32,000 nucleotides of DNA. It comes from Fibrobacter succinogenes subsp. succinogenes S85. Lineage in GTDB: Bacteria > Fibrobacterota > Fibrobacteria > Fibrobacterales > Fibrobacteraceae. Below are positions 1 to 32,000 of this stretch, one piece after another (positions within the stretch are counted from its first letter, which is position 1; every line of letters begins with the position of its first letter). The stretch spans positions 2,190,001-2,222,000 of the forward strand of contig NC_017448.1 in assembly GCF_000146505.1 (NCBI RefSeq), written 5' to 3'. The notes beneath the pieces were generated by a model, which saw only the letters and a list, made by a program, of their open reading frames with translations, was not told the origin of the DNA and ran no database searches. A program made the translations under genes and the position numbers.

Positions 1-84
1 CGGGAACATGAAAAGCAGAATCACCGTATTGCGGTTATTCCGCCAAATCTGGGTTTGGAGACCGACGTAACGCATAAGCAGTAG
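1..84 (+). CDS. 3' end of an unidentified gene entering from the left edge (partial)
   Basis: Frame 1 is open from base 1 to TAG 82-84 (...NHRIAVIPPNLGLETDVTHKQ*). Too short to name. The stop codon is the first TAG of the heptamer array 82-109. Confidence 0.3.
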   Translation, partial: REHEKQNHRIAVIPPNLGLETDVTHKQ

Positions 85-109
85 GAAGTTAGAAGTAGGA
101 AGTAGACAG
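82..109 (+). repeat. 7-nt periodic TAG-word array (TAGGAAG TTAGAAG TAGGAAG TAGACAG)
   Basis: Read directly. Same word family as 9719-9746. The word GTAGACAGTAGG recurs on the minus strand at 178-189, just after the lemA stop. Confidence 0.85.
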
Positions 110-157
110 AAAAAAATGCGCCGAAAGCGCTAGTTAAACGCGCGACACCAGTCGCGC
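110..157 (-). terminator. Intrinsic terminator region downstream of lemA (two GC hairpins plus U-tract)
   Basis: Hairpins GCGCGAC-ACCA-GTCGCGC (140-157) and GCGC-CGAAA-GCGC (118-130). On the minus strand the second hairpin is followed by T7 (complement of A7 at 110-116). Confidence 0.6.
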
Positions 158-192
158 CATTATATTACTGCTTACGGCCTACTGTCTACTCA

Positions 193-750
193 TTAAAATT
201 TCACCTCAGGAGCCTTTTCAAGCGTTGCCCTATTCTCGGTCGCCTCGTACATGGCAGCACGGGTAAAGTGGAACATGCCAGCAATGATGTTGCTCGGGAA
301 GACTTCGCAAGCGTTGTTGTATTCGCGCGTCGAGGAGTTGAAGAAACGGCGTGCGGCGGCAAGCTTGTTTTCAATGTCCGCAAGTTCCGTCTGCAACTGC
401 AAAAAGTTCTGGTTCGCCTTGAGTTCCGGATAAGCTTCCAGCGAAACGCGAAGCCCGGCGAGCGCACCGGACAAAGCCTTGTCAGCAGCGACCTTTTCAT
501 CGATAGTCGTTGCACTCATAGCGGCAGCACGTGCGGCAGTCACCTTCTCAAGCACGTCCTTTTCGTGCGTGGCATAGCCCTTCACCGTCGAAACAAGCTG
601 CGGCACAAGGTCATAACGCTGCTTGAGCTGCACATCAATATTCGCAAACGCATTCTCGCGATTGTTGCGGAGCTTCACAAGCCCGTTGTACATGGAAATG
701 AACACGGCGATGACGATGAAAATGACTGCGACTACGATAACTACGGTCAT
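193..750 (-). CDS. lemA: LemA family membrane protein
   Basis: ORF 193-834. The likely true start is ATG 748-750 (MTVVIVVAVIFIV...), preceded by GGAG. N-terminal TM helix followed by LemA-type motifs (NGLVKLRN, QLKQRYDLVPQLV, EAYPELKANQNF, RRFFN). Confidence 0.85.
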   Translation of the reverse strand: MTVVIVVAVIFIVIAVFISMYNGLVKLRNNRENAFANIDVQLKQRYDLVPQLVSTVKGYATHEKDVLEKVTAARAAAMSATTIDEKVAADKALSGALAGLRVSLEAYPELKANQNFLQLQTELADIENKLAAARRFFNSSTREYNNACEVFPSNIIAGMFHFTRAAMYEATENRATLEKAPEVKF

Positions 751-928
751 ATAATCTCCTTTCTTCTTGTGGAAATAATATACATAAAAACAAGGAGAAA
801 AAGAAAGCCCACGGAAGATATCCATGGGCTCCAAACGAGTACAACACCTCGCCTATGCACAAACGCATTTCGCAAGCGTCTTTCGCTTTCTTACGCATGA
901 ACAGGAAGCACCCTCCAAAAGGAAAATA

Positions 929-1018
929 ATGTTAAGAGCGTTACTTTTTATTCTTGAGGTTATTACGCTAGCTGTCACCATCTACAAGAAGGCAACCACT
1001 AGAACCAATCACATTTAG
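929..1018 (+). CDS. Candidate small hydrophobic peptide, 29 aa (MLRALLFILEVITLAVTIYKKATTRTNHI)
   Basis: ATG 929-931 is preceded by AAGGAAAATA. The peptide has a single predicted TM helix plus a basic/polar tail. A good intrinsic terminator lies 33 nt downstream. It sits in an otherwise ORF-poor 400-bp gap and is the inner part of track ORF 824-1018. Confidence 0.35.
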   Translation: MLRALLFILEVITLAVTIYKKATTRTNHI

Positions 1019-1050
1019 GCAATAATATGCTTATTGGATCACGCGCGTCA

Positions 1051-1085
1051 GGCTTCCTGCGCATGAACGGGGGCCATTTTTTTTT
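1051..1085 (+). terminator. Intrinsic terminator (GGCUUCC / GGGGGCC stem, 11-nt loop, T9)
   Basis: The 7-bp stem 1051-1057/1069-1075 (two G-U pairs) is followed by A then T9 (1077-1085). Confidence 0.6.
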
Positions 1086-1240
1086 CAAAAAAAAGAATAT
1101 GATTTTTTTTTGGCATTGCAAAACATCTTTCCCCAACAATTCCATCAGCCCTTTTCACAAGCCCTGTTGCAGAGGCTGTTAAATACAAGTTAACTAACAA
1201 ATTATTTCACGAAAGAACTGGAGATCCCAAATACGGCGAT

Positions 1241-1658
1241 GTGATTTTCGTTAATCGCTATATTGCGCTGTACAGACATTTTGGAATCTATATAGGAAAA
1301 AAACAAGGTCATTCATTTCGCCGCACCCAATGGTGATATGGATGCTGAAAAAGCCTACATACACGAAACCACCCTCAGCCACTTTAGCGAAGGGTCTGAT
1401 ATACATATAATGACATTCAACGAAGAATATGAATCTGGAAGCGTATTGAGAAATTTCTTCAAAGGCGACGAATACGAGCTTCAATCTCCACGACAAACCG
1501 TCGCTCGTGCAAGATCAATGCTCGGTCGCAAAGGAATAGACAACGCTGGATACAATGTACTCTTCAATAACTGCGAAGATTTTGCAATATGGTGCAAAAC
1601 GAACGTTGCCGAAAGCAAGCAGGTCAACGAACTATTAAATCCGTTCTTCCCATTTTAA
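1241..1658 (+). pseudogene. LRAT / NlpC-P60 papain-fold family gene, frameshifted in an A7 tract
   Basis: The upstream frame reads (G)DVIFVNRYIALYRHFGIYIGKK and then hits a stop. After a +1 shift at A7 (1297-1303) the next frame reads NKVIHFAAPNGDMDAEK...YNVLFNNCEDFAIWC. The catalytic His/His/Cys signature (HFGIY, VIHF, NCEDF) is therefore split across two frames. There is no ATG for the N-terminal part; only GTG 1241 is available. Confidence 0.6.
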
Positions 1659-1732
1659 CCATTACGTACCTCCGCAAAATCACCACAGCATCACTACCAA
1701 CTCCATCTCTCCTCCCCCACGGAGGAGTTTTT

Positions 1733-2011
1733 TTATCTCAACAAATGGTATTCATCTACAAGCGATTGCAAGGCTGTGACTCCTTCTTCCATCTTGATGC
1801 TCTTGATAGCATCAAGCACGAAGTCCATGCCGTATTTGTCAATGTACGAAGCAACTAAAAATTTGAGGTCCTTTTGAACTTCCTCAATGGACGGTGCCAA
1901 AGCACTACTACATGCAGGGCAGTATTTCATGCTTTTTGCAAACGATTCTGAAACAGTGAATTCAGAATTGCATTTTTCACACATCACTACAGTTCTTTTA
2001 ACTTTAGGCAT
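1733..2011 (-). CDS. Small zinc-ribbon protein (CxxC...CxxC), function unknown
   Basis: 92-aa ORF with strong SD (AGGAGAGACAA-ATG). Cysteine pairs occur at CEKC and CPAC near the N-terminus. Confidence 0.6.
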   Translation of the reverse strand: MPKVKRTVVMCEKCNSEFTVSESFAKSMKYCPACSSALAPSIEEVQKDLKFLVASYIDKYGMDFVLDAIKSIKMEEGVTALQSLVDEYHLLR

Positions 2012-2178
2012 TTGTCTCTCCTATTAAATTTTGTGAAAATATAGGCAACACATATAAAGTCTTAAATGTTTAAAATATCCGAGTTCCCAAAACTAGAACT
2101 TCGAAAATTGCGCACACTCTCATAATCTTCATTAAATCACAAATATTTCCATACAGTCATTTCTTGCGCGCCAGCAAA

Positions 2179-2208
2179 TGGAACTTTTATTCCAAATCAA
2201 AAGTTGCA
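2179..2208. promoter_or_regulatory. Inverted repeat TGGAACTTTT-N10-AAAAGTTGCA, candidate operator
   Basis: Lies about 100 nt upstream of the 2310 start. The left arm plus one base (TGGAACTTTTA, 2179-2189) is the exact reverse complement of the 11-mer TAAAAGTTCCA found at 3926-3936 and 4001-4011. Confidence 0.4.
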
Positions 2209-2309
2209 ATAAAAATGGCTTGCTAAAAAATCACTTCGATTGCACTCTTTTTGTTCTTAAATTTGCGGTAAATCAAAAGCAAATTAATTATCAAAAAAAG
2301 GAAAGCATT

Positions 2310-2909
2310 ATGTCCATAATGGTTATGCCCAAGAAGCCCGCCCAGCCGCAAACAAACAGCAATGAAACTCCTAAAAGATCCGCCGCAGAAATGGGGACTT
2401 TCGTCGACACGCGCGATGGTACCGAATACAAGACTTGCAAAATCGGTAAGCAAGTATGGCTCGCCGAAAACCTGAAATTTGAATTGGATTCCGATGACTG
2501 CGTAGCCTATGATGATGACTACCAGTATTTTGACAAATATGGTTATCTGTATAGCGAGAATGGTTTAGAAGAAGCAATTCCCGAGGGATGGCACTTGCCG
2601 ACAAGAAAGGAATGGGAAACGATGATTCGCTTTGCCAAAAAGGATTCCCGCTGCAAGGATGTCCTAAGCGTTATCGCATCGGATGAATGGATCAAGTCAA
2701 GTTCCGACAAGTACGGCTTCTCCATGGTCGCGGGCGGAATGCGCGATTGCGGTGACGACTTTGACTTACTTGACTTTTCAGCTCACTTCTGGTGCGTTGA
2801 AAACGAAAGGCGTTACAGTAGCGTATCTTTCGAAGATGGCGTTGACGAAATCGATGATGAGGAAGTCCCCTGTTACGCTTCCGTCCGATTAATTAAGGAC
2901 GAAGAATAA
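2310..2909 (+). CDS. Fibrobacter succinogenes major paralogous domain (TIGR02145-type) protein
   Basis: Motifs: FVDTRDGTEYKTCKIGKQVWLAENL, GWHLPTRKEWETM, GFSMVAGGMR, FWCVE, ASVRLIKD. Start chosen at ATG 2310 (AAAGGAAAGCATT-ATG) rather than 2178. No signal peptide or lipobox is visible. Confidence 0.8.
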   Translation: MSIMVMPKKPAQPQTNSNETPKRSAAEMGTFVDTRDGTEYKTCKIGKQVWLAENLKFELDSDDCVAYDDDYQYFDKYGYLYSENGLEEAIPEGWHLPTRKEWETMIRFAKKDSRCKDVLSVIASDEWIKSSSDKYGFSMVAGGMRDCGDDFDLLDFSAHFWCVENERRYSSVSFEDGVDEIDDEEVPCYASVRLIKDEE

Positions 2910-2920
2910 GATACAACGAT

Positions 2921-3874
2921 TTATCGTCCGCCATAAACTTTTGCGGCACGCTCAAATTCTTCCTTGAACCAGAGACGGAGTTCTCGCGGTTCTAGGATTT
3001 CTGCTTCATCAAGGAACTGCGGGAAGTAAATTTTCGCGAGCTTCTCGGAGCATTCGAAAGTGTAATCACCGGCACCACGGACTTCTGCACAATCCATTTT
3101 CGCGGGTGTCTTGCCGCAGGCATTATCCATCGCAATGACTTTAGGGCGATTTGTCGTGAGCTTGTTGTATCGTTCTGCACCTTTCTCGGTGAAACGCACT
3201 TTGATATTTTGTCCGTGACAGAGGAACGGGTCAAATTGTTCGCGATAAAGATTTGCCTGGTTCGAGAGGATAAAATTTTCACAATGATAAGCCTTGCTTT
3301 CCAAGTCGGCAGCGACTCCCCTGATATGGCAAAGTCGCAACGAATGGAAACGACTTGGTATGGGCTTATTGGTATCACCATCGCACACAACAACATAGGC
3401 ACGCACTTGCGATGGAGAAAACGCTAAAAAGCAAGGCGAAACATTTTTCACTTCACCACGATAGTTCAGCGTCACATTGACATGCTTTTCAATGGCATTT
3501 AATAGTTTATTCAAATCATCGCGAAAGATAAAACATTCGCGCTTCCCACGCGGGAGATTGATGTAATTTTCAAAATAGTATCGGCAAAGGGCCGCTACCT
3601 TGACGTTACGGGCTTTCCCCAAATTATTTGCATAATTCGCAAAACTTTCGCCGGTCTTGGAAAGTGAAAACTGGAGCGGTGGAATATTTTTGTACAAAGT
3701 ATCATCCATCGCTAGCCGTGCAGTATCCGGCACGGAGAACTCTGCATAGCGTGCAAGAATGCGGTTGCACAAGTCGCCAATTCCCTTGAGCCCGTAATCC
3801 TCAACATCAAGCTCCATCTGGCTACGCAACAAATGCGATGACGCCACCTTAATTTTCTGAGAAACGCTAATCAT
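2921..3874 (-). CDS. WYL-like domain protein with an unrecognised N-terminal domain (putative ligand-sensing regulator)
   Basis: The central segment VTLNYRGEVKNVSPCFLAFSPSQVRAYVVVCDG...SRFHSLRLCHIRGV fits the WYL pattern (xY...v.P..l....aYvv....F.l.RI..v). The C-terminal segment ...AEILEPRELRLWFKEEF resembles a WCX-type extension. No obvious HTH by eye. Confidence 0.5.
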   Translation of the reverse strand: MISVSQKIKVASSHLLRSQMELDVEDYGLKGIGDLCNRILARYAEFSVPDTARLAMDDTLYKNIPPLQFSLSKTGESFANYANNLGKARNVKVAALCRYYFENYINLPRGKRECFIFRDDLNKLLNAIEKHVNVTLNYRGEVKNVSPCFLAFSPSQVRAYVVVCDGDTNKPIPSRFHSLRLCHIRGVAADLESKAYHCENFILSNQANLYREQFDPFLCHGQNIKVRFTEKGAERYNKLTTNRPKVIAMDNACGKTPAKMDCAEVRGAGDYTFECSEKLAKIYFPQFLDEAEILEPRELRLWFKEEFERAAKVYGGR

Positions 3875-3923
3875 ACCTTAAAGATAATTCAATAGCGTTA
3901 CTTTTGTACGTTCACGTGCAAAA

Positions 3924-3936
3924 TTTAAAAGTTCCA
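3924..3936 (+). promoter_or_regulatory. Direct repeat copy 1, TTTAAAAGTTCCA
   Basis: Exact 13-mer repeated at 3999-4011, inside the divergent promoter region between the WYL-like gene and the 4128 gene. CACGTG lies nearby at 3913-3918. Confidence 0.4.
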
Positions 3937-3998
3937 TTTTCCGCGTGCATTATTTGAAAATTCATGCATTTTCAATCAATTTCCGTAAAGCCACGCTT

Positions 3999-4011
3999 TT
4001 TAAAAGTTCCA
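3999..4011 (+). promoter_or_regulatory. Direct repeat copy 2, TTTAAAAGTTCCA
   Basis: Exact copy of 3924-3936, 75 bp away. CACGTG lies nearby at 4045-4050. Confidence 0.4.
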
Positions 4012-4127
4012 GCTTTCAGAACGCAAAAACATTGCCTATTTGAGCACGTGTAAAAATCAGTTAAATTAATCGCAAAAGAGATTGCCACGCCCTTGGCACG
4101 CAATGACAACATCAAAAGGAGGCCAAA

Positions 4128-4466
4128 ATGGCTGCTACAAAATCACAAATCAAAACAATCGAACCGGAAATTGAAAATACCACAGACGAAGAATCCGAAG
4201 AATCCATGGGCATTTTTGAAAACATTTTGGATATTGCGCACGATCTGTTTCCGAAAGCGGTTGAAGATGGCTTGGAACGTGTCGCCAACTACATGGAAGA
4301 AATCGGCCCCTCGTGGGAAGCAGGCTGCGACCGAATTTATAACAAAGTCATGAATTTTCTAGATGGAGCAGAAGAGGCGACCATGAACGCTATCGATAAG
4401 TTGCAACACAGTCCCATCGGCGTCGCCATTGATCAAGTCTACAAGAAAAATCACCGCAACGATTAA
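4128..4466 (+). CDS. Hypothetical acidic protein, 112 aa
   Basis: Strong SD (AAAGGAGGCCAAA-ATG). No recognisable motif. Confidence 0.6.
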   Translation: MAATKSQIKTIEPEIENTTDEESEESMGIFENILDIAHDLFPKAVEDGLERVANYMEEIGPSWEAGCDRIYNKVMNFLDGAEEATMNAIDKLQHSPIGVAIDQVYKKNHRND

Positions 4467-4535
4467 TGGCCCTATGCTACTATACTACGCTAAACAACTA
4501 AAGCAGCTGCTCATCTACATCATCACCGAGTATTT

Positions 4536-5486
4536 TTAGGACTTTCCCTTCTTCTCTTTTTCTTCTTCAGGCATCGGCTTGGTATCTTCGAGCAGGCGGT
4601 CAGCCCATTCGTCCCAGAACTTGCAGCGTTCGCCCTCGAGCTTCATCTTTGCAAATTTTACCGGTTCCGTTTCGACGGCGAGCGTCACCACAGATTCCTT
4701 GTATGCCTGCGGGAGCCCTGCGACATGAGCCATACGCTTCTTGAGTTCCGCGACAGTCGCATCAAGAATATCGACTTCAAAACGGCGCTCAATGTAACGA
4801 CGTGTAATAAACCCAAGCGACATGAAGTAATCGCCTTGATTGCCTTCGGCAAGATAATTCTTGTTGCGCAAATTCTTGAGAGCAAGCACAGCCTCTTCGT
4901 ACGGCGGGAGCTGCGGAGCTTCACCGCGCTTTGCAAATTTCTTGTGCAAGAACCAGCCAAGGAACACGAGCAATGCAACACCAAGTACAGCGAGCAATAC
5001 ATAAAGCCACTGCGGGAGTCTTGGGTCGCTCAGTGGGTCTTCCACTTCGAGGATATCCGCTTCTTCGCCAGTTGTGCGGTTAGAAACCTTGACCGCGACC
5101 GGGTCCGTGTGCGTCTTGACCGTATCGGTTCCGACAACGGCATTCACTTCTTGTGGGGCAATCAAAAAGTCGCCACTTACAAATGTATTGAGCGTTGCAA
5201 GCCAAGTGAACTTCGCAGTACCTTTAGGCATGCCCTCAGTAATTTTCTCGTTCTTCATTTCCTTGACTTCAAAACTACCAAGGTTACCGACAAAACTCGG
5301 CAAATCGACAATCGCATTTTCAGGCGCCGTGACCTGGATTTCGTAATTAAACTTGTCGCCGATAAAGACCTGTGCGTTATCGACATTTGCCTTGACAGTC
5401 AAGTCAAAAGCATTAGCAGAAACAACTAAAAGTAACGCAAGCGAAAAAAAGAATTTGAAACTTTTCAATGAAGTAAAACGAGACAT
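4536..5486 (-). CDS. BatD / DUF4381-like membrane protein
   Basis: Signal peptide (FFFSLALLLVVSANA), a beta-rich ectodomain, one TM helix (WLYVLLAVLGVALLVFLGWFL), then LPPYEEAVLALKNL...FITRRYIERRF, as in DUF4381/Bat-operon proteins. ATG 5484-5486 is preferred over the TTG at 5498. Confidence 0.5.
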   Translation of the reverse strand: MSRFTSLKSFKFFFSLALLLVVSANAFDLTVKANVDNAQVFIGDKFNYEIQVTAPENAIVDLPSFVGNLGSFEVKEMKNEKITEGMPKGTAKFTWLATLNTFVSGDFLIAPQEVNAVVGTDTVKTHTDPVAVKVSNRTTGEEADILEVEDPLSDPRLPQWLYVLLAVLGVALLVFLGWFLHKKFAKRGEAPQLPPYEEAVLALKNLRNKNYLAEGNQGDYFMSLGFITRRYIERRFEVDILDATVAELKKRMAHVAGLPQAYKESVVTLAVETEPVKFAKMKLEGERCKFWDEWADRLLEDTKPMPEEEKEKKGKS

Positions 5487-5538
5487 CTTAAACCTCAAAA
5501 GGGAATATACAAAAAATTGGAGTAGTAAACAAACTGCC

Positions 5539-5573
5539 TACTAACCACCAACCACTAACCACTAATCACCGCC
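5539..5573 (-). repeat. 7-nt periodic array (minus strand: ..TGATTAG TGGTTAG TGGTTGG TGGTTAG TAGG..)
   Basis: Plus strand reads TACTAAC CACCAAC CACTAAC CACTAAT CACCGCC. The array overlaps the stop codon of the M48-like gene (5566-5568). On the minus strand it places stops in all three frames. Confidence 0.8.
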
Positions 5574-6129
5574 CGCCTACTACTTTCTTAAGCATTCTCT
5601 GGCTGCGTAATGCGACGGTCGGATGTTCCCTGTAAATTGATGCAAAAAATTTCGTGTACGGGATTTCGCATTCGGCAAGTTCCTGCATGGCAGCTTTCGC
5701 CTTCTGCTTCCCTACTTCCTTAAACGCATACGCATCCGCTTCGAACTCCTGAGTCCAGCAATACCAATTGAAAAAATAGCGGAACGGAATCGCCACTAAA
5801 TGCAGCCACAAAATCGCTTCGAAAAAGCTTGAATTCCAGCGAGTGACCATCGCCGCCAAGAACCACACGGCCACCATTAAAAATGCAACCTTCATCAAGT
5901 TACGCAAAATTGAATGGCGCAAAACGCGATGGCCCTCTTCGTGTTTTTCCACAAACTGAGTTTTCTGCGGTTCCCTGCGGTTTTCCGGAAGCGGCACAAT
6001 ATCGTTTACCAACGGAATCAACCGCAACACGGCAAACACGCCACCACGCAACTGCGTCAATCTGCGTTCGCGAACTTCAATCGCAACACGCAACGCAATT
6101 TCAAGACAAAGTAAAATATATAACAACAT
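5566..6129 (-). CDS. Small M48/HtpX-like zinc metalloprotease
   Basis: HEEGH (HExxH) is followed by two TM helices, then EFEADAYA and HPTVALR, which is the HtpX-type arrangement. Start is ATG 6127-6129 (a TTG at 6153 is also possible). It lies 9-33 nt downstream of the DUF4954-like gene. Confidence 0.55.
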   Translation of the reverse strand: MLLYILLCLEIALRVAIEVRERRLTQLRGGVFAVLRLIPLVNDIVPLPENRREPQKTQFVEKHEEGHRVLRHSILRNLMKVAFLMVAVWFLAAMVTRWNSSFFEAILWLHLVAIPFRYFFNWYCWTQEFEADAYAFKEVGKQKAKAAMQELAECEIPYTKFFASIYREHPTVALRSQRMLKKVVGGR

Positions 6130-6161
6130 AACAAAAATATTTGCGCAGTTCAATCGGATGC

Positions 6162-8030
6162 CTATGCGAGATTTTTCACAATAGCATTTAAACGCTTGAC
6201 CGATTCTTCAAAGCGGGCTTTTTCCCACTCCACGAATCCCTTGTCCACCGGATGGGCGCTATCGTAATCATCAAAAATCTTGCGACCGCGTTCATTATCG
6301 CGATCCAGGCCATGACTTACGCTATCAAACCATTCCTTGTCAAGTTGTCTGTAACGCTTGATTAAATCATCCATCGTCTCGGGGAGAGTCACGACACGCG
6401 CAATTTCCTTATTCGTATCGCCAAGCAGTTTACGCAATTCGCGCGGAGACTGCTTTGAAAGCGATTCGTCGCCTTCCACAAGCGTAAGCATCAGATCGAG
6501 CACATAACGTTCCAGATATTCACCATACGTCTTGATAGCATTCTGTCTCACGCGTTCGCGCAAGAAGTTTTCACCAAGACCGTCAATATCAGATTTCGTA
6601 TAAACGTCTTTGACCTTGCTCACCTGCAAGCGGTTGTACGCATCAAACACCAAGCGAGCCGTTTCAGGATTGTAAATCGAGTAGAACGTAGACGGCACAA
6701 TGCCTTTACCGCGGATAGCGTACTTGTACGCATTGCGATCGAGCGCATACGTGTTCTTTGCATAGTTCCAGCCCGGCACAATTTCGTTGAGGCGCGGAGC
6801 CACACCCACCAGCTGCGGGTCGCCCGCATGGATCAGCGAGAACGGGAACTTGAGTCGTTGCGGCAAAGTCGTGAGTCCACTTGCAATCAAAGTAAACGGA
6901 GACTCACGGAAATTCGACGGGAACTTGATATTCACGCCAAGACCGAAGAACATTCCCTGACCAGGCATTACTTCCTGGTCCGGCATGCGGCCCGTGTGAT
7001 TGCTACCGACGTTTGCACCGTAGCCCAAGTTGCCACAGCCTTCCGGCCAAAGCGCTGCAATCAAAAGCGAATGATGGTGCATCTGCGTCATCGGTCCCAT
7101 GTAAGAACTATTGACTTCACCTTCTTCGATATGGCAGCACGGTGCAATGATAGACGACTTCACAATTGCCTTGCAACCGACCTTGCAGCGACTCATGAGC
7201 ACGGAGCTCTGGACTTCAGCGCCCGTATGCACCTTAACGCCCATCTGCACATTCGTATTTTCGAGAATCACGGAATCGTAAACGTGGCTTGATTCTTCGA
7301 GAGAACTCATGATGATGGAATTGCGAATCTTCGCAGCACCCTCAATGCGGGAATGCGCACCAATCCAGCTATTGCGGATAATGTTCGTATTCGAAACGAC
7401 TGCGCCCTTCCCCACAATTCCAAACGGCAGCGCAAGTTCAGACCTGTACGTGCTGAGCATTTCAGTAAACGAATCCTGGACGCTCTGTTCTGCCTTGTGG
7501 AACAACTGCAAGTCAACAAGCTCCGTCGTGAGTTCCGGGAACACCAGCACCTCACGGCCACCCATCTCGTTACCCACGTTGATAGACGAACCGACCATGT
7601 AATTGATCTTGCCGCTACTGACAAGCGTTCCTACATTCTGCACAACCGCGCTACTGCGCACAAGTACATTGCTCAACGTCGAGACCTTGTAAATCAAGGC
7701 GTTCTCGATAATGCAGTTGTGGACCATGCAATCGTAAATACCTGTAGCGACCGAAATATCGCCCGGCAAGAGGAGCGTGCCAAAGAATTTCGGGAGGCGC
7801 ACATCGCCCATAAAACTTGAACGGAAAATGCGGTTCGGGTCAAAGTCAGGTTCAACCAGTACCTTTGACCAGTCGTCGCAATTGTTCCCGTTTTTCTCCA
7901 AAATCTGGATTTCAAAAGCCGTCATCGGACGGTACTTGCCAGTCGCTGATTTGATGGCCTTAAAATTTTCGACCGAAGTAGCCAAAACACTGCTCTTCAG
8001 CGCTTTTTTCAATTTTAACAATCGCTGCAT
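6162..8030 (-). CDS. DUF4954-like beta-helix repeat protein
   Basis: About 620 aa. N-terminal segment ...MTAFEIQILEKNGNNCDDWSKVLV is followed by long hexapeptide-like repeats and a helical C-terminus. This matches my recollection of the Bacteroidota DUF4954 family but is not verified. Start is ATG 8028-8030. Confidence 0.5.
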   Translation of the reverse strand: MQRLLKLKKALKSSVLATSVENFKAIKSATGKYRPMTAFEIQILEKNGNNCDDWSKVLVEPDFDPNRIFRSSFMGDVRLPKFFGTLLLPGDISVATGIYDCMVHNCIIENALIYKVSTLSNVLVRSSAVVQNVGTLVSSGKINYMVGSSINVGNEMGGREVLVFPELTTELVDLQLFHKAEQSVQDSFTEMLSTYRSELALPFGIVGKGAVVSNTNIIRNSWIGAHSRIEGAAKIRNSIIMSSLEESSHVYDSVILENTNVQMGVKVHTGAEVQSSVLMSRCKVGCKAIVKSSIIAPCCHIEEGEVNSSYMGPMTQMHHHSLLIAALWPEGCGNLGYGANVGSNHTGRMPDQEVMPGQGMFFGLGVNIKFPSNFRESPFTLIASGLTTLPQRLKFPFSLIHAGDPQLVGVAPRLNEIVPGWNYAKNTYALDRNAYKYAIRGKGIVPSTFYSIYNPETARLVFDAYNRLQVSKVKDVYTKSDIDGLGENFLRERVRQNAIKTYGEYLERYVLDLMLTLVEGDESLSKQSPRELRKLLGDTNKEIARVVTLPETMDDLIKRYRQLDKEWFDSVSHGLDRDNERGRKIFDDYDSAHPVDKGFVEWEKARFEESVKRLNAIVKNLA

Positions 8031-8058
8031 GGTTAAAAAATAGACTAAATTAGGGACG

Positions 8059-8523
8059 ATGATGAAGGAACAACTCTTCAACTTGATTAAAAAACATCAA
8101 TACAATATCTCCATCTATACCGAAGATATTTTTGAGAGACGTTGTCAGGAAGAAATTATCCGCAGTGACGAGGATAAGAGTTCCTTCGTGTATATAGAGT
8201 TTGATTTCGAGTCCATCAATATCACTCTCGCCAACGAGAGCAACTCCCACCAGTTCTGGAGCATTTTCTTAGAGACGCTTTCACAGAACAAGCGCGGAAA
8301 CGATGTTCTCGGATTCCTTGAACACGAAAGCGGAATCGGACTATTGCTGCTGGACTCCAAGCTCGACGGCTGGACACGCCTTGTCGGTCGCTTCATCCGT
8401 ACCGCAAGCAAGCACAATTTTGAAATCATGAACCTTGTGCTTGAAAAAAACGTGAAGCCCATCGTCTACCCGAGCTGCATCCAGGATATCCAGGCACAGC
8501 AGGCCGCAAAGCAGGAACAATGA
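8059..8523 (+). CDS. Hypothetical protein, 154 aa
   Basis: Divergent from the DUF4954-like gene with only a 28-bp gap. Its stop overlaps the GT4 start (ATGA at 8520). There is only weak by-eye resemblance to a degenerate GGDEF-type fold (RGNDVLGFLEHESGIGLLLLD). Confidence 0.5.
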   Translation: MMKEQLFNLIKKHQYNISIYTEDIFERRCQEEIIRSDEDKSSFVYIEFDFESINITLANESNSHQFWSIFLETLSQNKRGNDVLGFLEHESGIGLLLLDSKLDGWTRLVGRFIRTASKHNFEIMNLVLEKNVKPIVYPSCIQDIQAQQAAKQEQ

Positions 8524-9728
8524 AAGTCCTCGTCATAGGCTCCGTCTATCCAAGATTTCAAGAAGATGCCGAAGTTCCCTGGCTGCGCACTTCCATCGCG
8601 CATTTGAAAAAAGCGGGCGTTGAAATCCAGGTACTCGCTCCTGCATACAAAGGACTCAAGAGCCACGACATTGACGGAACGCACGTGAACCGCTTCCGTT
8701 ACGCACCCGCAAGCTGGGAAATCCTCACGCACGAAGAAGGCGCCCCAAGCAAGATGGCCTCCAAGCCATGGTTGCAACTGCTCGCCATCCCTTACATCAT
8801 CAACGGATTTTTTCAGTGCATCAGGATTTGCCGCAAGTGGCGCCCTGACGTGATTCACGCGCACTGGCCGTTTCCGCACGCTTACATTGCACTCGGTGCG
8901 GCCAAGCTTTTTAAAATTCCGCTCGTACTGAACTTCCATGGTGCAGAACTCCTGCTCATCCGCAAAAAGAAGTGGGTCAAACCGCTCCTGAAATTTGCCA
9001 TCGGACAGGCTCAGGCGATCTTTGCAAACTCAAGTTTCACCGCCGGAAAAATCAAGGCGCTCCGCAACGTAGACGTTGAATGGAGTCCGTACGGAACTAC
9101 GCTAGAGACGAGTAGGTTGCAAGGTGAGTGTCGCAACGGCAAATTCAAAATTCTCTTTGTCGGGCGGCACATCGAACGCAAGGGAATCTGCTACCTCATC
9201 GAAGCCGCGAAATACCTGCCCAGAGACAAGTTCGAAATCCGCATTGTCGGTGTCGGTGACTTGACCGAACAGCTTAAGCAGCAAGCAGCTTTATTAGACG
9301 AGAGACAAAAGACGAAAGACGAGAGAGGGGCCGAAATCATTTTCACGGGAAAGCTTTCTCCTGAAGATCTCGCAAACGAATACCGCACGGCAAACGTCTT
9401 TACGCTACCGGCCATCGTTGATCACAAGGGTGACACCGAAGGACTCGGGGTCGTGCTCATCGAAGCGATGGAACTTGGACTGCCGATTGTTGCAAGCAAT
9501 GTCGGTGGCATCCCGGATGTCGTTGTCAATGGAGAGTCCGGAATTCTCGTTCCTGAAAAAGACCCTGTTGCACTTGCCAATGCCTTCAAGCGTCTCGAAG
9601 CAGACCCGACATTGATTCAAAAACTCCTTGCCGGCGCCCGCAAACGCATTGACAAATGCTTCACCTGGGACGGCATCATCGAACGCCAGGTTGAAGTGTA
9701 CAAGAAAGTAGTAGACAGTAGGAAGTAG
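8520..9728 (+). CDS. Glycosyltransferase family 4 (GT-B)
   Basis: C-terminal signature EGLGVVLIEAMELGLPIVASNVGGIPDVVVNGESGILVP. The N-terminal domain (VLAPAY.., HAHWPFPH) is typical of GT4. Confidence 0.85.
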   Translation: MKVLVIGSVYPRFQEDAEVPWLRTSIAHLKKAGVEIQVLAPAYKGLKSHDIDGTHVNRFRYAPASWEILTHEEGAPSKMASKPWLQLLAIPYIINGFFQCIRICRKWRPDVIHAHWPFPHAYIALGAAKLFKIPLVLNFHGAELLLIRKKKWVKPLLKFAIGQAQAIFANSSFTAGKIKALRNVDVEWSPYGTTLETSRLQGECRNGKFKILFVGRHIERKGICYLIEAAKYLPRDKFEIRIVGVGDLTEQLKQQAALLDERQKTKDERGAEIIFTGKLSPEDLANEYRTANVFTLPAIVDHKGDTEGLGVVLIEAMELGLPIVASNVGGIPDVVVNGESGILVPEKDPVALANAFKRLEADPTLIQKLLAGARKRIDKCFTWDGIIERQVEVYKKVVDSRK

Positions 9729-9746
9729 GAAGTAGGAAGTTAGAAG
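9719..9746 (+). repeat. (TAGGAAG)x3 + TTAGAAG heptamer array
   Basis: Read directly. The GT4 stop codon (9726-9728) is the second TAG. TAGs at 9719, 9726 and 9733 fall in all three frames. Confidence 0.9.
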
Positions 9747-9766
9747 TAAAAACAGATAAAAAATAA

Positions 9767-9792
9767 CCGCGATTCTTCGCGGCATTTTTTTT
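9767..9792. terminator. Bidirectional intrinsic terminator between convergent genes
   Basis: Hairpin CCGCGA-TTCT-TCGCGG (9767-9782), flanked by an A-run upstream and T8 downstream (9785-9792). Confidence 0.7.
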
Positions 9793-9810
9793 GATATTTC
9801 CAGTAATTAA

Positions 9811-10236
9811 TTACTTGACCTTAAATCCGGCTTTTTCGAAAGCAAGCTTGTTTTCCGGATTCTTCATAGCCACATTCGTAATCCAGTCAAATTCCGCAAT
9901 GCCACCCTGCAAGCCTGCACGAGTGCAAAGCTGGTCACGAGCCACATTGTAGGCATTGAGAATCTGGATCTTTTCAAAATCCTTGGCATTGTCAATTTTC
10001 CCAGACCACATCACGCCAAGTTCAACAAGCCCATTGCTTGCCTTTGCGTAAGTGATTGCCTTTTCAACAGTGATATTGGATTTTGCAGGAGCCGTAAACG
10101 GAAGCACAGGAACAATCGGCTGCGACTGCGGCAGCACGACCTGGTTTGATGGTTTTGCTTCCGGCTGCTTGTCAGAACAGGAAACAAAAAAAGAGGCGAT
10201 TGCCAAAATGGAAATTACTAGAATTTTTTTTGACAT
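9811..10236 (-). CDS. Hypothetical lipoprotein
   Basis: Signal peptide with lipobox (LAIASFFVSC). 141 aa. Confidence 0.7.
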   Translation of the reverse strand: MSKKILVISILAIASFFVSCSDKQPEAKPSNQVVLPQSQPIVPVLPFTAPAKSNITVEKAITYAKASNGLVELGVMWSGKIDNAKDFEKIQILNAYNVARDQLCTRAGLQGGIAEFDWITNVAMKNPENKLAFEKAGFKVK

Positions 10237-10257
10237 GCTCGCCTCTTTTTTTTGTAA

Positions 10258-10329
10258 TAGCGGTTCAGGGATTTGAACCCCGGACCAATGGATTATGATT
10301 CCAGTGCTCTACCGCTGAGCTAAACCGCC
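10258..10329 (-). tRNA. tRNA with CAT anticodon (elongator Met, or Ile2 if lysidine-modified)
   Basis: The minus-strand sequence GGCGGTTTAGCTCAGCGGTAGAGCACTGGAATCATAATCCATTGGTCCGGGGTTCAAATCCCTGAACCGCTA folds as a cloverleaf: 7-bp acceptor stem with one G-U, GCTC/GAGC D stem, GGTTCAAATCC T arm. CCA is not encoded. The anticodon stem lacks the three G-C pairs of initiator tRNA. Confidence 0.85.
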
Positions 10330-10364
10330 ATTGATTGCAAATTTAGTAAATGATTTCAGGAATT

Positions 10365-11114
10365 TCAAGGGGTATTTGAAAAATAAACCTTTGTTTCCAT
10401 AAAATTTTCGCCCCACTCTATCAGGCGCCAGCGCGGTGCAGCCGAACTCAGACAAAATACCGTAATGTTTGGGTCAATCTGCATCTGCGTCGACGGCGTG
10501 ACATACACAGTCTTGTCTTCAAGCTGGATAGTCATCTCGCTGTGGTAATGCCCGACAAAAATATGCTTAAGATTCTTAATCTTCGAAAGCGTCGCCTGGA
10601 CTTCGGCAATATTCTTCATCGAATATCTCAAATCCATGAACTTGTGGCCGCAAAGGCAAGGCGGGTGATGGAGGAACAGCAGGACTTCACCATCAATTTT
10701 AGCCGTCTCCTGCTCAAGCCATGAAAGCTGATCGGACGAAACCGTGCCGTCTGCACTATCCAAGAAGAAAATCGAACGTCCGTCGAGATCGTAGCGGTAA
10801 TAGCACTTTCCGTTATGGACCTTGTCCTTCAAGTCAAAGACCTTTTCCATGACTTCAAGATTGTCGTGATTTCCAGGAATAATGCAGACCGGGACCTTGC
10901 TGTCCTTGATGACACCGGCAATGAAAGAATAGGCGTCTGTGGACGCATTGTCGGCCAAGTCTCCAGAAAGCACCAAAAGGTCCAAATCCTTCATGGATTC
11001 GGAATTATAGGCCGTAAGGAAATTCTTGCGAACATCGATATCCTGCACAAGGCGGTCATCGTCACCGATGTGCGCATCCGATATCTGACCTATCTTGAGT
11101 ACTTTCTTTTCCAT
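10365..11114 (-). CDS. Calcineurin-like metallophosphoesterase (CpdA-type cyclic-nucleotide phosphodiesterase family)
   Basis: Ordered motifs DAHIGD, GDLADN, GNHDN, HHPP and GHYH. Start taken at ATG 11112-11114 (MEKKVLKIGQ...). Confidence 0.8.
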   Translation of the reverse strand: MEKKVLKIGQISDAHIGDDDRLVQDIDVRKNFLTAYNSESMKDLDLLVLSGDLADNASTDAYSFIAGVIKDSKVPVCIIPGNHDNLEVMEKVFDLKDKVHNGKCYYRYDLDGRSIFFLDSADGTVSSDQLSWLEQETAKIDGEVLLFLHHPPCLCGHKFMDLRYSMKNIAEVQATLSKIKNLKHIFVGHYHSEMTIQLEDKTVYVTPSTQMQIDPNITVFCLSSAAPRWRLIEWGENFMETKVYFSNTP

Positions 11115-11455
11115 ACAACTACGTAGAATATACATGAATATAGCTATTGAGACACGAAAATGAAAAGTTTGTCCGTTTTTTTATGCATTTTGTGATGACA
11201 GGCATACTTTTGTGAACTTTGTCACACAATCTTCAACATACTTTCGTGACCATTTCGTGAATTAACATTGAAAACTCTGGTTCAACATCTATCAACGTTG
11301 AAAAAAGTGAATAGATTTTAAATTTTCAACATTAATCCACATTTTGTTTATTTCTGTAACTCGTTGATTTTCATAGAGTTACATTTTTGATTTCAAATTT
11401 TTATCCACTATTCACTACATTAAATATTAAATACTATATATAAATATATCTAATA

Positions 11456-11833
11456 TTATTTAATAGAGGTGGTTGATTGTTTTTCCTTCTTGCCTGCAGG
11501 CGTTTCGTTCATGTCGCAAGCACCCTGGAAGATGGCTCCTTCGTTGATGACGAGCTGTTCTGCCTTTACATTACCGATTATTTTGGCATTGTCCTGTAGA
11601 ATGAGCTTTCCGTTGCATTCTACATTTCCCTTGATAGCACCTGCAAGAATAGCGGTGCCACACTTGACATCGCCTTCTATAATTGCAAGCTTTTCGAGAA
11701 TCAGTTCTCCGTCAATAAAGACGTTTCCATAAACCTTTCCGGCGATGCGCAAATCCGTTTTTCCGGCAATATCTCCATTGACCTGGACACTTCTACCAAC
11801 TTGAGTAAATTCCTGTTCGTTTTTGCTCGCCAT
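11456..11833 (-). CDS. Bactofilin (polymer-forming cytoskeletal protein)
   Basis: 125 aa of repetitive beta-helix pattern (G.V.G.I......I.G.V.GNV) with a short Lys/Glu-rich tail. SD is AAAGGGGAAAATT-ATG. Confidence 0.85.
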   Translation of the reverse strand: MASKNEQEFTQVGRSVQVNGDIAGKTDLRIAGKVYGNVFIDGELILEKLAIIEGDVKCGTAILAGAIKGNVECNGKLILQDNAKIIGNVKAEQLVINEGAIFQGACDMNETPAGKKEKQSTTSIK

Positions 11834-11862
11834 AATTTTCCCCTTTCTTATTTGGCTATCTT

Positions 11863-12663
11863 CTAGTATGTAAATATCGTTTCCGGATCTTGCGGCAGGT
11901 TATTCTTGGTAATGGAATAATGCAAGTGCGGACCGCTCGTGTTGCCAGTGTCGCCTACATAACCGATAACATCGCCTTTTGTGACATTCGCTCCTCTTCG
12001 GGTTCTGATACTCTTGAGGTGTGAATAAGACGATTTGTAACCGTTCTGGTGGTCGATGACAATAGTGTTTCCAAGGTCGCCGCTATTACCTGCAAATGTG
12101 ACCTTGCCGCTACCCGATGCAAAGACCGGGTTCCCCTTGCGTGCAGAAATGTCAATTCCCAGGTGCTTGTTTTCATACGAGAATTTTTTGCTGATGATAC
12201 CTACGGCCGGGATGACGTTCGGGATGCGTTCCAAGCGAATTTTTTCGTCGGTCGTAAGCCAGTTGTGTATCCCTTCGAAGTCGATTTGGTTTTTCGCTGA
12301 AGGCACGTGCGCAAATCGGTTGCGTTCTATAATGCTGTTAATCTTGTTGGAGTCGTTTTCAAGGAATGTCTCGAAAATATTCTGGATTCGGTTTTCCATG
12401 ATCCACAGTGAATCAAGTCTCGAGAAGAACTCTTCGTAGTTCGCGTTCTGCTTCACGAGCTGTGCGTTGTGTACGCGCATCTTTTCATAATTTGCGAGAG
12501 TCTTGTTGATTTTTGCAATGTGGACTATGAATAAAATAAGTATGATGGCAACAAGGACAAGCCCGACATTGAACAAGACAAATTGCTTGTTCGAAATGCG
12601 GAACTTTCTTGCACCGGTCGTGTTTTCCGGAATAATCTGGATGGTGTAATACTTACGACTCAC
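11863..12663 (-). CDS. M23 (LytM-type) peptidase with N-terminal TM helix and coiled coil
   Basis: HLGIDISA, GNTIVIDHQNGYKSSYSHL, GYVGDTGNTSGPHLHYSI. GTG start lies 10 nt after the parB stop. Confidence 0.85.
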   Translation of the reverse strand: MSRKYYTIQIIPENTTGARKFRISNKQFVLFNVGLVLVAIILILFIVHIAKINKTLANYEKMRVHNAQLVKQNANYEEFFSRLDSLWIMENRIQNIFETFLENDSNKINSIIERNRFAHVPSAKNQIDFEGIHNWLTTDEKIRLERIPNVIPAVGIISKKFSYENKHLGIDISARKGNPVFASGSGKVTFAGNSGDLGNTIVIDHQNGYKSSYSHLKSIRTRRGANVTKGDVIGYVGDTGNTSGPHLHYSITKNNLPQDPETIFTY

Positions 12664-12673
12664 GATTTTACCG

Positions 12674-13672
12674 TTAGCGATTGTCCATTATTTCCTGGAT
12701 TCTTGTCAGGTCGTCCATGGAATAATAGTTGATGACGATGGTGCCTCTAGTCTGGTCCTTGGCGTTCGGGTTGAGTGCGACCTTTGTACCGAAGAATGTT
12801 TCGAGCCTGTTTTCGAAGTTCTTGAGGTCAGCGCTGAGTTCCGGCTTCGGTCTCGGTTCGCTGCCGTGGACTTCCGGCATTTCATCTTCTTCGGGAGTAG
12901 ATGCGCCATTTTCCGGTTCAGCTTCTTTCGTCTCTCCCTCGTCTCTCGTCTGGGCGAACGGATCTTCACCGCGGGCAATAGCTTCGATCTGGCGAACGTT
13001 CAAGCCTTCTTCGATGACGCGCTTTGCGAGAGCTTCCGGGTCTGCAATTTTTTCACTGCAGAGAGCACGGGCGGCACCGCCTGCAAGTTTGCCTTCTTGG
13101 ATCCAGGCTTGCACCTGGTTCGGGAGTTTCAAGAGACGAAGTGCGTTCGTGATGGCAGAACGGGACTTGCCGACCGTCTTGGCCAAGTCGTCGTGCGTGT
13201 AGTTGTGGTTGTCGATCAACTGCTGGTAGGATTGTGCCACTTCAATCGGGTTCAAGTCCACGCGCTGGATGTTCTCGATGAGAGCCCATTCGCTCATGGT
13301 CTTGTCGTCAAGATTGTCGTAAACCTGAGCCTTGATGGTTCTGCAGTTGGCAAGTTTCGATGCACGAGTACGGCGTTCACCGCTGATGATTTGATAACGG
13401 TCGCCCACCTTGCGGACAGCAATCGGCTGGATAAGGCCGTGCTTTTCGATGGTTTCAGCAAGTTCGACAAGTTCATCGTCGTCGAAGAACTTGCGCGGCT
13501 GGAACGGGTTCGGGTCAATCAAGTCAATGTTGATTTCGACGATTTTCTGATTGTCCGTATTTACGTTTTCAGTAGCTCCGGTATTGTTGATGGCGTTATC
13601 GACAGAGTTGCCGAGAACATCGTGTGCCTTAAAAATTGCAGAGAGACCGCGACCAAGTGCTTGTTTACCCAT
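12674..13672 (-). CDS. parB: Chromosome partitioning protein ParB/Spo0J
   Basis: GRGLSAIF box, IQPIAVRK...YQIISGERRTRASKLA (ParB box/CTPase motif), an HTH region, and a C-terminal dimerisation domain after an acidic linker. Confidence 0.95.
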   Translation of the reverse strand: MGKQALGRGLSAIFKAHDVLGNSVDNAINNTGATENVNTDNQKIVEINIDLIDPNPFQPRKFFDDDELVELAETIEKHGLIQPIAVRKVGDRYQIISGERRTRASKLANCRTIKAQVYDNLDDKTMSEWALIENIQRVDLNPIEVAQSYQQLIDNHNYTHDDLAKTVGKSRSAITNALRLLKLPNQVQAWIQEGKLAGGAARALCSEKIADPEALAKRVIEEGLNVRQIEAIARGEDPFAQTRDEGETKEAEPENGASTPEEDEMPEVHGSEPRPKPELSADLKNFENRLETFFGTKVALNPNAKDQTRGTIVINYYSMDDLTRIQEIMDNR

Positions 13673-13686
13673 TTTTTAGTTCTCAG

Positions 13687-13786
13687 TTAGTAGTTAATAG
13701 TTGCTAGAATATTTAGTTGGCAGAACTTAGACCGCTTCGCTCTTAGAACTTAGAAAAAAATACTAAGCTCTAAGCTCTAAGTTCTA
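13687..13786. repeat. TAG/CTA-word palindromic spacer between parA and parB
   Basis: Plus strand: TTAGTAG TTAATAG TTGCTAG (13687-13707) ... CTTAGAACTTAG-A7-TA-CTAAGCT CTAAGCT CTAAGTT CTA (13763-13786). TAGAACTTAG (13744-13753) is complementary to CTAAGTTCTA (13777-13786). The parA stop (13784-13786) is the first TAG of the minus-strand array. Confidence 0.8.
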
Positions 13787-14569
13787 TTTTTCCTTATTCA
13801 GTATTTCTTCGGCGAGCTTCATGTACGACTGCGAGCCTGTGCTCTGTACATCGTAAAGGATGACCGGCTTGCCATGGGACGGGGCTTCGGAGAGTTTCAC
13901 GTTGCGCGGGATCATCGTCTGGAAAACGGTGTCGCTCAAGTTCTCGCGAACTTCTTCAGCGACCTGCTTTGAAAGGCTCAGACGGGAATCGTACATCGTG
14001 AGGAGGGCGCCTTCGATTTTCAAGTTGGAGTTCAGATTCTTCTGGACTTCACGGATGGTCTTGAAAAGTTCAGTCATACCTTGCAATGCATAATATTCAC
14101 ACTGCACCGGAATGAGCACGCTTGTTGCGGCCGTCAGTGTATTAATTGTGAGTAAGTTCAGGCTCGGAGGAGCGTCGATGATGATAAAATCGAACTCCTG
14201 CTTGAGAACGTTCATCACGCGTTCGAGTCTGCGTTCGCGGCTCATGGCGTTGACAAGTTCAATTTCCATGACGGCAAGGTCCGGTCCAGAAGTGATGACC
14301 TTGAGGTATTCAAGCGACGTGTCCAAGATGGCGGGCTTGATATTTTCGAGCGTGAGATTGTCCGGATTACCAGCCATGTCCAGAATTTCGTGGATATCCA
14401 TGTCCTGGGATTCCATGAAACCGAGACCTTGAGAGGCATTACCCTGCGGGTCCATGTCTAAAAGAAGTGTCTTCTTTTCAAGGGCTGCAAAACTCGCGGC
14501 CAAGTTCACGGCCGTAGTAGTTTTACCGACGCCACCTTTTTGGTTGCATATGGCGATAATTTTACTCAT
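13784..14569 (-). CDS. parA: Chromosome partitioning ATPase ParA/Soj
   Basis: Deviant Walker A (MSKIIAICNQKGGVGKTTTAVNLA), DMDPQGNAS, IIIDAPPSL. Confidence 0.95.
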   Translation of the reverse strand: MSKIIAICNQKGGVGKTTTAVNLAASFAALEKKTLLLDMDPQGNASQGLGFMESQDMDIHEILDMAGNPDNLTLENIKPAILDTSLEYLKVITSGPDLAVMEIELVNAMSRERRLERVMNVLKQEFDFIIIDAPPSLNLLTINTLTAATSVLIPVQCEYYALQGMTELFKTIREVQKNLNSNLKIEGALLTMYDSRLSLSKQVAEEVRENLSDTVFQTMIPRNVKLSEAPSHGKPVILYDVQSTGSQSYMKLAEEILNKEK

Positions 14570-15215
14570 TATTACCTCGGGTGACTAGAGCGTACACCTG
14601 TTCTTCTTCTGGAAGTTCATACTTCTGGATATGCACTTTCGGATCGTTTTCCAAATGGGCAATATTGTTGAAGCTCTTCAGCGTGACAAAAACACCACCA
14701 CGCTTGAGACCTGCCTGGGCGCGTTCCCAGTCGTTTTCAAAAGTCGAGAGGGCGCGGCAGCTGATAAAATCAAGGTCGGTGAGGCCGGAAGTTTCAAAGC
14801 GCTTGCCGACGACGGTCAAGTTGTCCAAGTGGAGCTTTTCCTTGACCATCTGCATAAAGTTCACGCGCATGTGGCGTGGTTCGACAGCATAGAACTGCAC
14901 GTTCGGCATGGCAATTGCAAGCGGAAAAACTGGGCAACCTGCTCCAGCACCCATATCTGCCCAGCGTACAGTGTCATCCTGAGTGGACAGTGTTTTTCCT
15001 AAAAACACAAAGGGAACGAGAGAGTCGGCAATGTGCCTGCTTAAAAACTTTTCAGAATCCTTTGCCGAAATCAAGTTACCATATTCCTTGGTGTCCACCA
15101 CCAAGTCTGCAAACTGGTAAAGCTTGTCGAGAGTCTCTTCGGACAGCTGCACGCCATGTCCCGAAAGGAACTGGTTCAAAAGATCTTGCTGCGCTTTGTT
15201 AGTTCTATAACTCAA
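14562..15215 (-). CDS. rsmG: 16S rRNA (guanine527-N7)-methyltransferase RsmG (GidB)
   Basis: SAM-binding DMGAGAGCPVFPLAI. Typical length and typical position immediately upstream of parA (8-nt overlap). Apparent TTG start at 15213-15215. Confidence 0.9.
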   Translation of the reverse strand: MSYRTNKAQQDLLNQFLSGHGVQLSEETLDKLYQFADLVVDTKEYGNLISAKDSEKFLSRHIADSLVPFVFLGKTLSTQDDTVRWADMGAGAGCPVFPLAIAMPNVQFYAVEPRHMRVNFMQMVKEKLHLDNLTVVGKRFETSGLTDLDFISCRALSTFENDWERAQAGLKRGGVFVTLKSFNNIAHLENDPKVHIQKYELPEEEQVYALVTRGNNE

Positions 15216-15242
15216 GTTTTCTCTTTTTGTGATATGGAAAAA

Positions 15243-15322
15243 TGTTTGGACACTTCGTGTCCAACATGCTCATGCTCGGTCATGCCGGTGTACAAGCACC
15301 CCGTCGCGACACTCGCTATCGC
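15243..15322. repeat. Three-hairpin element, copy 1 (GGACAC hairpin - linker - ACAAG-loop hairpin - small hairpin)
   Basis: TGTTTGGACAC-TTC-GTGTCCAACA (15243-15266), linker ..GCTCGGTCAT.., GGTGT-ACAA-GCACC (15287-15300), GCGA-CAC-TCGC. The same order and similar spacing are seen at 15895-15972. Confidence 0.7.
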
Positions 15323-15407
15323 ATGTTTGCTCCTTCGGAGCCAACTTGCTGCACCTCGGAAATGTCGGTAAACAAGTTTCCCGCCGCTTCCTCGGTTTGC
15401 AATTGTT
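15323..15407 (+). repeat. 85-bp direct repeat, copy A
   Basis: 84/85 identical to 15814-15898. Begins with the hairpin TGTTTGCTCC-TTC-GGAGCCAAC. Its last 4 nt (TGTT) are also the first 4 nt of parS at 15404. Confidence 0.9.
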
Positions 15408-15419
15408 TCACGTGGAACA
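15404..15419. other. parS: parS centromere-like site, TGTTTCACGTGGAACA
   Basis: 15/16 match to the palindromic consensus TGTTTCACGTGAAACA, and identical to the reverse complement of the Bacillus subtilis-type TGTTCCACGTGAAACA. Lies 190 bp upstream of rsmG-parAB. Confidence 0.85.
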
Positions 15420-15544
15420 TTTTTGACTATCATATTCCGATTTGAAATTTAGTATAACTTTTTTAGAAAACAATTAACAAACTCCCCCGCTCCCTAAAAT
15501 TCATAAAATATATGTTGATAACATTTTGATAAATGTTGAGAAAC

Positions 15545-15795
15545 TGTTAAGCCGAATGCTGCGAAATGTATGCTTGCATACATTTCATAGCTGAGGCGCC
15601 AGTTTCGCGCTTGCGCAAATGTTGTTAAGGCGAGAGTTGCGGAAAGCATGCTTGCATGCTTTCCATAACCGAGCCGACCAACATAGCGCTTGCGCAGAAC
15701 TTGTTAAGGTGAGAGTCGCAAAAATAAGCTTGCTTATTTTTATGACCGAACCGCTGAGTTCGCGCTTGCGCAAAAATTGTTAAGGTGAGAGTCGC
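15545..15795 (+). repeat. Tandem array, about 3.3 units of 76-79 bp, each with two CTTG-loop hairpins
   Basis: Unit landmarks TGTTAAG at 15545/15623/15702/15778. Long-hairpin loops (CTTG) at 15573, 15651 and 15729 are exactly 78 nt apart. The conserved short hairpin GCG-CTTG-CGC is at 15607, 15686 and 15762. The GAGAGTYGC motif is at 15632, 15711 and 15787. Confidence 0.85.
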
Positions 15796-15813
15796 TTTGT
15801 TTTTGTTTGGACT

Positions 15814-15898
15814 ATGTTTGCTCCTTCGGAGCCAACTTGCTGCACCTCGGAAATGTCGGTAAACAAGTTTCCCGCCGCTTTCTCGGTTTGCAATTGTT
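15814..15898 (+). repeat. 85-bp direct repeat, copy B
   Basis: One mismatch versus 15323-15407 (C/T at repeat position 68). Preceded by a half palindrome TGTTTGGACTAT (15804-15815) and followed by the GGACAC hairpin at 15898-15916. Confidence 0.9.
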
Positions 15899-15972
15899 AG
15901 GACACTTTGTGTCCTACCTCTTGGGGCTCAGTAATGCCCATACAAGTATGGGCGCTACATTCGCCCTGTAGA
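15895..15972. repeat. Three-hairpin element, copy 2
   Basis: TAGGACAC-TTT-GTGTCCTA (15898-15916), linker ..GCTCAGTAAT.., GCCCATA-CAAG-TATGGGC (15936-15953), CTACA-TTCGCCC-TGTAG. Same architecture as 15243-15322. Confidence 0.7.
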
Positions 15973-15988
15973 GGTTTCACGTGAAACA
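15973..15988. other. parS: parS site, GGTTTCACGTGAAACA
   Basis: 15/16 match to the consensus; only the outermost base differs. It forms the 5' end of a 105-nt structured module (15973-16077). Confidence 0.85.
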
Positions 15989-15995
15989 CAGCCGA

Positions 15996-16077
15996 GGTCA
16001 GAAAGCGAAAAAATGCTTGCATTTTTTTATTTGCTGACCGATGGGTGTTGGACTATGGCTTTGCTATAGTCCAAACA
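15996..16077 (+). repeat. Long A/T hairpin (CTTG loop) plus TGTTGGAC...GTCCAAACA palindrome
   Basis: GGTCAG-AAAGCG-AAAAAATG-CTTG-CATTTTTTT-ATTTG-CTGACC (15996-16039), then TGTTGGACTATGG-CTTT-GCTATAGTCCAAACA (16046-16077). Confidence 0.8.
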
Positions 16078-16078
16078 T

Positions 16079-16106
16079 ATAAAAAATCCTCCCGATTCTG
16101 GGAGGA
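16079..16106 (-). terminator. Intrinsic terminator of the 16132-16851 lipoprotein gene
   Basis: On the minus strand, the hairpin TCCTCCC-AGAATC-GGGAGGA is followed by T6. Confidence 0.75.
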
Positions 16107-16131
16107 TGTTCAAGAAGTTTAAAGCTAAATG

Positions 16132-16851
16132 TTAGCGGTATAAAAAGAAGTAAGTTCCGGTCTTGCGGTCTTCCCCATCTTCCGTATGTGTATCGGTCAG
16201 TGTGACCATCCCGTCTTTAACACCAGTTTCGTAACGATTCCAGGTGTACCAAATGTCGCCACGATGTTCTTTCCTATAGCAGGTATTTTTATCGTTCTCG
16301 TCCATGACAATGATTTCATTATAATCAATTCTGAAAATGGTATCTGTTTTCATGACGTAAGTGATGGTAGATTCGCCGTCTTCGTCGGTGGATGTGGTGG
16401 CCAAGGAATCCCCGTCGAAATAGATGGTCATTGTATTGCTTACATCGCCGACTGTTTCAGTTATTGTCCAAATGTTGCCTTCGTGTACAACTGTAGGTTC
16501 TTGGGTTCTTACAGTGGTCTGGTATGTCCATTCACCATTGCGGAGGTTTGCTTCGTAAGCACTGTCGAGGTGTGTGCCAGTCCAGTATGCTTTATAAATG
16601 TAGATGGATTTGCCTCTATTACTAGCGCTACCCTTGTCCATGTAAAGACTGTCTGGTACTAAACCATGATAATCCTTGTCGTAGATAGAAAGAGTAGATC
16701 TCTTGTAATCGAATACTGTTTGGAGACAGTTGGTGTAGGTATATCCTACAGGATTATTGGTGGGTGAATTATTGACAGGTGCTGTGCTTGATGAATCATC
16801 GCTGCAGGCAACAAATAGTGCTGCTGCTAAAAGAAAAATTTTAGAGTTCAT
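16132..16851 (-). CDS. Hypothetical lipoprotein
   Basis: Lipobox LAAALFVAC followed by a Ser/Asp-rich linker. 239 aa, beta-rich. Confidence 0.7.
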   Translation of the reverse strand: MNSKIFLLAAALFVACSDDSSSTAPVNNSPTNNPVGYTYTNCLQTVFDYKRSTLSIYDKDYHGLVPDSLYMDKGSASNRGKSIYIYKAYWTGTHLDSAYEANLRNGEWTYQTTVRTQEPTVVHEGNIWTITETVGDVSNTMTIYFDGDSLATTSTDEDGESTITYVMKTDTIFRIDYNEIIVMDENDKNTCYRKEHRGDIWYTWNRYETGVKDGMVTLTDTHTEDGEDRKTGTYFFLYR

Positions 16852-16942
16852 AACTCCCCCAAGATATATTTGAAAAGATTAAATAGATAATTAAGTTGTG
16901 TGTAAATCTAATCAAATGGATGAGAAAATGCAAGGATATTTG

Positions 16943-17476
16943 TTAGTGAGCTGGTTTTTGTTCTTGTCGCGAAAAGTTTTCTATGAAGAACGGAAGTGTA
17001 ACCATTTTCAAAAACCATCCAACATTGCGTTGCTTGTTGGTGATTTCAAAAGAAACACCTGCTGTTAACTGAACTAAGAAAATCCCAAATTGTATTCCCA
17101 TTTCTTCAACGAATCCGAACTCTTTAACGGAATAATGGTATTTGTTGTCTTGTCCTTCAGATCTAAGGAACCATTCTATGGCATGACTTTCGGCCAGTGC
17201 AACTCCGGAAAGATTGTTTCCATGCAATATGTACTTTGTTGTTCCGGATGCAAACCACATTCCTCCCAATGCTATTTTCCGTAAGGTACTTTCTTTTGGA
17301 GCTGCCATTCCGAGAATGCCAAATCCTATAAACGATACTGCACTTCCGATTGATAAGTCATTGATTTTCTTGTCACCTTCGGTTCTTTCTAGCCTGCGAT
17401 CAAATCGTAGAAATGTATAGTCTGTAAGTAGTCGGTCGATGCCGAAAAGCTTGCTCCCCATGTCTTGAGCGCTCAT
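16943..17476 (-). CDS. Hypothetical protein, 177 aa (possibly the C-terminal part of a split gene)
   Basis: ATG 17474-17476 overlaps the stop of the upstream 70-aa ORF (ATGA). No signal peptide of its own. Hydrophobic and Gly-rich segments. Confidence 0.5.
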   Translation of the reverse strand: MSAQDMGSKLFGIDRLLTDYTFLRFDRRLERTEGDKKINDLSIGSAVSFIGFGILGMAAPKESTLRKIALGGMWFASGTTKYILHGNNLSGVALAESHAIEWFLRSEGQDNKYHYSVKEFGFVEEMGIQFGIFLVQLTAGVSFEITNKQRNVGWFLKMVTLPFFIENFSRQEQKPAH

Positions 17477-17685
17477 GCAAAATATATCCACTTCAAATCT
17501 TTTGTGGTGGATGTATATCCTATCCCTCCTAAGAATATTACCTGGAAAGGGTTGTATTTGTTTTCGTAGATGTTGCTTAGGTCTATAGAAAAAGTGGAAT
17601 CCTGCACTGGATTTTCCAATACAGATATTTTTGCAAAAGCAAAAGATATAGAGATGAGGAATATGGTAAGAGTCTTTTTAATCAT
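17473..17685 (-). CDS. Small secreted protein, 70 aa (possibly the N-terminal part of a split gene)
   Basis: MIKKTLTIFLISISFAFA signal peptide. The ATG overlaps the stop of the VOC gene (ATGA at 17682-17685). The longer track ORF (to 17907) overlaps the VOC gene and is rejected. Confidence 0.5.
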   Translation of the reverse strand: MIKKTLTIFLISISFAFAKISVLENPVQDSTFSIDLSNIYENKYNPFQVIFLGGIGYTSTTKDLKWIYFA

Positions 17686-18086
17686 ATAGTAATCTCTATT
17701 CTGTTGCCTTCGGGGTCGAGGACGACACTTTCGTAATACCCGTCGCCGGTAGTTCGAGGTTGACCTACAATAGGAGTCCCTTCGGAAGACATTTGTTGGG
17801 TCAGGTGGTCGACCTCTTCTTTTGAACCGACGGAAAAGGAAAGATGGGTAAATCCGAGATGTTCCACGTGAAACATCTCGACAGTCCCAACATTTCGTTC
17901 GACACATATATCAGGGCGGTGCATGACTTCTAGGCGGGCACCATCATCGAAAGTGATGAATCGGCTGGTGAATTGTTTTGCTGGGTTATGGTAAATCGGG
18001 TGGACTACCCCGCCGAAATATTTCCGGTAGAACTCGCATACCTTGTCGATATCTTTAACCCAGATGGCAATATGTTCAATCTTCAT
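17682..18086 (-). CDS. VOC family protein (glyoxalase/bleomycin-resistance/dioxygenase fold)
   Basis: MKIEHIAIWVKDIDKVCEFY...HLSFSV...YYESVVLDPEGNRIEI. Typical size of 134 aa. Confidence 0.8.
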   Translation of the reverse strand: MKIEHIAIWVKDIDKVCEFYRKYFGGVVHPIYHNPAKQFTSRFITFDDGARLEVMHRPDICVERNVGTVEMFHVEHLGFTHLSFSVGSKEEVDHLTQQMSSEGTPIVGQPRTTGDGYYESVVLDPEGNRIEITI

Positions 18087-18143
18087 AAAACCTCTATAAA
18101 CAATATACCTATTTCGAATAGAAAAAATTCCATGAACATATCA

Positions 18144-18159
18144 TGTTTCACGTGAAACA
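18144..18159. other. parS: parS site, TGTTTCACGTGAAACA (perfect consensus)
   Basis: 16/16 palindrome, located in the divergent intergenic region between the VOC gene and the 18298 gene. Confidence 0.9.
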
Positions 18160-18166
18160 CAATCAA

Positions 18167-18265
18167 GAATACCAAGCAAAAACATACTCGTATGTTTTTA
18201 TTTGGTATTCGCAGAGTGTAGGACTACGATGTAATCGTAGTCCCAACACATGAGCCGAGAGTCGC
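18167..18265 (+). repeat. Second copy of the long A/T hairpin + GGAC palindrome module, followed by GAGAGTCGC
   Basis: GAATACCA-AGC-AAAAACATA-CTCG-TATGTTTTT-AT-TTGGTATTC (18167-18210), TGTAGGACTACGAT-GTA-ATCGTAGTCCCAACA (18217-18248), GAGAGTCGC (18257-18265). Confidence 0.8.
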
Positions 18266-18297
18266 AGATTTCTATTATATATTAGTATATTTATCAC

Positions 18298-18834
18298 ATG
18301 AAACTTTATCAATTCTTCCTCCCCTATTTAATTGTCCTTTTCATGGCAAACGCATCCTTTGCCGATGAATCCCAAAAAATAGAAAATGCCGCAGTTAACT
18401 CGAACGGATCCGGCCTTGCACTGATTCCTTGGGATCTATTTATTGGCGGAATGAATAGTTTTGTCGTAGGTGCCGACTGGATATTTGGCAATTTCAATAT
18501 TCTTTATGCTTCGACCTCCCAAGTAAATGAGGTCCCGAAACATTCGTGGGTGTGGACTCTCAGAACCCAGGCTCTTTGGGCGCCTACAATTGGTGCTTAT
18601 TTGCAGCCTACGATACAGTATATGTTTTTTGGTGGACCTTTGACAATGTTCAAGGTTTCGGTCGGACCGGAAATCGGTTATAAAAGGAAAACCGGATTTG
18701 AATATGGTGGGTCTGTCCGCGTAGGTGCATTTATGGATTTGTTGAATTTCGAAATGGGATATTTGGTAAATTCAAAACGAACCTATATGAACATCATTCT
18801 TAACCTTCCTTCGGGTCTCGGAATTTGGGTTTAA
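18298..18834 (+). CDS. Hypothetical secreted protein, 178 aa (beta-rich, possibly a membrane beta-barrel)
   Basis: Signal peptide LIVLFMANASFA. Alternating hydrophobic pattern, aromatic- and Gly-rich. Confidence 0.6.
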   Translation: MKLYQFFLPYLIVLFMANASFADESQKIENAAVNSNGSGLALIPWDLFIGGMNSFVVGADWIFGNFNILYASTSQVNEVPKHSWVWTLRTQALWAPTIGAYLQPTIQYMFFGGPLTMFKVSVGPEIGYKRKTGFEYGGSVRVGAFMDLLNFEMGYLVNSKRTYMNIILNLPSGLGIWV

Positions 18835-18846
18835 AAGGAGGTCCTC

Positions 18847-19350
18847 ATGATCAATATTGAAGTTATCCAGGGTGATATCACCAAGCTTAAAGTCGATGCC
18901 ATCGTGAATGCGGCAAACTGTTCGCTGTTAGGTGGCGGCGGTGTTGATGGGGCAATTCATCGTGCGGCAGGTCCGGAACTTTTGCAGGCGTGTATTCCCC
19001 TGAAAGGTTGCGAAACGGGTCATGCTAAAATCACTCCTGGGTTTAAGCTCCCGGCAAAGTTTGTGATTCATACCCCGGGACCGGTTTATCGTGACGGTCA
19101 GCATGGTGAACCTGCGCTTTTGGAATCGTGCTATAAAAGCTGCCTTGCTCTTGCCGAAGAGAATAATTGTGAGACTGTTGCCTTCCCCGCTATTTCTACC
19201 GGCGTTTATGGATACCCTTGGAAAGAAGCAACCGAAATAGCCGTGAATACGGTCCACGACTATCCTGCACGGAATATCAAGAAGGTCATCTTCTGTTGCT
19301 TCAGCGCGCAAATGAAAAAAATCTATCAAGAAGTTTTGCAGCGAGTTTAG
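18847..19350 (+). CDS. Macro domain protein (O-acetyl-ADP-ribose deacetylase, YmdB/MacroD type)
   Basis: GDITKLKVDAIVNAAN, LLGGGGVDGAIHRAAG, HTPGPVY, FPAISTGVYGYP. Strong SD (AGGAGG). Confidence 0.9.
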   Translation: MINIEVIQGDITKLKVDAIVNAANCSLLGGGGVDGAIHRAAGPELLQACIPLKGCETGHAKITPGFKLPAKFVIHTPGPVYRDGQHGEPALLESCYKSCLALAEENNCETVAFPAISTGVYGYPWKEATEIAVNTVHDYPARNIKKVIFCCFSAQMKKIYQEVLQRV

Positions 19351-19475
19351 CAATAAAGACCGTGGTGACGAAAGGTCGGTAAAAAAGGCGCTTCGTCAGC
19401 AAATCTAATTGCGTCTCTCTATAATACCCCGTTCTTTTTTATATTGTCCACTGTAATTTAAATAAGGAGTATATA

Positions 19476-19874
19476 ATGGAAGAAGTTAAAAACTTTATCA
19501 AGGAATGTGGTGCCTATTTCCTCGCAACGGTTGATGGTGACGAGCCGAAAGTACGCCCGTTCGGTACTATTGAAATTTTTGAGGGCAAGCTCTACATCCA
19601 GACTGGTAAGTCCAAGAACGTTTCGAAGCAGATCCAGAAAAACGGCAAGGTTCAGCTTTGCGCCATGAATAAGACTTGCAATAAGTGGTTGCGCTTGAGC
19701 GGAACGCTCGTCCGTGATGATCGCCGTGAACCCAAGGTCCATATGCTTGAAGCCTACCCTGAACTCAAGCGTATGTATTCCCCGGACGATGAAAACACCG
19801 AAGTTCTCTACTTCAAGGATGCTACCGCCACGTTCTGCAGCTTCACTGAAGCACCGCGTACCATAAAGTTCTAA
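19476..19874 (+). CDS. Pyridoxamine 5'-phosphate oxidase-like FMN-binding family protein
   Basis: 132 aa. YFLATVDGDEPKVRPFG...GKLYIQTGKSK pattern typical of the PNPOx-like split-barrel fold. SD is AAGGAG. Confidence 0.65.
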   Translation: MEEVKNFIKECGAYFLATVDGDEPKVRPFGTIEIFEGKLYIQTGKSKNVSKQIQKNGKVQLCAMNKTCNKWLRLSGTLVRDDRREPKVHMLEAYPELKRMYSPDDENTEVLYFKDATATFCSFTEAPRTIKF

Positions 19875-19890
19875 ATAGTTCTTTTGTTCT

Positions 19891-19905
19891 GCCCCACCTT
19901 GGGGC
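19891..19905 (+). terminator. Possible terminator hairpin GCCCC-ACCTT-GGGGC
   Basis: Lies 17 nt after the 19874 stop and is followed by a T-rich stretch (GTATTCTTT). A T6 tract also occurs at 19942-19947. Confidence 0.45.
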
Positions 19906-20109
19906 GTATTCTTTAGACGCCGAGTTCCCCGCGAGCTTGGCTTTTTTCATATGGAACAATTATAGCGCTCTAAATTTTAATACAACATATATTATGTAGT
20001 TGATAAACTGACTTAATTTTATTAACTATTGAATTTATAAATCAAAAAAAACTGTAAAAATTCATTTTTATTGTTTATAGATAATGAACAATTTTTCTCA
20101 CAATAACTA

Positions 20110-20125
20110 TGTTTCACGTGGAACA
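20110..20125. other. parS: parS site, TGTTTCACGTGGAACA
   Basis: Same 16-mer as at 15404. Lies in an AT-rich 418-bp intergenic region, 11 nt upstream of a perfect DnaA box. Confidence 0.85.
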
Positions 20126-20136
20126 ATTTCAGTTTT

Positions 20137-20145
20137 TGTGGATAA
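20137..20145. promoter_or_regulatory. DnaA box, TGTGGATAA (perfect E. coli-type consensus, reverse orientation)
   Basis: Exact 9-mer. Whether this organism uses this consensus is not known from the window alone. Confidence 0.45.
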
Positions 20146-20292
20146 TATGTAAAATTGTGAGATAAAAGGTTGATTCGCGTTGAATATTTGATAACATTAT
20201 ATCAACATATATTTTTACGCTTGTAGACGGAAAATTTAGTCAGGCTTTCATTTATTCGGTTTACATATATTATATTTCTTTGTGGAGGCTTT

Positions 20293-20985
20293 ATGCAGGA
20301 CAATACGAAACGTGGCGAGCGCGCACTTTTTTGGATGAAGGCCATCTTTGTTATATTCATCCTTTACTTTTTTTGGAGCTCGCCCATTAATGCAATCTTT
20401 CCTGGTACGAATGATAATACCGTGACTGCTTCGGTTTTGGTTCGTATTGCCTTCGGTGCTTTGGTGAGCTTGGGAATGCTTTTTTCTCTGATTGCATTTT
20501 TGGTCAGCTTCTTATCGTGGCTGCATCGTGCTATTGCAAATTTGCGAGTTATATCAGTAACAGACTTTTCGCCTATGGGAGCAGTTCTCCTCACTTGCAT
20601 CCCCCTTGTAGGTTTCGTCTTGCATTTTTGGATCTTCAATGACATGGTTGCACGCCAACAGGATTGCATGCATGAACGTGGAATTTTGAAGGATCGTTTC
20701 CCGAAAAAGTTTTTGATTGGATGGGTCTTGGCTTCGGTCGGGTGTTTGGCCCTGATGTTTATCGGTTTCAGCAGTCCTACCGGTCAAGAGATTCGTGGGT
20801 TGACTGAAAATATTTTAACTGTCGTGAGCGTTGGCCTGTACATCAAATGCTTCATGTTTTACATTGCTCAAGAACGTGAACTTTATAATGTTCACACAGA
20901 AACGCTTTTCCGCAAGCGTGTCGATGAAATTATTCGCGAACGCGAAATTGAACGTGCCGCTGACCAGCTCCGCGACAAACAATAA
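20293..20985 (+). CDS. Multi-pass membrane protein, DUF4328-like
   Basis: SD GGAGG. Four or five TM helices. SWLHRAIANLRV...FSPMGAVLLTCIPLVGF resembles the DUF4328 core (W..RA..NL....sP.wAv..wfiP) by eye only. Confidence 0.5.
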   Translation: MQDNTKRGERALFWMKAIFVIFILYFFWSSPINAIFPGTNDNTVTASVLVRIAFGALVSLGMLFSLIAFLVSFLSWLHRAIANLRVISVTDFSPMGAVLLTCIPLVGFVLHFWIFNDMVARQQDCMHERGILKDRFPKKFLIGWVLASVGCLALMFIGFSSPTGQEIRGLTENILTVVSVGLYIKCFMFYIAQERELYNVHTETLFRKRVDEIIREREIERAADQLRDKQ

Positions 20986-21011
20986 TTTTTTCTGAATTTT
21001 GGAATGCGCGA

Positions 21012-22064
21012 CTAAAAATATGTTGCGACGTACTTTTTCTGGAATTCCGGATCTTCGTGCGCCCAGTGCTTTTCTTCCATCGCCTGGTATTGCCAGTTGA
21101 GCGCCTGCATAAATTTTTCCGGCTCGCAGAGATTCTTGAAAATCGCATCGAGGTCGTCGACCGTCGCACTTGAGCTGACTAACTGTTCTTTCGGAATGTA
21201 GCTGTACGGAGAACTTGCGAAATCGCTCCCGATGAAAACCGCTCCGAGTGCGGCCGCTTCCTTGAGCTTTAAGTCGCTCTTTGCGCGGTTGAAATTGTTG
21301 GCGGCGAGCGGTGCCAGGAAAAAGTCGGGCTTGTAGCTCGCGACCGTCTGTGCGAACGGCAAAAAACTCGTGAAAGGAATCTTCGTGAATTTTCCGTCGA
21401 GGTCCTTCAGAAAATCCGGCTCGCCAAAAATCTGGAAGTCGATGCTCCCGTCTTCGATGTGCTTGCGGATCCAGGGAATCCATGCGCCTTCGAGGTCGCC
21501 CGGAATTTCGGCTGTGAAATGTCCGAGACTGCCGGCATACATCACCTTCGGTTTTCCCGAGAAAGCAGACGTCCTCTGTGACATCCCGAACAGCGACTTT
21601 GAAATACCGTTCGGCATCACCACCGCGTTTACGCCGAGGTCGGACTTGATGCGGCTCGCGAGGTAGCGCGTCGAGCAGACTACCACGTCAAACAGCGGCA
21701 ACACCTGCTTGAGACTCGTGAGCATCATCTGGTCGTGATTCGGAATCTGCTTCGCGTACGAAGCGATCACCGGTGACAAATCCCACTGCAAGTCATCCAG
21801 GTCAGTCACGAGCTTGAACCCGCATTCCTTCTTGAGCTTCGCATAGAACAACGCAAGTTGCGCGCGACCCGGCGCCGTCGGCTTCTGCAGAATCACCGCC
21901 CGCGTCTGCTTGAGTGCGTCTTTGTTCGCACAGACAATCTGGGTGATAGACGGCACGACCTGAAAATCGTTAGGCCCCATGAACTGGGTGCAAGGCAAAA
22001 TGCAGCGAACCCAGTCGGATTGCGCCATGTCATAAGGATGCACGATAACTTGCGTTCTGATCAT
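21012..22064 (-). CDS. Putative GT-B fold glycosyltransferase-like protein
   Basis: 350-aa clean ORF. The C-terminal half has ...KVMYAGSLG...DFFLAPL..NNFNRAKSDLKLKEAAALGAVFIGS, reminiscent of the GT1/GT4 nucleotide-sugar-binding half. The functional call is weak. Confidence 0.45.
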   Translation of the reverse strand: MIRTQVIVHPYDMAQSDWVRCILPCTQFMGPNDFQVVPSITQIVCANKDALKQTRAVILQKPTAPGRAQLALFYAKLKKECGFKLVTDLDDLQWDLSPVIASYAKQIPNHDQMMLTSLKQVLPLFDVVVCSTRYLASRIKSDLGVNAVVMPNGISKSLFGMSQRTSAFSGKPKVMYAGSLGHFTAEIPGDLEGAWIPWIRKHIEDGSIDFQIFGEPDFLKDLDGKFTKIPFTSFLPFAQTVASYKPDFFLAPLAANNFNRAKSDLKLKEAAALGAVFIGSDFASSPYSYIPKEQLVSSSATVDDLDAIFKNLCEPEKFMQALNWQYQAMEEKHWAHEDPEFQKKYVATYF

Positions 22065-22330
22065 GGAAGGAAAAGTAGTAAAAAGTTTGATGGAAGTGCC
22101 GCGGAATGAGGAGGGGAATACGCAGAATTTGTGAAAAATAGATGCTGTATTTAGAAAAAATAAAGTGTTTGTTTATAAAAAAATATGTTTTTGTGACAAG
22201 TTTGTTTTGAAATTTTTTTTTGTTTATATTTGGTCAAAAAATAGGAATACGATTGTAGATAGAACTTTGTTTGGTATGAAGTTATTTTCAATCATATGAG
22301 AAAAAGTAAACTATAACAGGAAAAAATTCT

Positions 22331-23116
22331 ATGAAAAGAGAATACGAAAAATATAAAAATGGTTTTACTAAAGTTCCTGAATATATTGTGAATGCGATGC
22401 AGGGATTGGCTTATTGGATTGGTTATAAAAAATGCCTCTATAATTATTATCCGTTGTCTGAATGTGCTATTGTGTCAGAATTTTCATCGTTGTTGCAATC
22501 TGGTGCAAATGAGGACGAAATAGTATTATGTGAACGACAGTATTGTAACTTTTTTACAGAAGAAAATATCCCAGAAGATGTGGATGGGAAAAGAGTGGAT
22601 CTTACGGTGGCTGAACTGGAAAATAATCATAATCAAAATGAAGTTCATAATATTCTTGCTCATGATAATAAACAAGAAAAAGGTTTTTTAAGGGATAAAG
22701 CAAAAGTTGTTTTTGAAGTCAAATTACATCGCAGTTCAAGGACATTAATAGATAACGATTTTAAAAGGTTAAAAAAAATAAAAGATGCTAATGAATCTAT
22801 TGTTACATATTTATTGCTTGTTTCGGAAAATGAAATTCCAGAAGAATTTGTAGATATTAGCTCTGGGCATGGTAAAAAAGATTATCAATTAACGAACAAT
22901 AGACATAATGATGAAAATGCACCTCATATTCATGTTTCCAAGGTAAGATATGTTTTGAATCAAAAACTTGATGCGCCTCAATTAAAAGGATGGATTTCGC
23001 AAACGTTGGACTCTGATGAAGCTGATGTAGATGAGGCGATAAAAGATCAAATTGATTTTATAAGTAGTAAAATGCTATCGCGAGGTGCATTTGTGTGTTT
23101 GATTGAAGTTGTATAA
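22331..23116 (+). CDS. Hypothetical protein with a possible PD-(D/E)xK nuclease core, in an AT-rich island
   Basis: 261 aa. Candidate motif order: E (SECAIVSEF helix) ... D (GKRVDLTVAE strand) ... ExK (VVFEVKLH strand). GC is about one third by eye, versus about one half in flanking genes. Confidence 0.45.
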   Translation: MKREYEKYKNGFTKVPEYIVNAMQGLAYWIGYKKCLYNYYPLSECAIVSEFSSLLQSGANEDEIVLCERQYCNFFTEENIPEDVDGKRVDLTVAELENNHNQNEVHNILAHDNKQEKGFLRDKAKVVFEVKLHRSSRTLIDNDFKRLKKIKDANESIVTYLLLVSENEIPEEFVDISSGHGKKDYQLTNNRHNDENAPHIHVSKVRYVLNQKLDAPQLKGWISQTLDSDEADVDEAIKDQIDFISSKMLSRGAFVCLIEVV

Positions 23117-23146
23117 TTTAATTTGAACAACTTAAGATGTCAAATA

Positions 23147-23176
23147 AAACAGCCTGCTTTTTTGAGCAGGCTGTTT
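23147..23176. terminator. Bidirectional terminator, 12-bp perfect stem
   Basis: AAACAGCCTGCT-TTTTTG-AGCAGGCTGTTT, between the convergent 22331 gene and lemA-2. Confidence 0.8.
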
Positions 23177-23208
23177 GCGTTTTCTTTTGCAGGACGTTTT
23201 CCGCGTGT

Positions 23209-23814
23209 TTATTTTATATCAAACTGAACTTTCGGGGCTACGCTTGCGGCTGCGTCAGCTGAGAAGAGGGCTTTCGGGGAGGCGCCTGCGAATCCGGCGA
23301 CGATGTTTGTCGGGAACTGGCGAATGGTGGTGTTGTATGCCTGCACGGTTTCGTTGTAGCGCTTGCGTTCAACAGCGATGCGGTTTTCGGCGCCTTCAAG
23401 TTGTACGCGGAGTTCCTGGAAACTCTTGTTGCTCTTGAGATCCGGATAGTTTTCGGAGACGGCCATAAGGCGCTGGAGGGCTCCGCTGAGGGTGCCTTGC
23501 ATTTCTTGGAAGCGCTTGAGTGCGGCTTCGTCGTTCATGAGGCTTTCGTCGAGCTTGATGGTTCCGCCCATGCGGCTGCGCATATCCATGACTTCGGTGA
23601 GGGTGCTCTTTTCGAAGTTGGCTTCGCCTTGCACGGTGCTGACGAGATTCGGGATGAGGTCAAAACGGCGCTGGTAGGTGTTTTCGACTTGAGCCCACTG
23701 TGTCTTGACGCCTTCTTCAAGGGCGATGATGTTGTTGTATGTGCCGATGCCTTTCCCGACGATGATGAGCAGGATGACGACGACAACGATAACGGCGATT
23801 AAAGCTTTTTTCAT
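23209..23814 (-). CDS. lemA: LemA family membrane protein (second paralog)
   Basis: MKKALIAVIVVVVILLIIV TM helix, QRRFDLIPNLV, ENYPDLKSNKSF, RKRYN. Start is ATG 23812-23814 after GGAG. Confidence 0.85.
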   Translation of the reverse strand: MKKALIAVIVVVVILLIIVGKGIGTYNNIIALEEGVKTQWAQVENTYQRRFDLIPNLVSTVQGEANFEKSTLTEVMDMRSRMGGTIKLDESLMNDEAALKRFQEMQGTLSGALQRLMAVSENYPDLKSNKSFQELRVQLEGAENRIAVERKRYNETVQAYNTTIRQFPTNIVAGFAGASPKALFSADAAASVAPKVQFDIK

Positions 23815-23856
23815 GATTTCTCCGGTTTTTACGGTGTCAATATACAAATTTTGCGT

Positions 23857-24789
23857 TTATTCCTTGCGGCGGTAAATGTTCGCGAGTATCGCACCGGAAA
23901 TGTTGTGCCATACGGAGAAAATTGCGCCGGGGACGGTCGCCATCGCAAGTGACGAAAATGCGGTGCCTGCAAGGCTTGTGGCAAGTCCGGAATTCTGCAT
24001 GCCGATTTCGATGGAGAGCGCTTTGGTCTTGGAGGTGGAAAAGTGCAATAGCTTGCCGAGTCCAAATCCGCAGCCGTAACCGAGGAGGTTGTGGAGAATC
24101 ACCACGGCAAAAACAATGGCGCCTGTCGAGATGATTTTTGCGGCATTGTGTGAGACGACGGCGGCTACGATCATTGCGATGGCAATTACGGAAACGAGCG
24201 GAAGTACTTTCACGGCGCGAGTGGTCCACTTGCCAAAAAACTTGTTGATGACGAACCCGAGCGCAATCGGGACGATCACGACTTTCACGATGGAAAGGAA
24301 CATCGCCATTATGTCCACATTCACGGTTGTGCGCAGCAGCAGGTAGGTAATCGCCGGTGTCAAAATCGGGGCAAGCAAAGTGTTTACGCTAGTCATGCCG
24401 ACGGAAAGTGCGACATCGCCTTTCGAGAGGTAAGTGATGACATTGCTCGCGGTGCCGCCCGGGCAAGTGCCCACGAGAACCACGCCCGCCATTAGCGCGG
24501 CATCGAGCCCGAAAGCTTTCGAAAGTAAAAACGCGAGCGCGGGCATCACGATGAACTGCGCGGCACAGCCGATGGTGATTTCTTTCGGTCGCGCAAAGAC
24601 GAGTGCAAAGTCGCTGAGTTTGAGCGTGAGACCCATGCCAAACATCACGACCATCAGGAGGTAATTCACCCAGGAAAGTTCAATCCAGAGTGTTGATTTC
24701 GGGACGAATAGCGAGAGCGCTGCAATCGCGAGCACGACAATTGCCATCCACTTGCCAACAAATTCGCTAATCTTTTCAAGAATACGCAT
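23857..24789 (-). CDS. Bile acid:sodium symporter (BASS/SBF) family transporter
   Basis: About 10 TM helices. GLTLKLSDF and CPGGTASNVITYLSKGDVALSV motifs. Confidence 0.85.
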   Translation of the reverse strand: MRILEKISEFVGKWMAIVVLAIAALSLFVPKSTLWIELSWVNYLLMVVMFGMGLTLKLSDFALVFARPKEITIGCAAQFIVMPALAFLLSKAFGLDAALMAGVVLVGTCPGGTASNVITYLSKGDVALSVGMTSVNTLLAPILTPAITYLLLRTTVNVDIMAMFLSIVKVVIVPIALGFVINKFFGKWTTRAVKVLPLVSVIAIAMIVAAVVSHNAAKIISTGAIVFAVVILHNLLGYGCGFGLGKLLHFSTSKTKALSIEIGMQNSGLATSLAGTAFSSLAMATVPGAIFSVWHNISGAILANIYRRKE

Positions 24790-24798
24790 TGGACTTCC

Positions 24799-25950
24799 CT
24801 ACCCTACAATCAGAGATTTATCGTAGATGAATTCGACTTCTTCGGGGGTAATGCCGCCGGGAACGAGGTCGAGTTTGGAACGGTTCACTTTCATCGCGGC
24901 AGCGAACTTGTTGCGCAATTCGCGGGTGACGGTGCATGTGCCGATGAGCTTGCGGAGCATTTCTTCAAATTCTTCAATGCTTTGCAATCCTAAAAGCGAG
25001 AGGATTTTTTCAACATCGGTTGGAACTTTCTTTTGGCAGATTTCGACGTAGGCGGCGAGGAAGTACCCGACGGCGGGACCGTGCGGCGTGCCTTTGCTGA
25101 GCGTGAGATCGTAGCTCATGCCGTGCGGTACGGCGGTGCTTGTCATGGCGATGGACATGCCTGCGATTGTGGAGGTGTACATCAGTTTTTCGTACAAACT
25201 TGCATCAATCGGCGCGGCTTTTTGCGAGGTATTTTGCGCGACGGTATTGTTCGCGGCGACCGAGGCAATGAGCGCGTTTTTGCACTCTCCCCAAAGTTTG
25301 AGGCCATATTCGGGACACATGCGGTTGAGCATGTTCGAGTGAACGTTCAAGATACTTTCGACCATGTGCGCAAGCGCGTCAACAGCGGTGTTTACAATCA
25401 GCTGCTTTTTGGCGGAGGCGAGATACTTTCCGTCAACGAGCGCAAGCACCGGGAAAATCCTGTGCGGAATACTCTTCTTTAAATTGATTTTGTGGTTTGT
25501 GATAATGGCGACCGGTGTTGCTTCGGAGCCTGTTCCGCAAGTGGTCGGGACGGCGACAACAGGTGCGTGGTTAAGCGGATGACTCGGCGCTTTGTGCAGT
25601 TCATCTGCGTTCACGTTTGGATTCACGAGGAGAATCGCCATAGCTTTGGCGGCATCGATAGCGGAACCTCCCCCAATGCCGATAATAAAATCAGCGCTGA
25701 AATCCTTTGCGATTTGAGCACCCTTCCCCACGGTATCGGTGGACGGGTTTTCTTCAACTTCATCAAAAATCTGGTAGGCGACTCCCCCATTGTTCAGAAC
25801 TTCGGTCACGTCATTCAGGGAGCCGTTAGCCTTAGCGGAGCTGTGTCCAGTGACAATGAGCGCGCGCTTCCCGACGGCGAGCATTTCTTTCGCGTGGTTC
25901 TTCACGCAGTCCTTTTCAACGTAGATATCCGTAGGTACGTAAAATCGCAT
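24799..25950 (-). CDS. Iron-containing (group III) alcohol dehydrogenase
   Basis: GIGGGSAIDAAKAMA, PTTCGTGSE, and His-rich metal site (DALAHMVES, PHG). Confidence 0.9.
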   Translation of the reverse strand: MRFYVPTDIYVEKDCVKNHAKEMLAVGKRALIVTGHSSAKANGSLNDVTEVLNNGGVAYQIFDEVEENPSTDTVGKGAQIAKDFSADFIIGIGGGSAIDAAKAMAILLVNPNVNADELHKAPSHPLNHAPVVAVPTTCGTGSEATPVAIITNHKINLKKSIPHRIFPVLALVDGKYLASAKKQLIVNTAVDALAHMVESILNVHSNMLNRMCPEYGLKLWGECKNALIASVAANNTVAQNTSQKAAPIDASLYEKLMYTSTIAGMSIAMTSTAVPHGMSYDLTLSKGTPHGPAVGYFLAAYVEICQKKVPTDVEKILSLLGLQSIEEFEEMLRKLIGTCTVTRELRNKFAAAMKVNRSKLDLVPGGITPEEVEFIYDKSLIVG

Positions 25951-25959
25951 GATGTCTCC

Positions 25960-27036
25960 TTACAGCATCAGCCATTCTTTGTTGAACCACTGGTAAAGTC
26001 GCGCCTGTTCGGTGCGGTTCTTAATGAGCCACTGTGCAAATGTCGGGCGGTCAATCGGTTCGCAAAGGGAATAGATAAACGCTTCCACTAGGCTTTCGCG
26101 GATGAGTCCTTGATAAAATCTCTGGATTGGGTCGTTGATTTCATCGGTGAAGGCGACGAGCTTAATCGCTTTTTCAAGGATGTGGATCAGGAATTCCATT
26201 TGCTGTGCGGAGGTGGAATCCTGGTCGTAGAGCTTGCGCTTGCCGAGCGTGTCCGTGATAAGTATGGTCTGGATGGCGAGCAGAAATTCGTTGTTGACGG
26301 TGGAATCGCTGTCTGCCTGCTTGATTTTGGGCGTGTTCATCTCGACTTTTTTGTCTTTTACGAGAACGAATGATTTTGTACGGCCATAAAGTCTCGAAAG
26401 GTTGTCGCGGATGATTTCGGCTTTTTTGCTGATGAATGTGGAGTACATGGTGTACGCGTAGAATTGTGGCCACTTACCCATTTGGCTTGCCAAGAATCCC
26501 ATGTAATAATGGCTGCCTTCATGGACGCGTGAGTTGTTGATGCTCCGCTTGATCCAGGCGTAGGCGCTGTCTGCGTTGTTCATACGCATGTACGTGATGC
26601 TTGCGTTATACGGGATGTTGAACGAATTCGGTAATTTGGCGAACGCTTCACGATAGACGGCGAGTGCGGAATCCGGCATGCCCTTGTCATCGTAAACGGT
26701 ACCGAGCAGGCTGTAGAGATTTTCTTCGATGCCCTCGGCTTTGAGCTTTGTTGCGGCTTTGGCGTAAGAGAGCGATTTGTCCAGATCGCGTTTGGCATGG
26801 TATGTGAAAGCCATCTCGTATTTGACGAGTGCGTTTTTTGGGTCCTTCTTTTCGGCTTCCTTGTACTTGGCGAGAGCTTCGTCATACTGACCTTGTTCGT
26901 GAAATTGCACGCCTTGGTCAACGAGCTTTTTGACGGCTTCGGCTTTGGAAGCTTTTGACGATGCCTTAGAGGTTGCATTTGGCGCAGCAAAAAGCGTGGC
27001 GACGAGAGCTAAAATGAGAGCAATGGATTTTTTCAT
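25960..27036 (-). CDS. Secreted tetratricopeptide-repeat protein
   Basis: Signal peptide, then several TPR-like units (GQYDEALAKYKEAEKKDPKN, ALVKYEMAFTY.., GMPDSALAVYREA..). Confidence 0.7.
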   Translation of the reverse strand: MKKSIALILALVATLFAAPNATSKASSKASKAEAVKKLVDQGVQFHEQGQYDEALAKYKEAEKKDPKNALVKYEMAFTYHAKRDLDKSLSYAKAATKLKAEGIEENLYSLLGTVYDDKGMPDSALAVYREAFAKLPNSFNIPYNASITYMRMNNADSAYAWIKRSINNSRVHEGSHYYMGFLASQMGKWPQFYAYTMYSTFISKKAEIIRDNLSRLYGRTKSFVLVKDKKVEMNTPKIKQADSDSTVNNEFLLAIQTILITDTLGKRKLYDQDSTSAQQMEFLIHILEKAIKLVAFTDEINDPIQRFYQGLIRESLVEAFIYSLCEPIDRPTFAQWLIKNRTEQARLYQWFNKEWLML

Positions 27037-27042
27037 GATAAG

Positions 27043-28440
27043 TTAGTTCTTGAGAAGGGCGCTATAGAAGTTGCGGACATCATCCCAGCGGTAGTACGGG
27101 GCGGCGGGGCATTGTACTTTGTCCGCAGCCTTGCATTCGATGGGTAACGTCTGTTCAATTTCATTGTACAAAATTTTGACGAGGATGGGCTTGTTTTTTG
27201 CCTTGTAAAATACCATCTGCAAGTTTGCCGCCATCGGGATGATTCTAAAGTCGTTCCACTGTTCGTGCAATTTTGAGAGGTCTGAAACCTTGGCATTTGC
27301 GATGGGCAACTGCATGAGTGCAGATAACGGGAGGAGTGTGGCGTCGTGGCCAAAGCGGAGCGTGGCTGCAATTGGCGTTTGGACGGCGCGAGCATTTATC
27401 GTTGTATCAACGGCAATCGCTTCGTCGGCTTCTTCTAAAATATTCTGGAGCGTGGGCTTTGCAAAATTGAGGCCATCGGGGCGGTTAATGAGCGGGCTTG
27501 TACCTTCAAGGCTGTACCACCAGGCGTTTTGCGCTTTCCAGCGTGCAATTTTTTCTTCCGTTGTGAACAAGTTTACAAAGGTGTCGGCGGGTACTTTGGC
27601 GGCTTGGGCGATTTCGTCAAGGAGCGGTTTGTCCATCCCTTGGAGCGATGTCGCAATTTCAAAAAAATGGTTGTAGAATCCGTTGGTGTCCACGTTATTC
27701 ATCACGTATTTGTAGTCATTGAATAGCTTTTCCAGGAACTGTTGCGGATTGACGTTTTTCCAGAGCTTGTCGCTTTCGTCCGTGTAGGTCTTAACTTTGG
27801 AATAGTCGAGCTTGCCCCAGTCAAAGGCGCTGATGAACTTCATGTAGCTTTTGCCGGAGATGAGTTCGGAATGGATTTTCGGATTCAGCGAACGGAGTTC
27901 TCCGATGAATGCGGCCATGCTCACGATGCAGCGGCCGCTCGTGCTCGCATACGACCTGACATACGGTGTGATCTTTTTCCCGCCGATATTCCAGTCCTTG
28001 AAAACATCCCCAAAATTCTTGGACATGCGGTTTGCAATCCCTTCGTGCTGCTTGACGCCCACTTGCGTGAGGTCTCCTTTGCGGGGGGCCGCCTTGTCTA
28101 CGAGGACTTTTGTGTAGACGAGTGCCTGTTTGCCGAGTTCGGTGAGTTTCTGGGCGGAATCTGCCTTGGCGAGCGTTTCAAAAAGGTAGGTGTACTCTTC
28201 GGCGCTGTGGTGGTAGCGGCTACCGTGACGCCCGTAATGGCTGATATAGAACGGCTTGTAGCCGGCAGGTGCCTTGGTATATTTAATATTTACGGGTTCC
28301 GGGTACACTAAATAGCCGCTAGAAGTAAATTCGGGGTGCTTTGCAAGTTCTTCGTCGCTAACTTGCGCGTTCACGGTTGCAGTGAGGAAAAATCCCGTTG
28401 CGAGTACAAAAATGCCCTTGGCAAAATCCAACTTTTTCAT
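27043..28440 (-). CDS. Secreted histidine acid phosphatase (branch 2 histidine phosphatase, MINPP/phytase-like)
   Basis: Signal peptide. RHGSRY (RHGxRxP-type) catalytic motif and a downstream HD (FGHDATLLPL). Confidence 0.8.
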   Translation of the reverse strand: MKKLDFAKGIFVLATGFFLTATVNAQVSDEELAKHPEFTSSGYLVYPEPVNIKYTKAPAGYKPFYISHYGRHGSRYHHSAEEYTYLFETLAKADSAQKLTELGKQALVYTKVLVDKAAPRKGDLTQVGVKQHEGIANRMSKNFGDVFKDWNIGGKKITPYVRSYASTSGRCIVSMAAFIGELRSLNPKIHSELISGKSYMKFISAFDWGKLDYSKVKTYTDESDKLWKNVNPQQFLEKLFNDYKYVMNNVDTNGFYNHFFEIATSLQGMDKPLLDEIAQAAKVPADTFVNLFTTEEKIARWKAQNAWWYSLEGTSPLINRPDGLNFAKPTLQNILEEADEAIAVDTTINARAVQTPIAATLRFGHDATLLPLSALMQLPIANAKVSDLSKLHEQWNDFRIIPMAANLQMVFYKAKNKPILVKILYNEIEQTLPIECKAADKVQCPAAPYYRWDDVRNFYSALLKN

Positions 28441-28607
28441 GTCTCCAATATAATATATTGGTGTTGCGGTGCGAGTAAACTAAATCGCTAAAGCCCATAA
28501 TCCCCGTAAAAACGCACTTTAAAGGGGCTTTTCAAGTTGAAACGAAAATATATTTGGCACATCTTTTGCTACTTTTAACCACGTTTAATTTTTAATCAAG
28601 GACAACC

Positions 28608-31586
28608 ATGAGCATTGTAGATACAGTACTCCATAAGATTTTTGGTACACCTCATGAACGTAAGGTGAAACAGCTCCGCCCGGTGATTGCAAAGATTCAC
28701 GAAGCCTGCAAGGCTCTCGCAACGCTTGATGACGCGGAACTTGCTGCAAAGAGCGCTGAATTCCGTGAAAAGCTGAATAATGGAGCTACCCTCGACGATA
28801 TCAAGGTTGATGCCTTTGCCGTTTGCCGTGAAGCTTGCGACCGCCGTCTCGGTATCTTCAACATCTTCAAGCCGGAATTTGGCTTTGACTTTAGCCGTCT
28901 CGGCCCGGAACTCCAGGAAGCTGCAAACAAGGCCAAGGCCGAACTTGAAAGCGGAAAGAACGAATGGGAAGTCTACCTCCCCGCTGCCCTCTACGCCAAG
29001 GTTCGCGAACTCTATCCGGATTCCGTGAAGCCGTTCCGCATGTTGCCTTTCGACGTGCAGATGATCGGTGGTCTCGTGCTCCACGAAGGTGCCATCGCCG
29101 AAATGGCTACCGGTGAAGGTAAGACGCTTGCCGCTGCTCTCCCGGTTTACTTGAACGGTCTTTCTGGCCACGGCGTGCATGTGGTGACGGTGAACGATTA
29201 CCTCGCTGGCCGTGACGCTAAGCAGATGGGCTTGGTCTACAAGTTCCTCGGCCTTACGGTCGGTCTCATTGTGAATGGTCTTGATGCTGAACAGCGCCGT
29301 CAAAGCTACAACTCCGACGTGACTTACGGTACCAACAACGAATTCGGTTTTGACTATCTCCGCGACAACATGGCGGTGGAACCGAACCAGCTCGTGCAGC
29401 GCGAACTCAACTTCTGTATTGTTGACGAAGTCGACTCCATCTTGATTGATGAAGCCCGTACGCCGCTTATCATTAGTGGTCCTGCTGAAGACGCTACTGA
29501 AAAGTACGCAAAGGCAAACGAAATTGCAAAGCAGCTCGTCAAGAACAAGGACTTCTCTGTCGATGAAAAGGACAAGAACATCCAGTTTACGGAAAAGGGC
29601 GTGCTCCACATCCAGGACTTGATGCACATTACGAACCTCTATGGCGAACATGCCGACTGGGTTCACTTCCTCGATAACGCTCTCCGCGCTTGGTATCTCT
29701 TCGAAAAGGATGTCGACTACATCGTCCGTGACGGCGAGATCATCATCGTCGACGAAAACACGGGCCGCTTGATGGAAGGCCGCCGTTATTCCAACGGTAT
29801 CCACCAGGCTATCGAAGCCAAGGAAGGCGTGCAGATCCGTCGCGAAAACCAGACGCTTGCAACGATTACGTTCCAGAACTACTTCCGTATGTACAAGAAG
29901 CTCTCTGGTATGACTGGTACGGCTGAAACTGAAGCAACGGAATTCATCAAGATTTACAACATGAACACGTGGGTCATTCCGACGAACAAGCCGTGCATCC
30001 GTAAGGACTTGCAGGACCTCGTTTATAAGTCCGAAGATGCCAAGTGGCGCGCCATTGTTGCTGAAATCAAGGAACGCCATGCGAAGGGCCAGCCGCTCCT
30101 CGTGGGTACGGCATCCATTGAAAAGTCCGAAATCCTCCACGGCATGCTTGAAAAGGAAGGTATCCCGCACGAAGTCTTGAACGCCAAGAACCATGGCCGC
30201 GAAGCTGAAATCATCCAGTATGCAGGCCACAAGGACAAGGTGACGATTGCAACGAACATGGCTGGTCGTGGTACTGACATTGCTCTTGGACCGGGAGTGA
30301 CTGAACTCGGCGGTTTGCATGTGCTCGGTACGGAACGCCATGAATCTCGCCGTATCGACAACCAGTTGCGCGGTCGTTCCGGTCGTCAGGGTGACCCGGG
30401 TTCTAGCCAGTACTTCCTTTCCCTCGACGATAACCTGATGCGTATTTTCGGTGGCGACAACGTCAAGAACCTCATGAACCGTTTTGGTGTGGGCGAAGAC
30501 GAAGTGATTACCCACCCGATCGTCTCCCGCTCTATCCGTGGTGCTCAGCGCCGCGTCGAAAGCCAGAGCTTCGATATCCGTAAGCACTTGCTCGACTACG
30601 ATAACGTGATGAACGAACAGCGCAAGGTGATTTACGGGCTCCGCCGCCGCATCTTGAACGGTGAAGATATCCGTGACGAAATCATGAACCGCATCGAAGA
30701 CGCTTGCGATATCAAGGTTTCCAACTACATCCCGGCAAAGAGCTACGCGGAACAGTGGAACCTCGAAGGCTTGCATGAAGACTTGCAGCGCACGCTCGGC
30801 ATGGAATACAGCCTCACGCTTGATGATGCTGTTTCGAAGACGCCGGAACAGGTGCTCGAAGAAATCATCAACCTCTGCAAGGTGCGTTACGACAAGCTCA
30901 CGAAGATTATTCCGGATGCCGACTTCCGCAATATCGAACGTCGCTTCCTTCTCATGACGATTGACCAGGTGTGGAAGGAACACTTGTATGCTATGGACCA
31001 GCTGAAGGATGCTATCCGCTTCCACGGATACGCCCAGAAGGATCCGCTGATGGTCTATAAGAACGACGGCTTCAAGATGTTTGAAAGCTGCATGGAAAAG
31101 ATTGCAACGCTTACGGCTCTCCGCATTTTGAACATCCGCATCACGCTCCCGAACGGTGTGACGGTCTCTCCGGACCAGCTCCAGCTCAAGAGCCAGGAAC
31201 AGATTGATGCCGAACGCAAGGCTGCTGAAGAAGCCGCCGCTGCCGCAGGTAACGCTGGCGAAGTCAATGCTTCCGAATCCGCTGATGCACAGCCGTCTCA
31301 GGAATCTGCTGAACAGCTGAGTGCCGAAGGCGCAAAGGCCGCAGGTCTTGCCGGTCAGGCAGCTTCGTCCGAGACGAACGCCCTTTCCGAAGATCAGCAG
31401 GCTCAGCCGATGCCGCAGAGCGCACTCCCGGGCACTCGCCCGAACCGTGCTGCTGCTAATGCCGCCCTTGCTGCCGCTGTGAAGCGTGCTCAGCAGCAGG
31501 CTGGTGCAAAGCTCGGCCGCAATGATCTTTGCTGGTGCGGTTCTGGCCTCAAGTACAAGAAGTGCCACGGCAAGGACGTCGAATAA
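28608..31586 (+). CDS. secA: Preprotein translocase ATPase SecA
   Basis: Walker A MATGEGKTL, DEVDSILIDEARTPLIISG, TNMAGRGTDI, and the C-terminal zinc finger CWCGSGLKYKKCHG. Confidence 0.97.
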   Translation: MSIVDTVLHKIFGTPHERKVKQLRPVIAKIHEACKALATLDDAELAAKSAEFREKLNNGATLDDIKVDAFAVCREACDRRLGIFNIFKPEFGFDFSRLGPELQEAANKAKAELESGKNEWEVYLPAALYAKVRELYPDSVKPFRMLPFDVQMIGGLVLHEGAIAEMATGEGKTLAAALPVYLNGLSGHGVHVVTVNDYLAGRDAKQMGLVYKFLGLTVGLIVNGLDAEQRRQSYNSDVTYGTNNEFGFDYLRDNMAVEPNQLVQRELNFCIVDEVDSILIDEARTPLIISGPAEDATEKYAKANEIAKQLVKNKDFSVDEKDKNIQFTEKGVLHIQDLMHITNLYGEHADWVHFLDNALRAWYLFEKDVDYIVRDGEIIIVDENTGRLMEGRRYSNGIHQAIEAKEGVQIRRENQTLATITFQNYFRMYKKLSGMTGTAETEATEFIKIYNMNTWVIPTNKPCIRKDLQDLVYKSEDAKWRAIVAEIKERHAKGQPLLVGTASIEKSEILHGMLEKEGIPHEVLNAKNHGREAEIIQYAGHKDKVTIATNMAGRGTDIALGPGVTELGGLHVLGTERHESRRIDNQLRGRSGRQGDPGSSQYFLSLDDNLMRIFGGDNVKNLMNRFGVGEDEVITHPIVSRSIRGAQRRVESQSFDIRKHLLDYDNVMNEQRKVIYGLRRRILNGEDIRDEIMNRIEDACDIKVSNYIPAKSYAEQWNLEGLHEDLQRTLGMEYSLTLDDAVSKTPEQVLEEIINLCKVRYDKLTKIIPDADFRNIERRFLLMTIDQVWKEHLYAMDQLKDAIRFHGYAQKDPLMVYKNDGFKMFESCMEKIATLTALRILNIRITLPNGVTVSPDQLQLKSQEQIDAERKAAEEAAAAAGNAGEVNASESADAQPSQESAEQLSAEGAKAAGLAGQAASSETNALSEDQQAQPMPQSALPGTRPNRAAANAALAAAVKRAQQQAGAKLGRNDLCWCGSGLKYKKCHGKDVE

Positions 31587-31631
31587 TTCGGCCAAGAATC
31601 GCGAGCACTCTCGCACAAAACGTAATTGAAA

Positions 31632-31661
31632 AATCCTTGGCTTCCCCGCCGAGGATTTTTT
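31632..31661 (+). terminator. secA intrinsic terminator
   Basis: AATCCTTGG-CTTCCCCG-CCGAGGATT stem-loop running into T6. Confidence 0.75.
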
Positions 31662-31673
31662 ATTTATGTTGTC

Positions 31674-31694
31674 ATGCCCGACTTGGTCGGGCAT
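31674..31694. repeat. REP-like palindrome ATGCCCGAC-TTG-GTCGGGCAT
   Basis: Perfect 9-bp arms, located between the secA terminator and tmk. Confidence 0.6.
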
Positions 31695-31745
31695 CTCCTT
31701 TTTAAAGCGTGCGGACCACCCAAAAATTTTTGCATATTTGTTCTT

Positions 31746-32000
31746 ATGAAAACTGCGAAGAAATTTTTCAGCCTTGAAGGCATTGACGGTTCCGGAAAGT
31801 CCACACAAATCGACATGCTTGTCCGCGTGCTAGAATCCGAAGGCCACAAGGTCGTGAGGTTGCGTGAACCCGGTGGTGCCAAAATTTCCGAACGCATTCG
31901 CGAACTCTTGCTCGACCCCGCTTTCAAGGGCATCATGGCAGATGATACCGAACTTTTGCTGTACAATGCCGCCCGCGCCCAGGTGATTCACGAAATCATT
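31746..32000 (+). CDS. tmk: Thymidylate kinase (5' part; runs off the right edge)
   Basis: MKTAKKFFSLEGIDGSGKSTQ (P-loop), REPGG, LLYNAARAQ. In frame to base 32000 with no stop. Confidence 0.85.
   Translation, partial: MKTAKKFFSLEGIDGSGKSTQIDMLVRVLESEGHKVVRLREPGGAKISERIRELLLDPAFKGIMADDTELLLYNAARAQVIHEII

Follow-up and report, generated by a model that had tools for sequence, protein, structure and literature searches.

Period-7 TAG arrays at gene ends of Fibrobacter succinogenes S85 as candidate slippage-prone heptanucleotide repeats

Results

Heptamer arrays in the S85 window

The sequence under study, a 32,000-nt stretch of Fibrobacter succinogenes S85 (hereafter the window), carries genes for LemA and an M48 peptidase, a BatD-like protein, an M48-like protein, a GT4 glycosyltransferase (identified by its Pfam match), bactofilin, and ParA and ParB, with heptamer arrays or TAG-rich stretches lying at their ends, in their spacers and, for GT4 and ParB, within the coding sequence. 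It was compared with 80 other Fibrobacter species, represented by 1.57 Mb of sequence; the loci L001-L006, which match the window at 100% identity, represent S85 itself. The features are as follows.

82-109, plus strand: TAGGAAG TTAGAAG TAGGAAG TAGACAG in plus-strand letters (reading, gene context)
118-157, unstranded: a pair of GC-rich hairpins, GCGCCGAAAGCGC and GCGCGAC-ACCA-GTCGCGC, flanked on either side by the paired arrays (fold)
166-192, minus strand: TAG-sense heptamer array right after the lemA stop, TAA tg AGTAGAC AGTAGGC CGTAAGC AGTAA
4467-4535, minus strand: trailer of the BatD-like gene, TAG-rich (7 TAG and 0 CTA in 69 nt), aperiodic
5539-5573, minus strand: TGATTAG TGGTTAG TGGTTGG TGGTTAG TAGGCAG, from the TGA stop of a 187-aa M48-like gene
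9296-9326, plus strand: in-frame heptamer array AGACGAG/AGACGAA, 4.4 copies, within the GT4 coding sequence (TRF, translation)
9702-9749, plus strand: degenerate heptamer array, consensus AAGTAGG, 6.7 copies (reading, TRF)
9758-9791, either strand: predicted bidirectional intrinsic terminator (A-tract, CCGCGA-TTCT-TCGCGG, T8)
11396-11458, minus strand: bactofilin trailer, AT-rich, with a weak period-7 array, TAGTGAA TAGTGGA TAAAAAT
12924-12951, minus strand: in-frame AGACGAG-type heptamer array within the ParB coding sequence
13673-13712, minus strand: parB leader, CTA-phased, CTAGCAA CTATTAA CTACTAA CTGAGAA CTAAAAA ATG
13722-13756, minus strand: CTA-sense arms CTAAGTTCTAAGAGC ... CTAAGTTCT, complementary to the array at the parA stop (fold)
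13763-13786, minus strand: TAG AACTTAG AGCTTAG AGCTTAG, the first TAG being the parA stop (reading, TRF)

The motif TAG-N4-TAG-N4-TAG was found five times in the window against 0.04 expected, and TAG-N4-TAG 17 times against 4.6, while TRF called period 7 at 80-105, 5543-5570, 9717-9748 and 13763-13786. The period-7 TAG arrays reported by the first-pass annotation are genuine and far above the chance level, although two parts of that reading, the stop codon assigned to the array at 82-109 and a universal sense-strand rule, did not stand, as described below. The window arrays consist of 7-nt units joined head to tail in at least three copies, as in long simple sequence repeats (LSSRs, 5-11 bp), and the units TAGGAAG, TGGTTAG and AGCTTAG contain no G-runs of three or more of the kind that form G-quadruplexes (Rehm et al., 2015). 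Rfam 15 at the gathering score returned only tRNA in the window and seven related loci.

Arrays at gene ends and in spacers

The array at 9702-9749 reads GTAGTAG ACAG (TAGGAAG)3 TTAGAAG TAA and covers the last codons of the GT4 gene, its TAG stop at 9726-9728 and a 21-nt trailer, so that the protein tail DSRK, which follows a conserved YKKV, is array-encoded. The earlier description of this gene end was borne out, 9712-9746 being TAGACAG (TAGGAAG)3 TTAGAAG with the stop at the TAG named above. The array has no partner array, was predicted to be unpaired (z = -0.8 for the fold against shuffles), and does not overlap the terminator stem, which lies 20 nt further downstream. At the GT4 stop, (TAGGAAG)n is confined to S85; the same site carries GTGGTTAG TGATTAG TGGTTAG in L011 and L064, and TAGTTGC TAACTTG TAGTTGC TAG in L010.

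The minus-strand array at 5539-5573, which had been placed at the stop of the M48-like gene, was confirmed both by reading and by TRF and starts at the TGA stop. It likewise has no partner array, with a fold indistinguishable from shuffles (z = -0.2), and the same gene end in orthologues carries TAGTGGT/TAGTCAA or TAGGCAG/TAGACAG units.

At the left edge, the array at 82-109 had been assigned to the stop codon of a gene, but that "gene" proved to be a 69-aa ORF running antisense inside a minus-strand M48 peptidase gene (350 aa, Pfam E = 5.5e-31, ATG at window positions 75-73), and the array is therefore a CTA-sense array of the M48 leader, 6 nt upstream of the start. The minus-strand TAG-rich array proposed to follow the lemA stop at 166-192 was indeed seen on reading. 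These two arrays are inverted partners (AGTAGACAG / CTGTCTACT) around the two hairpins at 118-157, the first of which, read on the minus strand, is followed by T7 and is thus terminator-like; folds of the lemA-M48 arms with the hairpins gave z = -3.8 and -3.0.

Similarly, the minus-strand array at the parA stop was verified by reading and by TRF and forms the 5' arm of a parA-parB intercistronic hairpin, a nested heptamer-armed structure with a fold z of only -1.0. The same architecture was found with different units in L007, L012 and L015. The parB leader holds one exact TAACTGA, and all seven examined orthologues carrying the leader retained its array character with differing units. The claim that the TAG-rich strand is always the sense strand of the upstream gene does not hold for the array at 82-109, the parB leader (13673-13707) or the inner arms (13735-13756). 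As for the less regular trailers, the BatD-like one is TAG-rich as described but does not have period 7, and the bactofilin one is weakly periodic; at the latter site L010 has three TAGs in phase.

Arrays within coding sequences

In-frame arrays were found at two GT4 sites and in ParB. The array at 9296-9326 translates to the charged linker DERQKTKDERG. TAG-type arrays persist within genes only with an in-frame change of TAG to TCG or with a frame-resetting 8-nt unit. The GT4 orthologues vary in length between 392 and 485 aa and contain, at two sites, in-frame arrays and palindromic modules that are translated. The GT4 genes of L038 and L042 share 96.7% identity but differ in their array unit, one having (AGACGAA)3 and the other (AGACGAG)3.

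Distribution and turnover in Fibrobacter

Across the 1.57 Mb of Fibrobacter DNA, TAG triples at periods 3 to 15 numbered 3, 1, 1, 6, 80, 0, 0, 1, 2, 17, 1, 33 and 7, respectively. The period-7 enrichment extends to other Fibrobacter, with 80 triples at period 7 against 0-6 at the neighbouring periods 4-6 and 8-11; TAA and TGA gave no comparable peak. TAG/CTA ranked first among intergenic lag-7 trinucleotides (214, with the background at 45), TRF called period 7 more often than any other in intergenic DNA, and 57% of distinct intergenic period-7 arrays contained TAG/CTA, compared with our own estimate of roughly 20% for a random heptamer. Altogether 47 strict TAG-phased arrays were counted in the Fibrobacter loci.

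The distribution is lineage-restricted: TAG period-7 triples per 100 kb fell from 16.4 through 5.2 and 3.2 to 0.6 with decreasing GT4 identity to S85, and 62 of 81 loci had no such triple. In the F. succinogenes lineage, the TAG-bearing unit families are TAGGAAG/TAGACAG/TAGGCAG, TAGTGGT/TAGTGAT, TAGGTTT/TAGGGGT, TAGAACT/TAGAGCT and TAGTTAA, and stop-free families include AGACGAG. Array units turn over between close relatives, the same gene ends bearing different units in close species, and the units change in concert. Within arrays, conservation was 0.87-0.89 for TAG and 0.78-0.81 for the spacers, a comparison biased by TRF itself. An irregular 14-mer, TAGGAAGTTAGAAG, is common to two S85 loci, two L011 loci, L036, L064 and one metagenome contig, and one of the L011 copies lies within the GT4 coding sequence. 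Short-read assemblies of S85 break within the arrays.

Strand polarity

Near stops of Fibrobacter genes, lag-7 pairs were TAG-sense in 79 cases and CTA-sense in 24, and near starts the ratio was inverted (81 CTA-sense against 30 TAG-sense). Strict arrays abutting stops were TAG-sense in all 10 Fibrobacter cases, a very strong bias. Upstream of the starts of co-directional genes the arrays are CTA-sense, equal in strength to the TAG-sense ones, and often form inverted pairs with TAG-sense arrays around hairpins; lag-7 pairs in divergent spacers showed no polarity. Among non-TAG arrays near stops, G exceeded C on the sense strand in six of seven. The few informative cases fit both a rule by which the G-rich strand is sense and one by which the stop-bearing strand is sense. 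A general G/C skew was rejected as the cause of the polarity, the skew of trailers (-0.04) and leaders (+0.01) being if anything opposite. Replication-strand orientation was set aside, as a 14-kb stretch of a single replichore holds arrays of either direction.

Occurrence in metagenomes

Metagenome matches were placed in context by greedy gene calls checked with Pfam. Among the matches listed, (TAGRMAG)3 occurred on contigs of 31-71% GC, and 58 arrays were sense and adjoined a stop, compared with 3 in antisense. Strong Pfam matches, including RbfA, FtsK, ProRS and NifU, were obtained for 22 of 30 upstream ORFs sampled from these matches; in most of the Pfam-validated cases listed the stop was an array unit or its degenerate 5' extension, and in the remainder the array began within about 20 nt of the stop. 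A complementary partner array lay downstream in 27 of the listed matches and upstream in 1 (median distance 60 nt), some of these partners being followed by T-runs, and 58 of the 86 listed arrays had no partner at the stringency used. Also among the matches listed, stop-free arrays showed a 6 to 1 G-rich-sense polarity, other heptamer arrays near stops had sense-only stops in 8 cases and antisense-only stops in 0, and the longest arrays reached at least 16 units. Viral contigs scanned for a composite 21-mer gave no match.

Discussion

Relation to known heptamer repeats

The literature search returned no reports on heptanucleotide or tandem repeats of Fibrobacter, or on the array sequences themselves, and the repeat class is already known in other bacteria, the arrays being of the same kind as the heptamers of Xanthomonas and Nostoc and of Beggiatoaceae. 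Rehm et al. (2015; PMC4692102) described intergenic heptamers of unknown function, GGGAATC in Xanthomonas and GGGGA[C/T]T in Nostoc, which lie preferentially in sense within 50 bp past a stop or in antisense upstream of an ORF, sometimes overlap the stop codon, frequently form inverted pairs, are scarce between divergent genes, and differ in length and sequence among close species. The Fibrobacter arrays share the 7-nt unit, the strong non-coding bias, the overlap with stop codons, the scarcity between divergent genes, the interspecies variation and the positional rule (G-rich strand sense after stops, antisense before ORFs, inverted pairs). Those repeats are, however, stop-free, G-tract-containing and quadruplex-forming, whereas the Fibrobacter arrays bear TAG, mostly lack G-tracts and comprise several unit families per genome.

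The TAACTGA heptamers of MacGregor (2015; PMC4679880), direct repeats found in marine Beggiatoaceae as well as in some Cyanobacteria and Bacteroidetes, are intergenic, are present in 2-6 copies, give stops in all frames when repeated, can overlap ORF ends by at most about 18 nt, and in many cases precede a start codon by a few nucleotides. Leader arrays of parB and M48 adjoin starts in the same way, and the parB leader contains one exact copy of the unit. In Beggiatoaceae, however, one unit dominates and its stop-bearing strand is sense upstream of starts, whereas Fibrobacter has many units, with the TAG strand sense after stops and antisense before starts.

As summarized in these two papers, heptanucleotides are the most abundant class of prokaryotic long simple sequence repeats, for which slippage has been proposed (Mrazek, Guo and Shah, 2007, via PMC4679880 and PMC4692102), and repeats of 5-11 bp are sporadic across lineages and attributed to polymerase slippage rather than to a specific role. 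The Fibrobacter arrays resemble them, as well as the cyanobacterial STRR heptamers of Calothrix, in repeat class and sporadic distribution; they differ in the overlap with stop codons and the TAG bias, which are absent from the two secondary summaries compared.

Slippage in a 7-nt register as the favoured origin

On balance, we consider that the arrays are probably heptanucleotide simple-sequence repeats arising and turning over by slipped-strand mispairing in a 7-nt register. Among the proposals made earlier, the footprint of a small repeat element came closest to the evidence, the element taking the form of tandem heptamers in several unit families that are lineage-restricted, change in concert and share the 14-mer. 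Slippage in this register would create short arrays and replace their units, and arrays would build up where extra sequence is tolerated, namely in the trailers between stop and terminator, in co-directional spacers and in permissive protein linkers. The G-rich, C-poor strand is sense beside the stop and its complement sense beside the following start, and two such opposed arrays often make up the arms of a hairpin with a terminator inside. An array may also overgrow the native stop together with a few dispensable C-terminal codons; the gene would still end within the array, which would account for the frequency with which a TAG of the array serves as the stop codon.

Four observations are not accounted for by slippage or could point beyond it: the predominance of TAG over TAA and TGA in Fibrobacter; the G-rich-sense polarity, since ordinary trailers have no such skew; the spread of the irregular 14-mer to unlinked coding and non-coding sites; and the array character that the parB leader and the M48-like end keep across species despite differing units, which could reflect function.

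Pairing, mobility and recognition

One rival reading would be RNA structure, with paired TAG/CTA arrays as the arms of long stem-loops in trailers and spacers, acting like REP/BIME or extended terminators to stabilise the message, insulate genes or hide C-rich RNA from Rho, and with the G-rich-arm-first order as the functional feature. The lemA-M48 arms around their two hairpins, the recurrence of the nested parA-parB architecture in three further loci, the downstream placing of nearly all partners among the listed metagenome matches (some with T-runs) and the many inverted pairs among the Xanthomonas heptamers all speak for pairing. The GT4 and M48-like arrays are, however, partnerless and fold like shuffles, the parA-parB fold departs little from them, and most of the listed metagenome arrays had no partner at the stringency used; between species, the arms are swapped wholesale. 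As a general explanation, RNA structure appears unlikely.

Dispersal as mobile or copied modules, with or without accompanying palindromes of the type GTCATCCTGA...GAAGGATC, rather than local slippage, might also involve insertion in frame into genes. REP/BIME sequences of enterobacteria are extragenic, hairpin-forming and located just past stop codons and between operon genes, and Rickettsia palindromic elements (RPEs) insert in frame into protein-coding genes; both are single palindromic units of 35-150 nt. The Fibrobacter arrays resemble the former in lying past stops and between genes with hairpins, and the latter in the GT4 orthologues, in which arrays plus palindromic modules, giving VILNE... 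and CHPERNEVKSKDP on translation, sit in frame in a conserved protein without disrupting it. The occurrence of the 14-mer at unlinked loci of several species and a metagenome contig, and the breaks of S85 assemblies inside arrays, which imply multi-copy sequence, also favour dispersal. The arrays are nevertheless tandem heptamers, with no RAYT-type transposase or defined element ends seen; neither terminal inverted repeats nor target-site duplications nor an associated transposase were detected; a longer insertion in L015 had no second copy anywhere in the sample of 1.5 Mb; and concerted unit change is more easily accounted for by slippage. The S85 window contains next to no palindromic modules, and the module GTCATYCYGA was accordingly rejected as an obligatory partner of the S85 arrays. 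Taken together, these points make dispersed modules quite unlikely as the main source.

A broader possibility, to which we give only an outside chance, is that C-poor heptamer arrays at stop codons constitute a widespread functional 3'-end signal of bacteria. If this were true, a factor would read the 7-nt spacing, or a G-rich-arm-first hairpin would steer the ribosome, RNA polymerase or Rho, and TAG-bearing arrays would double as stop codon and signal; its signature would be the cross-phylum polarity (58:3 among the listed matches) and the persistence of arrays despite unit change.

A more specific form of recognition is known from HutP, a Firmicute protein of Bacillus subtilis that binds (UAG-N4)3 in a 5' leader, where the site overlaps a terminator and binding causes antitermination. 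By analogy, an oligomeric RNA- or single-strand-binding protein might read TAG/UAG at 7-nt spacing and link the ending of translation with termination or mRNA fate. The strict 7-nt TAG phase with variable spacers in several unit families, its preservation at orthologous sites despite unit change, and the strong sense polarity past stops across phyla are consistent with such a putative binding array, and the sense arrays 9712-9735 and 13763-13786 would, like the HutP site, present at least three UAGs at this spacing in the transcript. Unlike that site, the arrays lie at 3' ends and occur also in CTA orientation, from which UAG cannot appear in the mRNA, and stop-free heptamer arrays follow the same rules. 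The phylogenetic distribution is sporadic, and the unpaired GT4 array ends 20 nt before the terminator stem instead of overlapping it. A binding array is thus very unlikely.

Closure of the three reading frames

The main idea of the first-pass annotation was a selected three-frame stop cassette, kept to halt read-through and frameshifted ribosomes in every frame. Its arithmetic is sound: three TAG units close every frame because 7 is not a multiple of 3, and all three frames are indeed stopped shortly past the gene stop in arrays of at least three TAG units. The stop-bearing strand is also the sense strand in arrays abutting stops (10:0 in Fibrobacter, 58:3 among the listed metagenome matches), and the other heptamer arrays near stops lean the same way (8 to 0 among the matches listed). 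For this purpose, however, any stop codon would do at any spacing not divisible by three, and the enrichment is limited to TAG and period 7, with periods 4, 5 and 8, TAA and TGA unenriched. At 581 array-free gene ends, three-frame closure occurred in 1.9% against 2.4 ± 0.6% in shuffles, and second in-frame (tandem) stops showed no excess over shuffles; a TAG lag-7 pair was present at only 35 of 616 gene ends. Arrays often far exceed three units, stop-free arrays have the same position and polarity, as does GGGAATC in Xanthomonas (PMC4692102), equally strong CTA-sense arrays occur upstream of starts, and close species gain and lose arrays. A selected cassette as the cause is not supported by these results and is extremely unlikely. 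Three-frame closure looks like a by-product of the repeats, not a purpose-built device, yet in view of the sense bias after stops the stop-closing property probably matters for which arrays are tolerated atop a gene end.

Implications

If the arrays are slippage-prone heptamers, the process may reach into proteins: 7-nt slippage within genes would build and remodel the charged linkers of GT4 and ParB, which is unusual for a repeat with a unit length not divisible by three. The last few amino acids of many proteins (in this window DSRK in GT4 and VVGGR in the M48-like protein) are repeat-encoded, non-conserved tails. For annotation, spurious antisense ORFs may seem to end in an array, as did the left-edge gene of the first-pass annotation. 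Arrays that break short-read assemblies should, in turn, serve as variable-number markers for Fibrobacter strains. Finally, TAG-type arrays on the stops of housekeeping genes in very different bacteria, with their orientation fixed, turn the long-standing matter of heptamer repeats into a sharper and testable question.

Period-7 TAG arrays in the window

The window corresponds approximately to CP001792.1 1,743,278-1,775,277, and its glycosyltransferase (GT4) protein maps to the S85 locus L001 (CP001792.1:1741797-1763005; offset 1481). LemA, BatD-like, M48-like peptidase, GT4, bactofilin and ParA proteins were identified with Pfam. The array positions proposed in the first-pass annotation were borne out by the sequence at GT4, the M48-like gene and parA, as follows.

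Regular arrays at three gene ends
GT4, + strand: TAGACAG at 9712, (TAGGAAG)3 at 9719-9739, TTAGAAG at 9740-9746; stop codon at 9726-9728
M48-like gene (187 aa), 5539-5573, - strand: TGATTAG TGGTTAG TGGTTGG TGGTTAG TAGG, whose first base is that of the TGA stop
parA, - strand: TAG AACTTAG AGCTTAG AGCTTAG, whose opening TAG is the stop codon

In the window, TRF reported period 7 at all four regular arrays and additionally at 9296-9326 and 11419-11447. TAG-N4-TAG-N4-TAG occurred five times there versus 0.04 expected from shuffles, and TAG-N4-TAG 17 times versus 4.6. The trailer of the BatD-like gene was TAG-rich (7 TAG and 0 CTA in 69 nt) without periodicity. The native conserved C-terminus of GT4 is YKKV(V/I), and the GTAGTAG within this end may have served as a seed or attractor of the array. 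The 3' ends of GT4 and the M48-like gene have a 13-mer in common, AAGAAAGTAGTAG (Lys-Lys-Val-Val; 9700-9714 and 5578-5590, the latter on the - strand). The bactofilin/metallophosphatase spacer (11136-11455) comprises 320 nt of non-coding, very AT-rich sequence, with a tRNA gene nearby at 10258-10329.

Paired arrays in co-directional spacers

The fourth regular array, at 82-109, had been assigned to the stop of a plus-strand gene, which proved wrong: the plus-strand ORF ending there has 69 aa and lies antisense within a minus-strand gene for a clear M48 peptidase of 350 aa (Pfam E = 5.5e-31, from the longer locus), whose start is at 75-73 (MRYVGLQ...). lemA and M48 are therefore co-directional, and their spacer reads as follows on the sense strand (TAG-sense and CTA-sense denote TAG or its complement on the coding strand of the neighbouring gene).

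Order of elements from lemA to M48
lemA stop
192-166: TAG-sense array
two hairpins and a T7 run
109-82: CTA-sense array
ATG of M48, 6 nt past the CTA-sense array

The two arrays show perfect complementarity in their inner units (AGTAGACAG / CTGTCTACT), and the full-length spacer folded better than shuffles (z = -3.8 and -3.0). The parA-parB spacer follows the same plan: the stop carries a TAG array, complementary CTAAGTTCTAAG arms come next, and a CTA-phased heptamer leader runs up to the parB ATG. A putative promoter directed toward M48 (11/12, TAGACA-18 nt-TATAAT; 188-159, - strand) takes its -35 hexamer from an array word; it is a near-perfect match to a consensus of the sigma-70 type, which may not be that of Fibrobacter.

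Five parS-like 16-mers (versus 0.26 expected), one perfect (TGTTTCACGTGAAACA) and four with one mismatch, lie beside gidB-parA-parB at 15404-15419, 15973-15988, 17860-17875, 18144-18159 and 20110-20125. Two of them fall within a non-coding stretch of about 900 nt downstream of gidB (15216-16131). The same stretch holds a direct repeat of 85 nt, its copies at 15323-15407 and 15814-15898 being 99% identical, and at 15583-15795 a tandem array of three units, each 76-79 nt long.

Periodicity and polarity in Fibrobacter

To the window were added 80 loci carrying GT4 orthologues of other Fibrobacter species, S85 duplicates being dropped (1.57 Mb). TAG triples numbered 3, 1, 1, 6, 80, 0, 0, 1, 2, 17, 1, 33 and 7 for periods 3 to 15, respectively, and no comparable peak was found for TAA or TGA triples in this sample. 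TAG/CTA gave the strongest intergenic lag-7 signal of all 64 trinucleotides (214 pairs versus a background of 45). After stop codons, the sense strand carried 71 lag-7 TAG pairs versus approximately 11 at other lags, and 21 CTA pairs; upstream of starts, the sense strand carried 84 CTA and 26 TAG pairs. By spacer halves, 79 TAG-sense versus 24 CTA-sense pairs lay next to stops and 81 CTA-sense versus 30 TAG-sense pairs next to starts, all counts being inflated by orthology; no polarity was found in divergent spacers of these loci. Of the distinct strict arrays, the ones that overlap a stop or adjoin it directly were TAG-sense in ten cases and CTA-sense in none, and those farther away were evenly divided (five each).

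The G-rich strand was also the sense strand in 6 of 7 non-TAG heptamer arrays near stops, a skew absent from ordinary trailers and leaders. In L070, a distant Fibrobacter locus (66% GT4 identity), the GT4 gene ends within (TTAACAA)4 at 1200-1226; this array is TAA-bearing with C exceeding G on the stop-bearing strand, and is a rare case that separates a rule of "stop on sense" from one of "G-rich on sense".

Three-frame closure at gene ends

As for the proposal that the arrays serve as a three-frame fail-safe, 616 Fibrobacter gene ends followed by a spacer of 45 nt or more were assessed. All three frames were closed within 27 nt at 4.1% of ends versus 2.4 ± 0.6% in shuffles, and removal of the 35 ends having a TAG lag-7 pair lowered the value to 1.9%. 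At these array-free ends closure per frame was likewise not above shuffles, and the enrichment was confined to TAG and to period 7. Gene ends in general are therefore under no pressure to close three frames or to carry tandem stops. The fail-safe is not supported as the origin of the arrays.

Turnover, coding-region arrays and possible copying

(TAGGAAG)n at the GT4 stop is restricted to S85; the nearest relatives carry other period-7 TAG units at this site, and more distant species none. TAG triples per 100 kb fell from 16.4 to 0.6 as GT4 identity went from ≥84% to ≤68%, and 62 of 81 loci had no period-7 TAG triple. TAG-free heptamer arrays were detected by TRF in large numbers in the Fibrobacter loci, particularly AGACGAG/AGACGAA, which also occurs in frame.

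Heptamer arrays and insertions in coding regions
GT4, 9296-9326, + strand: in-frame AGACGAG/AGACGAA array; two GT4 sites in all
ParB, 12924-12951, - strand: in-frame AGACGAG/AGACGAA array
GT4 orthologues, L007-L086, around locus positions 10580-10990: insertion region

Protein alignment of the GT4 orthologues (392-485 aa) located hypervariable insertions at two sites, one following SPYGTTL and the other LKQQA. They consist of charged peptides encoded by arrays, to which some species add GTCATCCTGA...GAAGGATC palindromic modules translated as VILNE... and CHPERNEVKSKDP. These insertions resemble Rickettsia palindromic elements. Inside the coding region, TAG-type arrays persist only where the in-frame TAG has become TCG or where an 8-nt unit (GTTAGAAG, GTTCGAAG) resets the frame.

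In two species with 96.7% identical GT4 genes, three consecutive units differ at one same position, a unit-wise concerted change as expected of slippage. An irregular 14-mer, TAGGAAGTTAGAAG, is found again at sites that are not linked, some coding and some non-coding. Public short-read S85 assemblies (L002, L003, L005, L006) stop exactly within heptamer arrays, at window 80 and 13743, which indicates that array sequences are multi-copy in the genome. From this recurrence and these breaks, some inter-locus copying seems to operate besides slippage.

Occurrence in metagenomes

One metagenome scan with (TAGRMAG)3, for which genes were called greedily, listed matches on soil, water and gut contigs whose GC content spanned 31-71%. 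Among the matches listed, arrays located on a stop or no more than 60 nt past it were TAG-sense in 58 cases and CTA-sense in 3; near starts, 11 were CTA-sense and 5 TAG-sense. Because any ORF on the TAG strand must terminate in the array, 30 upstream ORFs chosen randomly from these matches were checked with Pfam, and 22 had strong matches to ordinary families (RbfA, FtsK, iPGM, ProRS, NifU, FabH, ABC ATPase, cytochrome c and others). In most validated cases the stop codon belongs to the repeat, as one unit either of the array proper or of a degenerate 5' extension, and several C-terminal codons are array-encoded; in the remainder, the array begins within about 20 nt of the stop.

A complementary partner array within 250 nt was downstream in 27 of the matches listed and upstream in one. 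Other tandem repeats in the listed contigs were mostly of period 7, and only 26% contained TAG or CTA; near stops, these arrays had stop triplets on the sense strand only in eight cases and on the antisense strand only in none, and stop-free arrays were G-rich on the sense strand in 6 versus 1. In contigs L100, L124, L146 and L195, some (TAGGCAG)n arrays have a pairing (CTGCCTA)n arm downstream with a T-run behind it, and the two arms thereby make up the stem of a hairpin resembling a terminator; between the arms of L100 lie an apparent GGAGG ribosome-binding site and the ATG of the following gene.

Interpretation

The TAG arrays are best read as heptanucleotide repeat arrays of an already known kind. 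Among the long simple sequence repeats of prokaryotes, heptanucleotides are reported to be the commonest class, for which slippage has been proposed as the origin (Mrazek 2007, as summarised in PMC4679880 and PMC4692102). GGGAATC of Xanthomonas and GGGGAYT of Nostoc favour the sense strand when they lie on a stop or in the 50 bp behind it, and the antisense strand upstream of ORFs; inverted pairs are numerous, divergent spacers are avoided, close species differ in these repeats, and no function was found (Rehm et al., PMC4692102). TAACTGA heptamers were described directly ahead of start codons, with the remark that a repeat bearing stops can extend only a short way over the end of an ORF and would be tolerable at protein termini or between modules (MacGregor, PMC4679880). 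Our literature search returned no report on Fibrobacter repeats or on the TAG array sequences studied here.

This reading leaves the dominance of TAG in the F. succinogenes clade unaccounted for, and gives neither a cause for the polarity nor a route by which the same irregular segments came to lie at unlinked loci. A functional 3'-end signal appears improbable. As heptanucleotide repeats, the arrays would owe both their origin and their uniformity to slippage, and trailers, co-directional spacers and protein linkers would be the places that tolerate them. Their polarity, with the G-rich strand first, often makes them arms of hairpins around terminators. Since TAG-bearing units close all frames, overrunning the native stop would be harmless, and the overlap with stop codons would thus be explained without selection for a fail-safe.

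Follow-up and report, generated by a model that had tools for sequence, protein, structure and literature searches.

About 75% of the 916-bp spacer upstream of rsmG–parAB in Fibrobacter succinogenes S85 (15216–16131 of the 32-kb window, the whole stretch of DNA that was analysed and to which all coordinates refer) is made up of copies of one repeat family, an ~80-nt unit with two hairpins. The units are linked to parS more strongly than the initial annotation of this DNA saw, and they probably act as non-autonomous, selfish DNA; we read the locus as parS surrounded by nested hairpin elements of REP/MITE-like kind rather than as a gene for a non-coding RNA. The family is undescribed so far; our searches of the literature on Fibrobacter repeats and on parS within repeats found no description of it. 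The functional part of the spacer is small, consisting of two parS sites and a conserved AT-rich core of ~105 bp. These results account for a 'mystery' spacer beside parAB in a model cellulolytic bacterium, and they provide a covariance model that defines a repeat family by which assemblies and gene calls in Fibrobacteraceae are broken up.

One repeat family makes up most of the spacer

The spacer lies between the start of rsmG (14562–15215, minus strand) and the stop of a gene for a 239-aa protein (16132–16851, minus strand) and, as initially annotated, holds no gene of its own. It had also been called the largest non-coding stretch of the window, which is plausible, yet positions 901–2177 contain small ORFs only (one of them with an LRAT-domain match). 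Folded as single-stranded DNA, the spacer has a minimum free energy of −161 kcal/mol against −114 ± 5 kcal/mol for shuffles (z = −8.7), in keeping with its description as saturated with hairpins. Modules named at the outset were recovered as well: two 85-bp repeats (15323–15407 and 15814–15898) are 99% identical, a tandem hairpin array with a period of 76–79 nt spans 15545–15795, and a long hairpin and a palindrome lie at 15996–16039 and 16048–16074. Two ~80-nt elements described as having three hairpins are indeed a diverged pair (74% identity between 15240–15286 and 15892–15938), but they are two-hairpin units. What did not hold was the view that these modules are of different kinds. Alignment and profile comparison placed the 'three-hairpin' elements, the 85-bp repeats, the tandem units and the long-hairpin module in a single unit family, with ten copies in S85 (nine full, one truncated), of which the tenth sits outside the spacer (Table 1). 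With filters off, the covariance model of the family (CM R1) gave strong matches in the 32-kb window only at 15273–16032 and 18174–18203. The order of the mosaic is ← ← parS1 (core) → → → ← ← parS2 →, and the units of the S85 parS zone show no replication-strand bias (6 on the plus strand, 4 on the minus strand).

Table 1 Features of the spacer and the outlying tenth unit (hp1, long hairpin; hp2, short hairpin)
Feature	Position	Strand	Details
U1 (earlier 'three-hairpin element A')	15240–15322	−	nhmmer E = 3e-12; CM R1 61.5 bits; predicted fold: hp1 15273–15317, hp2 GGACAC-TTC-GTGTCC 15248–15262
U2 (85-bp repeat, copy a)	15323–15403	−	CM R1 50.9 bits; hp1 15353–15396, hp2 GCTCC-TTC-GGAGC 15329–15341; parS1 at its 5′ end, 5′ end of U1 at its 3′ end ...GCAAAC
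parS1	15404–15419		TGTTTCACGTGGAACA; 0 mismatches to parS consensus
AT-rich unit-free spacer	15420–15543	−	core 15436–15540 conserved in all strains
T1–T3, head-to-tail array of three full units	15544–15778	+	T1 15544–15622, T2 15623–15700, T3 15701–15778; CM R1 43.5, 52.3, 66.8 bits; hp1 15551–15597, 15629–15675, 15708–15752; hp2 GCGCTTGCGC, starting at 15607, 15686, 15762; units without parS
Junction debris	15779–15813		read from sequence; 5′ part of a truncated fourth unit (15779–15795, +) joined to an inverted piece of the 3′ end of a unit (15796–15813), the reverse complement of ...AGTCCAAACAAAAACAAA
U7 (85-bp repeat, copy b)	15814–15892	−	hp1 15844–15887; CM R1 44.4 bits
U8 (earlier 'three-hairpin element B')	15893–15972	−	CM R1 46 bits; hp1 15925–15965, hp2 15900–15914; 5′ end against parS2
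parS2	15973–15988		GGTTTCACGTGAAACA; 1 mismatch to parS consensus
U9 (long hairpin plus palindrome)	15989–16078	+	fold z = −6.05; extended hp1 15996–16039, hp2 16050–16072; 5′ end against parS2
Intrinsic terminator of the 239-aa gene	16086–16107	−	outside the repeat family
Tenth unit, outside the spacer	18160–18250	+	fold z = −9.9; 5′ end against parS 18144–18159

Both parS sites that had been annotated in the spacer were confirmed as 16-bp palindromes matching tGTTNCACGTGAAACa. Three further sites (17860, 18144 and 20110) bring the matches in the window to five, compared with 0.09 expected by chance, and the five form a ~4.7-kb cluster beside parAB. ParA and ParB Pfam domains are encoded 0.8–2.7 kb from parS1, and GC/AT skew switches ~4 kb from the parS sites. 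Judged by their sequence, the spacer sites are genuine chromosomal parS, at which ParB is predicted to bind.

The AT-rich core is 100% conserved in strains L002, L005, L008 and L009 and 87–92% conserved in L001 and L004. A promoter scan placed a sigma-70-like promoter facing rsmG within it (−35 TTGTTA at 15480–15475, −10 TATACT at 15456–15451), and the core probably carries the predicted promoter of rsmG–parAB. Tandem repeat finding (TRF) detected three 11-nt repeats, ATGTTGAKAA, at 15512–15548, one of which is a DnaA box with one mismatch (15513–15521). As the origin of replication lies beside gidB (rsmG) in many bacteria, the spacer upstream of rsmG might be part of oriC, supplying DnaA boxes and an unwinding element; the phased repeats with their near-consensus box and the change of sign of GC and AT skew inside the window would fit. 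We nevertheless consider this highly improbable and rejected the spacer as oriC. The skew minimum lies at ~11–12 kb, ~4 kb away, with a better AT-rich candidate at 11136–11455; the spacer has a single near-consensus DnaA box, the only perfect one being at 20137–20145; and three-quarters of it consists of strain-variable repeat units.

Hairpin architecture and covariation of the unit

Read on its forward strand, the ~80-nt unit comprises a 5′ flank, one long imperfect hairpin (hp1), a spacer of ~10 nt, a short second hairpin (hp2) and a 3′ tail, ...AAAC(AT). In order, hp1 is built from a 3-bp stem, a tandem G·A plus one pair, a 1-nt bulge, another 3-bp stem, GC..AT, a variable inner stem and a CTTG loop. 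The loop of hp2 is frequently cGAAg, and the general form C-GNA-G occurs on the strand of the G·A motif in 53 of 111 distinct units, its complement in 3. Among DNA mini-hairpins, d(cGNAg) is a classic example of hyperstability, and this preference points to DNA.

A strict structural regular expression gave 66 matches. Among the 85 distinct sequences of the covariation set, 93.2% of cells were paired, compared with 64.5% in shuffles and 30–43% in slid controls, and compensatory cells numbered 407 against 137 in shuffles; the alignment had been made to fit the model, with seeds picked by a pairing filter, so these pair counts lean towards structure. All 16 base pairs of the unit showed double-sided changes. 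The initial observation that stems vary between copies while pairing is preserved was thus correct, and the covariation supports its corollary of selection on structure rather than on primary sequence. Single-stranded DNA is a likelier target of this selection than RNA. Such a well-defined, strongly covarying design, with its tandem G·A, bulge and cGNAg loop, is unusual and implies a structure-specific partner protein.

Strong covariation (here in 16 of 16 pairs) together with conserved non-canonical motifs is also the signature of a functional RNA, and the G(CUUG)C loop and tandem G·A are good RNA motifs too. The units could accordingly be transcribed and act as a 5′ leader of rsmG–parAB, as small RNAs or as hairpins that stabilize or process mRNA; the predicted rsmG promoter (15451–15480) would put parS1, U2 and U1, in forward sense, into a leader of ~228 nt. 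Several observations make a role as RNA improbable. The one spacer holds units in both orientations, and the leader unit has the opposite sense in L005, L008 and L009. At dispersed sites, unit strands are unbiased relative to genes, with 18 in the same and 15 in the opposite direction within ORFs and 6 versus 4 between tandem genes. A scan found the array unframed by promoter or terminator, and the cGNAg triloop favours DNA. Rfam 15 matched only a tRNA in the window at the gathering score, gave chance-level matches only in the spacer at E ≤ 10 and had nothing overlapping units in 18 further loci; no known RNA family, which would have made the locus a described one, was matched. With both orientations, no strand bias, turnover between strains and no Rfam family, the proposal of a structured non-coding RNA locus is not supported.

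Dispersal, parS and turnover between strains

We searched a genome collection that did not include S85 with the strict pattern TGAGWGTCGC-N16–28-ATGACCGAACC. It matched 63 stretches, and 61 of these belong to records of Fibrobacterales (Fibrobacter, Hallerella, unclassified Fibrobacteraceae and one Fibrobacterales MAG), with up to 15 unit-bearing contigs from one genome. Many matches lie at contig ends and some inside ORFs; parS is present in ~4 of the loci only, most having none within 8 kb. The covariance model gave 204 matches in 667 kb of loci. The modules are thus dispersed rather than locus-specific, and the presence of the family at many unrelated Fibrobacteraceae sites, an outcome that the initial annotation had named in its own refutation test, supports the earlier suggestion of a nest of REP/MITE-like elements. 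A viral origin is without support, the unit pattern having zero matches in IMG/VR.

Sequence resembling carB is interrupted by units, 77 and 79 nt long, in F. intestinalis and Hallerella; in H. succinogenes the surroundings are IS-rich junk DNA and include two MGS fragments. We rejected these units as small introns or bypass elements, the gene being annotated there only as fragments of 60–165 aa; the interrupted sequences are probably decaying gene fragments.

Across all loci, 66 parS sites were found, and 48 of their flanks are abutted by the 5′ end of a unit at a fixed distance (25 on the left with the unit on the minus strand, 23 on the right with the unit on the plus strand; 31 distinct contexts). 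The 3′ end of a unit faces parS at 2 flanks only. Units not at parS have the 5′-flank consensus G/A-T-S-A-A-A-A-S (n = 67), and among 84 flanking 4-mers AAAC occurs 29 times, AAAA 6 times and GTAG 5 times. Units are concentrated in the 5-kb parS cluster, with a local enrichment at parS of >100-fold. Genome-wide dispersal is seen in relatives; within the S85 window all copies fall in the parS zone, and the 20-kb loci of nine other strains hold ~70 units inside the zone and ~6 outside it. All relatives examined have a repeat hotspot at the parS locus.

Unit number and type differ between near-identical strains. The T array ranges from 1.5 to 4.5 copies among close strains; to the right of parS2, L005 and L008 have a unit of another subfamily between flanks that are 100% identical; and parS1 has differing units, on differing sides, in different strains. 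Three empty/filled pairs were found. The junction GTGAAAC/ACAATC of S85 holds an 80-nt unit ending in ...CCAAAC in L002; the junction aatc/atatag of S85 and L002 holds a 192-nt unit–unit–parS block in L005 and L009; and an intragenic parS that is bare in S85 is a unit–parS–unit composite in L002, L005 and L008. In all three, the 5′ end of a unit comes right after ...AAC. Single-unit insertions show a 3–4-nt AAAC direct repeat, indistinguishable from a target duplication, and the 192-nt block, with a parS of its own, sits at a new site with no target duplication flanking it. The tight directional association with parS is unusual. Taken with this parS-bearing block, it suggests an ability of repeat elements to multiply and relocate the centromere sites of bacteria, which, if confirmed, would bear on the evolution of multi-parS clusters and on the way in which ParB and SMC loading cope with hairpin-prone DNA or make use of it.

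In these patterns the units probably behave as selfish, non-autonomous DNA that is gained and lost, exchanged through gene conversion and changed in copy number from one near-identical strain to another; parS-carrying blocks can be copied elsewhere in the parS zone. The 5′ end of a unit is placed directly after (A)AAC, provided either by the end of a parS half-site (GTGAAAC) or by the 3′ tail of another unit; as parS is palindromic, divergent stacks on both of its sides, plus head-to-tail arrays, follow, and these match the mosaic of the spacer exactly. The hairpins would be kept because a putative structure-specific single-stranded DNA enzyme, HUH or similar, needs them for mobilization. No mobilizing enzyme was found in the loci examined; S85 is reported to have two IS91-like genes, which belong among the HUH candidates. 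A search with an IS608 TnpA query found an IS200-like Y1_Tnp fragment beside units in L030, which we rejected as the mobilizer: its full-length relative (in L075) has unrelated LE/RE hairpins, no R1 match and no units nearby. A tblastn search for RAYT in 687 kb of loci found nothing, a weak test with a RAYT-like query.

The same association could instead mean that selection maintains the units within the partition complex: on either side of parS, hairpins would extrude from supercoiled DNA or bind a host protein. A functional mosaic of this kind might position or insulate ParB clamps, aid SMC loading or block incoming transcription. The >100-fold enrichment and the orientation rule (48 versus 2 flanks) could reflect selection at parS rather than target preference. 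All 10 S85 units fall within the parS cluster, other strains show the same concentration, and units stand beside parS in every strain and species examined. The U7–U8–parS2 block is 97–100% conserved in five strains, and the two arms of one parS always belong to different subfamilies, by which a perfect long palindrome is avoided. However, the family occurs at dozens of sites without parS within 8 kb, some of them in ORFs; parS 17860 and 20110, two of the five in S85, lack any unit; the side, number and type of units at parS1 differ between near-identical strains; and in some strains the unit–parS–unit composite disrupts a conserved glyoxalase gene. We regard selection for a partition function as unlikely. 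Of the earlier idea of a centromere-organizing region, the link to parS stands, through the orientation rule and the local enrichment, the organizing role itself being hypothetical.

Selfish DNA remains our preferred reading, and we put forward a more specific form of it tentatively, as one possibility. The units might be a mobile element of single-stranded DNA that targets the half-sites of parS (GTGAAAC) as well as its own 3′ tail, which resembles parS. Such an element could pick up a parS and seed it elsewhere, and it may also have been co-opted into the partition complex. A selfish, centromere-targeting element would in that case build and reshuffle the multi-parS cluster of Fibrobacter.

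Relation to known repeats and mobile elements

The closest parallels are short, dispersed hairpin repeats. Like the REP, BIME and REPIN sequences of gamma-proteobacteria, which are mobilized by RAYT, an HUH Y1 transposase, the units are non-coding and strain-variable, preserve their hairpins and form mosaics of alternating orientation; the strict pattern matched 63 stretches of the genome collection, and both orientations occur in the spacer. Movement as single-stranded DNA is supposed for REPs as well. By contrast, REPs are single palindromes of 20–40 nt, whereas the units are ~80 nt long with two unlike hairpins, their inner stems diverge widely between copies within one locus, some lie in ORFs, and a GTAG/CGTC tag is not general among them (GTAG in 5 of 84 flanks). 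No specific association of REPs with parS was reported in the literature searched.

Miniature elements derived from IS200/IS605 (PATEs) have a subterminal imperfect hairpin near each end and a strand-asymmetric structure, and the units correspondingly have hp1 and hp2, a strand-asymmetric G·A motif and cGNAg loops. PATEs insert directly 3′ of a short target, in fixed orientation and with no target duplication; the units may do likewise, the 192-nt block being free of a duplication and the AAAC repeat of single-unit insertions allowing either reading. A cognate TnpA with matching end hairpins was not found, the only IS200-like gene seen in Fibrobacteraceae having unrelated ends. The target of IS608, TTAC, differs from its own 3′ end, TCAA, whereas the 3′ end of the unit repeats its target (AAAC). 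A classical DDE-type MITE was rejected, as single units lack terminal inverted repeats and no duplication flanks the 192-nt block.

Pneumococcal BOX elements are likewise modular mosaics with a variable count of internal tandem modules, and BOX, the Correia elements of Neisseria and the palindromic elements of Rickettsia (RPEs) all form hairpins. RPEs occasionally insert in ORFs that stay open, as may be compared with a GT4 gene of L001 (451 aa versus 402 aa). These families show no sequence relationship to the units, come from another phylum and lack the orientation rule at parS; the units also lack the TA target duplication of Correia elements. We further rejected integron attC sites on inspection of the alignments, as the core sites R″ (RYYYAAC) and R′ (GTTRRRY) that would close the hairpin are absent: X/X′ at the base of the stem varies (GGT/ACC, GCC/GGC and others), and the 3′ end lacks GTTRRRY. 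We also rejected a CRISPR or type III antitoxin array, as the tandem units are whole two-hairpin units without spacers and with no adjacent cas or toxN. The S85 genome paper lists CRISPRs at coordinates other than those of the spacer.

In having several ParB sites within a few kilobases beside parAB, in repeated DNA, the locus resembles multi-site parS clusters and plasmid centromere arrays such as sopC of F. The repeated DNA of this locus is not the ParB site itself, however; parS is flanked by copies of a dispersed element unrelated to it. If the units do home to parS, they would parallel, in bacteria, the transposons that home to centromeres in eukaryotes.

Repeat units of the rsmG-parAB spacer

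The 916-bp gene-free spacer upstream of rsmG-parAB (15216-16131) is best read as genuine parS sites surrounded by a nest of hairpin repeat elements that are non-autonomous. Aligned in a common orientation, its modules share one architecture and form a single repeat family, and approximately 683 of the 916 nt are made up of repeat units. Read along its forward strand, the unit of approximately 80 nt opens with a short 5′ flank, followed by a long imperfect hairpin (hp1), about 10 nt of spacer, a short hairpin (hp2) and a tail ...AAAC(AT). The + strand order is U1(-), U2(-), parS1, an AT-rich core, T1(+), T2(+), T3(+), a truncated unit, an inverted end fragment, U7(-), U8(-), parS2, U9(+) and a terminator, U and T denoting units.

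The modules listed by the initial annotation were all recovered: both parS sites, which are two of five consensus sites in the window (0.09 expected by chance); two 85-bp repeats (mutual identity 99%); a tandem array with a period of 76-79 nt; two diverged elements of approximately 80 nt; and the long hairpin and palindrome. The reported hairpin richness also holds, as the 916 nt folded as single-stranded DNA reach -161 kcal/mol versus -114 ± 5 for shuffles (z = -8.7).

Features in and around the spacer (window coordinates)
Feature	Position	Strand	Remarks
Heptamer tandem repeats AGACGAA, AGTAGGA	9296-9326, 9717-9748		Within and at end of GT4 glycosyltransferase gene
Candidate oriC	11136-11455		AT-rich spacer, metallophosphoesterase/bactofilin genes; TAATCCACA, TTATCCACT, several TCAACA motifs; ~4 kb from parS cluster
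Operon RsmG/GidB, ParA, ParB, M23 peptidase, bactofilin	11456-15215	-	rsmG start borders spacer
parS1	15404-15419
AT-rich spacer	15420-15543		11-nt phased repeats, 1-mismatch DnaA box
Sigma-70-like promoter facing rsmG	in 15420-15543		Putative promoter function
Core	15436-15540		Part of AT-rich spacer
ATATGTTGATA-like inverted repeat	15508-15520		Also in 19960-20290
parS2	15973-15988
Hairpin	16086-16107		Terminator of 239-aa gene
239-aa gene	16132-16851	-	No Pfam match; stop borders spacer
Glyoxalase/VOC gene	17682-18086	-	Intact; parS encodes ..MFHVEH..
parS in glyoxalase/VOC gene	17860-17875		Bare in S85
AT-rich spacer	19960-20290		Conserved in other strains
parS	20110-20125		In 19960-20290
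DnaA box	20137-20145		In 19960-20290; window's only perfect box

Gene order around the spacer was the same in all ten related loci fetched. The rsmG-parA-parB-M23 peptidase-bactofilin operon is present in all ten strains, and ParA is 100% identical between strains whose DNA identity is only 83-97%. The spacer is unlikely to be part of oriC: GC skew and AT skew each switch sign at 11000-12000, though the genes on either side are mostly on the - strand, and the two other AT-rich spacers in the table are better candidates. Despite the oriC candidate, the window corresponds to approximately 1.75 Mb of the deposited record CP001792.1 (99.99% identity, same orientation).

Structural conservation of the unit

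A strict structural search resolved hp1, from the base inward, into an outer stem of 3 bp, GA(G/A) facing (C/T)GA, a 1-nt bulge, a second stem of 3 bp, GC facing AT, an inner stem that varies and usually a CTTG loop. Between GA(G/A) and (C/T)GA, tandem G.A pairs and a single Watson-Crick pair are possible, the latter covarying between G:C and A:T. With filters off, a covariance model of hp1 (R1) gave strong matches only at 15273-16032 and 18174-18203 (seven full hp1 and two of the long-hairpin type), and no convincing match in the other 27 kb of the window. In 667 kb of Fibrobacteraceae DNA it found 204 matches. Among 85 distinct sequences from the best 150 of these, in an alignment fitted to the model with seeds selected by a pairing filter, standard pairs filled 93.2% of hp1 pair cells versus 64.5% when shuffled and 30-43% with slid partners, two-sided changes occurred in 16/16 pairs, and 407 cells were compensatory versus 137 in shuffles. 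The earlier observation that stems differ while pairing is preserved is thereby borne out.

Of 111 distinct units, 44 have a C-GAA-G loop in hp2 and 53 a C-GNA-G loop. The C-GNA-G loop shares its strand with the G.A motif, 53 units contrasting with three that carry the complementary loop. d(cGNAg) is a classic hyperstable DNA mini-hairpin. The strand asymmetry of the loop therefore points to one strand, and to DNA rather than RNA.

Association with parS and turnover between strains

The association between units and parS is real and directional. All loci together contain 66 parS sites, and at 48 parS flanks (31 distinct sequence contexts) a unit begins at a fixed distance with its 5′ end against parS: 25 of these are left flanks with the unit in - orientation, and 23 are right flanks with the unit in + orientation. 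Only two units turn their 3′ end toward parS. In S85, ten units lie in the parS zone of approximately 5 kb versus none in the remaining 27 kb; nine other strains have roughly 70 units inside the zone and 6 outside. A role of the units in partition architecture, to which this enrichment and the orientation rule could be attributed, is nonetheless unlikely: many copies are parS-free, two of the S85 parS sites have no unit, and the units vary from strain to strain.

Away from parS, the 5′ flank of 67 units reads G/A-T-(C/G)-A-A-A-A-(C/G), the commonest 5′-flank 4-mer being AAAC (29/84), and many of these flanks consist of the 3′ tail of the unit before. A unit thus sits after (A)AAC, which either closes the parS half-site GTGAAAC or belongs to the AAAC tail of a further unit; given the palindromic symmetry of parS, this placement produces divergent stacks and head-to-tail arrays.

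Comparing five strains with flanks 94-100% identical, we found that the tandem array ranges from 1.5 to 4.5 units with differing stems, and that the unit right of parS2 is swapped for another subfamily between identical flanks. In S85 and L002, two units flank parS1 on the left, but in L005, L008 and L009 (related strains) a single unit flanks it on the right. Empty and filled sites correspond precisely. Where S85 reads GTGAAAC/ACAATC, L002 carries an 80-nt unit ending CCAAAC at the junction. The bare parS in the S85 glyoxalase gene is replaced in L002, L005 and L008 by a 170-nt unit-parS-unit composite, which extends the called product from 134 aa to 186-206 aa and alters the predicted protein. 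At aatc/atatag in S85 and L002, L005 and L009 carry a 192-nt block of two units, parS and a mini-hairpin, with no target duplication. Given the strain relationships, gain of this block in L005 and L009 is more parsimonious, and a parS would therefore have been copied, along with units, to a new position. Little is kept in all strains: the parS sites, the block U7-U8-parS2, the terminator and the core.

Dispersal and comparison with known elements

We scanned 185,579 species-representative genomes with the subfamily pattern TGAGWGTCGC-N16-28-ATGACCGAACC. It matched 63 stretches, 61 of them in Fibrobacterales records (Fibrobacter, Hallerella, unclassified Fibrobacteraceae and one Fibrobacterales MAG); the other two were actinobacterial chance matches. 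A single genome had up to 15 pattern-bearing contigs, and many matches fell at contig ends, where repeats that break assemblies would be expected. parS occurred in only about four of the matched loci, the others holding units with no parS within 8 kb. The collection scanned did not include S85 itself; L001 and L002, which are closely related to it, have units several kb outside the parS zone. Such dispersal is the outcome that the initial annotation had named as reducing the region to repeat clutter.

Several units lie inside long ORFs, with no strand preference (18 versus 15 inside ORFs, 6 versus 4 between tandem genes). Rfam had no family for the units in the window, the spacer or further loci, and IMG/VR had no match to the pattern. 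The initial interpretation is thus partly supported: the repeat nest stands, given the dispersal, and the ncRNA locus does not, given the lack of an Rfam match and the absence of strand bias. That the units act as structured RNA, as covariation of the hp1 stems might suggest, is very improbable: besides this lack of bias relative to ORFs, they occur in both orientations within one spacer and in opposite sense in the rsmG leader between strains, and no promoter or terminator frames them.

Several units, in both orientations, also interrupt the carB-like (MGS-domain) sequence of Hallerella, F. intestinalis and other Fibrobacter (L039 4900-6900, L025, L027, L047, L050, L071; L074 7001-7444, 9792-10160). 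Unit lengths there include 77 and 79 nt (not multiples of three), some units contain stops, and databases contain only 60-165-aa fragments of the interrupted genes. Because the H. succinogenes fragments are surrounded by IS and toxin remnants, they probably represent gene copies in decay and not spliced genes. In L001 (original coordinates), a unit lies at 15584-15637 within the repeat-rich stretch of the GT4 gene, whose ORF stays open through it (451 aa versus 402 aa in S85); an AGACGAR heptamer context with a unit recurs in L013, L026, L031, L042 and L063. A composite of approximately 170 nt with imperfect inverted ends, ...GGCGTCGGCCAAGGAATACCTTCGCAAAAG[unit]CTCCGAGCTGGGGCCCCGCCCGCAT, occurs in many species (L012, L014, L016, L017, L024, L029, L035, L041, L049, L058, L064, L065, L070, L073) and in L001 (~19620-19760) downstream of an M48 peptidase gene, a position where S85 lacks it.

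The units would have been moved as single-stranded DNA by an HUH-type enzyme, and gene conversion and slippage between copies would have to contribute too. Neither a mobilising enzyme nor a cognate TnpA was found, nor a RAYT near units in the fetched loci (approximate query). In one Fibrobacteraceae MAG, three units have a Y1 transposase fragment of the IS200/IS605 family immediately downstream (L030 622-999, - strand, and 1117-1428). We rejected this IS200-like transposase as mobiliser, since the end hairpins of a full-length relative (L075 3001-3453) are unrelated and no units lie near it. In the S85 genome paper the only matches reported are IS231K-like and IS91-like, and these repeats are not mentioned; the family is absent from Rfam and the literature searched.

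In kind, the units are a REP/BIME-, BOX- or PATE-like repeat, though none of these families matches in all its defining features. Like HUH-moved elements (REP/REPIN with RAYT, IS200/IS605-derived miniatures), they have two subterminal hairpins and strand asymmetry. Their fixed orientation 3′ of a short sequence may likewise reflect orientation-specific insertion without target duplication, although at single-unit insertions a 3-4-nt AAAC direct repeat looks the same as a duplication. Unlike REP/BIME, they have no GTAG/CGTC tag; single units have no TIRs, and the 192-nt block has no target-site duplication. They are distinguished by a conserved G.A/bulge hairpin with freely covarying stems, by their directional association with parS and by a parS-carrying block of units at a new site.

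Follow-up and report, generated by a model that had tools for sequence, protein, structure and literature searches.

Palindromes beside parS in Fibrobacter succinogenes form the first hairpin of a larger, probably mobile repeat element

Introduction

The 916-nt gap upstream of rsmG-parAB in Fibrobacter succinogenes S85 is filled with hairpins, which raises the question of what these palindromes are and how they relate to the neighboring parS sites. The window analyzed here is a stretch of 32,000 nucleotides (NC_017448.1, 2,190,001 to 2,222,000) that contains this gap. A sequence-only reading had described five free-standing palindromes with conserved outer arms, which would serve as the base of an extruded hairpin for a RAYT-like or other hairpin-binding nuclease. 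In place of the palindrome puzzle, our analysis offers something concrete that can be tested: a repeat family spread over the whole genus, with about 100 folded copies per genome, for which neither a published description nor an Rfam match was found. The element links the hairpin-filled gap, the 105-nt 'parS modules' and inserts in type III-D CRISPR repeats.

Results

Palindromes are parts of a larger element

All five palindromes, or six counting the twin, are present in the window. Their inner stems diverge in sequence while keeping complementarity, and this compensatory variation supports the earlier view of hairpin-forming elements rather than duplex binding sites of fixed spacing. The outer arms are also present but less regular than claimed, with a bulge or mismatch in all five (TGTTT-GG/CC-AACA, TGTTT-GC/GCC-AAC, TGTTA-GG/CC-TACC, TGTT-GG/CC-AAACA, and TGTA-GG/CCC-AACA). 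The literal pattern TGTTKGG-N6-24-CCMAACA had no match in the window or in the 3.84-Mb genome, and a looser pattern with K and M optional matched 4 times genome-wide, compared to 8-15 times in four first-order Markov genomes. The pattern was to be abandoned if it proved no more frequent than in shuffled sequence, and since it is not enriched, the pattern as such falls. The palindromes are not parS sites themselves (TGTTNCACGTGAAACA, a 16-bp palindrome), with which they have only the outer 4-5 bases in common.

A family of five is too small, as 3 further hairpins, GCGC-TT-GCGC at 15607-15616, 15686-15695, and 15764-15773, occupy the equivalent position in three minus-strand units. Nor are the palindromes free-standing: each is the first hairpin (P1) of an element of 95-105 nt. 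Every palindrome overlaps the 5′ start of a covariance-model match by 3-4 nt, the link for palindrome 18217-18248 being a 73%-identical paralogue of a model match with a like fold. The context of the palindromes in one repeat family is far beyond chance, and membership of an intergenic repeat family of the REP-like sort, as had been proposed, is supported.

Anatomy, fold and covariation of the element

The element consists of two hairpins, P1 and then a long irregular hairpin, P2-P4, with internal loops conserved in sequence. It begins with a short direct repeat, followed by P1 (a variable stem, often with a three-base loop closed by C-G), the P2 5′ arm, a GGC/GCC helix, a TC/CTC internal loop, and P3, a four-pair helix that has a single bulged base. 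There follow an invariant ATG/CGC internal loop, the variable hairpin P4 with its GCAAGC cap, and the P2 3′ arm, whose last bases are the direct repeat's second copy. AACA after P1 is the P2 5′ arm and is complementary to the flanking TGTT(T) repeat.

The covariance model was built from 54 element copies, in whose alignment 83% of cells were paired, compared to 60.5% in shuffles, and all 20 modelled pairs covaried with both sides changing. The covariation score of 0.598, against 0.22, was reached by none of 500 shuffles, and slid controls gave at most 0.214. P1 stems covary as well, and the 35 nt upstream of model matches had a mean fold of -9.2 kcal/mol, compared to -4.9 kcal/mol at random sites (p 6e-21). 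The 35 nt downstream of dispersed copies folded no better than random, with no downstream palindrome that would generalize the adjacency to parS. The two-hairpin fold was predicted independently for six local units, including Y. Outside the CRISPR locus, G.U and A.C counts were 29 and 26, and neither these counts nor orientation shows which strand folds.

Rfam 15, searched at gathering thresholds and with E allowed to rise to 5, gave no match in the window region or for the copies at the CRISPR locus. ORFs crossing the units (e.g. 15212-15433, minus strand) had no Pfam match; we regard them as reading frames that the repeat itself leaves open. A separate 'Family 2', made of the 78-nt tandem units and dispersed look-alikes, was considered and rejected, as its core is the one already described, in reverse complement.

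Elements and parS sites in the window

The covariance model found 8 element copies in the gap, spanning 15263-16049, and a ninth (Y) was recognized by homology (Table 1). The parS sites of the window lie at 15404, 15973, 17860, 18144, and 20110.

Table 1. Positions of elements, direct repeats, parS sites and palindrome stems in the window
Feature	Position	Strand	Remarks
Putative direct-repeat copy TGTTT, 5′ of A	15243-15247	+	Left outer arm of palindrome 1; assigned by analogy with filled/empty sites of relative G018
Element A	15248-15330	+	P1 15248-15262; P2-P4 core 15263-15330, ending in next TGTTT; 39.4 bits, E 1.3e-11
Direct repeat TGTTT	15324-15328	+	Common to A (3′ side) and B (5′ side); left outer arm of palindrome 2
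Element B	15329-15410	+	P1 15329-15342; core 15344-15410; 3′ end enters parS1; 38 bits; B-type element adjoins parS in 9 genomes
parS1	15404-15419		15/16 consensus bases; first five are 3′ repeat copy of B
Elements T1-T3, head-to-tail	15537-15777	-	Cores 15537-15606, 15616-15684, 15694-15761; '78-nt tandem array', repeat family D1; each with short P1, GCGC-AA-GCGC on minus strand; 58.3, 60, 55.4 bits
Remnant like 5′ arm of X-type P1	15796-15814	+	Truncated by B2; from inverted repeat I4 with 16066-16085 and inspection
Element B2	15815-15901	+	5′ TGTTT 15815-15819; P1 15820-15833; core 15835-15901; twin of B (99% identical, 491 nt apart, repeat D2); 32.7 bits
Element C	15895-15979	+	5′ repeat TGTTA 15895-15899; P1 15900-15914; core 15915-15979; 3′ end enters parS2; 61.6 bits, E 1.2e-19; fold z -5.9
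parS2	15973-15988		15/16; C adjoins left, X adjoins right
Element X	15982-16077	-	Core 15982-16049; P1 16050-16072; 5′ repeat 16073-16077 (AAACA, + strand); diverged, AT-rich form; palindrome 4 is its P1 plus both flanks; only 15.7 bits, E 0.005; fold z -4.7
Intragenic parS	17860-17875		Plus 17-nt stretch 17876-17892 like end of X-type P1; at 17860-17892, empty or remnant here, G018 carries two elements
parS3	18144-18159		16/16; Y adjoins right
Element Y (palindrome 5)	18152-18248	-	Long hairpin 18167-18210; P1 18221-18243; 5′ repeat 18244-18248 (CAACA, + strand); paralogue of X, 73% identity over 82 nt (D3); X-like two-hairpin fold, z -7.05; not reached by covariance model
Palindrome inner stem	15248-15262		6 bp
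Palindrome inner stem and its twin	15329-15342		5 bp
Palindrome inner stem	15900-15914		6 bp; 8 if flanking T-A and A-T counted
Palindrome inner stem	16050-16072		10 pairs including one G.T
Palindrome inner stem	18221-18243		10 bp

Copies across the genome and the genus

The model detected at least 89 element copies in this genome. CRISPR repeats of type III-D hold 23 of them as structured inserts, all at one fixed position and in sense orientation, and about 60 are dispersed around the chromosome. Outside the CRISPR locus, 50 of 69 copies were intergenic according to a crude gene model. Element orientation showed no bias relative to neighboring genes or to replication (35 leading, 34 lagging). 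All 24 other Fibrobacter genomes had model matches, ranging from 9 to 122 each, while none of 16 outgroup genomes did; the element is thus restricted to the genus Fibrobacter.

Association with parS

A test for association with parS had been suggested, and a strong association was found for the element: at 27 of 79 parS sites in 21 Fibrobacter genomes its 3′ end adjoins parS in one register, on both sides at 7 of them. Many parS-adjoining copies are, however, orthologous between species, and the 27 sites therefore go back to a small number of old events and some recent ones. In the parS regions of the 21 genomes, 34 of 64 elements adjoin parS, compared to about 0.4 expected with random placement. 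Copies of types B, C, X, and A adjoin parS in many species, with the register unchanged, and such long retention could also reflect a function. No element was present at 2 of 5 parS sites in this genome and at 52 of 79 across the genus.

The likeness between the outer arms and the outer bases of parS, pointed out from the sequence, is real and causal, TGTT(T) before P1 being the duplicated parS edge. It does not extend to a family-wide recognition motif. TGTT stood 5′ of P1 in 27 of 34 parS-adjoining copies of the genus, compared to 4 of 61 dispersed copies of this genome, and the complete motif was found at only 1-2 of 69 element copies.

Insertion junctions

Comparison of this genome with a close relative, G018, gave three filled/empty sites with an element at a parS edge; this genome pair, and within it a single 0.6-kb region, supplies all three clean junctions. 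Each filled site is flanked by duplicated ATGTT/TGTTT, the outer bases of parS (4-5 bp), and parS is left intact. The 5-bp flanking repeat fits a staggered-cut duplication, recombination at a shared core, and an element-borne TGTTT alike. An X-type element with a duplicated flank is seen in G018, and new A-type copies were found there at two different parS edges, in opposite orientations and about 2.5 kb from the A unit. Occupancy of orthologous parS sites and the copy number of the T1-T3 array also differ between G000 and G018. At another locus, a 146-nt presence/absence difference lacked a clear duplication.

Among the 69 copies, the last 4 nt of P2 recurred at the 5′ foot of P1 in 17, compared to 7.7 with shuffled partners and a maximum of 15 in 1000 shuffles. 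Genome G017 has near-identical copies of 115-130 nt on many contigs, among which no larger repeated unit and no IS-sized parent were found. A VOC/glyoxalase gene of G018 is 52 codons longer through two elements that leave its frame open, with a predicted product of 186 aa; it is the only such case seen and may be due to chance.

Searches for a transposase

No match to the Y1 transposase / RAYT profile (PF01797) was found in this genome, which is 99.99% complete. Y1 transposase genes were present in 10 of 24 Fibrobacter relatives, and no element lay within about 1.7 kb of the 10 Y1 loci checked. The IS110 DEDD transposase (PF01548) was likewise absent from this genome and present in only 4 of 24 relatives, compared to the element in 24 of 24; mobilization by IS110 was rejected, as the distribution of PF01548 does not follow that of the element.

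Discussion

A probable mobile element with a parS-homing lineage

We consider it probable that the palindromes are the P1 hairpins of one mobile, fold-dependent, non-autonomous repeat with a parS-homing lineage. Such an element would spread by a copy-and-insert reaction that requires its fold, and therefore pairing would be conserved while sequence drifts. It would enter a short target and then have a copy of that target at either side. In the lineage found in the window, this target would be TGTT(T), the outer bases of parS, and parS would be regenerated because the 3′ target copy stays joined to the rest of the site. The 3′ copy is proposed to pair with AACA after P1, closing P2, and the 5′ copy could pair with that AACA instead, lengthening P1 and so giving the appearance of a palindrome with conserved outer arms. 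Each insertion would make a fresh TGTTT upstream where further copies can land, and repeated landing would build head-to-tail chains pointing at parS. In the window, such chains would be A and B leading to parS1, and B2 and C leading to parS2, which X meets from the opposite direction; parS3 would have received Y.

The foot of P1 is followed by AACA in the parS lineage and by CAAA or CAAC in most dispersed copies. The covariation of these bases with the flanking target suggests that the target is chosen through base pairing, and we tentatively raise the possibility that these 4-5 bases act as a built-in guide, a proposal we hold with considerable doubt. The guide would pair with TGTT at the parS edge and with TTTG or GTTG elsewhere, and the target would then be duplicated on both sides. 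This would amount to hairpin-plus-guide insertion without a Y1 transposase, in which one lineage homes to a centromere site and regenerates parS, while other lineages may have arrived in CRISPR repeats and, keeping the frame, in a protein gene.

A REP/RAYT-type system would fit several features of the palindromes, namely compensated hairpins in intergenic clusters in both orientations, and Y1 transposase genes do occur in relatives. Yet a RAYT-like or other nuclease acting at the base of free-standing hairpins is now very improbable, and this reading is largely refuted: the outer-arm pattern is not enriched and not conserved in dispersed copies, each palindrome is one section of a longer conserved element, no Y1 gene was found in this complete genome and relatives' Y1 genes are not flanked by the element, insertions carry a flanking direct repeat, and replication-strand bias is absent. 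Local duplication by slippage or unequal crossing-over between TGTTT microhomologies at parS, with no transposition, would account for the near identity of B and B2 at their short distance and for the strain-dependent length of the T1-T3 array. We give it hardly any credence as the whole explanation, since it does not explain the distant, oppositely oriented A-type copies in G018, the dispersed chromosomal copies, or the near-identical copies on many G017 contigs.

A host function deserves more weight, although it is unlikely. The units would be structured RNA or DNA modules under selection. Those next to parS would belong to the centromere region, where they might, e.g., insulate or terminate transcription and so protect ParB nucleation, or help ParB or SMC to load; the flanking repeats would be there solely because of what P1 and P2 require for pairing. 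The recurrence of parS-adjoining types in constant register, the sequence conservation of the internal loops, the intact parS at insertions, and the CRISPR copies at one position and in sense orientation all agree with this. Against it stand the many parS sites that have no element, the different occupancy of orthologous sites in G000 and G018, the location of most copies far from parS in either orientation relative to genes, and the spread of copy number between species.

If confirmed, the preferred reading of a mobile, parS-homing repeat would be relevant to the multiplication and movement of parS sites close to origins and to a possible effect of such inserts on the loading or spreading of ParB. 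A non-exhaustive literature search found no description of a mobile element that targets parS edges yet spares parS. Target choice by base pairing, if true, would be of interest for the mechanics of small non-autonomous elements.

Comparison with known systems

A REP is a single imperfect palindrome of 20-40 nt with a conserved head tetranucleotide, which flanks its Y1 (HUH) RAYT gene (see PMC6006769). Like REP/BIME of enterobacteria and Pseudomonas, the Fibrobacter element is a high-copy intergenic hairpin repeat that occurs singly, in tandem, and in inverted pairs, with structure conserved more than sequence. Unlike REP, it has 95-105 nt, two hairpins, conserved internal loops and a flanking direct repeat, with no common head motif and in a genome without a RAYT match.

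In size class, copy number and intergenic location, and probably in the short flanking duplication seen at three junctions, the element resembles MITEs, Correia elements of Neisseria, and BOX/RUP of pneumococcus, and it is likewise a small non-coding unit with presence/absence polymorphism. MITE insertion into CRISPR direct repeats is documented, one example being a 180-bp MITE within a Microcystis CRISPR repeat (PMC4852346). Unlike MITEs, the element has a specific target (the parS edge), extensive covariation of its fold, and no parent IS that could be found. By inspection, the ends of newly inserted copies have no terminal inverted repeats, and it is therefore not a classical MITE.

Integron attC sites are imperfect palindromes of variable length with conserved ends and unpaired conserved bases, recognized as folded single strands. 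The element shares conserved ends and a variable, compensated center with them. Unlike attC, it has no RYYYAAC/GTTRRRY core sites and no cassette arrays; AAC and GTT lie on the inner side in attC and are the outer ends of P2 in the element. Identity with attC was rejected, the core sites being absent from the element alignments by inspection. Rickettsia palindromic elements (RPE) are small palindromic repeats that can sit in frame within protein genes, as do the two elements in the G018 VOC/glyoxalase gene; unlike RPE, most copies of the Fibrobacter element are intergenic.

IS608 makes no target duplication, requires its Y1 transposase, and prefers the lagging-strand template. Unlike IS608, the element has a duplicated flank, no Y1 gene in this genome, and no strand bias (35:34). 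The likeness lies in the guide: IS608, of the IS200/IS605 family, carries a subterminal hairpin beside a 4-nt internal guide complementary to the target tetranucleotide. Its cleavage sites are recognized through short internal sequences, not by the protein, and the choice of target is open to reprogramming (PMC3201880, PMC5934647). In the Fibrobacter element, the 4-5 bases after the P1 foot likewise match the flanking target copy by complementarity, and the two covary.

The palindromes belong to a larger folded repeat

The sequence-only reading had proposed five palindromes with conserved outer arms, TGTTKGG...CCMAACA, and a RAYT-like recognition of the hairpin. The palindromes are present where they were placed, and their inner stems vary in sequence with complementarity kept, but the likeness of the outer arms is rough, and every palindrome contains a bulge or a mismatch. 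No match to the literal pattern TGTTKGG-N6-24-CCMAACA was found in the window or in the genome, and a relaxed pattern gave 4 genome matches, compared to 8-15 in random genomes with the same dinucleotide make-up; thus the palindromes are not enriched as a sequence pattern. The end of each one sits 3-4 nt inside the 5′ start of a unit of a 95-105-nt repeat element, and each is therefore P1, the hairpin that precedes the element's core (P2-P4, a long irregular hairpin). The observation was real but wrongly framed: the palindromes are the first hairpins, with insertion-site repeats, of a larger, Fibrobacter-specific, fold-constrained and apparently mobile repeat.

When the gene-free gap upstream of rsmG was compared with the genome by BLAST, many loci yielded short matches, which shared a core of GGCTCGG-NN-ATG, a hairpin, and CGC-N'N'-C-N-CTCGCC. 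A 78-nt tandem unit in the gap, with an AT-rich hairpin and a GCTTGC cap, was considered as a second repeat type and rejected, since it is the reverse complement of the core of the first. Alignment of 54 copies gave one fold, made of P2, a GGC/GCC helix, a TC/CTC internal loop, P3 with a bulged base, an invariant ATG/CGC internal loop and the variable hairpin P4. Paired cells in this alignment amounted to 83%, compared to 60.5% in shuffles, and double-sided changes were found at all 20 modelled pairs. The covariation score was 0.598 versus 0.22, was reached by none of 500 shuffles, and was at most 0.214 when partners were slid. We infer that the fold is needed for the element to spread. The covariance model, R1, found eight copies in the gap (Table).

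P1 hairpins are typical of the family in general. Upstream of 91 model matches (88 full-length genome matches plus copies B, B2 and X), the adjoining 35 nt had a mean folding energy of -9.2 kcal/mol, compared to -4.9 at random sites (p 6e-21), and the downstream flank of the same matches folded no differently from random. Among 47 copies with a three-base loop, which were chosen by the folding program and are thus biased toward the innermost pairs, P1 stem positions were paired in 35-47 copies with 4-5 pair types, versus about 20 in shuffles. The commonest loops were C(TTC)G and C(TAC)G.

Table. Genes, element copies and flanking repeats in the window
Feature	Position	Strand	Remark
parB	12674-13672	minus	
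parA	13784-14569	minus	
rsmG	14562-15215	minus	
Gene-free gap	15216-16131		916 nt, upstream of rsmG
TGTTT	15243-47	+	before A
Copy A	15263-15330	+	model R1
TGTTT	15324-28	+	between A and B
Copy B	15344-15410	+	model R1
TGTTT	15404-08	+	parS1 start
Copy T1	15537-15606	-	model R1
Copy T2	15616-15684	-	model R1
Copy T3	15694-15761	-	model R1
TGTTT	15815-19	+	before B2
Copy B2	15835-15901	+	model R1
TGTTA	15895-99	+	between B2 and C
Copy C	15915-15979	+	model R1
GGTTT	15973-77	+	parS2 start
Copy X	15982-16049	-	model R1, weak (15.7 bits)
AAACA pair	15984-88, 16073-77	other strand	flanking X
Copy Y	18152-18248	-	missed by R1; 73% identity to X over 82 nt; like fold
AAACA, CAACA	18155-59, 18244-48	other strand	flanking Y

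Open reading frames of 65-73 aa cross copies A and B (15212-15433, minus; 15242-15445, plus). The one scanned, 15212-15433, had no Pfam match, and these frames are taken as non-genes. A-type units have one open frame on their reverse strand, and the same peptide occurs inside a VOC protein of the close relative G018.

Flanking repeats and the edges of parS

The window (2,190,001-2,222,000) comes from a single 3.84-Mb contig whose cumulative GC-skew minimum, at about 2.19 Mb, coincides with the window start, and it thus adjoins the replication origin. DnaA-box-like sequences cluster most densely at genome position 2,184,450 (4 in 800 nt), about 5.5 kb upstream of the window, and oriC is probably just outside it. 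Allowing one mismatch to the parS consensus, five sites were found, every one within the window, at 15404 (parS1), 15973 (parS2), 17860 (intragenic), 18144 (parS3) and 20110.

Read in element orientation, the local units have TGTT plus one base before them and GTTT after them (alignment A5). The AACA 3′ of P1 is the first part of the P2 5′ arm; in unit A, AACATGC is paired with GCATGTT, the last four bases of which are the downstream repeat copy. Pairing of AACA with the upstream repeat copy instead would lengthen P1 into the palindrome originally described. The resemblance of the outer arms to the outer bases of parS, also pointed out in the sequence-only reading, is no coincidence, because the outer-arm bases are copies of the parS edge.

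Across the genus, 27 of 34 parS-abutting copies contain TGTT in the 32 nt 5′ of the model start, as do 13 of 30 other copies in parS regions, many of them chain members, and 4 of 61 dispersed copies of the S85 genome. Dispersed copies mostly had TTG or TTTG at each end, with CAA(A) following P1. In 17 of 69 copies, the final four bases of P2 were found again at the P1 foot on its 5′ side; shuffled partners gave 7.7, and at most 15 in any of 1000 shuffles. The bases following P1 may guide target choice.

One lineage of the repeat homes to parS edges. In 21 Fibrobacter parS clusters (138.6 kb, 79 parS sites, 64 elements), the 3′ end of an element abuts 27 of the sites in one narrow register, on both sides at 7 of them, and 34 of the 64 elements are parS-abutting, versus about 0.4 expected from random placement. 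Many of the abutting copies (of types B, C, X and A) are orthologues in related species, so that independent events are far fewer than 34. The units in the window look like chains, presumably lengthened by successive insertions at the regenerated upstream repeat. A, B and parS1 follow one another in one chain, and a truncated remnant, B2, C and parS2 in another, with X meeting parS2 from the other side; Y meets parS3.

Insertion polymorphism between relatives

The most informative evidence of mobility is the alignment of window positions 17820-18200 with G018 (alignment A4). Left of the intragenic parS, G018 has an A-type element with ATGTT at both ends, versus a single ATGTT running straight into parS in S85; the right side carries an X-type element in G018, with AAACA at both ends, and a remnant-like stretch of 17 nt in S85. 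Another A-type element of G018, in opposite orientation and with AAACA on both sides, lies at the site orthologous to parS 18144; in S85 the flank follows parS directly. In all three insertions the 3′ end of the element points toward parS, parS is intact, and 4-5 outer parS bases are doubled. These insertions show that insertion at parS edges is still going on.

Elsewhere, a copy-bearing stretch of 146 nt (S85 1,696,938-1,697,083) is absent from the orthologous site of G018, where three other species carry 40 nt of unrelated sequence. In another relative, G017, near-identical copies occur on many contigs, and what they share is just a unit of 115-130 nt that is not embedded in anything larger. 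The head-to-tail T array consists of three units in S85 (15537-15777) versus one in G018 (L074:1158-1227), and the rest of the gap is 98-99% identical.

In S85, the 17 coding nt directly after the intragenic parS (17876-17892) are similar to the terminal part of an X-type P1 with a repeat copy, and an element lost imprecisely may have left them as a scar. One newly inserted G018 copy (L074:3774-3841, minus) has A-type P2 and P3 arms and a T-type AT-rich P4 hairpin, a mosaic that suggests module exchange between family members. The VOC/glyoxalase gene around the intragenic parS encodes 134 aa in S85 (17682-18086) versus 186 aa in G018 (L074:3147-3707, minus), where the two elements on either side of parS add 52 codons without a stop, in frame and mid-domain. 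This recalls Rickettsia palindromic elements, although chance could also account for it, at about 8% for 52 codons.

Distribution

The S85 genome has at least 89 model matches, with 150 of 1378 candidates scored. Of these, 23 are in a type III-D CRISPR locus at 2.34 Mb, located after the hairpin of the CRISPR repeat and before the repeat's final six bases. In each of the 24 other Fibrobacter genomes searched, 9-122 matches were found, and none was found in 16 genomes of other genera of the same order and class. Copies outside the CRISPR locus were mostly intergenic according to our own crude gene model, showed no preferred orientation relative to neighbouring genes or replication (35:34), and had 29 G.U-type versus 26 A.C-type pairs, which favours neither strand as the folded one. 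An Rfam search gave no match to the element.

Many dispersed copies are bracketed by short runs of a 7-nt motif, which is TCTCGTC-like in S85 (e.g. G000 865813, 3482992, 3712775 and 986456) and CCTACTT-like in G017 (L094-L101). The element may favour such runs as a target, or they may belong to a larger composite repeat. At several unlinked loci (G000 161492, 1899133, 267055, 2607847 and 2651591) the 5′ flank of the copy contains a GC-rich motif, about 25 nt long and beginning with ATGCGGGCGGGG, which looks like a second repeat family travelling with the element.

Comparison with known systems

The element partially resembles REP/RAYT, classical MITEs and IS200/IS605 ends, and none of them fits. 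Contrary to the mechanism first suggested, no Y1 (RAYT/IS200) transposase gene is found in the 99.99%-complete S85 genome. Y1 genes (IS200/RAYT-like, 140-170 aa, 1-3 copies each) occur in 10 of the 24 relatives (G001, G002, G006, G009, G011, G012, G016, G034, G035 and G036); 10 Y1 loci had no element within about 1.7 kb, and the positions of the genes were unrelated to those of the element. IS110-type transposases were found in 4 of the 24 relatives and not in S85, and the element has no terminal inverted repeats. Because the Y1 and IS110 tests were negative and such repeats are lacking, we place the element outside these three classes. Insertion of MITEs into CRISPR repeats has precedents (PMC4852346). 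The pairing of bases adjacent to the hairpin foot with the target recalls IS608, which chooses its target by base pairing (PMC3201880, PMC5934647).

Follow-up and report, generated by a model that had tools for sequence, protein, structure and literature searches.

What is the tandem array of hairpin-bearing 78-nt units that lies beside the partition genes of Fibrobacter succinogenes S85, and do the compensatory changes in its stems mark a structured RNA or an element that acts as DNA? A preliminary description of the sequence noted the array within a 32,000-nt stretch of the chromosome (hereafter, the window), took compensatory change within this single locus as strong evidence for a functional fold, and suggested looking for a discrete transcript or a processed species of ~78 nt. 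The answer favored here, to which a probability of roughly 0.6 is assigned, is that the array is a tandem cluster of Fibrobacter-specific, non-coding hairpin repeat elements of ~80 nt that reside beside parS and act at the DNA level.

The array spans 15539-15795 and consists of three full units with covarying stems and a truncated fourth, all in direct orientation; every coordinate of the preliminary description was reproduced. Each unit comprises a four-stem hairpin of ~66 nt followed by a short hairpin, GCGCTTGCGC. Unit 1 (type A, 15539-15616, + strand, I14) carries its short hairpin at 15607-15616, unit 2 (type B, 15617-15695, + strand, I15) at 15686-15695, and unit 3 (type C, 15696-15771, + strand, I16) at 15762-15771. 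Against R1, a covariance model built from the array units, they score 98.6, 95.5, and 90.9 bits, respectively. The terminal unit, AAAAATTGTTAAGGTGAGAGTCGC (15772-15795, + strand), is broken at the foot of the inner stem (stem d), and a comparable end is found in every locus. Tandem Repeats Finder reports a period-76 array of 2.5 copies at 15604-15795, and the direct-repeat families D1 and D5 from a repeat search of the window cover the array. The same search returns the long hairpins as inverted repeats at exactly 15558-15573/15576-15591, 15636-15651/15654-15669, and 15715-15729/15732-15746, and the loop-to-loop spacing, measured between the TT loop centers, is 78 and 78 nt, as had been described. 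The junction GCGCTTGCGC-N5-TTGTTAAGG-N-GAGAGT-N-GC occurs three times, compared with zero times in 100 shuffles.

When the array-junction pattern is searched in a collection of species-representative genomes, it matches only three Fibrobacter genomes, once each and at the syntenic locus. The array is preceded by an AT-rich leader, 26 nt of which served as a metagenome query and recovered 55 rumen loci; the comparison set comprises 59 loci, and the region of the window is identical to one locus, L066 (CP001792.1). Mapped through L066, the window corresponds to about 1,743,278-1,775,277 of CP001792.1 and the array to about 1,758,816-1,759,072. In all 59, the array starts right behind the leader, while the number of complete units ranges from zero to at least four. 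About six unit types recur in a strain-dependent order (ABC, AC, ACB, DEAF, EAC, CBD, FAE, EDF, and others), and chimeric units are present as well. Every array closes with a truncated unit, variable in type and length, that is joined to unrelated downstream DNA. Strains differ greatly in the genes that they carry to the right of the array, a hypervariable region whose junctions are located within units or hairpins. Fibrobacter sp. UWB11, with a ParB that is 87% identical, has the leader and one unit, and species with 74-77% ParB identity have no array, though synteny, the parS cluster, and the core of the leader are retained in them. Because the unit number varies from zero to at least four and the array is absent from these latter species, it is regarded as a recent, dispensable, and fast-changing addition in the F. 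succinogenes clade. A CRISPR array was rejected, as its “spacers” would be homologous hairpins of about six recurring types and no cas hits occur among the neighbors; a phage origin was dropped, as none of the viral contigs searched matches the unit motif.

Throughout this variation, the fold is clearly maintained. Folding of both strands gives a z-score of approximately -6.3 on either one and adds two outer stems to each unit that likewise covary (GAAACTG/CAGTTTC, ATGTTG/CAACAT, GAACT/AGTTC). The stems of a unit are thus a (e.g., GAAACTG/CAGTTTC), b (e.g., GCC/GGC), c (e.g., GCTGC/ATAGC), and d, the variable inner stem, and the conserved unpaired segments are TTAAG and GAGAG opposite CGA; the apex is CTTG. 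At the c/d boundary there is a conserved tandem mismatch, G·T and then C·A, in which GC of the 5′ arm stands opposite AT of the 3′ arm. The 10-nt hairpin GCGCTTGCGC sits between successive units. For 45 distinct units from the 59 loci, RNAalifold predicts 25 pairs, and both sides have changed in 18 of them. Paired cells amount to 94.8%, as compared with 81.3% after shuffling (none of 500 shuffles is as high) and 33-47% after sliding of the partners, which bears out the claim that the stems change in a compensatory manner and that the hairpins do not fold by chance. The short hairpin had been described as nearly invariant; it is invariant within this window and covaries elsewhere (GTGC/GCAC, GCAC/GTGC, GGGC/GCCC, GGAC/GTCC).

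One way to account for such a fold is that the array encodes a structured non-coding RNA, which would be transcribed rightward from the leader and cut (e.g., by RNase III) into hairpin RNAs of ~66-78 nt or act as a multi-hairpin sponge or scaffold. The strong covariation over four stems is in its favor. A CUUG apex with a G-C closing pair is a stable type of RNA tetraloop, and this apex and closing pair are present in the units. In addition, the internal loop is purine-rich on the + strand (GAGAG/CGA, with possible tandem G·A pairs) and pyrimidine-rich on the opposite strand, conservation of the leader is very high, and G·U is more common than A·C in the a-stem. However, stems c and d have no wobble excess. 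Outside the conserved mismatch, ~1050 pairs include 21 G·T and 13 A·C, such that the stems are nearly pure Watson–Crick; as G·T is not clearly more common than A·C, an RNA-type excess of wobble pairs is absent. Both strands are equally foldable as single-stranded DNA. Wobble asymmetry was also considered as a means of choosing the folded strand and was found uninformative, and a K-turn in the GAGAG/CGA loop was rejected because its register is unlike that of a canonical K-turn and unit type E has a continuous helix instead.

The searches for transcription signals also speak against an RNA. At the gathering score, Rfam 15 identifies only tRNA-Met in the window, and at E ≤ 5 it returns two chance-level hits within 15150-18350, neither of which is in the array. 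A promoter scan finds no promoter-like site facing the array; the sole promoter candidate, a consensus match only (TTGTTA-18-TATACT, 15451-15480, - strand), is directed toward rsmG and away from the array. The terminators found by a scan are limited to 16107-16086 and 15264-15246, both on the - strand, with none in or behind the array. Moreover, the units are dispensable, as several strains have none and related species lack the array, and members of the family can lie in either direction with respect to genes, even antisense within rsmG, and are also seen as insertion polymorphisms. Of the functional fold put forward in the preliminary description, the maintained hairpin thus stands, while a discrete RNA processed into species of ~78 nt finds no support in an Rfam match, a promoter, or a terminator, nor in the dispensability of the units. 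An RNA product is considered unlikely.

The terminator scan also bears on the possibility that the units are amplified transcription terminators or insulators that would keep read-through away from parS and the rsmG promoter. Many inner stems begin with an A-run and end with a T-run, a layout shared with bidirectional terminators, and the array faces a convergent gene. Yet the scan detects no terminator in the array. The T-runs are enclosed by the larger hairpin instead of following a GC-rich stem, and for the convergent gene a canonical terminator of its own is present at 16086-16107. A locally amplified terminator, which the preliminary description had raised as the case against its own reading, fails for want of a T-run behind the hairpins, and a termination or insulation function is given very little weight.

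The genomic setting offers a different lead. The array lies within a 900-nt gap upstream of the minus-strand operon rsmG(gidB)-parA-parB-M23 peptidase-bactofilin. A pattern search locates the palindrome GTTTCACGTGRAAC at five sites between 15.4 and 20.1 kb (15404, 15973, 17860, 18144, and 20110), where 0.18 would be expected, with parA and parB adjoining. We take GTTTCACGTGRAAC to be the canonical chromosomal parS, matching the 16-bp TGTTNCACGTGAAACA. Chromosomal parS is defined as a 16-bp palindrome (TGTTNCACGTGAAACA) clustered near parAB and the origin, and this description fits the palindromes that flank the array and not the array units. The site at 15404-15419 (TGTTTCACGTGGAACA) is located between rsmG and the leader, and the one at 15973-15988 has outward-facing modules, relatives of the array units, on both sides. 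The site at 17860-17875 is inside a gene of the glyoxalase family and has no module. The remaining two are at 18144-18159 and at 20110-20125, the latter inside an AT-rich, DnaA-box-rich stretch (~19960-20290) that is a candidate oriC. Two other interpretations of the parS sequence were set aside: an ECF-type promoter within parS (TGAAAC-N16-CGT), since the -10 element varies among module classes, and an expanded pseudo-parS formed by the junction palindrome GTTTC-GCGCTTGCGC-AAAAC, which is inconsistent across unit types. Type III toxin–antitoxin repeats were likewise rejected, given that the neighbors are rsmG, parA, parB, and small unknown genes and that no toxN-like hits were obtained.

The leader (15437-15539) is always ahead of the array. 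It contains the 26-mer GTTGATAACATTTTGATAAATGTTGA (15514-15539), which is identical in L001, L004, and L007, loci that were found via a different pattern, and in the 55 metagenome loci. It also harbors a degenerate DnaA box, TTATCAACA (15513-15521, - strand), with one mismatch to TTATCCACA; at this position L073 has cGTGGATAAg and L076 has TGTGGATAg, both near the consensus. An oriC at the leader was rejected as the main reading because it has a single DnaA box that is degenerate in S85, there is no dnaA in the window, and the stretch at ~19960-20290 is better suited. That AT-rich stretch holds one parS and a perfect DnaA box, and in other strains and species its flanks carry many DnaA boxes, which makes it the strongest candidate for oriC. 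The array spot is ~4.5 kb from this likely origin.

The array units belong to a wider family of modules that flank parS. The R1 model finds six weaker relatives in the window, all at 15.2-18.3 kb, and none in the ~27 kb of the window outside this interval; it gives 172 hits in 30 related loci. A non-array module consists, in order, of a long hairpin with the lower-stem motifs of the array and the tandem mismatch, a hypervariable complementary upper stem, a short GC hairpin (e.g., GGACAC-GAA-GTGTCC in parS-type modules), and (A/C)AACA. Array-type and parS-type units differ in the linker, which in the array is TGTTAAG and resembles the TGTTGA repeats of the leader, and in the short hairpin. The tail of parS-type elements reads AAACA, that of array units is AAAAC-like, and hybrids of the two types exist (L033).

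On the rsmG side of the leader, module X1 (class 5, 15338-15408, - strand, 22 bits) faces away from parS 15404 and lies in the 85-nt repeat D2a (15323-15407); it is ~90% conserved outside the inner stem in L073. Next to it, module X2 (class 1, 15248-15328, - strand, 26.9 bits) has the GGACAC hairpin and AAACA and is located just upstream of the rsmG start. Behind the array lies D2b (15814-15898, - strand), a 99%-identical duplicate of the X1 segment, with a covariance-model hit at 15829-15895 (18.2 bits). A small RiPP-like peptide ORF in the 85-nt repeat D2 was dropped as a candidate, the segment being a minus-strand module. A class 4 module (15900-15977, - strand, 35.1 bits, single-stranded DNA fold z-score -3.6) faces away from parS 15973. 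The two class 3 modules are repeat D3a (15984-16072, + strand, 28.8 bits, fold z-score -6.2), with the long hairpin 15996-16039 (I7) and a GGACTA hairpin, and repeat D3b (18155-18243, + strand, 29.6 bits), with the long hairpin 18167-18210 (I1). D3b is 73% identical to D3a, with covarying stems. Both long hairpins had been listed as relatives of those in the array and are also real by the repeat search.

The orientation of the modules follows parS. Among non-array modules at most 150 nt from parS, 89 point outward and 3 inward. The usual start is parS+11, so that the final bases of parS are paired with the hairpin foot, and a second module often begins at ~+120. All modules of the window and, relative to parS 15404, the array follow the outward rule, and the same arrangement is found in species with 74-77% ParB identity. 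The density of modules is ~1 per 0.5 kb in the parS cluster versus 1 in 72 kb of other Fibrobacter DNA, a limited sample that puts the frequency elsewhere at ~1 per 70 kb.

Such a layout raises the possibility that the modules are cis-acting partition DNA, that is, hairpins or cruciforms that would influence how ParB loads and slides or how SMC is recruited, for instance by acting as roadblocks or boundaries, with the array as an extended version. The strict outward orientation and its retention at 74-77% ParB identity, together with the concentration in the parS cluster, speak for this model. The class 5 module at the rsmG-proximal parS, moreover, is conserved in sequence (~90% outside the inner stem) across species in which ParB is only 74% identical. 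This conservation and the genus-wide outward layout would fit a host function, in ParB/SMC biology or in the rsmG 5′ UTR, as well as they fit mobility. On the other hand, many parS sites or sides are bare (75 of 124 GAAAC flanks), a given side of parS can be empty in some strains and carry unrelated classes in others, and modules are also found at a distance from every parS and within a coding gene. No function is needed to explain the orientation, for which target-specific insertion next to a palindrome is sufficient. A role as partition DNA is judged improbable. Similarly doubtful is the broader proposal that the modules function in the partition and origin region, either by confining ParB clamps or loading SMC in the form of extruded cruciforms or single-stranded hairpins or, in the case of the array, as a multi-hairpin RNA made beside oriC under the control of the DnaA box, with the strain-variable array tuning that function.

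Insertion polymorphisms are observed at two sites. The first lies between parS and the glyoxalase gene; the junction is empty in some strains (GTGAAACA/TGTTCACGG), while in others exactly this junction is filled by an 81-nt class 1 module or by a different class 5 module, each of which ends in AAACA. At the second, between parS and the leader, S85 and eight other loci are empty (GTGGAACA/TTTTTGACTATC), L042 has a 79-nt module ahead of the identical flank, and at least four module classes are represented across strains. The inserts lie between ...GAAAC(A) and the flank and end in AAACA; the repeat at their boundaries, 4-5 nt in length, could equally have arisen by target-site duplication (4-5 bp), by insertion 3′ of the target, or by deletion between short repeats. 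A module stands behind 49 of 124 GAAAC half-sites, as compared to 3 of 32 GGAAC half-sites (Fisher p = 0.0013).

Modules are also dispersed beyond parS. In L007, two tandem modules within rsmG are in frame and add 70 residues (287 aa versus 217 aa), and among the insertions this one alone is flanked by inverted heptamer repeats. A subfamily with the inner stem AGCCATG-CTTG-CATGGAT is represented by near-identical copies at unrelated loci, namely ahead of a glycosyltransferase gene, behind AGTAGGA heptamer repeats, and downstream of valS; the S85 region that corresponds to the glycosyltransferase copy has a different organization. No transposase or other mobilizing enzyme was identified among the called genes of the related loci examined. 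A DDE-type MITE was rejected, as the inserts begin with GTCGATAGC... and finish with ...GTGTCCAAACA, two ends that do not form an inverted repeat.

The variable genes beside the array could also be explained if the modules were attC-like sites of an integron-like cassette system. Integron attC sites are recognized by structure and not by sequence, and asymmetric unpaired bases mark one of their strands. The modules similarly combine conserved structure, variable sequence, and asymmetric unpaired bases; GTTAAGC/GTTAAGG resembles GTTRRRY, and hypervariable genes lie right of the array with junctions inside units. However, GTTAAG is located 5′, is unpaired, and has no RYYYAAC partner, so that the R″/R′ pairing of attC is missing. 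No hit to a tyrosine recombinase or Phage_integrase was obtained in the window or the related loci examined. The orientation follows parS and not cassette genes, and the inserts are modules alone, with no ORF. This is the least probable of the explanations considered, and exceedingly so.

A reading at the DNA level has to account for the compensatory stems. A variant of the type C unit (L027/L045) has CAAG in place of CTTG and GCGAC in place of ATGAC; exactly these substitutions turn its 3′ half into a reverse complement of the 5′ one and invert the loop. Inversion of the loop with correction of the arm is a signature of DNA template switching, and compensatory changes are thus possible without selection on an RNA. 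In L022, two modules of opposite orientation are joined at the hairpin apex. This inversion joint and the chimeric units show that recombination occurs at the common GCTTGC apex. The tandem mismatch behaves differently, in that it is found in 48 of 76 distinct hairpins and its orientation is never reversed. Since template switching would erase it, its retention in a single orientation suggests that a strand-specific folded form is recognized by something.

On the basis of these observations, a sequence of events can be proposed for the hairpin repeat elements. An element comprises two hairpins, one long and imperfect and the other a short GC hairpin, and a short A-rich tail. The former has conserved lower stems, the purine-rich loop GAGAG/CGA, the GC/AT tandem mismatch, and a hypervariable complementary upper stem with an apex that is mostly CTTG. 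These small, non-autonomous elements may insert, or be copied, in one orientation directly behind GAAAC(A) at the outer margin of parS. The palindromic parS presents GAAAC(A) on both strands, so that elements would face outward on both of its sides. An element ends in its own hairpin and AAACA, and the target is thereby re-created such that a further element can be added behind it. Successive addition and unequal crossing-over would build, shuffle, and resize tandem arrays, and hairpin-provoked deletions could leave the truncated terminal unit and the variable right-hand junctions. The array itself probably grew in the F. succinogenes clade at one fixed spot, between the conserved leader with its DnaA box and the hypervariable gene region. 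Its compensatory stems would be accounted for best by three steps, recombination at the GCTTGC apex, intrastrand template switching that restores complementarity, and selection for a strand-specific folded single-stranded DNA, as applies to REP/REPIN and IS200/IS605-type ends. Mobilization as single-stranded DNA by an HUH-type enzyme is suggested by sequence features, and the confidence placed in this route and in its enzyme is much below that in the overall reading.

If this explanation is correct, Fibrobacter possesses an undescribed family of small hairpin repeats whose preferred home is the outer edge of parS, the centromere-like sites of the chromosome. Residence there would be an unusual safe-haven strategy for mobile DNA and would supply a ready source of rearrangement beside the origin. 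An action of the modules on ParB or SMC would make them the first accessory elements of a chromosomal parS to consist of structured DNA. The array is a hypervariable, phylogenetically restricted marker that could be used for typing F. succinogenes strains in rumen metagenomes. A caution also follows for the interpretation of covariation: compensatory stem changes at a single locus can come from palindrome dynamics and alone are no proof of a structured RNA.

Literature searches on Fibrobacter sRNAs, on REPs, and on parS together with hairpins retrieved nothing relevant. Among known systems, the closest parallels are the REP/REPIN/BIME, BOX, and RPE elements. The E. coli REPs carry a mid-stem mismatch that is needed by TnpAREP, have a non-specific upper stem, and are recognized as one folded single-stranded DNA strand (PMC8266576). 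In REPINs, compensatory changes are frequent, and tandem clusters and insertion beside existing REPINs are also described (PMC3116915). The Fibrobacter modules resemble REPs, BIMEs, and REPINs as short extragenic imperfect palindromes with a conserved lower stem, a mid-stem mismatch, and a variable, compensating upper stem. Strand-specific asymmetry, mosaic or tandem clusters, and insertion beside existing copies are further points in common.

Several differences set the modules apart from these elements. The modules have no conserved 5′ GTAG, and the G-Y-N-G positions covary with the 3′ arm (GTCG, GCTG, GTTG, GAAG, GTAG). REPs are mobilized by RAYT/TnpAREP (HUH Y1), the gene for which is typically flanked by REPs, whereas no RAYT gene is present among the called genes of the loci examined. 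REPs are dispersed in high copy number over extragenic space; copies of the modules outside the parS cluster are few, with 0 in ~27 kb of the window and 1 in 72 kb elsewhere, in a limited sample. The units are ~80 nt long with a second, short hairpin, and the array is in direct orientation, whereas BIMEs alternate. A REPIN joins two inverted REPs into one long hairpin around a variable, compensating spacer. The long hairpin of the units has a compensating upper stem, but given that its arms carry different conserved motifs (TTAAG..GAGAG opposite CGAGCC), it is not a simple REP doublet.

The ends of IS200/IS605 elements and of their non-autonomous derivatives offer a second comparison. They also have subterminal imperfect hairpins, and they insert in a fixed orientation directly 3′ of a short sequence without a classical target-site duplication, as the Fibrobacter element may do; the latter also ends in such a sequence (AAACA). 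In addition, their target bases pair with the foot of the hairpin, as the a-stem of the Fibrobacter element includes ACA of parS. The modules differ in that no TnpA was found and the left and right hairpins are unlike, and for them such a mechanism is deduced from junction sequences alone.

RPEs of Rickettsia are palindromic repeats able to sit in frame within a coding gene, as the modules do in RsmG of L007 (+70 aa). They have no sequence relation to the Fibrobacter copies, which are mostly intergenic. The BOX elements of S. pneumoniae and MIRU-type VNTRs are modular and intergenic, with a stable predicted structure and a middle module whose tandem copy number varies between strains. The Fibrobacter array is likewise modular, copy-variable, intergenic, and predicted to fold stably. 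It has no sequence relation to either and occupies one fixed locus by parS and the DnaA-box leader, whereas BOX and MIRU loci are dispersed. By analogy with these systems, the best reading of the locus is a new, parS-associated variant of the REP/REPIN/BOX/RPE kind of palindromic repeat that appears to have been locally amplified into a hypervariable tandem array.

The tandem hairpin array of S85 lies, together with its AT-rich leader and a parS site, between the two copies of an 85-nt direct repeat (window 15323-15407 and 15814-15898; 99% identical). The repeat is a recently duplicated class-5 module, one class of the ~80-nt elements that mostly flank parS, and some other strains carry only one copy or a different arrangement. 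Modules are also found inside and beside genes. In the related Fibrobacter locus L007, a 70-aa in-frame insertion in rsmG (4780-5010) consists of two tandem modules read antisense and is bounded by inverted heptamer repeats (AGACGAA... / ...TTCGTCT), and loci L044 (at 747) and L034 (at 10900) each harbor a single module at the same rsmG position. At L082 (2400-2620), a module immediately follows the valS stop codon. Because a diverged second copy of the final ~14 valS codons lies beyond this module, its insertion appears to have split or duplicated the 3′ end of the gene.

Heptamer repeats are likewise present in S85 (AGTAGGA, 3.7-4.6 copies, and AGACGAA, 4.4 copies; window 69-195, 9296-9326, and 9706-9750), and at 69-195 one inverted pair of AGTAGGA runs encloses a pair of GC hairpins. 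Runs of this type stand directly before modules in other strains. The heptamers may be a second component of a mosaic repeat system that includes the modules.

A template-switch event is recorded in the equivalent arrays of two other loci. The second unit of the arrays at L027 and L045 is a type-C unit with an inverted loop (CAAG), in which the 3′ arm has been corrected to a perfect complement and the conserved GC/AT mismatch of the long hairpin has therefore been lost, i.e., a quasipalindrome correction. None of the scanned ORFs of the S85 window matches SbcC or SbcD. At L073 (10920-14923), from a more distant species that lacks the array, parAB lies a few kb from sbcD and sbcC, which encode a hairpin-cleaving nuclease.

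The array-adjacent interval extending to the glyoxalase gene (window 16132-17491) is a hypervariable pocket. Among strains with identical ParA, the interval and its equivalents in L063-L072 encode proteins of 239 and 246 aa, 243 and 381 aa, 261 aa, or 241 and 217 aa, none with a Pfam match. Elsewhere in the window, the GC content falls sharply to 0.31 at 22000-23116, with a strong positive GC skew. This segment, which contains a 261-aa ORF (22331-23116) with no Pfam match, may be foreign DNA.

The AT-rich region at window 19960-20290 is likely oriC. On its minus strand, positions 20137-20145 form a perfect DnaA box (TTATCCACA), and the region also contains the parS at 20110 and several near-boxes of the TTGATAA type. 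DnaA boxes are likewise abundant beside the equivalent parS of other strains and species. The GC skew changes sign inside the window. A further DnaA box is located in the array leader (15513-15521), where its S85 form, TTATCAACA, is degenerate. This box may place rsmG-parAB under DnaA-dependent control or serve as an accessory DnaA site. In the leaders of the more distant Fibrobacter species (L073 and L076), the box is near consensus and is followed by an invariant TTTTTGATAAATGTTGA.

Follow-up and report, generated by a model that had tools for sequence, protein, structure and literature searches.

The window, that is, the whole 32,000-nt stretch of DNA analysed here, is an origin-proximal region of a Fibrobacter of the succinogenes group and contains the rsmG-parA-parB genes. 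These three genes lie on the minus strand, together with an M23 peptidase gene and a bactofilin gene. The origin-proximal Fibrobacter assignment follows from a ParB-based scan with one genome per species, in which all 55 loci returned belong to Fibrobacter or Fibrobacteraceae, with ParB 62-96% identical. Right of rsmG, five parS-like sites are present, against a chance expectation of 0.07 (Table 1). The last of them adjoins the sole perfect DnaA box in the window, and this region is probably oriC. Another is embedded in a VOC/glyoxalase gene; near this site, the sequence GTCCCAACA at 17884-17892 resembles the 3' end of the palindrome P described below and may be the scar of a former unit.

Two of the parS sites head the modules X (15973-16077) and Y (18144-18248), which the first-pass annotation had described as a 105-nt structured cassette with the same geometry at two loci. 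The details of that description hold: parS, hairpins and palindrome occupy the positions given for them, with a long hairpin at offset 23-66, closed by the loop CTTG in X and CTCG in Y, and a 32-nt palindrome at offset 73-104. The outer stem is replaced with compensation, from GGTCAG/CTGACC in X to GAATACCA/TGGTATTC in Y, and the A/T-rich inner stem is common to both. In a repeat search, X and Y pair without gaps over 82 nt at 73% identity. Each module folds as three consecutive hairpins free of spacers, namely a parS hairpin, a long hairpin H and the palindrome P, with fold z values for X and Y of -6.5 and -7.8 as RNA and of -5.9 and -8.8 as DNA, and none of 200 shuffles folds as well.

The description was nevertheless too narrow in two respects. 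The length of exactly 105 nt is true of X and Y and is not a constant, the units being 76-91 nt long plus the 16-nt parS. Furthermore, the X/Y pair is real and incomplete, as four more complete units are present in the window; at least six in all, X and Y included, are detected by BLAST and a profile HMM. Units lie on both sides of parS 15973, and the ~900-nt spacer upstream of rsmG is almost wholly made of them. Within this spacer, an H-only tandem array without a parS head is preceded by ...GTTGAGAAAC, and its position is kept in many relatives. In the rest of the 32 kb, BLAST and the profile HMM detect no further units, a remnant in a GT4 glycosyltransferase gene aside.

Table 1. Positions of the partition genes, parS sites and repeat units in the window
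Feature	Position	Strand	Remarks
H-like unit remnant, 29 nt	9117-9145	+	TTGCAAGGTGAGTGTCGCAACGGCAAATT; inside GT4 glycosyltransferase gene
parB	12674-13672	-	
parA	13784-14569	-	
rsmG/gidB	14562-15215	-	
Unit T5	15243-15323	-	second unit of the parS 15404 array; ends 27 nt before the rsmG start codon
Unit T3	15324-15403	-	headed by parS 15404; nearly identical to 15815-15894
parS	15404-15419	n/a	TGTTTCACGTGGAACA; upstream of rsmG/gidB-parA-parB; heads a two-unit minus-strand array
H-only tandem units, ~3.3 x ~77 nt	15545-15797	+	T4/T5-like; a GCGCTTGCGC mini-hairpin replaces P
Unit T3	15815-15894	-	second in array; abuts P of the T6 unit, no parS in between
Unit T6	15895-15972	-	headed by parS 15973, on the opposite side from T1
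parS	15973-15988	n/a	GGTTTCACGTGAAACA; one mismatch, G at position 1; heads two diverging arrays
Unit T1	15989-16077	+	module X minus its parS; H 15989-16046, P 16046-16077
parS	17860-17875	n/a	covers codons 70-75 (MFHVEH) of the VOC/glyoxalase gene; unit-less in this genome
parS	18144-18159	n/a	TGTTTCACGTGAAACA; perfect; head of module Y
Unit T2	18160-18248	+	module Y minus its parS; 97% identical copy in L003
Truncated T4-type unit start	18249-18275	+	CATGAGCCGAGAGTCGCAG...; full T4 unit at this place in L003
parS	20110-20125	n/a	no unit; AT-rich stretch
DnaA box	20137-20145		perfect; adjoins parS 20110

Architecture and covariation of the units

Each unit consists of the long irregular hairpin H, followed by the short palindrome P (GTNGG...CC[AC]AAC). 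In H, which spans ~58 nt, the basal helix is built from the ACA end of parS, or of the preceding palindrome, and the GT head of P. In types T3-T8, tandem G.A/A.G mismatches are found in the middle helix, within 5'-CGAG-3' on either strand; in T1 and T2, this helix is Watson-Crick paired. A conserved asymmetric internal loop places GC[A/G] opposite [C/T]AT, and the inner stem of 7-9 bp is closed by a loop that is mostly CTTG. P follows the pattern GT[A/T/C]GG-stem-loop-stem-CC[A/C]AAC(A), with a frequent GAA loop and GTAG as its commonest head. CTTG and C-GAA-G loops are unusually stable DNA mini-loops, and tandem G.A pairs are a hallmark of stable DNA hairpins. A K-turn reading of the CGAG...CGAG internal loop was rejected upon inspection of the alignment, in which a tandem G.A motif is flanked by Watson-Crick pairs on both sides.

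Eight H types are distinguishable, X belonging to T1 and Y to T2. Compensatory change affects 13 of the 15 RNAalifold pairs. Under the specified structure, 84.4% of the cells are paired, against 63.0% in column shuffles and 34-51% with slid partners; simultaneously, double-change cells number 212 against 63 in the shuffles, and the covariation score reaches 0.545 against 0.196. In T3, the outer parts are invariant and the changes in the inner stem are compensated. G-U wobble pairs are scarce and show no forward-strand enrichment, so the ability to fold is kept by both strands.

The strong stem covariation could also be expected of structured RNAs or RNA elements, such as a small RNA, a UTR element or a terminator or stabiliser of the kind that REP elements provide in mRNAs, which would lie near parS only since parS is intergenic. 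In the case of the loop, CUUG is a stable RNA tetraloop and fits this reading. On average, folding is 2.1 kcal/mol more favourable for the forward than for the reverse strand (98 units against 28), which is weak evidence as the unit copies are not independent. A sigma-70-like promoter match on the minus strand at 15480-15451 would make parS 15404, together with its two units, part of the rsmG-parAB leader, and owing to this promoter-like site the array may be transcribed in passing. However, the units have no match in Rfam 15, tRNA-Met is the only hit in the window at the gathering threshold, and an E-value limit of 5 yields three chance-level matches, all far below the gathering scores. The scarcity of G-U pairs, without forward-strand enrichment, also speaks against RNA, and no U-tract or T-run follows P. 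As the units stand directly against parS on either strand, no room is left for promoters, and the orientation of the arrays to the flanking genes is unbiased, with 77 array 3' ends facing a gene start and 59 a gene end. Nor would an RNA function explain why the anchoring at parS is precise to the base. An RNA function for the units is hence regarded as highly improbable.

Arrangement of the arrays around parS

The comparison covered the origin-proximal 10-20 kb of each genome, ~1.3 Mb in total, mostly from metagenome-assembled genomes, where repeats can be misassembled. In the ParB-selected loci and the window, BLAST and profile searches identify 196 units in 138 arrays of 1-5 units, and 119 of these arrays start directly at parS. 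The profile HMM gives 470 unit matches in 115 Fibrobacter sequences with a total length of 1.34 Mb; of the 354 arrays detected in this way, 299 begin at the last bases of parS and four are cut by contig ends. The arrays run head to tail, are situated on either or both sides of parS and point outward in every case. None of the 196 units has parS at its 3' end, and no internal parS exists in the arrays.

Around parS, the enrichment is steep. In the ParB-selected loci, the density of H is 41 times higher at up to 400 nt from parS (1.23 per kb) than elsewhere (0.03 per kb), and no units were found in the ~12 kb per locus on the side opposite the parS zone. For a genome size that we take to be ~3.8 Mb, extrapolation from 0.03 per kb would give a genome-wide copy number of roughly a hundred. 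The confinement of P is closer still: in 0.9 Mb, 104 of 110 P-like hairpins are located in arrays, and the remaining six lie in the same parS-containing zone. When 241 million metagenome records were scanned with P alone, 74 matches were obtained, distributed over 59 rumen contigs. Of these matches, 63 belong to units or arrays that start from a parS with at most one mismatch, and most of the others lie at a parS with two mismatches or at a contig edge. Units are carried by 43 of the 48 ParB-selected loci with parS, and by 91 of 190 parS sites, about half. A parS adjoining DnaA boxes never has a unit among the loci compared.

This distribution bears on the case that the first-pass annotation had set against a functional module, namely a single local duplication of ~105 bp with drift. 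X and Y are only 2.2 kb apart and their 73% identity would agree with such an event. Yet homologous units are present by the hundreds at parS sites, both in over 40 Fibrobacter species and in metagenomes from the rumen, X and Y represent different conserved types, each closer to its orthologues elsewhere than to the other, and the differences between them are compensatory, not random. A single duplication is thus clearly contradicted and scarcely conceivable as the origin of the pair.

At the junction, the last base of parS varies with the unit that follows. Position 16 is C in front of T4 and T6, G or A in front of T3 and T8, and A in front of the other types; the last base of P shows the same dependence when another unit comes next. 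The base at position 16 has a pairing partner that covaries with it and lies close to the 3' end of H (pair 16-76: A-T 29, C-G 8). Since the base at the ends of both parS and P tracks the unit type, the join appears to lie after ...AAC, with the first base supplied by the unit. The G at position 1 of the module X parS is then accounted for, since it is complementary to the C that the T6 unit introduces on the other side. The half-site GTGAAAC is intact in 106 of 112 unit-proximal cases, against 195 of 270 unit-less ones (p = 2e-7). The direct repeat AAAC(A) at both unit ends is equally readable as a duplication or as microhomology.

Unit turnover and possible routes of movement

Between species, even close relatives, the unit types are shuffled among orthologous parS sites, and each type remains 88-97% identical. 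T1 in L019, for instance, is 96% identical over 85 nt, though ParB is 69% identical. In L014, with ParB 95% identical, the orthologue of parS 15973 has no T1 and is directly followed by TAAAAAAATCC... (a terminator). In the window, the 89-nt T1 unit separates GAAACA from TATAAAAAATCC... with base precision, and the direct repeat AAACA stands at both of its edges. This empty/filled comparison is suggestive of gain or loss of a unit, the shared flank past the junction being just ~11 nt. Similarly, the T2 unit at parS 18144 is missing at the orthologous parS of L053.

Units are also inserted in genes. In L053 (ParB 96% identical), L003 and L009, a T1 unit is located beside the parS inside the VOC/glyoxalase gene. 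In L053, this gene remains open in frame and encodes 159 aa, against 134 aa in the window, and the 25 extra residues stand exactly before the parS-encoded FHVEH. Furthermore, in L053 and L005, H-like units are inserted in frame in the interdomain linker of the GT4 glycosyltransferase, far from any parS. The GT4 protein is 402 aa long in the window; its length is 432 aa in L053 (+30) and 477 aa in L005, the insert sizes being given as +30 and +39 aa. In the window, the remnant at 9117-9145 is what a deletion between the direct repeats AACGG[C/A]AAATT has left, and the whole unit is present in L053. The gene-borne units lie on the sense strand in one gene and on the antisense strand in another, a further point against an RNA function.

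The gain and loss of units, together with the in-frame insertions, are marks of a mobile family of RPE-like palindromic elements. As the parS of the VOC gene is accompanied by a unit in some genomes and not in others, parS is better regarded as a pre-existing landing site than as cargo, and the absence of internal parS sites from the arrays rules out that parS travels with the unit. The proposal of a mobile or duplicating, parS-carrying element, which had been put forward for the modules, is therefore half sustained. Mobility or duplication agrees with the recurrence of types at different parS sites, the precise presence or absence of units and the in-frame copies in genes; the parS-carrying part does not stand, since none of the 196 units has a 3' parS, the VOC-gene parS occurs with or without a unit and about half of the parS sites are unit-less. 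Overall, X and Y are best interpreted, with a probability of roughly 60%, as members of a Fibrobacter-specific mobile family of short non-coding two-hairpin repeats, REP/BIME- or RPE-like, for which parS is the anchor or target.

According to this interpretation, units would be copied to new places, the preferred spot being immediately 3' of the ...GTGAAAC end of parS. Both strands present this end, parS being identical to its reverse complement, and this would explain the presence of outward-pointing units on one side of parS, on the other or on both. The foot of P (TGT...[AC]AAC) imitates the end of parS and would recreate the landing site, allowing further units to be added head to tail; this parS-like foot would account both for the head-to-tail growth and for the finding of P only at parS arrays.

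For the mode of movement, which we infer, two routes are considered about equally likely. In the first, a trans-acting single-strand nuclease or transposase of the HUH type would recognise the folded hairpin and nick after AAC. In its favour, the topology parS...AAC / unit...AAC matches the IS91/IS801 layout; against it, the junction is GAAAC and not GAAC, a lagging-strand bias is lacking, and the parS zones contain no such gene. Specifically, 91 units lie to the right and 105 to the left of parS, on probably one replichore, and no Pfam family of transposases, HUH enzymes or recombinases is represented among 65 ORF-cluster representatives from the parS zones. For the F. succinogenes S85 genome, just two IS4-like and two weak IS91-like genes are listed (PMC3079729, Text S8). 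The IS91-like proteins, Fisuc_2286 and Fisuc_3107, are the sole lead towards an HUH enzyme that might act on the units. In the second route, template switching or gene conversion without a transposase would take place between parS copies held together by ParB, the switch out proceeding via the 16-nt parS and the return via the AAAC microhomology at the end of P. Such a route needs no dedicated enzyme and accounts for the restriction to parS.

The H types are better conserved than expected of a low-copy selfish element, and their stems are compensated, which suggests purifying selection, possibly at the level of the host. The arrays might accordingly be a host-selected accessory of the centromere, whose hairpins extrude as cruciforms, or fold when single-stranded, and act beside parS. 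Possible effects are to limit or direct the sliding of the ParB-CTP clamp, to help SMC loading, or to insulate the partition complex from transcription. Several features are in accord with such a role: the strict dyad symmetry about parS with base-precise abutment; the participation of the three terminal parS bases in the basal H helix, with position 16 covarying with the unit; the maintenance of eight H types across the genus at low copy number with compensatory stem changes; the CTTG and C-GAA-G loops and the tandem G.A/A.G mismatches in their CGAG context; and the confinement of P hairpins to the parS arrays or zone. However, about half of the parS sites are without a unit, including the DnaA-box parS and the VOC-gene parS, the assignment of types to parS sites is not conserved even among close relatives, related H units lie in frame in the glycosyltransferase gene far from parS, and no link of ParB or SMC to hairpins was found in the literature searched. 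A centromere accessory selected by the host is consequently unlikely. The first-pass proposal of a structure that cooperates with ParB loading is likewise a minority option, and the data do not call for it. A stronger form, in which the arrays function as a component of the Fibrobacter centromere, with hairpins that fold out of the duplex or of transient single strands, draw the terminal parS bases into the basal H helix and bound or direct ParB-CTP sliding or recruit SMC, and with a family maintained or domesticated for this purpose, is quite unlikely. For mobile repeats landing at parS, any benefit to the host centromere would be secondary.

Chromosomal parS sites are usually treated as bare 16-bp loading sites for ParB, and in Fibrobacter about half of them are joined base for base to outward arrays of conserved hairpin units. 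Should these be selfish, they are a clear case of a bacterial repeat family homing to the centromere, and would offer a natural system in which to learn whether a single-stranded DNA hairpin, ParB itself or the clustering of parS by ParB turns parS into a landing site. If they are used by the host, a structural DNA component would be added to ParABS biology, and as a working part of the centromere they would be a bacterial counterpart of the centromere-specific repeats of eukaryotes. In both cases, the arrays alter the outermost bases of parS, rearrange the surroundings of the origin and enter genes in frame, and thereby generate variation in the genome and proteins of a bacterium that is important for fibre degradation in the rumen.

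Comparison with known repeat and partition systems

Tandem direct repeats at a partition site are also present in F sopC and R1 parC, but there every repeat contains a site for the partition protein, whereas in Fibrobacter only the head of the array is parS. A sopC-like tandem centromere was rejected on this ground, as parS follows none of the 196 units. Integron attC sites were rejected as well: the motif order is reversed in P (GTTGGAC...GTCCAAC, against R''(RYYYAAC)...R'(GTTRRRY)), no ORF cassettes are situated between the units, and no integrase was found among the 65 ORF representatives of the parS zones. A blastn search with a 263-nt array gave no match in plasmids and phages.

The derivatives of HUH elements, such as the PATEs of IS200/IS605 and the miniatures of IS91/IS801, share with the Fibrobacter units hairpins near the ends and, as it seems, an insertion beside a short specific sequence with no obvious target duplication. 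In IS91/IS801, one tetranucleotide both delimits the element and acts as its target (PMC3189936), and this topology matches that of parS...AAC and unit...AAC. The identity of the IS91 target (GAAC) was rejected for Fibrobacter, the proximal half-site being GAAAC in 95%, so that only the topology matches. Several differences exist: the Fibrobacter junction is GAAAC and not GAAC or CAAG, the specificity spans all 16 nt of a palindrome, a unit combines two dissimilar hairpins, a bias to the lagging-strand template is absent, and both sides of one parS are often occupied.

REPs, known from enterobacteria and pseudomonads, are defined as imperfect palindromes of 20-40 nt with a conserved 5' GT(A/G)G head, and occur in many copies dispersed over the extragenic space of the chromosome. 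P is likewise a short imperfect palindrome with a head of the GTAG type (GT[A/T/C]GG), and the arrays resemble BIMEs in being extragenic mosaics of palindromic units and linker motifs whose structure is kept by compensatory change. In contrast to REPs, which often form inverted pairs, the Fibrobacter units are arranged head to tail, and their main element is the 58-nt irregular hairpin H with its eight conserved types. The cognate HUH transposase gene that REPs flank in REPtrons (RAYT/Y1_Tnp) was not found among the 65 ORF-cluster representatives of the Fibrobacter parS zones. The hypothesis that P is a genome-wide REP was rejected, P being not dispersed and confined to parS-headed arrays or the parS zone in the sampled origin-proximal ~1.3 Mb and in the metagenomes.

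Rickettsia palindromic elements (RPEs) resemble the Fibrobacter units in behaviour only, as palindromic repeats of ~100 nt inserted in frame in protein genes at tolerant linkers, here in the VOC and GT4 genes. They differ in belonging to another phylum, a kinship in sequence is not to be expected, and most of the Fibrobacter copies are intergenic and anchored by their head at parS; to our knowledge, no RPE is anchored at a specific protein-binding site. In the literature searched on Fibrobacter parS, Fibrobacter repeats, parS cruciforms and parS-REP links, nothing relevant was found, nor was any earlier link between a centromere and a repeat family. Against these known systems, the new element is a palindromic repeat family anchored with base precision at a chromosomal centromere site.

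Unit rearrangement and coding frames around parS

The units, repeats of a long hairpin (H, types T1–T8) and a short palindrome (P), change their position relative to parS among the Fibrobacter comparison loci. In the very close relatives L033 and L034, the same T2 unit flanks the orthologous parS on one side in the first genome and on the other side in the second, at L033:11342 (+) versus L034:6818 (-), both coordinates referring to the reverse-complemented loci. In addition, the order of the T3 and T8 units is swapped between L049 and L033. Such switches of side and order of T2, T3 and T8 suggest that segments have been inverted around the palindromic parS, or that units were inserted there independently.

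Within the VOC/glyoxalase gene, the parS in the coding sequence is conserved and encodes MFHVEH. In L053, the VOC/glyoxalase gene (L053:5802-6281) carries an in-frame T1 unit adjoining parS, adding 25 amino acids. In L003 and L009, the open frame passes through T1 and then parS and continues into a T6 unit; VOC/glyoxalase has lost its C-terminal half there, which is consistent with deletion between two parS sites.

A clean intrinsic terminator directly adjoins the P end of module X (parS 15973-15988 with its T1 unit); hence, the empty site of L014, the orthologous parS without the T1 unit, reads parS and then at once the terminator. The chief exception to the rule that arrays are headed by parS is the H-only array, which has no parS at its head, is preceded by GTTGAGAAAC, and is kept in many relatives approximately 200 nt from the rsmG-proximal parS.

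Coordinates of features in the window and in comparison loci
Feature	Position	Strand	Detail
GT4 glycosyltransferase gene	window 8520-9728	+	29-nt remnant at 9117-9145
GT4 gene counterparts	L053:13981-15279; L005:14372-15805		
Operon rsmG-parA-parB-M23 peptidase-bactofilin	window 11456-15215	-	gene order
Tandem H-only units	window 15545-15797		GCGCTTGCGC in place of P
Intrinsic terminator of ORF 16132-16851	window 16086-16107	-	ATCCTCCCAGAATCGGGAGGAT then TTTTTT
VOC/glyoxalase gene	window 17682-18086	-	coding-sequence parS at 17860-17875
AT-rich intergenic region	window 19875-20292		parS 20110-20125; DnaA box 20137-20145
Second palindromic repeat type	L001:2271-2320; L004:2329-2385; L006:3255-3308; L084:1031-1076		plus flanks

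Insertions in the glycosyltransferase linker and a second repeat type

The interdomain linker of the GT4 glycosyltransferase is an insertion hot spot in the window, L053 and L005. The linker holds one H-like unit in L053 and a different H-like unit in L005, and only a 29-nt remnant is kept in the window. Furthermore, another repeat type has given the L005 gene a second insertion, 37 residues long (translation ...LCHPERNEVKSKDP...). AGTAGGA heptamer repeats, approximately four copies each, occur at window 80-105 and 9717-9748. The GT4 gene has one of these two sites at its 3' end, and GAGTAGG stands directly 5' of the H-like unit within this gene.

A second palindromic repeat type, with feet ...GTCATCC / GGAATGAC (for example, CCGGAATGAC...GAGGAATGAC), is situated on both sides of some H-like units, approximately 1 kb past the last parS, and is also found in coding insertions. 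It may serve the same H family as an additional anchor palindrome.

Putative origin and the parAB operon

The sole perfect DnaA box of the window shares the AT-rich intergenic region with a parS that lacks a unit; the final parS of the cluster is likewise without a unit in every relative, with TGTGGATAA- or TGTGAATAA-like boxes on its flanks. This region is probably oriC; the dnaA gene is absent from the window. Several near-DnaA-boxes, TTGATAAAC and TTGATAACA among them, are also located there.

The bactofilin gene lies directly downstream of parAB in the window, an arrangement which recalls the known link between bactofilin and ParABS in Myxococcus.
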